NCBI RefSeq assembly: GCF_030144855.1
Contig: NC_082717.1
Location: 47,182,001 to 47,246,000 of the forward strand
Direction: 5' to 3'
From: Hypanus sabinus
Taxonomy: Eukaryota
Length of the DNA: 64,000 nt
The position numbers were made by a program, and so were the translations under genes. Numbering within the stretch: position 1 is the first letter of the stretch; each line of letters begins with the position of its first letter. The notes under the pieces were generated by a model, which had not been told where the DNA came from, did not search any database, and was given only the letters and a program-made list of their open reading frames with translations. Positions 1 through 64,000 of this stretch are shown here, in pieces.

Positions 1-1034
1 AAAACAGAAATGGAACAAATGAAGGGTCTATATAGTTTAATGCCAGAAAATGCGTTTCTGGGTTGTCTTGATATGTACAGTTTCTTTTTAACAACAGAAA
101 CATTGTATTTCAAAGCTTTAGTTACAGCTGGTTTTCCTTCAAAAGCAGACTTTTATGCTCCCCAGTTGTTATTGCAGTATTTTAGGCTACTGATCTGATG
201 TTGGCATAGAAATGTAATGTTGCATTTGGGGCCTCATTAACAAATTGTCCAACAACTTTCTCTTCAACCAATAAAGGAAAATAGCAATGGTAGAAACAGA
301 GGAAAATGTGGAAACAGAAACAAATTGAATTTATAATGAAAAATTAAGAATGAAAAATAGTGATTATAGGTGGAATGAAAGGAAACAAATTGTCTTCCTT
401 CTCTCTACATCCAATGGTAGATGACAAAAATTCAAAAAGGGGCAAGCAGAAAAAGACATTACATCAGATTGTGTTTAGAAATCACTATTGATACTGTATA
501 TCAGACTTCAACATGTTAATAACTTGTGGTAGGTAAGTGGTGATTTTTCACCACTTAAGTATAGTATTTAATTGCATCCTTCATTACTCAAAAAAGTAAA
601 ACAGCCTGTTAGTATACTATTCATTATTTTTCACTGAAACAGAACAATAACTGGATAATCAAAGGCCATGGTTCTTCTCATTAACTTTCTACTATTTGAG
701 AATCACATCATATAATGATAATGAAATTATTAACTAATCACAGCAATCAATTGTATTAATTAGTTGATAACAAATCTAGAATAACACCAGGAAATCACCA
801 CTGCTGGAGAGGTCTGAGAACCATAAAGTGTCCAAGCATGTTACAGTTTCAGTATGTCATGCTTCATATTACTATACTAACATACTGCTTCCAAATGTTA
901 TTTTACAAAGGAAATCAAACACTAGATTTACAGGGATGTAAAAACTGTACAAGATTACATATAATGATTTACTATTTTAAAGAAATAAATGCAAGTTATA
1001 TTAAAAATAAAAAAAATTCAGTAATTTAGATGTA

Positions 1035-1663
1035 CAGTGGATTGAATTTAATTGGCACACACAGGGTCCAGTGCATTTTGGCCCAATTAAGTAGACGTCC
1101 CGATTAGCCAAAGTTTCATGGAAATAGTTTAAAAAAGACAAACTACTATTTAAATGACTAACAAATTATTTAACTGAAATACAGAACAATTGAGAACATT
1201 ACCAATATTACTACAGTACTACAAAACTGTGTATTACTTCCTAAAGTTATCGGAGGAATACATACAGTGTATGCTGCCGTGTTCTTTTGATTGCCTGTAA
1301 ATGAACAAAATCAGTGTAGACACCTGGTGCAGATGATAGACTGCATGAGCAGTGTCAAAAGTCACTACTTTTTAATTCTACATTGGTCAGCCCAAATAAA
1401 TAACACAAATCCTTGCAACTGATGCTATTTAAAAACTGTTCGCTGTTAAGCATAGTGTAGTGTCTAACAGCCACACAAATGCATGTGACTGATACTTGTT
1501 AAAAACTGTTTGGCAAAATTCTCTTGTCCCAATTTAGCAGCATATAGCCTAAATATATAAAGGACAGAATGGCTATTTTCCGTATTAGTTTTTGTTCTTT
1601 AATAATTGTCCCAAATAAGTGGCTACCCTATTAACCAAAGGCCCAATTAACCAGAATCCATTG
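1035..1663. mobile_element. Non-autonomous Tc1/mariner-superfamily (pogo/Tigger-like) MITE
   Basis: TA|CAGTGGATT... at 1033-1043 and ...CCAGAATCCATTG|TA at 1651-1665 form imperfect TIRs with a TA target duplication; a second copy lies at ~17571-18367. Confidence 0.75.
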
Positions 1664-1854
1664 TATTTTCATTTTCATTGGGTAACAGTGCACCACACTG
1701 ACCACAGCATCAAACTAAGGTACAAGAATCACATTACCAAATATTGTTTTACTAAATATATTCCAGAAGCAGTATGATGATGGGATTTCCACACAACCAA
1801 CATTTGTACCCTAGAAATAAACCACAATATTTTAAATGCTAAACTGGACATTAC

Positions 1855-1917
1855 CTCTCCAATTGCCAGTAAACATCCCTTATATTTTTCTATTAATGGA
1901 AGTGCATCCTCCAAATC
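1855..1917 (-). CDS. TATDN3: TATDN3 (TatD DNase domain containing 3) exon 5
   Basis: cag|63 nt|gtaa on minus strand; DLEDALPLIEKYKGCLLAIGE matches TATDN3 (human DLDVALPIIENYKDRLLAIGE); phase 0/0. Confidence 0.95.
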
Positions 1918-2593
1918 CTGGAAGAAAGTAAATAATGATCCTTAATTAAATAAAAGCACAATAAAGTGATGAGTTCAAAGAAATGACCAAAGATCAGATA
2001 ATAGACTAATTATGATGATGCTAGGCTTCTTCTAGTTTGTCCTGAAAGTTAGGATTACATAATTGCGTGTCTCAGTTTTAAACTTACTTTCCAAAGAACT
2101 TTGCAGGAACTATGAACTAATAATAACATTGTTAAGACAGGAAGGCATCCACATCTGATTAATAATGCAACAAAAATACTTCTCTTTAACCAATGAGATA
2201 TTCAAAAGTAACCAGAAGAACTAATGAGAGTGTATTATAATGGGTGAATTTAATTGTACATGATATGCAGAAGAAGAAAGGAAAAAATCTGGAGAACTAG
2301 GGTAGGAACAAGACACAAAAGACACAAAAGAAGAAAATTAAAACTGACTACATTCTCTTAGAGCAAATCATAAGTTGAAGGAATAAAACCTCATGCCTGT
2401 TTATTTTCAGGCCAAGAGAGGTTAATTCTGTCATTTACAATTTTCAAATCTGCTGACAGATGTGAAAAACACTCCTGTAAAATTATTACATTTAGTCTTA
2501 AATAACTGGCCATTGCCCCTTTCTGTGCATGAAATTATTTTAAAAATAAGGCAAGTCAAGTGAAGTTCATTGTTACTTAACTACATACACGTA

Positions 2594-2981
2594 CAGTTAA
2601 AGTCAAAAGTTTTCAGTTTTTCACAATTGCTGATATTTAATCCCAGAAAACATTTCCTGTCTTAGGTCAGTTAGGATCACTATTTTAAGAATGTGAAATG
2701 TCAGAATGATTTATTTCAGCTTTTATTTCTTTCATCACTTTCTCAGTGGGTCAGAAGTTTACATACACTTTGTTAGTATTTGGTAGCATTGACATAAATT
2801 GTTTAACTTGGGTCAAACGTTTCGGGTAGCCTTCCACAAGCTTTTCACAATAAGTTGCTGGAATTTTGTTCCATTCCTCCAGACAGAACTGGTGTAACTG
2901 AGTCAGGTTGGTAGGCCTCCTTGCTCGCACACGCTTTTTCAGTTCTGCCCACAAATTTTCTATTGGATTGAGGTCAGGACT
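2594..2981 (-). mobile_element. Sleeping Beauty/salmonid Tc1-like right end (IR/DR plus transposase C-terminal fragment), inverted left arm of a composite element
   Basis: TA|CAGTTAAAGTCAAAAGTTT terminus; inner DR CAGTGGGTCAGAAGTTTACATACACT; minus-strand peptide SPDLNPIENLWAELKKRVRARRPTNLTQLHQ...KLVEGYPKRLTQVKQF is the SB transposase C-terminus. Confidence 0.93.
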
Positions 2982-5900
2982 GAAATGGCAAATAATATGC
3001 ACCTTCGAAATAAAACTAGGGAAAAAGATAGCGAAGCCTTGAGCAAGAAAGCTGATGTTACAGTTATGGTGCCTTTGCATGCTGCTGGACCTGCACTACC
3101 TGATGATCTCAAGCGGCTTCATTTAGTACTTCTTACTGACATGACACAAGCGGTGCACTCTGCCCTGAAAAGAGAACTTGAAGATGCTTTGTCACCAGTG
3201 GAATGCTACCATGGAACAAATTATGTCTTATTACGAGTCGCACGATGAACGCATTTGTGAGGTTGAAGATGGCCTGAATGATTATAGTGACCGACCGGTG
3301 AGCACCGAAGCCACCATTGCAGCGTTGCAGAGCGAAAATGCATTTCTGAAGGGAAAGCTAGATGACCTCGAAAATCGGTCGCAGAGATCCAATATGAGAG
3401 TGGTCAGCATTCCTGAAAATTTGGAAGGTTCGGACCCTGTTAAATTCATAACCGAGTTTTTTGACGAAGTGCTGGGGACAAATTTCTTCCCAAGGTCTCT
3501 CGTACTTTCGCATGCTCACCGAGTTGGACCTAAACCATCCGGTGTCTCTGAAGCCAAGCAAACGAGACCAAGAACGTTTCTGGTTCTCTTTCACTTCTTT
3601 CAAGATAAGCAATGCATCATCAGTAGATGGCAGCAGGAGTTGTATTTCTGCGGGCATTGAGTACTTTTTCATGAAGATTTTAGTGCGGAGCTGGGGAAAA
3701 AACAAGCAGTGTTCAAGGAGGTGAAATCCCTACTTTAAGGGGAAGGGTTCGGTCTACTGTATCCTGGTAGGCCATTTAGAACAGAGATGTGGAAAAACTT
3801 TTTCACCCAGAGAGTGGTGGATATGTGGAATGCTCTGCCCCAGAAAGCAGTGAAGGCCAAGTCCCTGGATGCTTTCAAGAAAGTTAGATAGAGCTCTTAT
3901 AGATAGCAGGGTCAAAGGATACGGGGTACTGATTGTGTATGATCAGCCATGATCACAGTGAATGGCAGTGCTGGCTAGAAGGGCCGAATGGCCCACTCCT
4001 GCACCTACTGTCTATTGTCTGCCTGGCTCAGGGTCATCCATGAAGGTAAAAAGTATTATCTTGATATACCAGGGGCGGCTAAAGTATTTTACCATTCATG
4101 CTGGGGAGAAGAATGAGAAAAGCAATGACTTTTTTTAGGTTACTCATGCAGCATTGAAGGAGCCTCCCACCAAGGCAAACTGTTAATTTTCATAATTCAC
4201 TTCTTTGTTCATTTTTTCCAGTTTAATTTGTGGAACACGACCAGGTTGAACTGCTATACTGCAGAAACTGATTAACAAAAACTTCCAACCAGCAAAATGT
4301 AAGTATTTGGGATTTGCATCTCTGGCATTTAGTTTCCTAGTTTTTTTTTTGTTTTTAATGCTTTGCTTGATCTATGTTATCTTTAGCCTATATATATTAA
4401 AGGTAGAATAAGTGACTGTACAAATTTTATGGAGGGGAACCACCCTAGCTTAGATTGAAGGTTTGGTTGTATGGGCAATGCTTTGGAAGTTTTTTGTTTG
4501 GTAAAGCCTGCGATCATCCTCAGTTGGGGAGGTAGATTAAGGTTTCGGGGTTAATTGTTTTTTCTTGTTTGTGTAAAGGGGTGGGGGAGTGTTTTGGGGG
4601 ATTACCATGGCAGTTTATTCTTTTGTATGTTAGGATTGGCCAGACTTTCTTTTCATTGTGCGTTATTGTGTGCAGTTTGTGCCCTCGCACTGTTTTGGAT
4701 TGTGGGCCCTGTGTGTCTTTTGATCTGGTTAACATGAGTGCTGCTGACGGAGGCCACCCTGTGAGGTTTATTTCTTGGAATGTAAAGGGGCTCAATGGTC
4801 CTGTTAAAAGAGCTAAAGTTTTCTCTCATCTGAAACAATTAAAAGCAGATATACTATTTTTACAAGAGACACATTTAAGAGTGGAAGACCATAATAGACT
4901 CCGTAAAGCATGGATTAGTCAGGTTTTTCATTCCAGATTTAATAGTAGGTCCGGGGGGGGGGGGGGTGGCAATATTAATCACCAAAAGAATGCAGTTTAC
5001 ACCATCTGATGTAATCAATGACACTCATGGTCACTCTCTTATAGTCTCTGGATCTGGATCTCTTTTTCAGATACCTGTCATTTTCTGATTGGGACGATGT
5101 CCACTTTGCAAATAAGGTTTTGTCATTAATACCTAACCTGAATACACAGCAGCTAATCTTTTCAGGAGATTTGAACTGTGCTACTGACCCACTGCTTAAT
5201 AGGTCTAGCTTTAGGGGAACATCTTCTGGTATGGCAAAGGTCTTCTCGATGTTTATGCAACAAAATGCTTATATGGATCCTTGGAGATTTTTGAATCCAT
5301 CTGTTGGGCAATTCTCTTTCTTTTCTCTTGTTCACCACTCCTATTCCAGGCTAGACTATTTCTTTATAGATTGTTCCTTGATACCAATGATTAGACAAAT
5401 TGAGTACCCTGCTATAGTTATATCTGATCCCTCGCCCGTGAAACTGGACCTATGTTTTCCTTTAAACGTTAGAGAATGGCCTCTGTGGAGACTTAACTCC
5501 CTTTTGCTTTCCAATGAGAAATTTTGCAGTTATATAATCGGCTAACATTGACACATTTTTTGAGATTAACAAAACTGAATCAATATTGTACTCTTTACTT
5601 TGGGAAACTTTAAAAGCTTACTTGAGGGGTCAAATAATATCTTATACTTCACATGCCAATGAGGAGCGTAGGAAGGAAATGCAAGTGTTATTACAATCTA
5701 TTTTGCACCTGAATAGGCAATATTCTGAGGCACCCACTGCAGTATTATATAAAAGCCAGGCTGATTTGCAAGCGAAGTTTAATCTTCTATCTACAAACCT
5801 ATCAGAACAATTAATTCTTAAGACAGGTGGCCTCTATTATGAATATGGTGACAAGGCAAGCCGGCTTATGGCTCATCACTTGAAGCGTCAAGCTGCATCA

Positions 5901-8825
5901 CGACTTATTCCCCAGATAAGAGACACGCACCAAAACTTAACAAGCAATCCAAAAGAGATGAATAACATCTTTGCAACTTTTTATTCCTCTCTGAATACCT
6001 CAGAGTTTCCCTCAGATATAACAAATATGGAACATTTTTTAGATAATTTGGAAATACTAACTCTTGAACCAGAGCAAGTGGAGAACTAGATCAGGCTCTT
6101 GGGCAGGAAGAGATTAATAATGCCATTATAGCTATGCAGAGTGGTACATCCCCAGGCCCTGATGGTTATCCAATAGAATTTTATAAGAAATTTAAGGATA
6201 AGCTCATACTGGTCCTTCTAGAAGAGTTCCAGGAATCTTTGGAGAACGGTTCCTTACCCCCCCACTCTTTCACAGACATCTAGTTCACTTCTTCTGAAAA
6301 AGGACAAGGACACGACTCAATGTGGATCGTATCGCCCCATCTCACTTTTGAATGTGGATGTGAAAATTTTGGCTAAAGTACTTGTGTGCCATTTAGAACG
6401 CCCCTTCCCAAGATAATCTCAGATGATCAAACAGGTTTTATTAAAAATCACCATTCTTTTTTTGATATCTGTCGACTGGCTGATGTGGTTTATTCACCCA
6501 GTGAGTCTCTGAGTCCAGAGATTGTTATCTCCTTGGACGCGGAAAAGGCGTTCGATAGAATGGAGTGGGTATACTTGTTCAGTGTTTTGGAGAAACTTGG
6601 ACTTAGCAGAATATTTGTAGCCTGGGTTAAGCTATTATATCACTTGCCTTTAGCGTGTATACAGACGAATTATTTTCGATCTATTTCCCATTAACACGTG
6701 GCACTCGCCAAGGCTGCCCATTGTCCCCTCTTCTTTTTGCAATTGCAATTGAGCCTCTTCCTATTGCACTTAAGTCAACTACATTATTTCAAGGTGTTAG
6801 GAGAGGGACATGGAACACCGCGTATCCCTATATGCTGATGACCTCTTACTTTATGTTAGCGAATCTGTAGGTAGCAGTCCTGCTATTGTGTCATTAGTAG
6901 GTCAATTTGGAGCCTTCTCTGGCTATAAACTGAATCTTCAAAAAAGCAAATGCTTTCCCATTAATAACTTGGCCCTGCAGAATCTTTGCCGGTTCCTTTT
7001 TCTCAAGATGGTTTTGTATACCTAGGAATACACGTTACTCACTCTTTTACATCTCTGATTGAAGCTAACTACAGGCCTCAGGTCAGCCAAATGAAGGCTG
7101 ATTTTGAGAGATGGCGCAGTTTACCCCTTACTATAGCTGTGAGAATTCAATCAGTGAAAATAACTACACTTCCTAGATTTCTTTATTTGTTCCAGTGCTT
7201 GCCAGTTTTCTAATCTAAGTTATTTTTCAAATCAGTTGACCACACTATAACCTCCTTTATTTGGGAAAATAAGGTCCCTAGGGTTAATAAGCACACTCTC
7301 CAAAGGGGTTGTGACGTAGGTGGAATGGGCCTTCCTAGCTTTATTATTACTGGGCATCGAACATTCAAAAGGTATTATTTTGGCTTCACCAGCTAGATAT
7401 AAACTGGTGCCTGCCTGAGACACGGTCTTGCTACTCTTCATCTCTCCCACCTTTACTGTATTCTTCCTTGCCCTTGAAGTCCTCTCATTTCACATCTAAT
7501 CCAGTTGTGCTATCCACCTTCAAAATTTTTAATCAATTTCGCTGCCACTATAAACTCACATCAGCTTCAGTTTTGGGTCCCATTTATAGAAACCATCTAT
7601 TTCTTCCCTCCACACTCGATTCAGTTTTTAGACAATGGGCTTTGAACGGTCTTATGTGCATTAAGGATTTGTACACCGATAATATATTTGAAAGTTTTGA
7701 TAACCTGTGCAGTAAATATCGCCTTCCGCATAATCATTTTTTTAAAAATACCTGCAGATTTGCCACTTTGTCAAGGAAATATTTCCCTCTTTTCCTTATC
7801 TACCTCCTGTTATGTTGTGGGAAAAATTCACTCTTAGTTTTAATAATAAAGGGCTGATCTCTGTACTATACTTTCAGATGATGTCTTTGAGAGTTCAGAT
7901 CTAAACAAAACTAAGCCTAGGTGGGAGCATGACCTTGGTATGGATCTGGCTGAGGATATTGGGCAAAAGCATTGAATAGGGTTCATTTCTCATCATCATG
8001 TACTAGACTGGGGCTCATACAATTTAAAGTTTTACACAGGGTATATTTAAGTAAGGCCAGGCTTGCTGACATATATCCTGGGACAGATGCTGGCTGTGAT
8101 AGGTGTTCCTTCTCCCCAGCTGGTTTAGTGCATGCATTCTGGTCTAGCCCTCAGCTTGATGGTTATTGGGCACTGGTTTTTAAAATTATCAGTGAGCTTT
8201 TGGGGCTGATACTGAGACCTTGCCTGCTTATAGCTGTATTTGGTATGGCAGATGATGCTTTGGGTTTAAACGCAAACCAGTCGGATATCATTGCATTTAC
8301 ATCACTTTTGGCCCATAGGAGAATCTTGCTGGAATGGAAATCTGCCACTCCCCCATCTGCTGCTGGTTGGTTAGAGCACGTAATGTTTTTTCTGAAATTA
8401 GAAAAGATTAAATTCACTCTGAGGGAGTCTGTGAACAAGTTCTATTCGAAATGGGGACCTTTCTTGTCATATTTTGGGAGTCTTGAGGAATTACCTACTA
8501 ATTGAGGGTATTTGATTGTACTTGGGAAGTTGCCTCCCTTTTAACACGCATATGGTTTACCTCCCAGGGTGTTTGATGAACTGTAATATGAGTGTATTCT
8601 GGATCATCTGACATGTTGTGGATGTGTGTGGGCCTTCGTCTTGAAGTAGTGTGGGGATATGGCTGTGAAATGTCCGTACTTGTATTTGAGAAGTGTTCTA
8701 TTGTAAAAACATTAGCTACCATGGTATGCTCAGGGAGGTTGGGTGAGGGGAGCAAAATGGAGGAAAATGTAATCCATTATGTATTCTGTATTGTGTCATT
8801 CCTTCAATAAAAATATTCAAAAAAA
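2982..8825 (+). mobile_element. L1-clade LINE, near full length, 5'UTR missing, ORFs decayed
   Basis: ORF1 ~2985-4116 (coiled coil, LDDLENRSQRSNMRVVSIPE); ORF2 ~4734-8505 with APE endonuclease (ISWNVKGLN, FLQETH, GDLN, SRLDYFF), RT (SLDAEKAFDR, GTRQGCPLSPLLF, LYADD) and C-terminal CxxC...HxFW; AATAAA plus A-tail at 8806-8825; many frameshifts and stops. Confidence 0.95.
3766..4020 (+). mobile_element. CR1 LINE 3' fragment inserted in L1 ORF1
   Basis: CR1 3' end (...FFTQRVVDMWNALP..., TCTATTGTCT tail); removing it restores L1 ORF1 FGLLYP|AWLRVIHEGKKYY. Confidence 0.9.
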
Positions 8826-9101
8826 TGTTTGACCCAAGTTAAACAATTTAAAGGCAATGCTACCAAATACTAATAAAGTGTATGTAAACTTCTGACCCAC
8901 TGGGAAAGTGATGAAACAAATAAAAGCTGAAATAAATCATTCTCTCTACTATTATTCTGACATTTCATATTCTTAAAATAAAGTAGTGATCCTAACTGAC
9001 CTAAGACAGGGAATGTTTTCTACGATTAAATGTCAAGAATTGTGAAAAACTGAGTTTAAATGTTTCTGGCTAAGGTGTATGTAAACTTCTGACTTCAACT
9101 G
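8826..9101 (+). mobile_element. Sleeping Beauty-like right IR/DR (right arm of composite element)
   Basis: Encodes LTQVKQFKGNATKY* (SB C-terminus), then inner DR and outer DR GTGTATGTAAACTTCTGACTTCAACTG|TA; reverse complement of 2594-2820 apart from small indels and substitutions. Confidence 0.95.
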
Positions 9102-11240
9102 TATATAACATATATAACCATATAATGTATATACAAACAAGGCAACGTTTCTTCCAACCAGGGTGTAAAGCACAGTAGCACATGTTAACTTATGAAGGGT
9201 ATGGATACAATCTACTGATGAATCACACATAAATAACAAAGTAAAGTGCATTAATACTAAATACTGTAAGGTACATAACAGATTAATCAGTGCCACTTCA
9301 AATACAAAGCATCAATCAGGGAGTTCAAAAGCCTAATGCCCTGGGGGAAGAAACTGTTTCCCATCCTAACTGTTCGTGTTTTTATGCATCTTAGTCTTCT
9401 GCTTGATAGTAGAAAAAAAGTCAAAGGGGATGCTGGGTGGATGAGTGGGATCATTAATAATACTAAGAGCCCTGCATGTGCAATGCTCCTGATAAATATC
9501 CCTGATAATTGGTAGGGAGACCCCTATGGTCACATCTGTTCTCACAGTCCTTTGTAGGGAACTTCTGGTCCAATGCTCGACTGCTCCCATACCAGATGGA
9601 GATGCAACTTGTCAGGAAGCTGTTGATAGTGCTCTAGTAAAACACAATTAAGATGAGCAGGGAGAGAGCTTCACTTTCTTTGATCTTCGTATGAAGTAGA
9701 GCCGCTGCTGTGCCTTCATGTTCAGGGAGGTGATATTAAAGGACTAGGTGAGGTCATCTGTGATGTGAACTCCCAGGAACTTGCTGCTCTTAACTCTACA
9801 GAGCAGTCATGTATTCACAGAGGGGAATGGTTTGTCTGCGCCTTCCTGATGTCCACAATGATTTCCTTTCTCTTCTCCTCATTCAAGCTTAGGTTGTTCT
9901 TCTCAAAACAATCCATCAGCTGCTCCACTTCCTCTCTATACTCCACCTCAACATCATTCTCATTATCATCTGCAAACTTGATGTTACAGTTTGAGCTGTC
10001 ACACGTCAGCAGTGTGAACAGCAGTGGACTGAGCACACAGTTTTGGGGAGCCCTTGTGCTTAACTTAATGGGACGAGAGACATTGCTACCCACACGACTG
10101 ACTGTGGCCTTACTGTTAAGATGTCCAGTATCCAATTGCAGAGGGAGGTGTTGAGACCCAGCGAGGACAGTTTCCCCACCAGTTTCTGGGGTATGATGGT
10201 ATTGAATGCCAAAGTGAAGTCTACAAACAGCAGTCTGGCATATGAGACCCCGTTTTCCAGCTGGGACAGGACAGAGTGGAGGCATTGCATCATGCATCAT
10301 CAGTAGATCGATTCGAGCGATAACCTAACTAGAAAGGGACCGGTGTAGCCGGGAGTAAGGCCTTAATGTGCTCCCCGACCAGTCGCTCAAAGCATTTCAT
10401 AATGGCTGATGTCAATCCCATTGGATGATAGTCATTTAGGCAGGTTACTGTCACCTTCTTTGGCACTGTAATGATGATTTGGCACCTTGAAGATTGAGGG
10501 GACAATGGATAGTTCCAGAGAAATGAATCTATCTGATTGGCACCTACATCAGCTGAGCTGCACAGTCTTTCAGCAATATAACAACTATTTGCATAGCATT
10601 TACTTTGTATTAGGTATTATAAGTAAGTTGGAACAGGTATATCCAGTATTATTTAGGATCAGTTAGTCAAGCGTTTGTCTTAGTATATAGTATATATTTC
10701 ACCTTTCTATACATATAAAACACTTAAGAAACGTAGGTATTTCAATAATTAAGCCACTGTGTTGCTTAGTAATAATTGTAGCTTTCCTCAGGGCAGGGTC
10801 TTTCACATGCTCCATTATTCTCACTTTATCCTCTACAATTGTTCCGATCGTTGACCGACTGTAGCCTAATGCTTTTCCAGTGTGTGGTCAAGAGACTGCT
10901 TTATAGGTACCTGGTATGCTACTGTAAACCAGGTCTAGCGTATTTTCACCTCTGGAAGCAAAATCAACATGCTGGTAGAATTTAAGCAGGACGTCTTTAG
11001 ATTTGCATGGTTAAAATCACCAGCAATAATGAAAATACTTCTGGGGTGTTTGGTTTGAAAGTCACTGATGGTGCTGTTGAGCTCTCGCAGTTTCTCACTG
11101 GCACTGGATGGGTGGGGGGGGAATATATATACAACTATCAATACAATTCTAGTGAACTCCCTCAATATATAAAATGGTCTGCACTTCACAAAAATAAATT
11201 CAATCATCGGTTAACAATGGGACACCACCGCTAAAGTGTT
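9102..11240 (-). mobile_element. Rex1/Babar LINE, decayed (its extreme 3' tail lies at ~2551-2593, on the other side of the SB/L1 insertion)
   Basis: RT motifs [38 protein letters not shown]; endonuclease VKCRPFYILREF...IIAGDFNHANLK. Confidence 0.85.
10573..10880. mobile_element. Tigger/pogo-like DNA transposon fragment interrupting the Rex1 element
   Basis: Sequence ACAACTATTTGCATAGCATTTACTTTGTATTAGGTATTATAAGTAA resembles Tigger subterminal sequence and breaks Rex1 collinearity. Confidence 0.5.
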
Positions 11241-12073
11241 TGTACACCAGTTCTTATTTATGTAAATACAAATACAGATACAAAAGATCTTATCTAATTC
11301 GTATCACAGCATCACAATCAGTGCATATTTCTAAACCAACACTCTGGTTTCATTATCATCAGAACATTCAATTTTTTGTGTAATAGCTAGTATATGATGG
11401 CATAATTCAATGTGGTGCACCAACAAAGCTCCTCATTGTTCGTACAGAATACAGCAATCTCATGTACATAGCCTTGCAGTTTGCTTATCTTCCAGAGGTG
11501 GACTGATGAACATTTTAATAACATGAGGTGTGTTATAAATCAGGACTTCAATTTACAGTGACTAGAACAGAATATTGTGTAGCGAAATTTCGATCTATTC
11601 ATACAAGTCTGAAAACAACAATGTATTGTACCTCCTTTATGGAGTAAAATCCATACATTTGTTTGTTCCCTAGCTAAATGCTAAACTGCTATAGCTAAAT
11701 GGAAACTGAAAAGTACCTTTCTGACAGCCATTTTGCCTGTTGGCTAATTAATCCACGTAACCAATATAAATATATTTTGTGATGAGTTAGCACAATGGTA
11801 TATTACACATTGTAAGTTATCCCATGTTGTAGATTAATGGTAAAAAGAATCAAAGAGGAGTATGAATGATGGAGAAAAGGGAAATAAAAAGAGGAGCAAT
11901 GGAACTAATGATATTGTTCACCTTGGAGATGGCATCAATCCAATGGACCAAATGTTCTCCATCTGGGTTATTATATGTATACAAACAGTAGGAGGATTAA
12001 TTTTAGCTTAAAAATGCATCTTAACATTCCTTTTTCATCATAAAAATTATCACTGAACATTGCCTTGCATTAC

Positions 12074-12158
12074 CTCAAGAGTGGCACTACGTTGTTCTTG
12101 TGGTGGATTTCCTTGCACCGGATGAACTCCAAAACATGGTAGCACAAACCCAGGATAT
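12074..12158 (-). CDS. TATDN3: TATDN3 exon 4
   Basis: cag|85 nt|gtaa; (K)YPGFVLPCFGVHPVQGNPPQEQRSATLE contains the TatD GVHP motif; phase 2/0 fits exons 3 and 5. Confidence 0.96.
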
Positions 12159-12276
12159 CTGAAAGTAATTATTGTACATTATTTTATTAAATAAAGATAA
12201 GGCAAAAAGATCAAAATATTACTTGGAAAGACTCTTATATTCCTGTTGATAGTGTGTCAGTCATTAACTCTGCAAA

Positions 12277-12850
12277 AATAAGAATCTGAATTCGGCCATT
12301 TAGCTCATCAAGTCTGCTCCACCATTCTATCATGGCTGATTTATTATCTGCCTCAACCACATTCTCCTGCCTTCTTCCAGTAACCTTTGACACACTTACT
12401 AATCAAGAACCTATCAACCTCTGCTTTAAATATACCCAATAACTTGGCCTCCACAGCCATCCATGGCAATGAATTCCACAAATTCACCACTCTCTGGCTA
12501 AAGAAATTCCCTTTCATCTCTGTATTAAATTAACATCCTTGTATACTGAGGCTGTGCACTCTGGTCCTAGACTTTCCCACACAGGAAACAACTTTTCTGT
12601 GTCCATTCTTTCTCGGCCTTTTCCCCCTTTCTTCCAAATTCCAGCAAGTACATTCTCATTAACCTTCTCTGTCCTAGTACAGGCCTTCTCAACTGTTAAC
12701 TCTTTCATTCCCAGGACCATTCTCAAGAGTTTGAATGTTGTAGGTCTGTACTCTGGACACTCTCCTATGCCAGTACATTCTCTCTTAGACTGGGTACCAA
12801 AAACTGCTCACCATATTCCAAGTGCAGTCTGAAAAATGCCTTATAAAGCC
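12277..12850 (-). mobile_element. CR1 LINE 3' fragment
   Basis: Reverse complement of the CR1 ORF2 end and 3'UTR seen elsewhere in the window. Confidence 0.8.
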
Positions 12851-13001
12851 TTAAAATGATACAACTTTAATTCATTTTAGTGGTGTCTTAGAAACTGCAA
12901 TACAGACATCTTACCTTCAACATTCAAACATTGGCAACACAATCTGTCAATAAGAAGATGTTCTCCTTTGTAAATCACCTCAGCAATTCCCATGTCTTTG
13001 T

Positions 13002-13305
13002 GAGCCACCACAGTAGTGTAGCAGTTGGCGCAACGCTATTACCACTTAGGCATTCTGGAGCTCAGAGTTCAATTCCGGTACCATTCTGTAAGCAGTCTTT
13101 GTATGTCCTCCCCATGGAATGCATAGGTTTTCTCCACTTCCTCCAGTTTCCTCCCGTAATCCAAAGGCATGCTGGGTAGGCCAGTTGGTCACTGTAAGTT
13201 GTCCCATGATTAGGTTAAAGTTAATCTGTTTTCTCAAGGGTTGCTGGGGTACCATGGCTCAAAGGGCCAGAAGGGCCTAATCTGTGCTGTAGTGCTAAAT
13301 AAGAT
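13002..13305 (+). mobile_element. tRNA-derived V-SINE (HE1-like)
   Basis: A-box-like TAGTGTAGCAGTTGG, B-box GAGTTCAATTCC, V-domain-like GGTTTTCTCC...CCAGTTTCCTCCC...TCCAAAG, CR1-like 3' tail. Confidence 0.75.
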
Positions 13306-16300
13306 AAAATATTATATTGTACTAACAAGACAGGAAAGGTAATTTGACTCAGCAGGTTTACATCAGATTATGTTTGACATTTCCCTCCTATGTACTTCAT
13401 CTAACCTGAACCACTTTATTAATTCTTTCCTCATGTCAGCTTTCCCTTTATGCCAGTTTCCTCAACAACTCTATGTGACTGCAAATTCGCTACTCTTTCT
13501 ATGTGAATGAATTCAAGTCTGTACTATAATATTGGCGCAAGGTATTTGTTTGAGGTTTGTTACTCTACATATACCATGTAAAAATATTTAACATCCATCA
13601 AATATGACGTTGGTAAATCACATCCTATCCACTATAAAGTAGGACTGATTAATAATATAACAGATACTTCAGAGAGCTCTACTTGAAATGCAAGCTGAGT
13701 AGAATTAATGATGTATCTATTCTAGTATTCTCATTTTACAATGTTGTTTTAATACATGTCCTGGATTGTATTCAAACAATAAGGATTACATCATCGGATA
13801 TATCATCAATGTTGATCTCATCATGTATGTACCAGTAAAAACAATTCCTATTACATCATTCACTATTGTGCAAGCTCACAAATATATGGGCTACATTCTC
13901 AATGCCTGTAAGAAAGTATATTCTTTAGGTAAGAGTACATGAATTTATAAGAAAGTCTGTGAAATATGCTGAAGGTAGCATAATTCACGGAAGAATTGTG
14001 AGAACAGATTGCTCCAAACAATAATCATCGTTGCTATATACAACTGCACAATAATCAATACTACAGATGTACTAATTGTACCATGTTTTTCAAATTAAAA
14101 CTTACCTCAAACGATCTATCATTCATTTTACAAAAGAATATTCTAGCTTACAAAATTATAACTGTAGGTGTTTTGAGTAAGTATTCTTTAAATGCCAGAA
14201 AAATATGTTTTTCCTTCCTTAAAATGCATTGATATTTGCTGTGCAATATTCTAGGAACATTCCAAATTATTTCTATTTAATTCTCTTTTGAAATGTGGAT
14301 ATTCTTAGCAAATTCTGCAATTTTAAAGAAAGCAGTCCTTAAATGCCTTCTTAAAAAGTACTAGCAAATGGTTCTCTTTAACCACGGCAATATTTCTAGT
14401 GAAGATATTCCTATAATGCTGTTAGGTAAAGAGAATTTGCAAACGGTGTTCCCAGGTGTCTGTTGCCCTTTCAGTAAGCTTGTGTGGTACTGTAAAGCTT
14501 TGATGAGTGCTGTAATGGATTTTGTTGATATGATATGCAACTGACTAGATCCAGTGTTGAACAAAATAATGCTCAGCATTATAGATTGGTGTCAATCAAA
14601 CCAGTTACTTTTTGAGTGTTGTGGAAGCTGCATGCATCCAGTTTATTCATCACAAAACAAACTTGTGACTTGCAGATAGTGTAAAGTCTTAGGAAAGTTG
14701 AGAGACAGGTCACTCACCACAGAATACAGCCTCTGTTCATGCAGCCACAGTATTTATGTGACTGTTCCTACCAGTTAAGGTTCTGATGAACCCAGGATGT
14801 TAATGCTGGGAATTCAAAGATGGCATTGCCAGGAAATGTCAAACATAGAACACAGAACATAGAAAATCTACAGCACACTACAGGCCGTTCGGCCAACAAT
14901 GTTGTGCCAACCATATTATCTACTCTAGAAGCTGCCTAGAATTTCAAAAGAAATTCATTTGTGAATACTGTACTTGTAATGTTTGATCCTTCCTTTATTC
15001 CAATATTTAAGTTTAGATATTATTTCAGCAGGAGGCATCGCTCAGTAAAGCACTCTGTTGCTTTCTACCTTAAGAAGTTTGCTTAAACTCTGGCATAACC
15101 AAGTACAATGTTTGCACTTGTTCAAAATGAGTGTCAACAAAGCAAAGGATCTTGAAACTCCAACTAAAATATTCAATTTGAGATAATATTTTGGGAATGG
15201 ACAATGAAATTAAACAAAAATAAAGCAAGTTAAAGTTAAAATGGAGAACACAAACACAAACTGTTCCAGCTGCTACCATCCAGAAAACGGTACCGCAGCA
15301 TGAAAGCCAGGACCAACAGGCTTCTTCCACTAGGCCATCAGACAGATTAATTCACGCTAATACAATTGTATTTCTGTGTTATATTGACTTTCCTGTTGTA
15401 CATACTATTTATTATAAATTACTATAAATTGCACATTTAGACGGAAACGTAACATAAAGATTTTTACTCCTCATGTATATGAAGAATGTAAGAATAAAAG
15501 TCAATTCAATTAGCAGTAGCATATGGTATTGGAAAACCATATAGATAGAACCACATCAATGAATATTTCTCGTCAGTATTTACCATGAAGAAGGACTTAG
15601 AAGCTATTGAGTTCAGGGAAGAGAACAGTGATATCCTGAGGAATATCAGCATCATGAAGAAGGAAGTGCCTATGTTCATGAAGCACATGAAGATGAATAA
15701 ATCCCAGACAAAGTTTTGCTTGATAGACTAGTACATAACATTGGAAAACATGGATAAGAAATGGACTTGGTTGTAGTGGCAGTGAGGAGTTGTTTTTTGG
15801 ATTGGATATATGTAACCAATGGAGTGTTACAGGGATCTATGCTGGGATATAAGTGAATCAAGCAAAATACTTGTTTTTATGCCAGATACCTTTATGACTC
15901 CAATTAGTTTGACAGCTAATATTCCACAAAAAATGCTAAGGAGCATGGTGAAATAAATGATTTTTCAGGTAAATAGACAATATAAAGAAATACTGAGTAA
16001 AACTGATCAAAAGAATCCTGAGTAGTGTCTATGCCTGGTGTAGTTAGACTACATCAGCAACAGAGGACAGTTTACAACACGAGTAAGACTGCCATTGTGC
16101 TAAACATGACAGGCTCTGTCACCTCAAATCTGGACATCCATGAAATACTGTAACTCACTGCATTACTTGGCCCAGTATATTTTGGTGTTAGGCAATGTTC
16201 AGTGGGGACTACAGAACAGAAAACCAGACAACCTTCAAGATGAGATGCCAGTATCACAATATTCCAATAATCAACTAAAAAGCAAAGCAGCATGGAATAG

Positions 16301-16989
16301 AAAGAGCCTGTGTGATCACATTCTCTAGAAATTAGATCAATGCTCAGCAATTCTAAATGAAGGTGGAAAATTAAATGGCTAATTGTTGTGCCTGCATTGC
16401 CACAAAATGACAAATTTCACAGCTTATGTCAGTGACAATAACCCTGATTTAATTATCTTTATCCTGAATGACAGTGGAGATCTGATCATTAGTGCCAAGG
16501 GAAAGGCTAAAGTACTTATAAACATCTTCATCCAGAAAAGCTAAGTATATGATGGATTTGCCTTTGCTTTCCTTCCATCAAAGAAGCAGACAGCCAATTC
16601 AGATTGTAATATCAAGAAAAGATAGATAGCACTGGATGCAAGATCTGACAACAACCTGCTGTAATGCTCAAAAACTTGCTGCATCTCTAGCCAAGCTCCA
16701 ATAATCAACAACATTTACCTAGCAAAGCAGAAAATTCCCTATTTTTCACAAATAGAACAAATTCCAATCTGGTCATTTATCAACCAATAGTTTATTTATT
16801 TAGTCGCCTATAATTAAGGCTCACATATATGGTGGAGTTAGTGAATCTAAACAATGGAGCTGGAATACTCTTAGCAATAGCATGCTAAAGTACAATGAGA
16901 CCATTGTCAAAACATTCTAACAATTTGGCAAAAAAATACTGATTTTGACAATTATTGATAGATTAAGTACCTTTTGATAAATATTGATG

Positions 16990-18462
16990 AGAATATCTAA
17001 GATGTTGACACACAGGAACTTGAAATACTCAGCAGTGAAAAGGATAAGCAGTTTCAAGTTCCTTGGTGTCAACATCTCTGAAAATCTGTCCTGGGCCCAA
17101 CATATTGAAGCAATTTCAAAGAAGGCACAAACGCAGCTGTATTTCATTAGAAGCTTCAGAAAACTTGATATGTCACCAAAGCCACTTGCAAATTTCTACA
17201 GATGTACCGCGGCGAGCATTCTAACTGGTTGCATCACCATCTGGTATGGAGGGGTTTCTGCATAAGATCAGAAAAAGCTCCAGGAAGTTCCTATCTCAGC
17301 CAACTCCATCATGGGCATAAGCCTCCCCATAGTTGAGGACATCTTCAAAAGGCAATGCGTTAAAAAGTCAGCATTATTCATTAAGGAACCCCATCACCCA
17401 GGACATGCCCTCTTCTCACTGCTACCATCAAGGAGGAGCTATAGGAGCCTGAAAATACACAATTAATATTTTAGGAATAGCTCCTTCCCTTTCACCATCG
17501 GATTTCTGATAAACAATAATCCACGCACACTATTTTTGCACTACTTATTTTATTTAATTATTCATGTATATAGTTAATGTGTCAATTGGGGCATGTCAGG
17601 ACCAGTATATTTTGGCCCAATTAAATGGCTGCCCTAATTAGTCGAAGTTCCATGGAAATAATTTAAAGGTACAAAAAGACAAACTGCCATTTAACTGAAT
17701 AACAATTTATGTATTTAAATGGAATACATAACACAAATAATACCTCTACAATATTATAAAATTGTGTATTAGTTCCTAAATTATTTGCCGCACAATTCAT
17801 CTGCCACGTTATTTTGATTGACATGAATGAACAAAATCAGTGCAGATAATACACCGCCTTCACACAATGCTTTAGATAATTGCATTCTCTAAATCTTCAT
17901 TGTCATTGTAACATTCAAGATGATTGTCAATACCTTCATAATTCCTAACTTGTTAAAGTTGTGTAACCATCTCATTTTCACTCCTAGCCATTTCTGGCAA
18001 TCCCAAGCCTATATGCTTGAAACCAGGGTAAGAAAAACTGTACCAAATCGTCTTACTACTATTTCTCATCAACCAGCAGTGACAAAAAAAAAAACTGATT
18101 TTTGAACACAAATACACACAACTGATACTGTTAAAAACTGATCTTTGGAACCACGTTGTATTATCTAATGATCATGCAAGTGCATGCAATTAATGCTAGT
18201 TAGAAAATGTTCAGCATCAGTCTTCTGCCCCAATTAAGCGGCATATTGTCCCAAATAAACAAAGGGAATCCCGGCTATTTTCTCAATTTAGATTTTGTTC
18301 TTTAAAAGTTGTCCCAAATAAATGGCTGCCCCAATTAACCAATGGCCTAATTAACCAGAATCCGCTGTATTTCTTGTTGGAATTTATAGTTTAAAAAAAA
18401 TATATACTGCTGCCACAAAACAATTTTCACAATATATGCCAGTGATATTACACCTGATTCTG
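16990..18462 (+). mobile_element. Rex1/Babar 3' fragment with a MITE inserted in its 3'UTR
   Basis: SFKFLGVNISENLSW...YRCTAASILTGCITIWYG; ends in CCTGATTCTGAT tail. Confidence 0.8.
17571..18367. mobile_element. Second copy of the TA-flanked MITE at 1035-1663
   Basis: Shares TTTTGGCCCAATTAA...CATGGAAATA left part and ...AATTAACCAGAATCCGCTG|TA right end. Confidence 0.75.
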
Positions 18463-18949
18463 ATGATGAGATTATGCTAACATACTCCTATTCTAAAATA
18501 ACTGCCTCTTCCAGAGCAAAGTCATCAAGTGGATCTCAAGATGATGTCATAGAAACAAAGAGCAATAACTGCAGATACAGATCCTTCAGCCCAAGATGTC
18601 CATGAAATTCACAGTACCCACCCAGCCAGTCCCAATTTCCAGTGTTCAGTCCATATTCCTAGTAAATAGTGTGACTGATGAATGGGTGTATGCTTTCAGA
18701 GTCCAGTTAATCGGAAATGACACATGTACCTATTCACATGCATGTTAAATGTTCCTGTTCCATAAACTCACCATCCTCTGCATGAAAAAGCTACCCCTCA
18801 AATCTTCCATAATACACCCTAAATCTCTGCTCTCCACTAATCTGAGAGTTACATCCACCTAATTAAAGTCTCCTATAATTTTATTCTTCTGTGTTCCAAG
18901 GAATAAAGATCTAGCATAGCTAAACTAACTCTATAATTCAGGCCTTCTA

Positions 18950-19835
18950 CAATCAGAATCAGGTTTATTATCACCAGCATGTGACATGAAATTTGTTAAC
19001 TTAGCAGCTGCAGTTCAATGCAATACATAACCTAGCAGAGAAAAATAAACAAAATAAAAAATAATAAGTAAATCAATTACAGTATACGTATATTGAATAT
19101 ATTAAAAATGTGCAAAAACAGAAATACTGTATATTTTTAAAAAGTGAGGTAGTGTCCAAAGATTCAATGTCCATTTAGGAATTGGACAGCAGAGGGGAAG
19201 AAGCTGTCCTGAATTGCTGAGTGTGTGCCTTAAGGCTTCTATACCTCCTACCTCATGATAACAGTGAGAAAAGGGCATGCTGGGTGCTGAAGGTCCTTAA
19301 TAGTGGAATTCTGAGAGACTGTTCCCTGAAGATATCCTGGGTACTTTGTAAGCTAGTACCCAAGATGGAGCTGACTAGATTTACAACCCTCTGCAGCTTC
19401 TTTTGGTCCTGTGCAGTAGCCCCTCCATACCAGACAGTGATGCAGCCTGTCAGAATATTCTCCATATAACATCTCTCGAAGTTTTTGAGTATATTTGTTG
19501 ACATACCAAATCTCTTCAAGCTCCTTATAAAGTATAGTCATTGTCTTTCCCTCTTTAGAACTACATCAATATGTTGGGACCAGGTTAGATCTTCAGACAT
19601 TTTGACACCCAGGAACTTGAAACTACTGACTCTCTCCACTTCTGATCCCTCTATGAGGATTGGTATGTGCTCCTTCATCTTACCCTTCCTGAAGTCCATA
19701 ATCACCTCCTTCGTCTTACTGACTTTGAGTGCAGGTTTTTGCTGCAGCAACAATCCACTAGTTGGTATATCTCACTCCTGTACGCCCTCTCGTCACCACC
19801 TGAGATTCTACCAATATTGGTTGTATTGTCAGCAA
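18950..19835 (-). mobile_element. Rex1/Babar 3' fragment
   Basis: KTKEVIMDFRK...VERVSSFKFLGV, ILTGCITVWYGG; CTGATT-repeat tail at 18951-18962. Confidence 0.85.
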
Positions 19836-20399
19836 ATTGGATAGGTACATGGAGCTCAGAAAAATAGAGGGCTATGGGTTACCCTAGGTAATTTCTAAGG
19901 TAAGGACATGTTCGGCACAGCTTTGTGGGCCGAAGGTCCTGTATTGTGCTGTAGGTTTTCTCACTATCTATGTTTTTATCAAATTTATAGATAGTACTTG
20001 AGCTTTGAGATCTAGTCCTGGCAATTTCTTCATTATTTTCCATACATTCTTTCCAGTTTAACCACACTTTTCCTGCAACACAGTGAACAACCTCACCATC
20101 AACTTACACAACTGTAACATACTGTCCCAGTTCCTATACTCATTGCTGAAGAAGATGAGCATTTTTATTTCCTGTTTTATAACCTTGTCTACTAGTAATA
20201 CTGCTTTCAATGAGCTATGCACTCACAGGTCAAAGGTTTCCCACTTTATTCCTCAAATGCTCTAACTCTATGGCGCCAGAGGTCATTTTAGCAGCAGACG
20301 ATACAACTGAAGACACTTCTCAGCTTTTGGAAATGTTCCACTTCTCAATCATTTTTCTTCCTCTCTAACTTCCCGAGTAACTCAGTAAAAGATGGAGGA

Positions 20400-21310
20400 G
20401 GGCGCATCTTGTGAGTCATTCGAATACGTAGAGCAATCATGACATGTGACAGCGTGCCCTTCACAACTTGCTCCAACCTCGAGCAATTTCTCTCAGACTG
20501 TGGAATGCCTCCCTTTGTGGCACAAACCGTGCAGCAGTTTCTTCAGCCTGAAAAGGAAGGCAGACAGCTTTTCTCCTTCTTCCTGGAGTGTGTGCCTAAA
20601 CTTCATCCAAAGATTGGCTGTCGTTTAAGCAATGCCAAAAGCATCTTCCAGAGCTTGCAGGTAATTAGCTGACATAGCTTATGGGTTTTCTGCCTTTAGG
20701 AACCTCACTGAATCAGTCAGCGAACCCTTTAAACTATCTACCAGCCTCTGTTTTATCATACTATCTGAGCACTGCCACTCATCTATTAATTGATATGTCA
20801 GCTCCATATGTTCTTCTTCCTGAATAGGTGTGGGCTTGATTCCAAAGAACACTTCCAGCCTACAATAACTTTGGCATTTATCAACTAATAACTGTATAGC
20901 CTAAACCAGCTCAGAATTTCCATCAACTGCTGAAGGACCCATTAGACCTTTCACATCAGACAATTCTTTCCCCTCACTTTGCAGAAACAAGAACAACTTG
21001 CCTTTAAAGTCTTCACCCTCAGCTAAATGTTCCCTTTCTCAAAAAATATGGAACGAGTATGACCCCACCTTTCCAGGGTCTCCCAACCTATCAGGCAACA
21101 CAACTTCAGTTACGTCACCACTAGTCTGGACTAACACACCATCCTTGCCAGCTGATTGGTCAAAATATTGTTCAATCACTGTAACTTTTCCCAAAGTTTT
21201 TACAGAACTCAGCAGTCTCAATAGCAGCTTATCAGGAATTCGGACATCCACACCACTCAGAACAGCAGCATTATTTGTGGATAACCACTTTGAACAGTAC
21301 CCACTCATTA
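20400..21310 (-). pseudogene. Decayed PNMA-like gag of a Ty3/Gypsy LTR retrotransposon
   Basis: Minus-strand frames read FKGKLFLFLQSEGKELSDV, YCRLEVFFGIKPTP, EWQCSDSMIKQRLVDSLKG, YLQALEDAFG, KFRHTLQEEGEKLSAFLFRL, which parallel PNMA/Ma-type capsid motifs; several stops and frameshifts. Confidence 0.8.
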
Positions 21311-21398
21311 ATCACTTTCCCTGACGTAAGTTTAAACACAGGCTTAAACACAGAAACCGCTTAATCAATCCTAAAACAGCATTCAAACAGCATCCAAA

Positions 21399-22050
21399 AT
21401 CCCAGACAAGCCTCCACAAACTGTAACCCTTTGAATGGGCTCGTATGCAAACTTGGCTTAATAGCTAACTTAACTAATTGTCACATGACTCAGCAGTGAG
21501 CAGCCCACCTTTCATAAATAATATTCATCTAGGATAGGTATGATTTGGGGTTTAACCAAACAGGAATGTCATGATATTCCGATTGAAGAAACCTGGATTT
21601 GAGCGAAGTCTGTTTCAATACTGCCCATACACAATTATCACAGCAAGAAATAGCAGATCGTATACCAAATAAAATCATAAAGAAAGTATATTTACCAGTT
21701 TCAGCTTTATCTAGCAGTTAATAGGAAAAAGAAAAGAACAGGACCCATTACAGTTAAATCACTCCACTGTGCACTTAACTATTGGAGCTCATACTGAAGT
21801 ATATGGGGGATGTATCTTTTAACACCCACTAGCTGTGTGAAAGGACCCGCCACATATTCTCTGTCTGTCTCTCTCTCACATTTCCTTTCCTCTTTGGATC
21901 AATTCGTCTGCACAAAGCAATTCCTGCAAAAGAAACCCAGCATCATTTTTCGGCATCTTCCCTCCTGATCTGCTCTGCAGCTCCCGCTAAAAGACACCAA
22001 ACCAGACTACCGTCCTTCAGAAAACTCTTACCCACAGCTCTGCAAAACAT
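21399..22050 (-). mobile_element. Primer-binding site (tRNA-Pro-like) and 5' LTR of the Gypsy element
   Basis: Minus strand ...GGTTACA (LTR end at 21422) then TGGAGGCTTGTCTGGGAT (21416-21399), 15/18 to the tRNA-Pro PBS TGGGGGCTCGTCCGGGAT; far LTR boundary uncertain. Confidence 0.65.
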
Positions 22051-22439
22051 TGTTGTATTACTATTGGATAATTAAATGAAATAATGCAATTTTTTAAAAT
22101 CAAGCTGGTTATTTTTACACTTATGGCACTATTGTAGAATCTTTGCAAAATAATAGTAACAAAACTCAAACACTTCAGTTGAAGAAAATGAACACTACCA
22201 CTGTGTTTGGAAAATGATTGTGTTTCATGTTACATTGGAAACAGCTTTGCACACTCACATACCATTCATCTTCTGACTTTGAAGCAGCTTGCTAGTCAAA
22301 ACAAGTGAGGCAACATATTTCCTTTGCATTTCTGAGGAGAGCTTTGTACACGCTGTACTGGGTGTGGGCTTCTTTGGACACTGTCACACAACATGCTGAC
22401 AACAATACTGAATAGGGAGGCCTCCAGATAAGTACCCCT

Positions 22440-25400
22440 ACATCAGAGTATGAATCAGAATCAGGTTTATTAACACGGGCATGTGTCATGAAATTTGTTA
22501 ACTTAGCAGCAGCAGTTCTATGTAATACATAATATAGAACAAGGAAAGAAAACAACAAATAAATCAATTACAGCATACATATGAAGAATAGGTTAAAATC
22601 ATTCAAAAACAGAAATAATATAACAGTGTTCATGAGATCAATGTCCGTTTAGGAATTGGATGGCAGAGGGAAGAAGCTGTTCCTGAATTGCTGAGTGTGT
22701 GCCTTCAGGCTTCTGTACCTTCTACCTGATCATAACAGTGAGAAAAAGGCATGCCCTGGATGCTGGAGGTCCTTAATAATGGACGCTGCCTTTCTGAGAC
22801 ACCACTCCCTGAAGATGTCCTGGGTACTTTGTAGGCTACTACCCAAGATGGAGCAGACTGAATTTACAACCTTCTGCAGCTTCTTTCAGTCCTGTGCAGT
22901 AGCCCAACCCCCCATACCAGACAGTGATGCAGCCTGTCAGAATGCATTCCACGGTACATCTATAGAGGTTTTTGAGTGTTTTTGTTGACATATCAAATCT
23001 CTTCAAACTCCTAATGAGGTATAGACACTGTCAATAGACAATAGACAATAGACAATAGGTGCAGAAGTAGACCATTTGGCCCCTCCAGTCTGCACTGCCA
23101 TTCTGAGATCATGGCTGATCATTCACTATCAATACCCAGTCCCTGCCTTGTCCCCATATCCCTTGATTCCCCTATCCATCAGATATCTATCCAGCTCCTT
23201 CTTGAAAGCATCCAGAGAATTGGCCTCCACCGTCTTCCGAGGCAGTGCATTCCACACCTCCACAACTCTCTGGGAGAAGAAGCTCTTCCTCAACTCTGTT
23301 TTAAATAACTGACCTCTTATTCTCAATCCATGCCCTCTGGTACTGGACTCTCCCAACATCTGGAACATATTTCCTGCCTCAATCCTATCAAATCCTTTAA
23401 TTATCTTAAACGTTTCAATCAGATCCCCTCTCAATCTCCTCAATTCCAGCGTGTACAAGCCCAATCTCTCCAATCTCTCTGCGTAAGACAGCCCTGCCAT
23501 CCCAGCCATCCCAGGAATCAACCTAGTGAATCTACGCTGCACTTCCTCAATTGCCAGAATGTCCTTCCTTAAACCTGGAGACCAAAACTGTACACAATAT
23601 TCCAGGTGTGGTCTCACCAGGGCCCTGTACAAATGCAAAAGAACATCCTTGCTCTTGTATTCAATTCCCCTTGTAACAAAGGCCAACATTCCATTTGCCC
23701 TCTTCACTGCCTGTTGCACTTGCTCATTCACCTTCATTGACTGGTGAACTAGGACTCCTAGGTCTCTTTGCATTTCTCCCTTACCTAACTCGACACCGTT
23801 CAGGCAATACTCTGCCCTCTTGTTCCTGCTTCCAAAATGGATAACTTCACATTTATTCACATTGAATGACATCTGCCAAGTATCTGCCCACTCACTCAGC
23901 CTATCCAAGTCTCCCTGTATTCTCCTAACGTCCTCTTCGCATGTCACACTGCCACCCAGTTTAGTATCGTCAGCAAACTTGCTGATACAGTTTTCAATGC
24001 CCTCATCTAAATCATTGACATAAATCGTAAAGAGCTGTGGTCCCAATACAGAGCCCTGTGGTACCCCACTAGTCACCTCCAGCCAGTCTGAGAAACACCC
24101 ATTCACTGCTACCCTTTGCTTTCTATCTGCCAACCAGTTTTCTATCCATGTTGAAACCCTGCCCCCAATGCCATGAGCTCTGATTTTACTCACCAATCTC
24201 CTATGTGGCACCTTATCGAATGCCTTCTGAAAATCTAGGTACACAACATCTACTGGCTTACCCTCGTCTAACATCCTTGTTACACCCTCAAAAAACTCCA
24301 ACAGATTAGTCAAGCATGATTTGCCCTTGGTAAATCCATGCTGGCTCGGCCTAATCCTATTTCTGCCATCTAGATGTGCCACTATTTCGTCCTTAATAAT
24401 GGACTCAAGCATCTTCCCCACGACTGACGTTAGGCTAACAGGGCAATAGTTCTCCGTTTTCTCCTTCCCTCCCTTCTTGAAAAGTGGGACAACATTAGCC
24501 ACTCTCCAATCTTCAGGAACTGATCCTGAATCTAAGGAACATTGGAAAATGATTACCAATGCATCCGCAATTTCCTGAGCCACCTCTTTTAGAACCCTCG
24601 GATGCAGACCATCTGGACCCGGGGATTTATTAGCCTTCAGTCCTACCAGTCTACTCATCACAGTTTCTTTCCTAATGTCAATCTGTCTCAATTCCTTTGA
24701 TATCTTATGACCTTGGCCCATCCATACATCTGGGAGATTGCTTGTGTCCTCCCTGGTGAAGACAGATCTAAAGAATGCATTAAATTCTGTTGCCATTTCC
24801 CTGTTTCCCATAACAATTTCTCCCAATTCATTCTTCAAGGGGCCAACATTGTTCTTAACTATCTTCTTTCTCTTCACATAACTAAAAAAGCTTTTGCTAT
24901 CCCCTTTTATATTCCTGGCTAGACTGAGCTCATACCTGATTTTTTCTCTCCGTATTGTTTTTTTTAGTTAAGATCTGCTGTTCCTTAAAACTTTCCCAAT
25001 CATCTGTATTCCCACTCATCTTAGCCCTGTCATACTTCTTTTTCTTTAATGCTATACAATCTCTGACTTCCTTTGTCAACCACTGTGGCCCCTTCCCCCT
25101 CTTTGAATCCTTCCTTCTCATTGGAATGAACTGCATTTGCATCTTTTGTATTATGCCCAAGAATATCTGCCACTGCTGATCCACTGTCTTTCCTGCCAGG
25201 GCATCCACCCATTTAACTTTGGCCAGCTCATCCCTCATGGCTCCATAGTCTCCTTTATTTAATTGCAACACTGACACCTCTGATCTGCCCCTATCCCTCT
25301 CAAATTGTAGATAAAAACTTATCATGTTATGATCACTACTTCCTAATGGCTCCTTTACTTCAAGATCACTTATCAATTCCTGTTCATTACACATCACCAA

Positions 25401-26295
25401 GTCCAAAATAGCCTCGTTCCTGGTTGGCTCAAGCACAAGCTGTTCCAAAAATACATCCCTTAGACACTCCACAAACTCCCTATCCTGGGGTCCAGCACCT
25501 ACCTGATTCTCCCAGTCCACCTGCATGTTGAAATCTCCCATAACGACTGCATTACCTTTAGCACATGCCAATGTTAACTCCCTAATCAACTTGTACCCAA
25601 TATCCACGCTACTGTTTGTCCTGCCTTCTTTATAGCTGCATTGATATGTTGGGACTAGGTTAAGTCCTTAAAGACCTCAACACCCAGGAACTTGAAATTG
25701 TTCACCCTCTCCACTTCTGATCCCTCTATGAGGATTGGTATGTGTTCCTTCGTCTTACCTTTCCTGAAGTCCACAATCAGCTCTTCCGTCTTACTGACAT
25801 TGAGTGCAAAATTGTTGCTGTGGCACTACTCCACTAGTTGGCATATCTCATTACCTTATACCCTCTCCATCTGAGATTCTCCCAACAATGGTTGTATCAT
25901 CATCAAATTTATAGATAGTATTTGAGCTATGCCTAGCCAGAGTCATGGGTATAGGGTGAGTTTTGCGGTGGGCTAAGCACACAGCCCTTAAGTACACCAG
26001 TATTAATCAGAAGCGAGGAGGAGATAATATCACAAATCCACACAGATCATGGTCTTCTGGTTAGAAAATTAAGGATCCAATTTCAGAGAGAGGTACAGAG
26101 ACCCAGGTTCTGTAACTTCTCAGTCAGGATTGTGAGAATGATATTGTTAAATGCTGAGCTATAGTCAATGAACAGCATCCTGACATAAGTATTTGTATTA
26201 TCCAGGTGGTCTAAGGCTGTGTGAAGAGCCATTGAGATTACGTCTGCTGTAGACCTATTGTGGCGATAGGCAAATTGCAGTTGGTCCAGGTCTTA
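22440..26295 (-). mobile_element. Rex1/Babar fragment split by a CR1 insertion
   Basis: 22440-23032 and 25617-26295 join to match the uninterrupted copy at 18950-19835. Confidence 0.85.
23033..25616 (-). mobile_element. Young 5'-truncated CR1 LINE with nearly intact ORF2
   Basis: ORFs 24930-25607 (EN end: MGDFN, LDLV, SDHN) and 23129-24877 (RT: YLDFQKAFDKVPH, GVPQGSVLGP, KFADD) separated by one frameshift in a homopolymer near 24960; (TCTATTG)n tail; possible TGTC target duplication. Confidence 0.95.
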
Positions 26296-26393
26296 ACCTG
26301 CTATTCCCCCCCACCCCACCCCCATTCCAACAGGCTGTCTATCCTGATCCTCCTCCTTTTGAAAGGCAAAGGATGATTTGGGTACAAACTCAA

Positions 26394-27901
26394 AGAAGAG
26401 AAAATCTACAGTTGCTGGATATCCAAGCAACACACACAAGATGCTGGAGGAGCTCAGCAGGCCACGCAGCATCTATGGAAAAGAGCAGAGTTGATGTTTC
26501 AGGCCAAAACCCTTCAGAAGGACTGGAGAAAAAAAAGATAAGGGGTAATGTTAAAAGGTGGGGGGAGGGGAGGTGAATAGGTGAAACTGGGACGGGGAGA
26601 GGTAAAGTAAAGAGCTTGGATGTTGATTGGTGAAAGAGACAGAAAGCCATGGAAAAAAGAAAAGAGTGGAGGAGCACCAGAGGGAGGCAACGGGCAAAGA
26701 GGTAATGTGAGAGAGGGAAAAGGGGATGGGGAATAGTGAAGGGGGGGGTTGGGCGTGAGCCATGAACAAAAATTTGAGAAATCAATGTTCATACTATCAG
26801 GTTGTAGGCTACCCAGATGGAATATCTTTCTGGCATTTTAAAAAAAAATATATATATTCATTCAAAACACTGGCAGCTATAATTTTGTAAGTTGCCATGT
26901 TTTTTTTATAAAATAAGTGATCGATCTATTGAGGTCTGAACATCGATTTCTTGAACAGACTCACAGGTGGCAGGATACTGTTGGAAATGGTGGAAGTTGC
27001 AGAAAATTATGATCCCACCTCCAAACACATCTTTCCCTCCCTCCTACTTTCTGCAGGGATCACTCCCTAAGCAACTCCCTTGTCCATTCCTCCCTGCTCA
27101 CTTATCTCCCTCTTGGCAGTTATCCTTGCAAGTGGAACAAGTGCTACACCTGCCCCTACACCACCTCCCTCACCACCATTGAGGGCATCAAACAGTCTTT
27201 CCAGATGAGGTGACACCACCTGTGAGTCTGTTGCGGTCATATACTGCGTCCAGTGCTCCTGCTGTGGCCTCCTGTATATCGGTGAAACCCAACGTAGATT
27301 GGGAGACTGCTTTGCAGAGCACCTACACTCTGTCTTCCAGAAAAAGCGGCATCTCACAGTGGTAACCCATTTTAATTCCACTTCCCTTTCCCATTCAGAT
27401 TATTTCTATCCATGGCTTCCTCCACTGTTGTGATGAGGCCATACTAAGGTTGGAAGAACTACACCTTATATTCCGTCTGGGTAGCCTCCAACCTGATAGA
27501 ATGATTATTGATTTCTCGAACTTCTAGTAATGCCCCTCCTTCACCATTCCCAATCCCTTTTCCCTGACTCCTTGTCTGCCCTATGGTGCTTCCCCCCCCC
27601 CCCCCCCCCACTGTTCTTTCTTCCATGGTCTTCTGTACTCTTTTATCAGACTCCCTCTTCTCCAGCCCTGTATCTCTTTCACCAGTCAACTTTCCAGCTC
27701 TGTATTTCATCCCTTCAGGTTGCACCTATCTACCTTGAGTTTCTCCCTCTCTCCTCCACCCACCATTCAAATCTACCCCTCAGCTTTCTTTACCCAGTCC
27801 TGCTGAAGGGTCTCAGACCAAAATGTCAACTGTACTCTTTTCCATAGATGCTGCTTGACCTGCTGAGTTCTCTAGCAGTGTGTGTTGCTTGGATAACTGC
27901 A
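26394..27901. mobile_element. Penelope-like element: GIY-YIG fragment with inverted pseudo-LTR copy
   Basis: Plus-strand VIYCVQCSCCGLLYIGETQRRLGDCFAEHL...HLIFRLGSLQP (~27221-27525); 26394-26825 is a diverged reverse complement of ~27467-27901. Confidence 0.85.
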
Positions 27902-28419
27902 GACAAAGTTCCGAAACAGCGTTGAATACAATTTCATTGATGAAATGGGTATGAAGGAAGGTTACATTTGAGATTTGAGAGAAGCAGGAGCAGAATGAAA
28001 CTGTGTAACACGGATGCATCAAAATATCACATGTCATTGAAATTACCCAAGTGGCAAAAAAAATTATAAATGCAAGAGAGCAGGTGGGCCTGTTAGGAAT
28101 GGTCCAGAAACACCAAGAAAAATGACGAAAGGATGGGGTGAACAAATCTGCCTTCAATTTGTTTGCAGACAACTGGTTCGTCTGCAACTTGTTGGTATGA
28201 CATTTTATCAGAATCAGGTTTAATATCACCTGCATATGTTATGAAATTTGCTGTTATGCAGCAGTTGCTGAAGGGTCTCAGCCCAAAACGTCGACTGTAC
28301 TCTTTTCCATTGAGCATAAACTGTTGCTTCCCCCAATTCTCTCCTGAACAAATGGTAATGAACTCTCAGAATCCTTTTTCCTCCTCTTTTCTTTTGCTGA
28401 TCACATAGATTAGAGACAA

Positions 28420-29700
28420 TTAATCAGAGTCCATTATTAAGGATGAGGTTTTCGAGTATTTGGAGGTTCAACATGGATTCCTGAATGGGAAATCTTGCTG
28501 GGAAAATCTGTTGGAATTCTTTGAGGAAATTATGGGCAAGGGAGATGAGGGAGAGTCAGTTGTATACCTGGATTTTCAAAAGACCTAGACAGAGTGCTGC
28601 ACATGAGACTGCTAAACAAGGATATATAGTATTACAGGAAAGATACTAGCATGGACAGATAATTGGCTGACTGGCAGGAAGCAAAGAGTGTGAATAAAGG
28701 GGATCTTTTCTGATTGGCTGTCGGTAACTAGGCTGTCAACTCCACAGATGTTGAATTTAGGACCGGTTCTTTACATGCTTTGTCAATGATATGGATGATG
28801 GAATTGATAGCTTTGTGTCCAAGCTTGCAGACGATACAACAGTAAGTGGAGGGGAATCTAATCAGTATTGAGGAAGCAGGGCATCTGCATAAGAACTTAG
28901 AAGAATTAGGATAAAGGACAAAGAAGTGACCGATGGAATATAGTGTAGGGAAGTACATAAATGCTCATGCAATTTGGTAGACTATTTTCTAAATGAAGAG
29001 AAAACTCTGAAATCAGTGGTACAAATGGACATGGGAGACCGCCTGCAGGATTCTCTAAAGGTTAACTTGCAGGTTGAGTCAGTACCTCGGATGGTAAATG
29101 CAGTATAAGCATCTATTTTGATTAAACAATAAAAGAAAGAATGTAATGGTGAGGATTTATAAAACATTGGTCAGATTGCATTTGGAATATTGTGAGCAGT
29201 TTAGGGTTCCTGGTCTATGAAAAAGTGCGCTGGCATTTAGAGGTCTAGAGGAGGTTCATGAGAATGAAAGGGTTAATGTATGAGGAACGTTTGAAGGCTC
29301 TGGACCTGTACTCACTGCAGTTTAGAAGAATGACAAGGATCTCATTAAAATCTATCAAATATTAAAAGGCCTAGACAGAATGGACATTGAGAGGATGTTT
29401 CCAATAGTGGGGAAGTCTAGGACCAGAGGGCTCAATGTCGTAATACAAGAACATCCCTTCAGAACGGAGCTAAGGAGGAATTTCTTTATTCATTGGGTGG
29501 TGACTCTGTGGAGTTCGTTGCCACATACAGTTGTGGAACTCAAGTCGTTGGGTGTATTTAAAGCAGAGGTTGATAGATTCCCGATTAGTAAAGGTATCAA
29601 GAGTTACAGGGAGAAGGCAGGAGAGTGGGGTTGAGGGGGATAGTAAATCAGCAATGATCGAATGGCCTAATTCTGCTCCTATGTCTTATGATCTTACAAG
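28420..29700 (+). mobile_element. CR1 LINE, decayed 3' part
   Basis: Recognisable RT and C-terminal pieces (RMFPIVGKSRTRG...FRTELRRNFF) and CR1 3'UTR. Confidence 0.85.
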
Positions 29701-30944
29701 TCCAGTCTGTTCTTATCTCCCAAGGAGAGGAGAAAAAGGTAACACATTTTTGTTGCAAATAAATTTTGAATTGATAAGCTATCAAGCAAAACATTTATTG
29801 TCCCACCAAATATGCTCCTTTCAATAAATACTCAGGGTAGCATTATCATAAGTACATGTTAATATTGCATACTTAAATAGAAAAGTTTCCCAAGGTGATA
29901 TAATTTGAAAAGGATACTGAGCCAGGAAAATATTACAAAGAGGAACAATTAAGTAGATGAAAATGGATTTTATAGAGTAAAATAAGTTAGTATAAGAAAC
30001 AAGTTCAGAGCATCATGCCCAAGCAATGGAAAGCGTGACCACAAACTCTGGCACAAAGAATGGAGCTTTAGTCAAGAAGCCAAATTCAAAAGGGATTGCA
30101 TATCCAATCACATTGCAATTTTAACTCTGAAGATATAAATATCAGGACTGTTGTTACGGAAAGCAATTATCACTTTGATTGTGTTTCTTTACCCCTGAAG
30201 TCCCCCCTTCCATACTTTTAACAATGTCATCAGTGAACAATTCAAAACTTAAAAACTGTGCATTTGGTAACATCAAACTACAGACTAAATTATATAAGAA
30301 GAATAATGAAACAGAAGGGCATTCTATGCCAGCTTAAAGAATAAAAATATGCATGAAGAACAAAGAGAAACGTTCGGAGATTCTTTTCTGCATTTTCTAG
30401 ATTGTGCATTATTTTTACTCTTACAGGGAGCAAGATTCTGTCAAGGATGCAAAGGCAATAGATCAAGTCCAGAGTATTCAAAATATATGTTTAATAAAAC
30501 TGCTGGAAATCTGAATTAAAAACAGAAAAAGCTGGGAAAACTCTGCAGGTCAGATAGAATTGGAGAAAGGTCAAACAGAATTAACATTTCAATTTGAGGG
30601 TCCTTCATAAGACCTGGCAAGAAAAGAAAAGAAATTAGTTTAAGGAATGCAGAGAGGACAGTGGGGAATGGATAGGGCAAAAGAAATACCTTTCATATTT
30701 TCTCATGACATAGTTTGAGCCATTCATACCACTGTATCTATGCTAGCTCTTAAAGAAATCCCATTGACTCCATTTCCCATCTTCGTTTCCTGTAATTTAA
30801 AATTAGTTTATTTTCTCTATTTGCTAGCTTTTATGAAGGGTCTTCAGCATGTAAAATTAACTCTGCTTCTCTTTCCACAGAAACAGTGACCTGCTGACTT
30901 GTTTTTCTTAGCCAAGTGATTTGATGCCAAAAATAGTGAGAGAT

Positions 30945-32375
30945 CCAGGCATACTTTATCCATTTTATTGATGACATAAATCAGTTTGCCAGGGAGGAGC
31001 ATAGAGACAGTCTTCAGAGGGATAGAGATCGGCTGAGTAAATGAACAAATATGGCAGAGACATTGCCCTGTAGAATAGAATATTGTAAAATGTGAGATCA
31101 TTGATGTTCGCAGAAAAAAATAAAAATGATTTATTTTTGAATTGGTAATAAACTGAAAAGCATTGGTTTTCAGAGGGAGTGGGTGTTCTTGTACATGAAT
31201 TACTGTAAGTTAACATTTAATTACAGCACACAATTAGGATGGCAGATAAGATGCTGGCCTTTTTTGCTAAAGGATTTGACTATTATAGTAATGGTGGCCT
31301 ACTGCAATTACACAGAACCTTAGTGAACCACACATGGAATTTGGCATATACTTGGTATCTCTATGCAAAAATAAACTTGTGATAGAGGATCACCAATGAA
31401 GGTTTATCGGACTGGGATGCTTTAAGCAGAAATTAAGCTGGTTGTCCCTGTATGTTTTAGAGTTTAAAAGATGTGAGATGACCTTATTAAAATATACAAA
31501 ACTCTTTACTGATGGCTGCATCAGAACCTGGTATGGACAAACCAATGCCATTGAACAGAAAATCCTACAAAAAGTAGTGGATATGGCCTAGTTTATCACA
31601 AGTTAAGCCCTCCCCACCACTGAGCATATCTACACGGAATAGCAACATTCATCAAAAGCCCCCACCACCGAGGTCATGGTTTCTTCTTGCTGCTGCCATC
31701 AGAAAGAAGGTACAGGAGCCTCAGAACTCATATCACCATGTTCAGGAACAGTTATTACCCCCCAACTATCAGGCTCTTGAACCAGAGAGGATAACTTCAC
31801 TCACCCCAGCGCTGAACTGTTCCTACAACCTATGGACTCACTATCAAGGACTCTTCATCTCATGTCCTCAATATTTATTGTTCACTTATTTGTTATTTCT
31901 TTTGTTTTATTTTACATTTGCAGTTGTCCTTTGCACACTGGTTGTCTGTCCTCACGGGTGCGGTCTTCCATTGATTCTATTATGATTTACTGAGTATCTC
32001 AACAGAAAATGAATCTTAGGGTTGTATATGGTGACATATGTTTATTTAAATAATAAATTTGTTTGAGGTTATACTTGTATGTATCCCCTGGATTAGAGTC
32101 TCAAAATAACAGACAAGCTATTCAGGACAGAGACAAGCAAAAAGTTCTTCACCCAGGGATCAGGAGTTCTCAACCCATGAGGGCAGCAAAGGTTCTGCTG
32201 CTAAGTAAGTTCAAGATGCAGATTAACAGAAGGTTTTGTGTTGGAAAGTAAGCGAGTCAAGCAATAATACATTTCAGGCAGGATAGTGGCATAGAGATGA
32301 AGATTAGCCAAAATCTTATTGAATGGTGGAATTAGTTCAGGGGCTAACTAGTCTAATTCTGCTTCTGTTTTTTAT
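30945..32375 (+). mobile_element. Old CR1 fragment with nested Rex1/Babar 3' piece (~31505-32060)
   Basis: Degenerate CR1 sequence on both sides of a Rex1-type segment. Confidence 0.6.
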
Positions 32376-32533
32376 ATTGCACCTCTACTAAATTGGAACT
32401 GGTGTCAGCTATCTCAGCATTGGACCAATCCAAACATGTATAATCCCTATTGTTCACTTCCAAATCACAGAATCTGAATGAAAGCAATTTAAAGATTATT
32501 CAAATAATTGTGTAAAAGATATGACACACATAC

Positions 32534-32607
32534 TTGTCTGAAAGCTCTATTAGTCTTTCAAATTCTCCAGCATGCTCTGCTACTGCCACAAGAGCAAGGA
32601 GTCCAAC
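32534..32607 (-). CDS. TATDN3: TATDN3 exon 3
   Basis: cag|74 nt|gtatgt; VGLLALVAVAEHAGEFERLIELSD(K) versus human ANVVALVAVAEHSGEFEKIMQLSER; phase 0/2. Confidence 0.96.
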
Positions 32608-33334
32608 CTGCAAAACCAAAAGATGCCGCATTGACAAGTTGCACCAATGACAGCCTTTGTTATGCAGTCTAATAGGCCAATTCCAATTAAAGACCACACA
32701 TTCAGCAGAAATGGTAACATATAAACTCACATGATAACCAACCTTGATACACTTCCTCCAGATCACCTGGAGTGACAGCCGGAGTGCTACTTATTGTACC
32801 AGAGGCTGTCTGTGAAATGGGCAAATGTTGTACTTGGGTAGACAGTGGTCGAAGTCCCATCAAGCTATTCATACGCTAAGAATTATTGACAAAGCAGCAA
32901 CACATTTCTTTAGAATATTTTTATGCCAAATAAAAATCATATTTTCTCATGACACAGAACAAGGCTACTTCACCCATAAGACAATTCCAGCTGCTAGAGC
33001 AATTCCTCAGTCTATTTATTTCCCTACAAGCCATTCTCTCTCCTTCCACCCCCTAATTCTCCAACCTCCAATTTACCCCAGGGATAACTCAGAGTAGCTA
33101 ATTAATCCATCATAAACCTGGATTATTTTCAAAGTTACATGCTTATTTCCCAAACACGATACCAGAAAGTGGAAAAAAAATCCAACAACTATCAGGTAAC
33201 TTCAATAAGTGCAATTCAGGGTTACTTGTTCCTCAAAGCATGTGTGTAAATGATGTCTTTGCCACTTACACGCATAGTTATATTGTATTTTATTTAAGCA
33301 AAGGATTAATTAATTGAAATACATCAGCACTTAC

Positions 33335-33367
33335 CTTTTTAGATTGCTCTACTACTGCATCAATATC
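33335..33367 (-). CDS. TATDN3: TATDN3 exon 2
   Basis: ttttag|33 nt|gtaagt; DIDAVVEQSKK versus human DLDDVLEKAKK; phase 0/0. Confidence 0.9.
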
Positions 33368-35409
33368 CTAAAATAAAAGGAACAATATCAGTAATGGTGT
33401 CATTGCTGATAATAAAATAACTGGGCCCAGAACAAACACACTTTTATGACTCAAGCATTCTTTTTTCTTTACTTCTACACAAGGAGAACGACATGGGGCC
33501 CTGCAGTCCACACTGTTCTGAAGCCAGGACAGAAAACTGCTATTTTTATACAGTATTAGCTTATCAGTTATAGATAATGACCATTTGGTAAATTTGTTTG
33601 AGTGCCTTATTTGGAAATTCAATCGCTATTCTCCAATAGAGGTGTCAAAAGTCAATTGATACTTCAAGCTGATATTTTAAATTAAGTGAAGCAACTGTCC
33701 TTTAGTTTTTGGGTGTGTTTCACATTGTCCCATTATTTCCATCTTGTCTGCCTCTAGCACCTCCTATTGTGTAAAGGGATGCTATGTTTTAGGAAAGCCG
33801 TTCGGAAAAGTCTCACGAGAGGCCTCACTCGTCTGGTTTAAGTATACGCTGCCTAGTCTCTCTCATCTGTAGTAAGTATTGGTAACTCTGGCACTTCAAA
33901 GGTCCACTTAACTACTACTGCCCCAGGCTATTTTTACATGGACGGTTGTCTTTAACCCTTGCCTTACCGCAACTTCCACAATGGCACCCACAACACAAAT
34001 ATAAAATTTTAATTATTAATGATAGCGGTATTCATTTGTTAACTAGCAAATAAATTTTATTTCTGTTGAATACTATTATTGATGTGAAATGCCTTTCTAG
34101 ACAAATTAACATTGCTTTAGAATTAACAACTCATTTCTTGAATATAGCCTTAAGTCTCCCATTTAATGTTTCAAAAGCTTTAGAGTTGTAAAGCACGAGA
34201 CTCAGTTCTGCAAGATCCCTAGGCTGCTTTCTATCACGCAAGAAGTCCAAGGCATATGCATAAAATAATTGGTTATATCTGGTTAAACACACACAAAGCT
34301 ATTTCGACCATGTTCCATATTTCCACAGGATGTAGATAATGAAGAAATTTTATTGAGTCTGATCTGTAATAGAGGGGTAGAGATACAATTATGGAAGCGT
34401 TAGATCCGACTGTTTAATTTTAATTATCATTTTCTTTGCCGTTTAACAATCAATCATCTGCTTGTACTTTAAGATCATTTATATACATAAAAGTTTAGTA
34501 TTACACAAAGTATAATTCTGGAAGCTTCTTGGCCTCTTTGTTCTGAATGAGTATTTTATCATTAGCTGATAAAGTATTAAATAAATATTCTCTAACTGGA
34601 TTATTTTTATCTGTGGAATTTTTCTTATCTCTATGGTACTAAAGTATTTGCATTGTTCCACAGTCTATCTTACTTTAGTTTCTCTCTCCAAGTAGTACTG
34701 TCCCTTTGTTCAACTGTGAAGTAACAAGTTTTATGCCTTGTTCCTGACTTCTAAAAGTACTTCTAAAAGAAAGGAGGAAGTTAAGAAAGGACATAAGTAT
34801 TGGGAAGCAATTGTGGTGGTGGTTTATTTGGAATGTTTCGGGAGTGGATTGATGTAGTCAGGAAAGTGGCAGTAATGTTAGAAAGATGATTTAGAGGAGT
34901 GACGTGGATGTTCTGGGGATGGGGGGGTGGAGAAGGGTGTAAGTTACAGAGGAGCTCAGGGTGATGGAAATTCAGAGTGATGAATGAGATAACTGGTTGT
35001 AAGGGATCACTTGGCAAATATCAAGATGGGAAATAAATTGTTCAGGCAGATGAAAGAGGGCATAAGAGGAAGGGTTGTTTAACTTGAGGAGATGACGAGT
35101 GTTTGGATGACAATTCAGAAAGCAAAGGTAATAGTTGGGTAGGGGTGTGAAGGAGAGAGGAGCAATAATATTCATGTCACTCTAACAATGGAGGATACAT
35201 TAGACACATCAAACTCCCAGGCAGTAGAACTTTGAAGTCAAAACAGACTGAATCTATTTTTGTCTTACACAATTTGATTCCACTATGTTTGTCAAACAAC
35301 GATCATAAAGATGCACATCAAATATACAGAACATTTGTAACAAAAATTCAACATTACACTGCTGGCACACAAAGTATCTGACTTCACCATTGATGTTATA
35401 ATTATGCAT

Positions 35410-36220
35410 ATAACTCAAGTCCTGGTGCAAGGCAAATATCTTCTTCCTCAATGTCAACAAGATAAAGGAAATGGTTATCAACTTCAGAACAGCTTGCACC
35501 TCTAACTCTCTTTACTACGGCAGGGCAACAGTGGAAATTGCGAGCAGTTTCAAACTTGGGAGGGCACATCTCACACAACCTCTCATGGTCCCAGAACACA
35601 TTCTATACAATCAAGGAAGCTCACCAATGGCTCTACTTTCTGAGGAGGCTGAAGAGAGCTGGACTATGCACGTCTATACTCACATCATTCTACAGAGGGT
35701 CAGTAGAGGGCATCCTAACATGCTGCGTCACTGGTTGGTACGGAAACTGCACGGCGGTAGATAGGAAGGCTCTACAACTGGTAGTCAAAAATTGCCCAAC
35801 GCATCACTGCCACCAATAAGAACATTTGAAGAGAAGGTTCCAGAAAAGAACCAGTAACATCATGAAGGATCCCACCCAGCCTTGCTTAGTTTTGTTGCAT
35901 TTCCATCTGAAAAGAAGCTATGTAGCATCCACACCAGGCCAACATGACTCAAAAACAGCTATTTTCCCTCAGTAAGGAAATGCAACCCCACCCACCACTC
36001 CTTCATCATTTCCCATTAGTCACCTTACGTACAGGCACTTCTGTGCCTAGCGTCACTTTATGGACATACAATTAATCTATGTATGTAAGCTATCTTATTT
36101 ATTTATATTATTTTATTGTGTTTTTTTGCGCTGACTGTATTGGATCCAAAGTAACAAATATTTTGTGACCCCCTCACACTTGTGAACTAGAAAAGACATA
36201 AAAAATCTTGAATCTTGAAA
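35410..36220 (+). mobile_element. Rex1/Babar 3' fragment
   Basis: LYFLRRLKRAGL...FYRGSVEGILTCCVTGWYGNC; AATCTTG-repeat tail. Confidence 0.8.
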
Positions 36221-37059
36221 ATAGAATGCTATGATACTAAAAAGAGTTCTATTCTTCTCTGTGAAACTACTTAAAGCACTATCTTAAAAAAACACTACTC
36301 ACAGATGACTGCATTCACTCTCAGTCTGGATCACGTACTCAGCTGCATCATGATGGCCTCCTAACCTCCTGATTCAGAAGTGAGCATACCAGCAAATAAC
36401 TCAAAATGACTACAATGATTGTATTTTATTGCTAAAATTCAGGCTGTAGCTTTGGAAAAGAAATACTATAAAATCATTCAACATAGTTTACAAATTATTG
36501 AAAATAGAAGATGTACTACTATAATATTTATTTATCAATGGAAAATAATTTTTGCTTGTCTAGTTTTGTAAACCTTTGAGGAGTTAACATCCCAAATTGA
36601 TGGCAGGAAGATAAGCAACTTCTTCAGAACTAAGGTCAATGCATATTGAGGCCAATGCAATAGTCAAGGATGAATAGCTGTTTACATTGGGAGTGGTCAT
36701 GCGAGCTTTATGCCCTTGATGTTTTGAACACTAAAAATTCAGATCAAAGAAAATCTTTATTTAATATATATTGCCGGTGCAAAGATCCAGAATACGTACT
36801 TCAGTAAAATCGACTCACCGGAATGACCTGATTGATATAAAACGTCTGATGAATAAAATAAACCGAACATAATACCTTCAGTATGCAAGGCTGTAAAGTA
36901 AGGAGCAGCAGGAAGTTCACTGTGTTAACATCAAACAAATGTTTCCTTACACGGGAGTATGTGTTGCCAGGTGACTGATCAAACCTGTTTCCTTTTGCAA
37001 TTAAGTTCTGTAATCAGCAAAAGAAATGAATGATATGACATTTTATCATTCATCATATC

Positions 37060-38100
37060 ATATTTCACAGGCCCTTCAGTCCAACTCATCTATGCTAATG
37101 AAGCCAATCAGTCCCACTTGCCCACATTTGGCCCATATGACTTAAAATTTTCTTATCCATGTAACTGTCTAATTTTAAAAAATTAATTGTACCTGCCTCT
37201 ACAGCTTCTTCTGATAACTCATTCCATATAACAATCACATTCTCTGTGGAAAATGTTGCCCTTTAGGTTTCTTTTAAATCTTTCTCCTCTAACCTTAAAC
37301 TTTGCCCCTTAGTTTGATTACCCAACTTGGGGAAAAAAGACTGTGAACATCCATTGTACCTACAGCCTTCATGATTTTATATACTTCTATCAGGTCACCC
37401 ATCAGCCTCTAAGCTGAAGGTTAAAAAGCCCAAGACCATCCAGCCTTTCCCTATAATTCAACCCCTCCAATCCTGGTAACCTCCTAGTGAGTCTTTCTTC
37501 TAATTTAGTGACATCCTTCTTATAGCTGGGTAACTAGAACTACATATGATACTCCGATGTCTGATACAGCTGCAATATGATGTCCCAACTCTTGTCCTCA
37601 GTGTTCTGATTGAAGAAGGCACACATAGCAATACTTTTTTAAAAACCATATAGTTCACCTGTGTTGACACTTTCTGGGAACTATGTATCTGAATCCCTAG
37701 ATCTCTCTGTTCTACTATAATCTTCATGGTTCTGATATTTACTGTGCAAGTCCTGCTCCAGGTTTGTATATCAAAGTATTACACCTGCACTCATCCAAGT
37801 TAAATTCCATCTGCCTTTTCATGGCCCACTTCCCCAGTCAATCTCTATCCCACTGTAATCTTCGCTGCCCATTATAGCATCATTAATATAGATGAATAGG
37901 TCGTCATCTATATTAACAAGCTGGATGAGAATGCCACCTACATTCTCATCCGAATCATTAATATAAAAGATTAACAGTGGACCCAGCACTTACCCAAGCA
38001 AATCATCACTGGTTTCAGTCATCCAATTTGGAAAACAATGCTCCAGTAGCACCCCGACTCCCTCCACTAAGCCAATTTAGTATCTAATTAACCAATTCAC
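37060..38100 (-). mobile_element. CR1 LINE, decayed
   Basis: EQRDLGIQIHSSQKVSTQV fragment and CR1-type 3' end. Confidence 0.7.
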
Positions 38101-39904
38101 CTGAATTCCAAGAGAAAACCAAGATGACAATCCTAATCATTCTTCATCTTTCCATTTTCATATTCATTTACATTGGTACGTACAGTGAAATGGGTCATTT
38201 GTTGAGTTACAACCAACACAACCTATGGCAGCCCACAAGTAACACTGCGAATTCCGGCACCAACATAGCATGCCCACAATGTTCAGTATAACAACACAAA
38301 CCACAACAGTGACAAAACAAGCCCCTTTCCTCCCTCCTAGCCACTGACACACAAACAAAAGCCTTTGACCCCAGGACAGACTGCCTCTAGGCCTCCAACT
38401 CACATTTCCTGGGCCCGGATCACAGACTTGCAGACTTTGGCCTTGGATTTTCAGACACACCAACTTAGAGATTTTGCCCATCATGCCTTGATTTCTGGAC
38501 TTACCAACCTTGGTATTCGATCTTTAGACGTTATCCTTCATTATCAGTCCCAGAACTCACCGATCATGGACTTTATCTCCAGCTCTCAAACTCCAGACTT
38601 GCATGGACCTCCAACCCAAAGACTCGCTCCCCTGGGGGGGGGGGGAGGGGGGTCATCAGCCCTTGTGCCAAAATGCTGGCAGGTCCTGTCAATCAGAAAC
38701 CCCTCCAGTAACTTTCCCACCAATGATGTTAGGCTCTCCGGTTTATTCTTGCAGCACTTTTTAAAAAGGCACATTGTAACCCTCCAATCTTCCAGCACTT
38801 GACCCCTGGCGGAATCTTGCTTACAATTCTGTGCAGGAATATGTGGCAATACTGCCCTCTAGTGCCCTTGGCATTGGTTAATGGCGTGAAAAGCATGCTG
38901 ACCATTTCCAGATTTTTTCACAGTAGAAAGTCAATGAGACGTTGCCCTTATTTCGTTACCCTTATGCCTTTGATGCAATTTTAAAGTCAGTTATTTACAA
39001 GACAATATAATTGCTTTTGAATGATTGCTTGGAAACTTAAACTATATTGTCCCATAAACTCCAAGGATAAAATTATATTTTTAGCACAGCATCAGACTAG
39101 AACTGCTACCAAATGGGCCAATCACTTATCTTTCATTTCTATGGGTCACATACTACACTGAACCAGCTACTCTCATCAACTCCTTTACCCACATGACAGC
39201 ATCTTAAAAGCAGGAATTTATCATTGCTTTAAAATATACATTAGAATGACAGGTGTCTGCTATGTTCAAATCAAATAGGTTGAAAATGGGAAAAATTATA
39301 TTGCCTTATGACAACCTATCAGTCAATTTCAATGCTAATGCAAGGTCTTCATCCAAAACATTGACAATTTCTTCCACATCACCCACACCCCACAGATGTT
39401 GTTCGACCTTCTGAGTTCTTTCAGCAGCTTGCTTTATGCTCCATCCACTCCTCATATTGTGCATGCATATATTGTGCTATTTATCACGCAGGTACTCACA
39501 CTGAAGCCTGATTCACCAAAGACCTCTGGATTGTAGTCAGTAACTAGTATTAATGGCTACTTTTTTGTTATATCTTTACAATTAAGTGTAAAGGGCGATT
39601 TGTTACAAATACTGCAAAATCTTGGTCTTTCAAGTCTATAGGCTCAATGTAAAACTTAATAAATAAATGTATCTACAAAGCTTTTAAAGGTCAAATGATA
39701 TGTTACAGCAATGGCTTTAAAAATGTTTAACTTTTTTTCCCATGAGTTAATATTTTAGAATTTATTGGGAAATTTCAAGTACCAAGGAGGGATAGTGTCA
39801 GGGCAGACTGATCTGAGGATGCAATCAGTGGGAAAGGAGTGGGACTGTGGAGAGAAAGATTAGGGGGTAGCATAATTTTGGAGGAGGCTGTTGAAGACTT
39901 AATG

Positions 39905-40676
39905 GGTGAAAGACTGATTGTGGACTTCAGAACGGGTAAGATCTAGGAACACATACCAATCCTCATAGAGGGATCAGAAGTAAAGAGAGTAAGCAGCTTC
40001 AAGTTCCTGGGTGTCAAGATCTCTGTGGATCTAACCTAGTCCCAACACGTTGATATAGTCATAAAGAAGGCAAGATTATTAGGAGCTTGAAGCTATTTGG
40101 AATGTCTACGAATACAATCTAACACCTCTATAGTTGTACTGTGGAGAGCACTCTGACAGGCTGCATCACTGTCTGAGATGGCTACTGCACAGGACTGAAA
40201 GAAGCCTCAGAAGGTTGTAAATCTAGTCAGCTCCATCTTGGGTACTAGCCTATAAAGTACCCAGGACATCTTTAGGGAGCGGTGCCTCAGAAAGGCAGTG
40301 TCCATTACTAAAGACCTCCAGCACCCAGGGCACGCCCTTTTCTCACAGTTACCATCAGGAACTGTACAGAAGCCTGAAGGCACACACTCAGTGATTCAGG
40401 AACAGCTTCTTCCCCTCTGCCATCCGATTCCTAAATAAACATTGAATCTTTGGATACTACCTCACTTTTTAAAAAATATACAGTATTTCTGTTTTTGCGC
40501 ATTAAAAAAAATCTATTCAATATATGTAATAGATATGCTGTTTATTTAATATTATGTCTTATTTTATTTATTATTATTTTTTCTCTTTCTGCTAGATTAT
40601 GTATTGCATTGAACTGCTGCTGCTAAGTTAACAAATTTCACTTCCATGCCGGTGATAATAAACCTGATTCTGATTC
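39905..40676 (+). mobile_element. Rex1/Babar 3' fragment (same subfamily as 18950-19835, opposite orientation)
   Basis: Close reverse complement of 18950-19720 including 3'UTR and CTGATT tail. Confidence 0.85.
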
Positions 40677-42410
40677 ATTTAGAATTGATAGAGTGCATCT
40701 GCCTGTGAATAGAGTTTGCACAGGCACCCGAAAAGTTTTCCATTGCAAGAATAATGTTGCCATCTTCTGCACAGACCCACCGTCAGTCCACAGAATGATC
40801 AGCATCTGGCACCAGTTTTGAATTGGGTGACATTTTAAAGCCTGTCTTGCACAGATGTATACTGTACAAGAAAAATAAAAGAGGGAAGGGAAGCAGAGTA
40901 GCAAGCACAAATAATCAGTCCTGGTACAAACAAAATGAAGAGTCAAGTTATCTCAGTACTAAGTCCTGCAGGCTGCAACATGCCCAGATAACAAAAATAG
41001 GGCTTAGTCTGATAGAGGGACAATAAATTAAAATGTCAGGCAACCAGAAGTTCAAGGTCACTCCTGTGAATTGAATGCTGCTACTCCACTGCAGGTGATC
41101 CAAACTCTTCAATTTCTCCAGCATAGAGGAGGCCACATCATGAGCACTGAATGCAGTACAAGCGAACCACTGCTTCACTTGGACTGTTATTTGAATTCTT
41201 GGTTGGTGGGAAGGAAAAAGGTGAATGCACAGGCATTGCATTTCCTTCAGTTGCATGGGAAAGTGCAATAAAAATCTGGTTCAGAGGAGCCAGGGCATGC
41301 AGCAGGAATTGGTTGGAGTGAAAAGGCATGATAATAACAGAGCTGGGAACGCAGGAGTTGCACTTCCCCAAAGACAGGAAAGAATCTATTCATCAAACAC
41401 ACAATGTTATTGGTGTTGCTATGTGTGTCCCAAACGCCACTCCAGCAACGTAGCTGTTCATCTGCCATTTACTTCGTTAATCCAAAATCGATCATATCCA
41501 TAGGAATGTGATGTTTAATTCTCCTGAGAAAGTGGAATAGAATGTAACTTAACAATCATCTGGTGGCTACCTTTGATTGTGGCTGAACTAAGCACTGTAT
41601 AAATTCTGGGTACTGTATTCAATTATTAGATGTCATTACATGTCAAAGTTGTACTTGTCTCTAACGTGGAGATGAATGGGTCAGTGCCATGGAACATTCC
41701 ATTTAGGTGGGCCATGCCATACTACCTGTCCCTCATTGTAAAGTTTATTTAGACCTTTCACCACAAAGCTATACTGGAGGAAAATGCACAAGATTCTGTC
41801 TGACAGAGTGCCTCATCAACAGAAATTTCAAACAAGCACCAAGTCACTTGATGAATTTTGAGAACACCCAACTCCTATTAGAACACTAATGCATACCTGG
41901 AATCTAAATACGCTGCATGCTGAGAAGGTCATTCACCTTCCTGTACAATTCCTGTCTAGAAATTAATCCAGTGGTCTTTGTTGAGATTCATGCTGACCAG
42001 CTGCATAATGCTAGACTGAACTCTATATGCTATTGCTTTTGCCACATATGAAAAAAAAGCTTTAACTACTGCTGTAAGGTCTGGACTGCCTGAAGCTTTT
42101 TAATCTTCTAATGCCAAGAACTATCTACAACCAGTCCAGTCCAGGGACCTCTGCTATTGGAGGGGTTAAGCACAGCCCATTTAGCATCAGTGATATTGAC
42201 ATATTCGTGCTAATCATTATCCCTCGAGCCCGAAGGTCTTCCTAAGAAGAACGTAAATATGTTTTAATAAAAGGTTTAATACTGCAATACTGAATGGCAA
42301 TATAAAAGTTATTATTTTGATTTTCATCGGGAAAAAAACCCACAAGGATCACCTGGTTTCAAACAAGAGAAAATATGGGATGCTGAAATATACTGGAGGA
42401 ACTCAGCACG

Positions 42411-43023
42411 TATTGGAAAATATATTATGCATTAGCAGCATTCACTATATAACCACGACTACTGAGTATTTACTATGCATTTATTCATTTACTAGATGCA
42501 TTGTATTCTTAGGTATATACTATGGCATTTAAGAATATATGAGTATTATTAGCAGAAATACACTTAGCATTTAAGAACACCTGTGTATCATTCGCAGAAA
42601 TGTGCTTAGCTGAAATGTACTCCATATATTATACAATAGAATGGCTTATGAAGAGATAACGGTGGCAGACAGGATGATACGAACAGGCAATGGAATGTTG
42701 AGGGAGGCTGACTGAGAAACAACCGTGGCCAGGAATGAGGCCCAAGATGTGAACTGGAAAGAAATAATGGTGGCGAATCGAGAGCTAGTCAAGAGCGATT
42801 GATTAGTTAATGTATAGATGATATGGAGCTATAGAATGATTGGATATGTTAATGCAACTAAGTTAAGAAGACTACTATAAAAATGCTATGTACAATGATC
42901 AGCGGGCAATCAGTGACTAGCTCAAGTGATGGTCTCAGCTTTGGTTTGCAAATTAAAGCTTAAAACTTCTTGAAGAATTTTCTCCGTCTCCTGGTCGTTT
43001 GTGAGAAACGAAACACCACGACA
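42411..43023 (+). mobile_element. Solo LTR inserted into a Penelope fragment
   Basis: CACG direct repeat at 42407-42410 and 43024-43027; ends ...CACGACA; ATTGG at 42839, TATAAAA at 42876, ATTAAA at 42952; removing it restores the Penelope motif GAACTCAGCACG|TCAGGCAGC. Confidence 0.75.
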
Positions 43024-43248
43024 CACGTCAGGCAGCTTCTGTGGAAAAGAGTAAACAGTCGACGTTTCGGGCTGAGACCCTATATCAGGATCACCCCGTT
43101 TTCTCCTGTCTGGAAGCTCGAAGCAGCAAAGGCCGCCAAATATGAATCCTCCACCCAGGAAAGCAGACCTGAAATACTTACTACAAAATAATAATTAACA
43201 TTTTAAGCGGGCAGTAGAAATGAAAGGGCCTGGAGCCCAAGGCCTTAC

Positions 43249-43302
43249 TGTTAAGAAATCCTGCGCCGCTAAGTGACAGTGGCAATCGATAAATCCGCTC
43301 AT
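43249..43302 (-). CDS. TATDN3: TATDN3 exon 1 (start)
   Basis: ATG at 43302-43300; MSGFIDCHCHLAAQDFLT|gtaagg with the TatD DxHxH metal-binding motif. Confidence 0.95.
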
Positions 43303-43618
43303 ACTGCCCGGAACGCCATAGGATGCACCTCACCGTCCTTTGACATTAGTGAAGTGCAGCGTTTTACTTTCGGATTTGCTTATTTTAGGAATTTTCTGGG
43401 GGGGGGAAGAATATTATCCACGAGCAATACCAGTTTGGGCTCTCAACCATTTGCTTTTTAAATTGGGACGCACATTCCCTCCACGATGTGGCGGAACCGA
43501 TATTAGAATTAATGCTTTTCACCGGAACTGTCAGGGGTTGCACTGGGCGGAAGTTCGTGTGTTTGGAAAAGTGGCGGCAAAGTGTACTGGCACCGGAGAG
43601 TACGGGGCGGACGGATGG
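43303..43618. promoter_or_regulatory. Bidirectional TATDN3/NSL1 promoter (CpG-rich)
   Basis: 316 bp between divergent start codons; several ETS/GABP-like CGGAA cores (e.g. GCGGAAGT at ~43547, CCGGAAC at ~43522); CpG-dense through NSL1 exon 1. Confidence 0.8.
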
Positions 43619-43741
43619 ATGGCGCTGCCGGCCGGCCGCGTGCTCTGCTGCTCCAGGCGGGCGGTGTCGGCGGCGCTCGAGCGCTTGTCGGAGGCTCTGT
43701 GCGATCGGCTGCAGGGAGAGCGGCAGCTGGAGGCTCGGCGG
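43619..43741 (+). CDS. NSL1: NSL1 (MIS12 kinetochore complex component) exon 1
   Basis: MALPAGRVLCCSRRAVSAALERLSEALCDRLQGERQLEARR|gtgagt; RVxCxSxRAV matches human RVRCTSKRAV; phase 0. Confidence 0.85.
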
Positions 43742-43819
43742 GTGAGTGGGCTGAACGAAGGCCCCGAGGTGGGGTGAGGCTCTGGGGAGGGCAGTTTGGT
43801 TTTCTAAGTTACAGTGTAA

Positions 43820-44920
43820 GGACGTGTATGGCCATGTAGTTTTGTAAAATGAATAAAGTCGTGGACTATTTTCTAAGCTGGAATCGAATTCAGAAATCGG
43901 CGGTGTAAACAGACTTGGGAATCCTAGCGCAGATTGAGTCAGTACTCAGAAGTCAAATGCCATCTAGCAACGCAAACATGGGGAAATCTGCAGATGCTGG
44001 AAATTCGAGCAACACACACAAAATGTTGGTGGAACGCAGCAGGCCAGGCAGCATCTAAATGAAGAAGTACAATCGACGTTTCGGGTCGGGACCCTTCGTC
44101 AGGACTAGCTGAAAGAAGAGATAGTAAGAGATTTCAAAGGGGAGGGGGAGACCCAAAATGATAGAAGACAGGAGGGGGAAGGATAAAGCTCAGAGCTGGG
44201 AAGTTGATTGGCAAAAGGGATACCAGGCTGCAGAAGGGGGAGTATCGTAGGACGAAGAAAGAAAGGGGGAGGGGAGCACCAGTGGAAGATGGAGAACAGG
44301 CAAGGAGTAATTGTGAGAGGGAAAGAGAAAGAGAAAAAAATCATTTTCAGAGGACGAGAATATTAAAGACAAGAATGTAACGCTGAAGCTTTATAAGGTA
44401 CTGGTCAGAGCACATTTGGAGTTTTATGAGTAGTTTTAGGCCCCATTCCTAAGAAATGATGTGGAGGGTCCTGAGATTTACAAGAAAGGCCTTGGGAATG
44501 AGAGGGTTTACATGCAAGTAGTTTATGATGGCTTCAGGCCTGTACTCGCTGGAATAAAGAATAAGAGGAGTGCTCATTGAAACCTACAGAATGTTGAAAA
44601 GCCTAGAGTGGGTGTGAAGTGGAGAGCTTAGGACCAGTGGGCACAGGCTCAGAATGGAAGGACATCTCTATCAAACAGAAATGAGAAGTTTTCTTTTGGC
44701 CAGATGGTGCTGAATCTGTGGAATACATTAGCACATACTGTAATGGAGGCCAAATCATTGGGCATACATGGGGATTGATAGGTTCCTGATCAGTAAGAAT
44801 GTTAAAAGGTTACAGAGAAAGCTGGAGAACAGGGATGCGGGATAAAAATCGGCCATGATTGAATAGCAGAGCAGACTCAATTAGCCAAATGGCCTAATTC
44901 TGCTCCTGTATCTTATGGTT
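43820..44920 (+). mobile_element. Decayed CR1 with nested Penelope fragment (~43968-44340)
   Basis: CR1 sequence resumes after an AAATCTGCAGATGCTGG-type Penelope segment. Confidence 0.75.
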
Positions 44921-44959
44921 AAATTGTATATTTTTTAATATGTGCATTCATTTTTGTAG

Positions 44960-45044
44960 ATATTTGAAACAGCTGTTCAGGAGAACATCCTTGTCAATGG
45001 AATGTTATGGCAAGAAGTTTCAGAGGATGAGGAATTGAGATACG
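44960..45044 (+). CDS. NSL1: NSL1 exon 2
   Basis: tag|85 nt|gtatgg; IFETAVQENILVNGMLWQEVSEDEELRY versus human TFESAVQENISINGQAWQEASD; phase 0/1. Confidence 0.95.
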
Positions 45045-45189
45045 GTATGGAGCACTAAATTCCAGCTCATTATCAGAGAATGTGGTGGATATAGAGGTGA
45101 AAAGATAGATGTTGAACTTAACTAAAAATCTTGCCTTTGAATTCTGATTGCAGTTGTCCAGCTCAATTGCTTAATTGGCTAGCTATTTT

Positions 45190-45745
45190 AATTCCACTTT
45201 CCATTCCCGTACCAACATGTCTGTCTACATTCTCCTCTACTGCTAAATTGAGGCCTTGATATGCATTAGATGAACATATGTCTCATATTCCACCATGGTG
45301 GTCTTCAACCTGATGGCATGAACATCAATTTCTCCAACTTTGAATAACGCACTACCTCCGTCACTACTTACTTCTCCTTATCTCACTCACCCCAATACCC
45401 TTTCCTGTTCTCTTGATCAGCATATCACCTACTTCTCTGGTTCCCCTTCTCACCTCAAGGTCCACTGCTATGAGATTTCATCATCTTCAAACATTTTGTT
45501 GCTTCTATTACTTTCCAAGTTCTTAGATCATTCCCATTTTCCCCACCTGATCTGCCTGTCTACCCCCTCACCTTTCACTTATCTCTGTCCAGCAAATACT
45601 CTTACCCCCCCCCCAATCATTTTATACCGTTATCTTCCGTCTTTCCTTCCAGTGCTGAAGAAGGATCTCAACCAGAAACATTAACTGTCCATTTTACTCG
45701 ATATTTGCTACCTGTCACACTGAGCTGCTCTGGCATTTTGGGTGT
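45190..45745 (+). mobile_element. Penelope-like fragment
   Basis: Similar to 27370-27900 (…CAACCTGATGGCATGAACATCAATTTCTCCAACTT…). Confidence 0.7.
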
Positions 45746-46640
45746 TTCCCGCTGTTGTGTTACCATTTTAAACTATTTTTGAGTGTCCGTGTTCTTATTA
45801 AGTATTAGCTAGACCAAGTTTTTTTGGGGGGGGGGAACACTGTCACTGTCCAGATTGAGAATTGTTCAATAAGGTTCAAAGGTCCATTTATTATCAAAGT
45901 ATGTATCCATATACAACTCTGAGTTTCCTAACTGGAATGGAATAACCTAGACTACCTATTCAACATCCTCTGGTGCAAGAGCAAAAACCAAATGAAAGAA
46001 AATACGTATTAGCTGTCAGTGACATAAGTTATAATTGAATGGAATTGACTTGATTCCTCTGTCAGTGCTTTTAAATGTTGGGAATCCATCCATTACTCAT
46101 TACAGAACTTTGAGCCTTAGAGTCATCCTGCTCTCTGCAGTCTGCATTTCCTTCATCTATGGGAACTAAGATTAGGCATGCATATTAAATAAAACTATAC
46201 TTTAATTAGGGTACTATTAATTTCCATCAATTGTCCTTTTTTTTTTGTACAGTTATCTCAAATTGCAATGGGCATTTAACAATTGACCTTGTTTCAATTC
46301 TATTTAAATAGTTTTATTTTTTCAAATCAAAATTTTGAATTATGATCAAACCTAATAACTTTAATTCTTTTTGCATGTTTGCAGCTGACATGTCACTTCA
46401 ATTAAATTCTGGTTATGTAAGCACAATAAGTTACTTTGTAATTTAAATCTTTCTGAATTTAAATGTTGAAGTGCTATGGTAGTCAACAGGATTTTAATGT
46501 TTTTTTCTGTTTTATTTCTGTAGAGAAAGTAAGTTCAATAGGCTGTGCTATTAATTCCTAAAATAATTGGTGGTGTTAATATCTGGCAAAAAAAAAGCCA
46601 ATTTTTACTAAATATCTTGCTTTAACAATTTAATTTTCAG

Positions 46641-46771
46641 GGAATGACATAAAGAATTTGGATGACGATTTGGATGAATGCATTAAGGAGACAGCTTCAA
46701 AACGTAAACAGTTTCCCAGAAAAGTTGTTGGACATCTTGCTAAAACCATAAAAGCAGAAAGGGAATTGTTG
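46641..46771 (+). CDS. NSL1: NSL1 exon 3
   Basis: cag|131 nt|gtatgt; GNDIKNLDDDLDECIKETASKRKQFPRKVVGHLAKTIKAERELL versus human DIKVLEDQFDEIIVDIATKRKQYPRKILECVIKTIKAKQEIL; phase 1/0. Confidence 0.96.
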
Positions 46772-47224
46772 GTATGTGTTTTCAATTTTGTATCTTTTGT
46801 GCTCTAGAGTTTTTTTTTCTCAGGGTGAAAATGTCAGATACAAGAGAGCATGATTTTAAGGTGAGGGGGAGGGAAGTTTAAAGCAGATTTTATGAAGCGA
46901 AGGTTTTTTTTTAAACAGACTAGTAGGTACCTGGATTGTGCTGCCAGCGAAGGTGATGGAAACAGATATGATAAAGAGCCTCTAGATTGGCAGAATATGT
47001 GGAAGGATATATGACATATGAGATTAGTTAAAATAACCATAGTCAATACTCATGTACCTAAGGGCTGTACTGTTTAATTCATTTCATAGTCTTTTCTTGT
47101 AAATATATCATGTGATTTATATTACTCATGATTTCATGGATTTATGAAAAGGGATTAGAATTAGTTCTTGGATTGGCAGGTTTGTGTTTAATTAGAGATT
47201 ATTTAGTCTAAGCCTGCATTCTCA

Positions 47225-47930
47225 AAATTTTAGAAGCCTGTGAAGGGAATTACAGAGACATGAGAGTAGAGCTGGCCGAAGTTGATTGGAAGGGGACACT
47301 ATAGCAGGAATGATGGCAGAGCAGCAATGGCTGGAGTTTCTGGGAGCAATTCCGAAGGCGCAGGATAATTGCATTCCAAAGCAGTATTCTAAAGATAGGT
47401 GATGCAACTGTGGCTGACAAGGGAAGTGAAAGCCAAAATAAAAACTAAAGTGCGGGCATATCATTGAGCAAATAGTAGGAAATTAGAGGATTGGGAAGCT
47501 TTTAATAACCAACAGAAGGCAACAGAAAAAGTCATTGAGGGAAAAGATGGAATAGGAACGTAAGCTAGCCAATGATATTAAAGAGGATACCAAAAGTTTT
47601 TTCAGGTATAAAGAGTAAAAGAGAGACAAGAGTAGATATTGGACCGCTGGAAATGTTGCTGTTGACGCAGTAATGGGGGACAAGGAAATGGCAGACAAAC
47701 TGATTAAGTATTTTGCATCACTCTTCATTGTGGAAGACACTGTCAGTATGCCAGAGGTTCAAGTGTCATTGGACAAAAGTTAGTGAAGGTGCCATTACTA
47801 GGGAGAAGTCGATGTTTCAGGCAGAGTGATGAAGTCAGCTGTACTCTTTTCCATAGATGCTACCTGGTCTGAGTTTCTCCAGCATTTTGTGTGTGTTGCT
47901 TGGATTTCCAGCATCTGTAGATTTTCTCTT
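47225..47930 (+). mobile_element. CR1 internal fragment followed by Penelope tail
   Basis: Homologous to reverse complement of the CR1 at ~24700-25260; Penelope tail at 47810-47930. Confidence 0.7.
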
Positions 47931-48080
47931 GTTAGAGATATGTAGAATAGGTTTTCAGATATTAATGGTATCAGAGTATGGGTTAACTGTAGGAAAGTGG
48001 TAGAGGTAAAAGGTCACAGGTCTACTCCAGTTTATCTTGTTACAGGTCATTAACATCCAAATATTCTTTTTAAAAGAGTA

Positions 48081-48583
48081 CAGGTATCCCCCCGCTATCC
48101 GAAAGTAGAGCATTCCTATTAAATTGTTCGTAAGCCGAAATGTCATACAGCGAAGAAGCAATTACCATTAATTTATATGGGAAAATTTTTTGAGCGTTCC
48201 CAGAGCCAAAAAATAACCTACCAAGTAACACATAAAACCTAAAATAACACAAACATAGTAAAAGCAGGAATATGATAAGTACACAGCCTATATAAAGTAG
48301 AAATATTGTATGTACGGTGTAGTTTCACTTATCAAAATCGGGAGGACAGTGAGCCAAAATCGATTTGGAGGGAAAAAAATCGGCACATACACACGTGTGC
48401 ACACAACTGCCCGCACAAGGCTTCACAGTCATGGTACTCTTTCTCAGGGTAAACACACGTACAAAGCGGGTGTCTTTTTTCATAAAAGCAAATCCTCTTT
48501 GGTTAGCAAAAACGGGTACTAATGTAGGTCTTGCGTAACAGCGAGCTGTCGTAAAGCAAACGTTCAAAAAACGGGGCCACCTG
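48081..48583. mobile_element. Tigger/pogo-like MITE
   Basis: TA|CAGGTATCCCCCGC ... CGGGGCCACCTG|TA imperfect TIRs with TA duplication. Confidence 0.8.
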
Positions 48584-48731
48584 TAGTAATTAAAGAAATC
48601 CTCCTGCAAACTGGGACTTTGGGAAAGCAATCTAGCTTACATTATTTGAAATGTTGTGTCTTTTCAAATGGGGGCTTTTTGATTCATTGATGCTAGGTCT
48701 CAGATTCCATCCACCATTTATTTCCCTAAAC

Positions 48732-49454
48732 CAGTGGTTCCCAACCTTTTTTTGGCCATGCCCCACCTAATCACCTCTAAAATCCTGATGCCCCCTGTGG
48801 TGATATATAATTCTTATTATTCAAAAAGTGAACTCCTATTCACCTGGAGGAAGCTGAAAAGACCATTAACTTGGTTTAAACAAGCTTCCAAAGAACATGG
48901 CATTCATGAACGAGAAAAATAAAAGAACCAAAGGACTGTTAAAGTTCAGAGGAAGAAATTACTAAGAAATTGTAAAAAAAAAGAACATTAAGTGATATTA
49001 AAATAATAATAATAATAATAATAAATAAATAAAACAATGCCGATTCGTTTCTACAGCAACTGTTTAAAAGAGATGACGCAATGTACACACCTTCACACCA
49101 CCAAGAACCAAAAGCTACTGCAAAGAGCAGCATTGGCGCAACCTCGTATGAGTTTCTTACGTGTTTGGACTTGTTCATTCGTTCCTTCCTACAACAGTCA
49201 ATTCATTAATTTAATTATGAAAGCCATTTGATGGTTGTAATGATGGTGATACACTATATATACAGTACATACACAATTACACATGTACATACACACGTAT
49301 TTTTATGTATGCATACTGTATATACACATATGTATTAACTCGCGCACACACACTCACACTCACACAGACTTACTAGAAAAAATTCACTGTTAATAACTCA
49401 TTCTCGAATTGCCCCCCTTAAAAATCAAATTACGCCCCACGTTAGGAACCACTG
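48732..49454. mobile_element. Non-autonomous hAT (Buster/Charlie-type) element
   Basis: TIRs CAGTGGTTCCCAAC / GTTAGGAACCACTG; perfect 8-bp TSD CCCTAAAC (48724-48731, 49455-49462) with central TA. Confidence 0.92.
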
Positions 49455-50874
49455 CCCTAAACCTATTTTCTCATGTGCTCAGTAATACCCATCTGATGAG
49501 CTACCTCTGCTGGGAACAATTCACAGTAGTCAATGAATCTGACAACTAGGATGTTTTTAGGGTGTGGGAAGAAAGCAGAACCCCTAGGGATTACCCTGTT
49601 GTCATCACGAGCTGCTTCACAATTGTCCTTAACTCACTGGAGATTTTAGAAATCTGTGCTTCCTGCAGCATCACTGCAGGACCTTCTGTACTAGGAGTAT
49701 TTACTGTATTTCAAAATAGCAATTCACAGACATTCAGCAGCTGTTCTTTTCAAAAAGTGCATTAGTTTAGAATCAAACGGAACATTAACTAAATCATCAG
49801 CCACCCTACCTCTATGATTTTTATTTTGCAATTCTACGATATTGGATCACACTTAAGTTTTTAGCTGCAGTAATCATTGTCAATTTCTTTGCTGCTCCTC
49901 CCTTTCCAGACTATCTATTATGAAAACTCAGTTCAGAAAGAAATGATATGGAGAAGGGACAAACAGAAGGATCAATGTGTGCAGAACAAGGACAGGAATC
50001 TGTCAGTATCAGTGTGTAAAGTACACAGCAAAATGCACTTCAGTATCTCAGGAATAATGCATGTATAAACATAAAGATCTCAATGCTTCCAAAATAAAAC
50101 TGGTGTATTGTGGACTAAACAACTTTCAACTCTGTAAAACAGCCAACGGCTAAGCTCAGAGTGGAAGCAAATAACCATAGTCTTTCTTTTTCAAGCCAGG
50201 GTTTCAAAGAAAGGAATACTGTCACTACTTGAACATTCATTGTTAAATAATTCAACCTACTTTCACATGACCCTAATCTCCAGTTGTCATAAGATTTCCT
50301 ATTGGTCACAAACTGTATATATTCTTCGTGTTTATCTTTCTCAACACAAAATCTTGCTTCAGGAGTTTTGTTCTCAGTTTTAACTTTTTTATATCACAGT
50401 TTGATTCAAATTTTGGACAAAATAAGGCTGACACCAATGTTGTAATGCATAGTTAGTCATTTTTAATCCCAAGTTTCAAAGAGTAAGCTAATTACCTTTT
50501 CACTTTCTTTGCCTCCCAACTTTTCTCCTGCTTGCTTCTGCACAAAGTTCACAATATTGTGTTCTATATCATTGTCCTGAAAATACTTAATAAATTTTAA
50601 TTTCATTAACAACTGTCTTCACCCTTTTTCATTAGGAATTTCTTCTTGTGAGAGCTCACTATTGTGGAAGCATTTCATTGTCAATAAATCAGAAAAATCA
50701 TCTGCATTCTCTTGTGATTTCATCCTTAACTAACGTAATTGTACATGGAGATCAGTACAGAATATTGCATTAATAACTGAGAATTGAACCATTTCCCACA
50801 AAGCCCACACCAATCTTCAAGCCCCAATAATACTAATCCTACTGTAACCCTTTTTAAATTTCTCCCCAATATTT

Positions 50875-51143
50875 TAGAGATACAGCTCAGAACAGGCCCT
50901 TCCAGCCCAATGAGCCATACCGCCCAGCAGCCTACCTATTTTACCCTTGCTTAATCACAGGACAACTTACCAATTAACTTGCTAACTGGTACGTCTTTGG
51001 AATGTGGGAGGAAACTGGAGCTTCCAGAGGAAGCCCACATGCTCATGGGAAGGACGTGCAAACTTCTTATAGACAGCACTGGAATTGAACTTCACACTCC
51101 ACCTGTAATAGCATTATACTGATCACTATGCTACAGTGGCACC
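50875..51143 (-). mobile_element. HE1-like V-SINE
   Basis: Reverse-complement homolog of 13002-13305. Confidence 0.7.
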
Positions 51144-51740
51144 CACAACTATCAACTTGCACCTCACCTACAGTCTAATATGGCCTTCACTTTTTGAGAT
51201 GTGTGAGGGTACCCATGGAGTCACAAAGAGAACATGAATGCTCACCATGGTGCCAGAAATCAGGAAAGAACCAAAAGATCTACCAGTTGTGCCAGCCAGA
51301 AAGAGGCATTCACTAATTTTCTGCTAACCAGCCTTTATGCCCATGTGGTTTGAGGGTTTTTGATGCTCAGCAACACATCCCATGTCCTTCTTCATAAATT
51401 TCCAGTGAAAATTTTAATGCCTTGTTTAATCACTTGTTTAGGTGTTCTTTACTATTTCCCATCACCTGGTCCAATCATGCTTTGCAGTACAGACTGGTTT
51501 TAAGAGATGTTCAAAAGTTACGAAATTGCTCCCTGCCGTGTACTCATTGTAAAGGGTGATGAAATTGGTTGCCCCCTTGATTTCTTTTACTATGCATGAT
51601 TAAGTCTGCATGCTAGACCACTATTACTCAGTCTGTAAAAGCTTCAAAAGTAGTATTACTTTAATAGTAAAATGTTTCAACTGATTTTGTTTATAATTGG
51701 TTTATTACTGTTGTAAACTTAATGCATTTCATTGTTGCAG

Positions 51741-51798
51741 AAGCTTTATCAGCCAGCGGTAGGTCTGCAAATGAAAATGGGAATCCATCCAGAACAAG
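51741..51798 (+). CDS. NSL1: NSL1 exon 4
   Basis: cag|58 nt|gtaatc; KLYQPAVGLQMKMGIHPEQ versus human KQYHPVVHPLDLKYDPDP; phase 0/1. Confidence 0.88.
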
Positions 51799-52211
51799 GT
51801 AATCACCTAGCATAAATTTTTGCTATGGACCTGAGTTGATTAACACAATAAAACAACAGAAGGTAGTTATCAAATAATCTTTTACATCAAGGGTAACATC
51901 TTTTAAATGTTGTAATTGTACTTGCCTCTACTACTTCCTTTGACAGCACATTCCACATGCTCACTACTTTCTGTGTGGGTGGGGGAAAGGGAGTTGTCCC
52001 TCAAGTTCCCATTAAATCTTTCTCCTCTCACCTTAAATTTACAGTCTGGAATCTAGTTTCAGAACTCCTTTCTTCTGGGAAAAAGACTTGTATCTACTCT
52101 CTTCACTATAAGGCCACCAACAACATGTTGCAACATGACAGCCCAACCACTAGGTGCTAACTTTTTGATATTTGTGCATTGGCCAATTTTAATCAGTATA
52201 TTTTTCTTTAG

Positions 52212-52279
52212 TATTCAAGGAAGCAGAAATAATGGAAAGCACATCAAAAAATTCTCAAGATATGAGTGAAGCCATGAAG
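52212..52279 (+). CDS. NSL1: NSL1 exon 5
   Basis: tag|68 nt|gtaaga; VFKEAEIMESTSKNSQDMSEAMK ends like human EISEAMK; phase 1/0. Confidence 0.92.
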
Positions 52280-53524
52280 GTAAGAATTCCACATATTGAG
52301 TTTTATCTAGAGGAAACTTGATAAGCAGTTTAACAAATTTCAGAAACATTTCAACTAGAGTTTTTAGAAAGTATTCAGGTCTTTCAGTCCTACCCTTGTT
52401 TGTTCTGTGAGGCCTTCAGTTCTCCTAGAGGGGCTTTCAAGCTCCATCTTCTAAATAATAACGTATATAAATTAGTGTGTGACAATTTCTCTAAAGAAAG
52501 ATGGATAATGGAATTATTTGAATTAAGTGCCTACATAAAACTTTTTGATAATTATGGCGATTTGTATATCTGTCCATCCAAAACAAAGTACCAGAGAAAA
52601 AAAAACTTAATTGGTTGTCTGAATCAGGATCCATAGTTTCATGTGATTCAGAATCAGTCTTTTAATGTACATCATTGTTAACCAGCAGTTATATTTGCCT
52701 GGAGGAGACATGCAGTTTCTGGAATCTGAAAGAGCAAACTATTGCTACAGGATGTCCATGCAGACATCTTATGCCATGCTTTTGAGCTTCATTAGTTTAG
52801 GGATGGGAGGGGATGAGAAATTATGACATTTTAAGTCTTAACCCTGCATCAGGACTGTAGGATATGTTATTTTTATTTTAGCCACTAGATGGCAATATTA
52901 AAAGACCAAGAAAACTACTACAAACTGTTTATAGAGTTCCATTCAGTGACTGGATTTGAATTGTAAAACATTGGAGCAAATGATATAAGTTAGTGAAACT
53001 ATTAATTGCTATTATAATCCTATGGGACTGACAGTAAGTTTATTTGTTACCTCGTCTGAACACCAGGCCTAAATATGAATTTCTGGACACCTTAAGTCAG
53101 TTGTAGTTACATCAACTGTGATGCTAGTGTACCATATTGGGCGCACATCTGTCATATGTTACATGGGTAACATGCTGGTGGTTACTGCTCTGTTACTACA
53201 TCATTGGTACTATAGAAATGTGCACAGATCTCCTGACACTAATTGCAGCTACAAAGTGTTCCTTTGAAAGAGCTGCTGTAAGACCTTTTTTTTTCCAATT
53301 CCCATCTTTATTATGCCTTAATTTCTAAGATTTTTTCATTTGATAGAGGTAACTCTTTTAGATGAACTTGAAGTACTTTGATTGCTGAGGCTGTGCAATT
53401 TCTTGACTTGGCAAACTGGGCAGGAAGTACCTGGGGGAAAAAGATGTGAAAAATCATTTTTTCCTTGGTTTGAACTAAATAAATGTATGTTAGCACTAAT
53501 AATCATATTTTTGTTTTCCTTTAG

Positions 53525-53806
53525 GAGTTACCAGCCTTTATGGAAAAAGCACAAGGACTTTTGCAAACTCTACACCTTGTTTCTGTCATGAAGCACTCAC
53601 AGACAAATAAGACAGTCTTCTCAAACCATACAGGGATGGAACTCCAAAATGAGAAAGGACAGACTTTCCCCCTTGGAAAAACAGATGTCACTCCCATAGA
53701 GACAGATAAAAAGAAATTGCTGAAGAATCGTAGTTCAAGGAAGAGAAAAATAAATTCTTCTGTTAATTATAAATATCCAAAGCGAAAACTGCATCTTGGT
53801 CAATAA
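53525..53806 (+). CDS. NSL1: NSL1 exon 6 (terminal coding exon)
   Basis: tag|ELPAFMEKAQGLLQTL...TVF...DVTPIET...YKYPKRKLHLGQ*; parallels human SLPALIEQGEGFSQVL...EVF...ETTPTET; total CDS 747 nt = 248 aa. Confidence 0.93.
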   Translation, partial: ELPAFMEKAQGLLQTLHLVSVMKHSQTNKTVFSNHTGMELQNEKGQTFPLGKTDVTPIETDKKKLLKNRSSRKRKINSSVNYKYPKRKLHLGQ

Positions 53807-54276
53807 ACCCTGCTAAATGTGCAACAAAGTATGGCAGTATCAACATGCAAATGACTAACTGTTCTTATTAACTACATGATTGAACAGAACATTAGATGTC
53901 CATAAGATAGGGAGAAAATGAAATATAATATTAAGCATAATAGAATATGTAACATAACAAATTTGTCATCTTCATTTCTACAGAAGATGCTAGACTTATG
54001 GATCGATTTAAATATTTAGTTGCTCTTTGTTTTTGTGAATTTCACAGTTCTCTTAATACAAATATTGATTTATCTGAAAAGACTGCAGCATCCTTTTGAA
54101 AATGTGAAAAATGGTTTAGTTTTTGTTTGACTTATTTTTCCTCCAGCTTTACTAAGAGCCTCTCTAGCATTCTGTTCAACTGTGATATTGTGACTGAGCA
54201 AATCTTTATTCAGAAAATGAACATTCAGTGTGTCTAAATATGATAGACAAATTAAACTTTTGTCAGTTATGCATTT

Positions 54277-54282
54277 AATAAA
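54277..54282 (+). terminator. Candidate NSL1 polyadenylation signal
   Basis: AATAAA ~470 nt after the stop, with ATTAAA at 54251 and T-rich sequence downstream. Confidence 0.5.
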
Positions 54283-55699
54283 GGATGTAGCACACCTTAA
54301 TACATTTTGTTTAATATTGTAAAGATCAATAATTATACCTGTCCTTTCACATGTTCACATCAGTTTTGGTTAAATTTTTTAAACTGGAAATACGGTAGTC
54401 ATTTTAAATTTTCTCTTAAATTGGGAGCAATGCTTTATTATAGGAACTTATAATAATTCCAGGTATTGATCCATGCTCCACATTACTCTTTGCATTGTAA
54501 AGAATAGACACAGCTAGGGGAACATTAATCTCACCATAGTCAACCTTTTGGTTCCTGTCTTTGTATGTACTCCTCCCACACCACTCCCATTAGCTGCGCT
54601 GCTACTCTGGTTCCCATCCAGAGACAGAATTGTTTTTTTAATAGTTCAATTTAATATCAGAGAATGTATACAGCCTAAAATTCTTACTCTTTGCAAACAC
54701 CCATGAAACAGAGAAGAAAACCCAAAGAATGAATGACAGCAAACGTTAGAGCCCCAAAGCCTTCCTCCTCCCATGCACAAGGTGCTGTGTGCCCCTTAGA
54801 AAATAGGTGCATTTAAAATTTTATCCTTACCTGTGCCATTCAAGATCAATGTCACAACTACTTCAGGAATCCAAATAATTATAAATTGTAGAAATTGTTC
54901 AAATTAATTGCAGGTCATTAATTGATTTTAAAGTACAATTTTGCATTTCTGTCATCTGATTACAATATTAGTACATGGTGATCTTTGCACTTATGCTAAA
55001 CAAGTAAATCTTGATTTTTTTATTTGTTCTTTAAATCTTTCTCACTATAAAGAACATTATATAGGAGTGAAAAATGCACATAGTTATCACCTTAACTCTA
55101 CTATTGTTTATTGTGTTTGCTGTACTGTATACAAGATGCATTGCAAGTACTTACCAAAGTTGCTGCAAAAGTATTTCTTAATCTCAATTTCTAAATGTAG
55201 AAATAGGCACCAATTGCATGAGAAAAAGAACAAGCTACATTCTTGACTCCTTATCACATGGCATCCTCACTTAGGATATACAGTACAATGGGATAACTTC
55301 CCTGCACGGGCCTCTAGACTTATTAGTCCAACCTTGCATCACTTCCTGCCCAAGATTTATGAGCTGCAAAATTTATTTTTTTATTACCTTTGACAGAGAT
55401 GTAGAGCACTCATCCAAACTTGGTGTGATGCTCATCTATACTAATCCCATGTGCTCGCAATTGGCCCCTATCCCTCAACTACTTTCCTCTCCAGGTATTT
55501 GCTTCTATTTCCTTTTAACAATGTGTTTCATATAGCTACCATGTACTGTGAAAATCTTGCCTCTTGTATCAGCTTTAAATTTCTCCCCTCACTGTAAACA
55601 TGTTATCTAGTTTTATAATCTTTAGCAGCACCTCACTCACTAAGTGGCAGGCTAAGAAAAGTGATTCTATCTTTGGATGGAAACCAGAGGAGCTAATGA

Positions 55700-56915
55700 A
55701 TGGTGTGGGGAAAGTAGATGTTAAGTCTACATGCAAAGATGGGAGCCAAAAAGTTGAGCATTTGGGGATTAATGTTCTGGGTTGTGTCTATTTTAATGCA
55801 AATGTAGGTAAGGCACATTACCTTAGGTGACAGCATGAATCTGCACGTGGAATTATGATATTGTAGCCATTAGTGAGACTTAGTTGTAAGACTTGCAGCT
55901 CAAAGTTTCAGGCATGATAGTGGAGGAGGTATTGCTCATCAGGGAAATGTCATGGTAATGCTCAGGCAGGACAGACTAGAGGGCTCATCTGGAAGGAAGG
56001 CAAAAAATGGAATTATAAACCGGTTAGCCTGACTTCAGTGGTTGACAGGAGACAGTGGGAATAAAGGGGTCCTTGTCCGCATAACTGCTGGTGACTAGTG
56101 GAGTTCCATAGAGGTCAGTGTTGGGACTGCTTCTTTTCACATTATATGTCAATGATTTGGATGATGGAATGGATTCCTTTGTGGCAAGTTTGTACACAAT
56201 ACAAAGGTAGGTGGAAAGGCAGGTAGTGTTGAGAAAGCAGGAAGTCTGCAGAAAGGCTTAAACAAATTAGGAGAATGGGCAAAGAAGTGGCAGATGGATA
56301 CCATGTAAGGAAGACTAGAAGTGTAGGCATTCTAAATGGGGAGCAAATTCAGAAATCAGAGGTCAAAGGGACTTTGAATTCCTCATGCAGGATTCCATAA
56401 AGGTTAATTTGCAGGTTAACTCGGTAGTAAGGAAGGCAATTACAAAGGCTGTGGCTGTAATAAAACCCAGCTTCCTGTGGGATCAATAAAGTATGTCTGT
56501 CATTCGTTTTGAGAGGACTAGAATATATAAAAGTAAGGATATGATGTTGAGGCTGAGGAGCATTTGTTGAGGCCTGTGCTCACTGAAGTTTGGACATGGA
56601 GAGGATGTTTTCAACCATGAGTGAACCTAGAACAACAGCATCAGAATAGAAGGGCATCCCTTTAGAACAGAGATGAACATTTTTTTTTAGCCAGTGGGTG
56701 GTGAATCTGGAATTTATTGCCACAGATGGCAGTGGAATCCAAGTCATTGTGCATATTTAAAGTAGAGGTTGCTTGGTTCTTGATTCTTAGGGTGTTAAGG
56801 GTTGGGGACAAGGGCATGAGAACAGGGTTGGGAGAAAAAAATGATCAGCCATGATTGAATGGTGGAGCAGAATCAATGAGTCAAAGGGCCTAATTCTGGT
56901 CCTATATCTTGTGGT
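55700..56915 (+). mobile_element. Decayed, internally deleted CR1
   Basis: Endonuclease, RT and 3'UTR pieces homologous to 28420-29700. Confidence 0.7.
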
Positions 56916-58029
56916 CTGGTTTGTTCAATAAGTACATTCCATGGTTTAATACTTTTGACATGTACAATTGTTAAAATACTAAATCAGAAAAATTAAGAAT
57001 GGATTCTGCATGTTTTTTACATTTCATGATAATGTTGCTCTAGTGAATTCCATTCTCAAACTATTTAGGCTCTATCTTGTGTGTTATATGTAATTGAAGC
57101 TGGCTACTACTTATACAGTGTTCTATTCCAGTTTAGTGAACAAATTCTTCATTGTAGCTTCTCCTGTTCCTTTTATGAGAGTAATTCTGGAAATGACTGC
57201 AATGGTATGGAAGAAACAAAATGCTTTTCTTTGAAGAGAGTTGACAGTATCCTGGTCATTTGTTCATGGTTTAAGAAGAACCTTTGCCTTTGGAGAGTGG
57301 AGTTTCCAAAATATTAGTACATGAACCTTTTGAGTGTATCCAGACTGTACCTTACAGTTTAAAAGTCTTGTGCATCAGCACACATAAACTACACACCTTG
57401 CCTGGGAACAATGTAATCTCTCATGAGGCTAAATGGAATATTTAAACCAAGAAGATTAGAGGAAACATAACACTGGACAATTCATCTCTGACCCCACTGG
57501 GGAATTGAAACCAGACCAGAAGACCAGTTTGGCACGAACGATAGCTCTGGTTTGTATAAGGTGGCCAATAGTAGCTTTGCTACTCATTTGAAAATAATTA
57601 CCGTTTGTTGAAAGGCTTGGGCCAGATTCAAGAAAAAGAAAATCTCAGTGTTTAATCTATTTCTATTTTACAGATTTTCAGGTTGTGATTTTCTAGTTCA
57701 CCCCCCCCCCATAGATTTTATTTATGCGTCTACTAAAACACATTCTGTTCTCACTTTTATGAATCTGAAGAAAACCTTCCTTAATTGTACACTCCAAGAG
57801 TAAAATTGTACACTACAATCGATGCAGCCCATAAATATAGATAGGTGTTAATATCTTTACCCCAACACCAACAACGATATAGAAGTGCACACGCAGGATC
57901 ACAAAATGAATGTTTTCGGAATGAATCAGGGCAGTGTAGGATAGGCTTATTTTGATCGAGCAAGGTTTCCACTGTTAGTCGATGTGGTGTTATTCTTTTA
58001 CTTTTTCATTTAAATTTCGAGTGCCTCAG

Positions 58030-58931
58030 TCATTTTTTCTGGGAAACGGGCGGTTCGCTTTAATAGGTTTGTTCTGCTAGATACGCCCATGACAAGGTTT
58101 TGATACGCCCATGACAAGGTTTTGATGAACTGTCGCATGTTCTTTGTGGGTGTGAAGGGATGAACTTACTTGCACGCAGTTGAACTTTCTTTTCAGATAC
58201 ACCACGCAAGTGGAGAAATTTGTAAAGCGTAGGAAGAACTTTGACTACTTTGGAGTTCGTGACAGGTAAAATAACGCGATGTTTACGGTGAGTTGGGTAC
58301 GGGGAATATTCTGGTGGAGGCGCTTAAGTCTAATTTTATTGTATTGCTTATACGGTTTATGGATGAAACGAAGCCCAAATCCGATGATTGTGCATTGTTT
58401 TCAGCAGAACGAGTGAATTACTATTTTAATCGGGATATGCCAATTAACATTTTTGACCAAGTCAGCAATGTAAGTAACTATCGTCTGGTGTTACTTTTAG
58501 GAAGAAACGGGTAAAAAATTCGTGCTTCGAACTGTGCCTCTGATTGAGGCTAGGCAGCCCAGCGAATATTCTACGTAGTAGTGTGGAAGTTCGGAGATTT
58601 CGACTTTCCTAAATTAAAAACCAAAACACGTGACTTGAAATTTGGCATACGCATTCCAAGAAGAAATTTTTTTTTTTATTTGGACAATGTGAAACTCTCA
58701 GAACTGCTTTTATTTTTACAATTACATCAAAGCGTGAAGTTTTTTTTTGCCAGATCAATGATCGATGGCAAACGGCGTGCTAGACATCTCCCTCAGTACT
58801 TGACTCCAGCTCTGTACACTGGCTCAATGGGAAATCCGGCCTCTTGAGAGCATGCTACACTGAACTCCTTTCGTTTGCCATCAGTTAGAGCTGTGCATGT
58901 GTTTGCACATAAATCTGATTATTTGGATGCC
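58030..58931 (+). promoter_or_regulatory. BATF3 promoter region
   Basis: CpG-retaining unique sequence; GAS motifs TTCTGGGAA (58037) and TTCCAAGAA (58654), E-box CACGTGAC (58627), kB-like GGGAAATCC (58829). Confidence 0.6.
58080..58126. repeat. Perfect 22-bp tandem duplication
   Basis: GATACGCCCATGACAAGGTTTT x2 plus GAT. Confidence 0.95.
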
Positions 58932-59006
58932 ATGTCTGGGTTAGATTCTGCAGAGCTCCTTGCACATGATCCGGCGAACAGCAGCGGCACGGTCCGGGCA
59001 TCTCAG
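58932..59006 (+). CDS. BATF3: BATF3 exon 1 (start)
   Basis: GCC-ATG context; MSGLDSAELLAHDPANSSGTVRASQ|gtcagt; phase 0 joins exon 2; the sequence itself is poorly conserved. Confidence 0.75.
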
Positions 59007-59101
59007 GTCAGTAGAAAGTCTCTCTCTCTATATACGTATTGCACTGTGCAGGTCATTTGTCACTGCATGTTGTAAAGCAAGATCTGGTATTTGGACTCTA
59101 G

Positions 59102-59206
59102 GACTGTGGTGGCGATAACAAGAAACTTCGAAGAAGGGAAAAAAACAGAATCGCTGCGCAAAGAAGTCGGAAGAAACAGACCCTGAAGGCAGATAAACTA
59201 CACAAG
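59102..59206 (+). CDS. BATF3: BATF3 exon 2 (bZIP basic region)
   Basis: tag|105 nt|gtatag; DCGGDNKKLRRREKNRIAAQRSRKKQTLKADKLHK versus human DDRKVRRREKNRVAAQRSRKKQTQKADKLHE; synteny with NSL1. Confidence 0.95.
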
Positions 59207-60036
59207 GTATAGCTCCGAGCCACAGATCCAGTGGTGGCCCGATAATTTGCGGATAATGAAATGAATTAACCCCAAACTGCAATTCTAAGTATCTAGACAT
59301 AACGAAACAATATCAGTAAGTTTCAGTAATGTCGCCCTTTTAAGATAGTAATTAATGTAAAAACTGTTCCTATTTGAACGTCCAGTAAATGTATGTCTAA
59401 TGCGGGTATTCATGCTGACTGGCCCACTGGCAAAGCTATGACTTCCTTTAAAATTTTTTACATTGAGTGGGGAATTGTCTTTCATCGAATTTATCTGGAC
59501 TGTGACTGTACATTTCCAAACTATGAAAGAGCCTATAGGAAAGAATTCTGCCATTAAATGTGTCATGTGCCAGGTTCCTAAATATTGAGGCGTGAGATTG
59601 TCGCGGCTTTAATTGGGCTTGGCCTTTACTAACTGCAAACCTAGTTTAGGGAAATTTCCCAAGCGCTAACATTTCATGCACTTCGTAAACTCAAAGTGAT
59701 TAGGAGCCTGATGACATAAAGTAGCTATGATACAAAAGGTTTGTTTATTTTATCATTTACAATAACATTCTTTGGGGGGGGGGAGTAAAAGCGCAGAAAA
59801 TCTTGATCATTAAATTATTTATTATACAGAGGGAGACCACTCGGTCAGTTCTGTGTTAGTCGAATAAAAGCTACCCAACCTAATCTAGCGACCCATCTCT
59901 GCAGGTCACAAATCTAATTGTGCACGTGCCATTAATGTTTAAATGTAGTGTAGTAGGAATTGGATCTGCCGGTACTACATTTCAAAGTAGTGAGTTTTGG
60001 ATTCCTACCGCCCTCGGGGTAAATAAAACTCTCATT

Positions 60037-60290
60037 AGAATCAGGTTTATTATCGCCGGCACGTGACGTGAAATTTGTTAACTTAGCGGCAGCAGTTCAA
60101 TGCAATACATATTCTAAAAGAGAAAAAAGTCAAATAAAAATAATAATAAATAAACAAGTCAATTACATTATACGTATATTGAATAGATTAAAACACGTGC
60201 AAAAAAAAACACAGAAATACTGTATAATAAAAAAGTGAGGTAGTGTCCAAGGGTTCAATGTTCATTTAGGAATCAGATGGCAGAGGGGAA
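60037..60290 (-). mobile_element. Rex1/Babar 3'UTR fragment
   Basis: Near-identical to 18955-19205. Confidence 0.85.
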
Positions 60291-61409
60291 GATGCCACTT
60301 TTAATTATTGCCTTTGTTTTTTGACTCTTTTGCCAAAGTAAATAGGTCTTATTTATACACCTTAGTTAAGTCTCTCCTTGGCCTCCTGTATTTCAGAGAA
60401 CACAGTCCCAGCTTGTCTGTTCTTTCCTTGCAGGTATAATCTTGTGTAATCTCACAGCACCCTCTCCTGTGCAATCACCTCTTTCCTGTAACAAATACAA
60501 GTAATTCTCCAGAAGCTGGAAATCTTGAGCACACACTAAATGCTGAAGAAAGTCAGGCAGAGGAGTAAGCAGTTGAGGTTTTGATTCGAGACTCTTCGTT
60601 AGGACCAGGAAGGAAGGGGAAAGCAGCCAGAATAAGAAGATGGGGAGAAGCTGGCAGGTCGTGGTCCTGATGAAGGGTCTCAGCATCTGCAGGGCCGCTT
60701 GTGTGTATGATTTGCTGCTCCATGGCAAAGTCTCTTCAAGGTGTACTGCTCTGAAGAAGTTGAAATCTTCTCTTTGATGGAAGCTCAGTGAGATCCCCTC
60801 TGTGATCTCTGCTGCCCTCTAGCTCTTTGTTAACCCCCTCCCCACCCACCCACCTTCCCTGTCAAGTGGTTTCACCTATCAACTGCCCAGTTGGTACCCC
60901 TTTCCTGTTATCTGAAGCTTTCCTAGTCACTGTCAATACAGGGTCACTTCTGTACAAGCCTTTTAATTGTGCCCTCTGCATTTTGGCTAAATTATTAAGA
61001 TTTATTACATAAAAGGGGTTGAGTATTGAGCCCTGTGGAACCCCTGGCTTTCCAGTCATAACCACCCATGCTTTATCAATAGGTTCTCACCACTGAGCCA
61101 TTCCTGTAGGCAGACTTTAGAGATTGAGGAAAAAGATGAGAAGCAAAGCCTCGATAGACGATTGAGGGACTGTGGTTGCTTCTCTTTGTTTTTTAGGTCA
61201 TAGTGGAATTGAAGGATTTGTGTTACAAAAGGTATTATGTAAACAAATATTACAGGTTCACAGCATTTGACTTTTTAAAAATGGCCTCTTTATACATTAC
61301 TTGCATGCAAGTGTTGTCTTTCCTGATTCATTTCTCACACTTGAAGTATTTATCAAATGCCAAGGCTCTTCAAAAATTAATCACTCTAGATGGCAGAGAT
61401 ATGATATAT

Positions 61410-62015
61410 TAACAGGTACATAGGGTTGTGAAGAGAGCTTTCGGCACAAAGTATTGAGTACAGGAGACAGGATGTTTCATTGAAGTTGTTTAAAACATTG
61501 GTGAGGGTTAGTTTGGAGTATTGGAAAGATGTAAATAAGGTTGAAAGAGTACAGAGAAAATTTACAAGGATGTTGCCAGGTCTGGAGGAGCTGAGTTACA
61601 AGGAAGGATTGAATAGGTTAGGATTTTATTCCTTGGAACATAGAAGATTGAGAGGAGATTTGATAGAAGTACAGTATATAAAATTATAAGGTAAATGCAA
61701 GCAGGCTTTTTCTACTGAAGTTTGGTGGGTGGAACTACAACCAGAGGTCATAGGTTAAGGGCGAAAGATAAAAAGTTTAAGAAGATGAGGGTACACTTCT
61801 TCACTCAAAGAGTCAGAGGGTGTGGAATGAGCTGCCAGCTCAAGAGGTGCATGTGAGCTCGATTTCAATATTTAAGAAGCTTGGATAGGTGTATGGATAG
61901 TGCATGGAGGGCTAAGGTCCCAGTGCAGGTCAATGGGAGTAGACAGCTTAAATGGTTCAGCGCAGACTAGATGGGCCTAAGGGCCTGTTTCTGAGCTGAA
62001 TTTCTCTATGACTCT
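61410..62015 (+). mobile_element. CR1 3' fragment
   Basis: ERVQRKFTRMLPGLEELSYKEGLNRLGFYSLEHRRLRGDLIEV plus 3' tail. Confidence 0.85.
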
Positions 62016-62799
62016 AACTGGTGTAGAACTGTACAATCATATCTATATAGTTGGCTTTTCCTTATGACTGTAATTAGGATTAATTAATATACCATTTCTT
62101 AGAATTGTAAGCTCTGAAAGTTACGCTGATGATGGAATCTTTCCCCCTTGTTTGCTTCAGATGGTCATAGCAATCATTGACAAATATGGTAAAGTATTGG
62201 TTAAATGCAAAGTAAAACTCTATTTAATCTATCTTTTAATCAGACTTGAAATGTCTCTGGAACTGCTGAACAAAGATAGCTAATTCATTACAGTATTCTT
62301 GATCTTGGAGTGCAAACACTTACAGGTACATGCTCAGTCTACAGACTTGTGCTGGGAGCACATCTTGAATTTCTGCCCTCTACACAATAAGGAGTTACCC
62401 TAATTAGAGTGGAGAAGCTGCTTCTGAAGCCCAGGAAGAGGCAGGCTGGGGGGGCAATGCAGTCGCTCAGGAATGAGGCCTGGGTTCTGGCTGGCACAAT
62501 GAGCACTGGCAGTACCTGCTCCTTGTGTTAACAGATTGCCTAGATTGGATTCTCTTTTACCACCCCGGACTGGAATGTGATGAAAGCTGCTGTCTACCAT
62601 GCCCCCCCCCCCCACTTTGTTCGGCTGTAGACTTCTCCCCAACCTAGATATTTCACTATGGTGACAAATTCAACCTTGTCTACTCGTTATTGAGTTTGCT
62701 ACCACAGAGGAAATTGTGGGTGAAAGAGGTGAGGGAAAGAGCTGTGCAGGCTAAGCAAGTGAGGAGGAAACAACATTACAACCAACTATTGACACTGAG

Positions 62800-63680
62800 A
62801 GAAGATAGAACTCGGTACAGAATACTGTTCAGCACAGTATGGGCCCTTCAGCCCACAATATTGTGCTGACCTTTATAAACCTACTTCATGATCAATCTAA
62901 CCCTTCTCTCCAGCCTATAACCCTCCATTTTTGTTTCATCCATTTGCTCATTGAAGAGTCTCTTAAATGTCCCTAATGTTTGGATAACTCACTTAGGATA
63001 TGCCCAGTGTCTCGGCCTCCATGGCAGTCCGTGGCAGATTCACCATCCTCAAGTGCAGCATTTGAGGCAGGAAAGGAATGAATTGGAAATGGAAAAGCAG
63101 TGGCTGCTATGTATGCGTAGTTAGGCACCTTACAATGTGGACCTTTACCAGGATGCTGCCTGGATTGGAAAAACATGGATGATAGAAAAATGGAGGGCTG
63201 TGTGGGAGAGATGGGTTAGATTGATCTCACAGCAGGTCTCTTGCAGTCTGCCCAACATTATGGGTTGAAGAGCCTCTGCTCGATGTTCGATGGTCTGCAG
63301 TATGTTCTCATGTAGCAGCCTCTACCACTACCTGCAGCAGTACACTTCAGACATTTACCACTCTCTGTGTGAAAAACATATTTCTGACATCACCTCTAAA
63401 CTTTCTATCACTTACAAGGATATCTTCTGTAATTAGTCATTGCCACCCTGGGAGAACGTCACTGGCTGTCTACTCTGTCTATGCCTCTTATAATATTATA
63501 CACCTCAATCAGATTGCCTCTCATCCTCTTCACTCCAAGGAAAAAAGGTGGACAGGTAACTCACTCAACCTTACCTCACAAGAAATGTTCTCTCATCTGG
63601 GCAAATCTCTTCTGCACCCTCTTTAGAACTTCCACATCGTTCCTATAATGAGGCAATCAGAGCGGAACACTATGCTCCAA
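62800..63680 (-). mobile_element. Decayed CR1 3' fragments (with an oppositely oriented piece at ~63140-63290)
   Basis: Similar to other CR1 3' ends in the window. Confidence 0.6.
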
Positions 63681-64000
63681 GAGAGAGCCTGTTTTATTCA
63701 GCCAAGTGAGTGCATCTGTTGCTGGGAATCAACAGCACCAACACGAAGAGCAGGAGCTGTTGGTTTGCAGCAATGCATGCACTCACTGGAGTCCCACACT
63801 TAGTACTGGGCAGCTGCACCTTTGTCCTCAGCCTTTGCAAGCAACAACTGTATTGGCTCAGTGGTCATCCATACTGCAGCTTAACACCTTAACCACATCA
63901 TTGTTGCAGATAAGCCAATATAGAGCTGACCCCCCCCCCCCCCCCCACCCACCAATCCTGGCTGCTTGCACAGCACACTGGCAGTAAGACGACTCTATAC

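Follow-up and report, generated by a model that had tools for sequence, protein, structure and literature searches.

How an L1 retrotransposon came to lie between two ends of a Sleeping Beauty (SB)-like DNA transposon is the question raised by positions 2592-9103 of the 64-kb stretch of DNA analysed here (the window). A first-pass annotation had described this segment as a TA, an inverted right end, an L1, a second right end and a TA, and had offered two readings: either an SB derivative that was palindromic and had undergone a deletion had received an L1, or the L1 had been carried to the site as cargo of the DNA transposon. The second reading, if true, would provide an example from nature of cut-and-paste movement of a LINE. 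We found the described layout at 2592-9103, with the following features (evidence in brackets).

2545-2591, minus strand: 3′ edge of the host LINE-like repeat, its last ~45 bp (paralogues align from ~2543-2563 through the empty site)
2592-2593, no strand: left TA of the target-site duplication (sequence; single TA in paralogues)
2594-2977, minus strand: left arm, inverted Tc1/SB-like 3′ end (sequence, arm alignment, SB100X match)
2978, no strand: ambiguous g between Tc1 and the L1 5′ end (Tc1 and right/right continuations compared)
2979-8822, plus strand: L1-clade LINE, 5′-truncated and decayed (paralogues, Pfam and PDB matches)
3767-4018, no strand: 252-bp dispersed repeat nested in the L1, SINE-like or a LINE tail (missing from most L1 paralogues)
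~4760-4970, plus strand: L1 endonuclease, EN (PF03372, E=1.3e-7)
~6400-6660, plus strand: L1 reverse transcriptase, RT (PF00078, E=1.2e-5, under Pfam's cut-off)
8823-9101, plus strand: right arm, forward Tc1/SB-like 3′ end (sequence, arm alignment)
9102-9103, no strand: right TA of the target-site duplication (sequence; single TA in paralogues)
9104-10100, minus strand: host LINE-like repeat, right of the insertion (repeat-family alignment)
9818-10324, minus strand: RT-like ORF in the host repeat (feature search)

Architecture of the composite unit and its insertion site

The composite unit is ~6.5 kb long, with a TA on both sides, and consists of an inverted Tc1/SB-like 3′ end (384 bp), the L1 and a forward 3′ end (279 bp). 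Its termini, cagttaaagtc and gacttcaactg, are of the CAGT... type found in the IR/DR group of Tc1/mariner elements. Taken in the minus-strand direction, the left arm runs from the last ~60-64 transposase codons through the stop codon and both DRs to the terminal CAGT. The encoded transposase C-terminus (64 aa) matches SB100X (PDB 5CR4, chain residues 161-224) with E=2.2e-32, and the Pfam DDE_3 match (E=6.5e-6) is under Pfam's cut-off; this C-terminal tail is all of the transposase that the window copy carries. The inner DR of the left arm is intact (~2750-2771), the outer DR is a remnant at 2594-2612 within which 29 bp are deleted, and the arm has two further deletions of 15 bp and 5 bp. The 29-bp loss had been reported in the first-pass annotation, and our alignment agrees with it. 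This deletion is private to the window copy: among 39 further genomic matches, all but one (38) begin no more than 3 nt from the breakpoint, the exception being locus L055 (query 8-116, 87%).

The right arm begins in the last ~15 transposase codons (KRLTQVKQ) and continues through the stop codon and the DRs, both of which are kept (inner, 8874-8896; outer, 9071-9093), to the terminal CAACTG. The TA duplication, the termini, the two DRs per ~230-bp terminal repeat and the SB-like transposase identify the arms as parts of a Tc1/mariner IR/DR (Sleeping Beauty-like) element. Since a transposase tail, a stop codon and an inner and an outer DR occur in each, both arms are 3′ (right) ends, as had been proposed. 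Their complementarity is 91-96% in blocks (2613-2822 versus 8823-9053), and their identity is 85% over 231 columns when gaps are counted. The left arm extends ~156 bp deeper into the element than the right arm, close to the excess of ~160 bp estimated before. None of the public sequencing runs searched for the stretch contains it; the best share was 0.20, from Tc1 words that occur in many organisms.

The unit lies within a repeat, and the first reading of the locus had taken the continuity of the flanks across the two TAs as a sign of a single insertion. The right-flank repeat family has more than 2,700 first-look candidates genome-wide. To rebuild the empty site, we removed the unit and kept a single TA between the two flanks; we then aligned the result to 19 paralogues of the flank repeat. 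The reconstructed site was colinear without an indel in 17 of them. Thus, the unit represents one Tc1-type insertion with two right ends, and the idea of a single insertion holds. Since the edge of the repeat family lies ~45 bp to the left, and a minus-strand RT-like ORF lies ~0.7-1.2 kb to the right, the host is the 3′ region of a LINE-like element. Pfam searches with 14 ORF pieces of the flank repeat returned a weak EN match only, and RT was suggested solely by the feature search. For the label Rex1, which the first-pass annotation had given to this repeat, the RT-like ORF is the sole support.

The L1 between the arms is 5.84 kb long, with the ORF1 ATG at 2985. Two of its ORF pieces have human LINE-1 ORF2p as their best PDB match; the APE-type EN, the RT and L1 ORF2p as the nearest relative place it among the L1-clade LINEs, a family with more than 7,000 first-look candidates genome-wide. 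Nine L1 paralogues extend upstream for another ~141 bp before they begin to differ among themselves; therefore, the stretch missing from the 5′ end of the window L1 is only ~141 bp. Its reading frames are broken, the longest ORF being 177 aa. Thus, the earlier description of an almost complete L1 with ORF1, ORF2 and poly(A) stands as to its length and A-tail, but not as to the 5′ end or the state of the frames. The 3′ end is complete: its final motif is also that of the paralogues, which carry 6-8 A after it, compared with 7 A in the window copy. This A-tail occupies 8819-8825 (A7), and its last 3 A may belong to Tc1. The Tc1 sequence that adjoins the tail reads aaacgtttgaccc in other copies, and in the window its CpG has decayed to TG; the junction between tail and Tc1 is consistent with a first-strand nick on the bottom strand, after TTT. 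As had been noticed before, no target duplication was seen around the L1 at either junction; instead, ~0.9 kb of the target is absent.

Right/right elements elsewhere in the genome

We classified 12 other Tc1 3′ ends from the genome by their architecture. Eight belong to ordinary left/right elements, a 1.47-kb derivative without the 5′UTR and the start codon, and one to a truncated element. The remaining three (L060, L063 and L005) are right/right elements without an L1; they are 1.5-1.6 kb long, flanked by TA and located at different loci. All three are built from the reverse complement of the last ~430 bp, 12 nt of the 5′UTR and the element body from ~codon 21, and they have in common a diagnostic junction, GAGGTCAG/AAAATGATGTCA/AGTCTGG. 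The right/right subfamily is best described as non-autonomous, an inverted copy of the last ~430 bp standing in the place of its left IR/DR. A literature search for natural right/right SB-like families found no description of one.

The diagnostic junction was spanned in all of the 40 genomic matches scored. Allowing up to 3 mismatches, a 27-mer across it had 95 matches in the genome, as against 0 for the reversed control, and a 27-mer from the stop region had 607. Since each right/right element contains two stop regions, the ratio of 95 to 607 corresponds to a right/right share of ~19% of the Tc1 family, in agreement with the 3 of 12 in our sample. The genome thus holds ~95 copies of right/right elements without an L1 elsewhere than at this locus. 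Short right/right derivatives, with stop regions 257 and 440 bp apart, are present on C18, and a possible 9.7-kb pair on C25. A genome-wide search for a spacer-less palindrome centre (ATTGAGGTCAG..CTGACCTCAAT, gap 0-20) gave 0 matches, and a perfect-palindrome precursor is therefore without evidence. Comparison of the "added" with the "original" arm in right/right copies yielded no fixed differences usable for orienting the window element.

We then compared the window element with this subfamily. Its left arm ends at base 2977, on GAGGTCAG, which is the inner boundary of the right/right subfamily arm, and the offset from the stop region to this boundary, 197-198 nt, is within 1 nt of that in other right/right copies. 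Relative to L060, the window copy is without the 12-nt 5′UTR remnant, the element body and the first ~156 bp of the other arm, ~0.9 kb in total. The diagnostic junction is absent, the L1 starting where it would be, so that membership of the subfamily rests on arm length and boundary only; the junction was either deleted on L1 insertion or never present. The ambiguous base, g at 2978, fits the canonical Tc1 continuation (ggcttt) and not the right/right junction (aaaatg). A genome-wide search for right/right derivatives that have the spacing of the window element (gap of 200-230 between exact 12-mers) but no L1 gave 0 matches.

A search of this genome with the junctions had been proposed in the first-pass annotation. 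In the 4.04-Gb assembly each of the two Tc1/L1 junctions was found once; all other matches span the Tc1 half or the L1 half, never both. The searches scored the best 40 candidates, among which a junction-spanning match would rank first, and the result is a strong indication that both junctions are single-copy. Hence the two observations that the annotation had named as pointing away from cargo, single-copy junctions and paralogous right/right elements free of L1, were both made here.

We also compared ages, as terminal-branch divergences derived from pairwise distances, with no consensus for either L1 or Tc1. In the window they amount to 4.6% (L1), 6.0% (left arm) and 2.8% (right arm); elsewhere they are 2.9-6.5% for Tc1 copies and 3.6-5.0% for L1 copies. 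By this measure the two families, L1 and Tc1, are about equally old.

Origin of the arrangement

Given that right/right elements without an L1 exist in ~95 copies elsewhere, nesting, and not the carriage of L1 as cargo, is the most likely origin of the locus. We consider it probable that the L1 inserted by TPRT into a right/right Tc1 element, with deletion of target sequence, as an ordinary case of nesting. The first of the two readings offered for the locus is thereby favoured, on the strength of the single-copy junctions and the L1-free paralogues. A right/right Tc1 element would have made one jump, to a TA in the 3′ region of the LINE-like repeat, and an L1 would later have retrotransposed into it, an order of events in situ that we infer. 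The first-strand nick would have been made on the bottom strand at a T-rich site (GTTT^CGG) ~280 bp from the right end, where the A-tail would have primed, and reverse transcription would have halted ~141 nt before the 5′ end of the L1. Joining of the cDNA end to upstream DNA would then have taken place precisely where the left arm has its inner edge, with the loss of ~0.9 kb, comprising the unique body and the first ~156 bp of the other arm, and without a target duplication. Among the target deletions that accompany L1 insertions, one of 0.9 kb is large. Decay would have followed, in which the outer DR lost 29 bp, the L1 frames were broken and the 252-bp repeat nested into the L1.

A plain nested insertion does not predict a 5′ junction at the arm boundary. 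Between the L1 5′ junction and the edge of the inverted repeat there is at most 1 nt, a coincidence whose chance is ~3 in 1,340 positions (~0.2%) when computed post hoc for a uniform distribution over ~1.3 kb. One conceivable route to it is a fold-back. Once the right arm was broken, resection could leave an upstream strand that folds back on itself, such that its terminal ~156 nt would pair with the inner left arm and the body would form a loop. A structure-specific nuclease might then cut at the stem-loop junction and create a 3′ end at the arm boundary, to which the cDNA could be joined. The coincidence of the 5′ junction with the palindrome boundary may be the footprint of such hairpin processing during L1 insertion into a target with long inverted repeats.

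The same coincidence bears on a different proposal, namely that a hairpin or cruciform of the right/right element broke and that L1 cDNA was captured in its repair, in an endonuclease-independent or break-assisted manner. A 5′ junction exactly at the palindrome boundary, the lack of a target duplication and the loss of sequence on both sides of the loop would all suit capture at a break, and the short derivatives on C18 suggest that the internal region is prone to deletion. We nevertheless think this unlikely, since the L1 has a complete 3′ end and a family-normal A-tail at a T-rich site that fits EN nicking, whereas EN-independent L1 insertions are often 3′-truncated. Nor did the genome search find a spacer-less palindrome centre.

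Somewhat less likely again is the cargo reading, according to which the L1 nested in a right/right Tc1 element elsewhere and a transposase then moved the 6.5-kb composite, by means of its two right ends, into the present TA. The composite is bounded by termini of the intact type and by one TA duplication, its right arm retains both DRs, and the private 29-bp deletion in the left arm could be later decay. Right/right ends have evidently been mobile in this genome (~95 copies), and the similar divergence of L1 and Tc1 means that the transposase could still have been active. Had the composite been mobile, its internal junctions might recur at a second locus, or at a non-orthologous locus in a relative; in this genome neither junction has a second copy, although cut-and-paste does not require one. 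The extra step is not required by the data, and SB transposition drops as cargo size grows. Moreover, chance nesting is to be expected because the genome contains more than 7,000 L1 candidates and several hundred Tc1 copies. Since cut-and-paste leaves no extra copy and the ages overlap, the cargo reading keeps a small weight; the single-copy junctions and the ~95 L1-free right/right elements give it no positive evidence. A single cut-and-paste move after nesting at a donor site would leave a locus indistinguishable from one nested in situ.

Finally, we give next to no credence to a pair of separate, oppositely oriented Tc1 insertions that were afterwards truncated and then bridged when an L1 inserted with a large deletion, or to an assembly artefact; either would account for the bare arrangement only. 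In the repeat family, the sequences on the two sides of the unit meet at one TA. Tc1 ends are sparse, with no further Tc1 3′ ends in the rest of the 64-kb window and none in ~190 kb of loci not picked for Tc1. The arms, 88-93% alike and each with private indels, are unlike the product of a collapsed or chimeric assembly.

Relation to known systems

The proposed nested insertion can be set beside human L1 in cultured cells, where insertions by TPRT with 5′ truncation are reportedly accompanied by deletion of the target site. The window L1 resembles such insertions in its full 3′ end, its A-tail at a T-rich nick, its 5′ truncation, its lack of a duplication and its loss of target sequence. It differs from them in that the target is a transposon with long inverted repeats and the upstream breakpoint lies no more than 1 nt from the repeat edge.

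On the transposon side, engineered SB substrates with identical ends, and a "sandwich" vector, are said to have been constructed. The unit is like the engineered identical-end substrates in having inverted identical IR/DR ends, a multi-kb segment between them and TA flanks. The first-pass annotation had called the unit a natural "sandwich", a label that we do not retain. The SB sandwich vector consists of two complete elements, whereas each arm in the window is a single right IR/DR with a transposase tail. The unit is therefore not a sandwich of the engineered type.

Non-autonomous Tc1/mariner elements with long or rearranged inverted repeats include Caenorhabditis elegans Tc7 and MITE-like deletion derivatives. 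The right/right subfamily would share with these the absence of a transposase, the retention of terminal binding sites, mobilisation in trans and insertion at TA. It is unlike them in that its ~430-bp repeat arose by inverted duplication of its own 3′ end, including sequence coding for the transposase C-terminus, and in that one junction is present in all copies.

The transpositional enhancer of SB (HDR) is in the left IR (PMC5224488), and Tc1/mariner transposases favour one end (PMC4505599). Against these two findings, the abundance of right/right elements (~95 copies) is mildly surprising.

Taken together, our results do not support the spread of L1 by a DNA transposon, and the locus is best read as routine nesting of transposable elements. 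The right/right derivative makes up about one-fifth of its SB-like family; natural right/right ends thus seem to be adequate substrates in vivo, even though the enhancer is in the left IR. The L1 breakpoint at the edge of a 430-bp inverted repeat is a hint that the secondary structure of the target shapes how an L1 insertion is resolved.

Right/right subfamily and its derivatives

SB-like Tc1 elements of the right/right type, which carry two right ends in inverted orientation, make up roughly 19% of the Tc1 family. Their inverted repeats of ~430 bp are derived from the element's own 3′ end, and the copies share a single internal junction, which gave 95 matches genome-wide. The following L1-free copies, at other Tc1 loci of the same genome, have TA on both sides:

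L060:1451-3064, right/right copy
L063:133-1638, right/right copy
L005:198-1784, right/right copy

Six right/right junctions lie inside 0.63 Mb of contig C35 (65.87-66.50 Mb), and four further junctions are found on C2515; some copies were probably multiplied through segmental duplication rather than transposition. Contig C18 carries two inverted pairs of the transposase stop region, only 257 bp apart (86210692/86210949) and 440 bp apart (3463530/3463970), which are probably short derivatives of the right/right element formed by internal deletion. On C25, a junction copy at 8653681 (-) lies 9.7 kb from a forward right end at 8663403 (+); either the forward end belongs to a second element, or the two sites are parts of a further right/right copy that a large insertion has split.

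Arms and nested repeat of the window element

We compared the arms flanking the L1 with the family majority. In the left arm (2594-2977, -), 23/384 sites (6.0%) depart from the majority, compared with 7/275 (2.5%) in the right arm (8823-9101, +), a marginal asymmetry in divergence. The transposase tail in the left arm is close to SB100X, and 31-mers of this arm are present in sequencing runs of ~10 differently coded organisms. Together, these sequence matches would be consistent with horizontal transfer.

The L1 itself contains a copy of a ~250-bp dispersed repeat, whose end reads ...gaatggcccactcctgc... and which is either SINE-like or a LINE tail. It has several more copies in the window and also occurs in many fetched loci:

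3767-4018, copy nested in the L1
23043-23306, further copy
12442-12530, further copy
56658-56745, further copy

Left/right form of the family

At L054:167-1638 and seven similar loci the family has its common left/right form, a deletion derivative of 1.47 kb. It lacks the 5′UTR and the start codon, and most copies of the Tc1 family are therefore non-autonomous.
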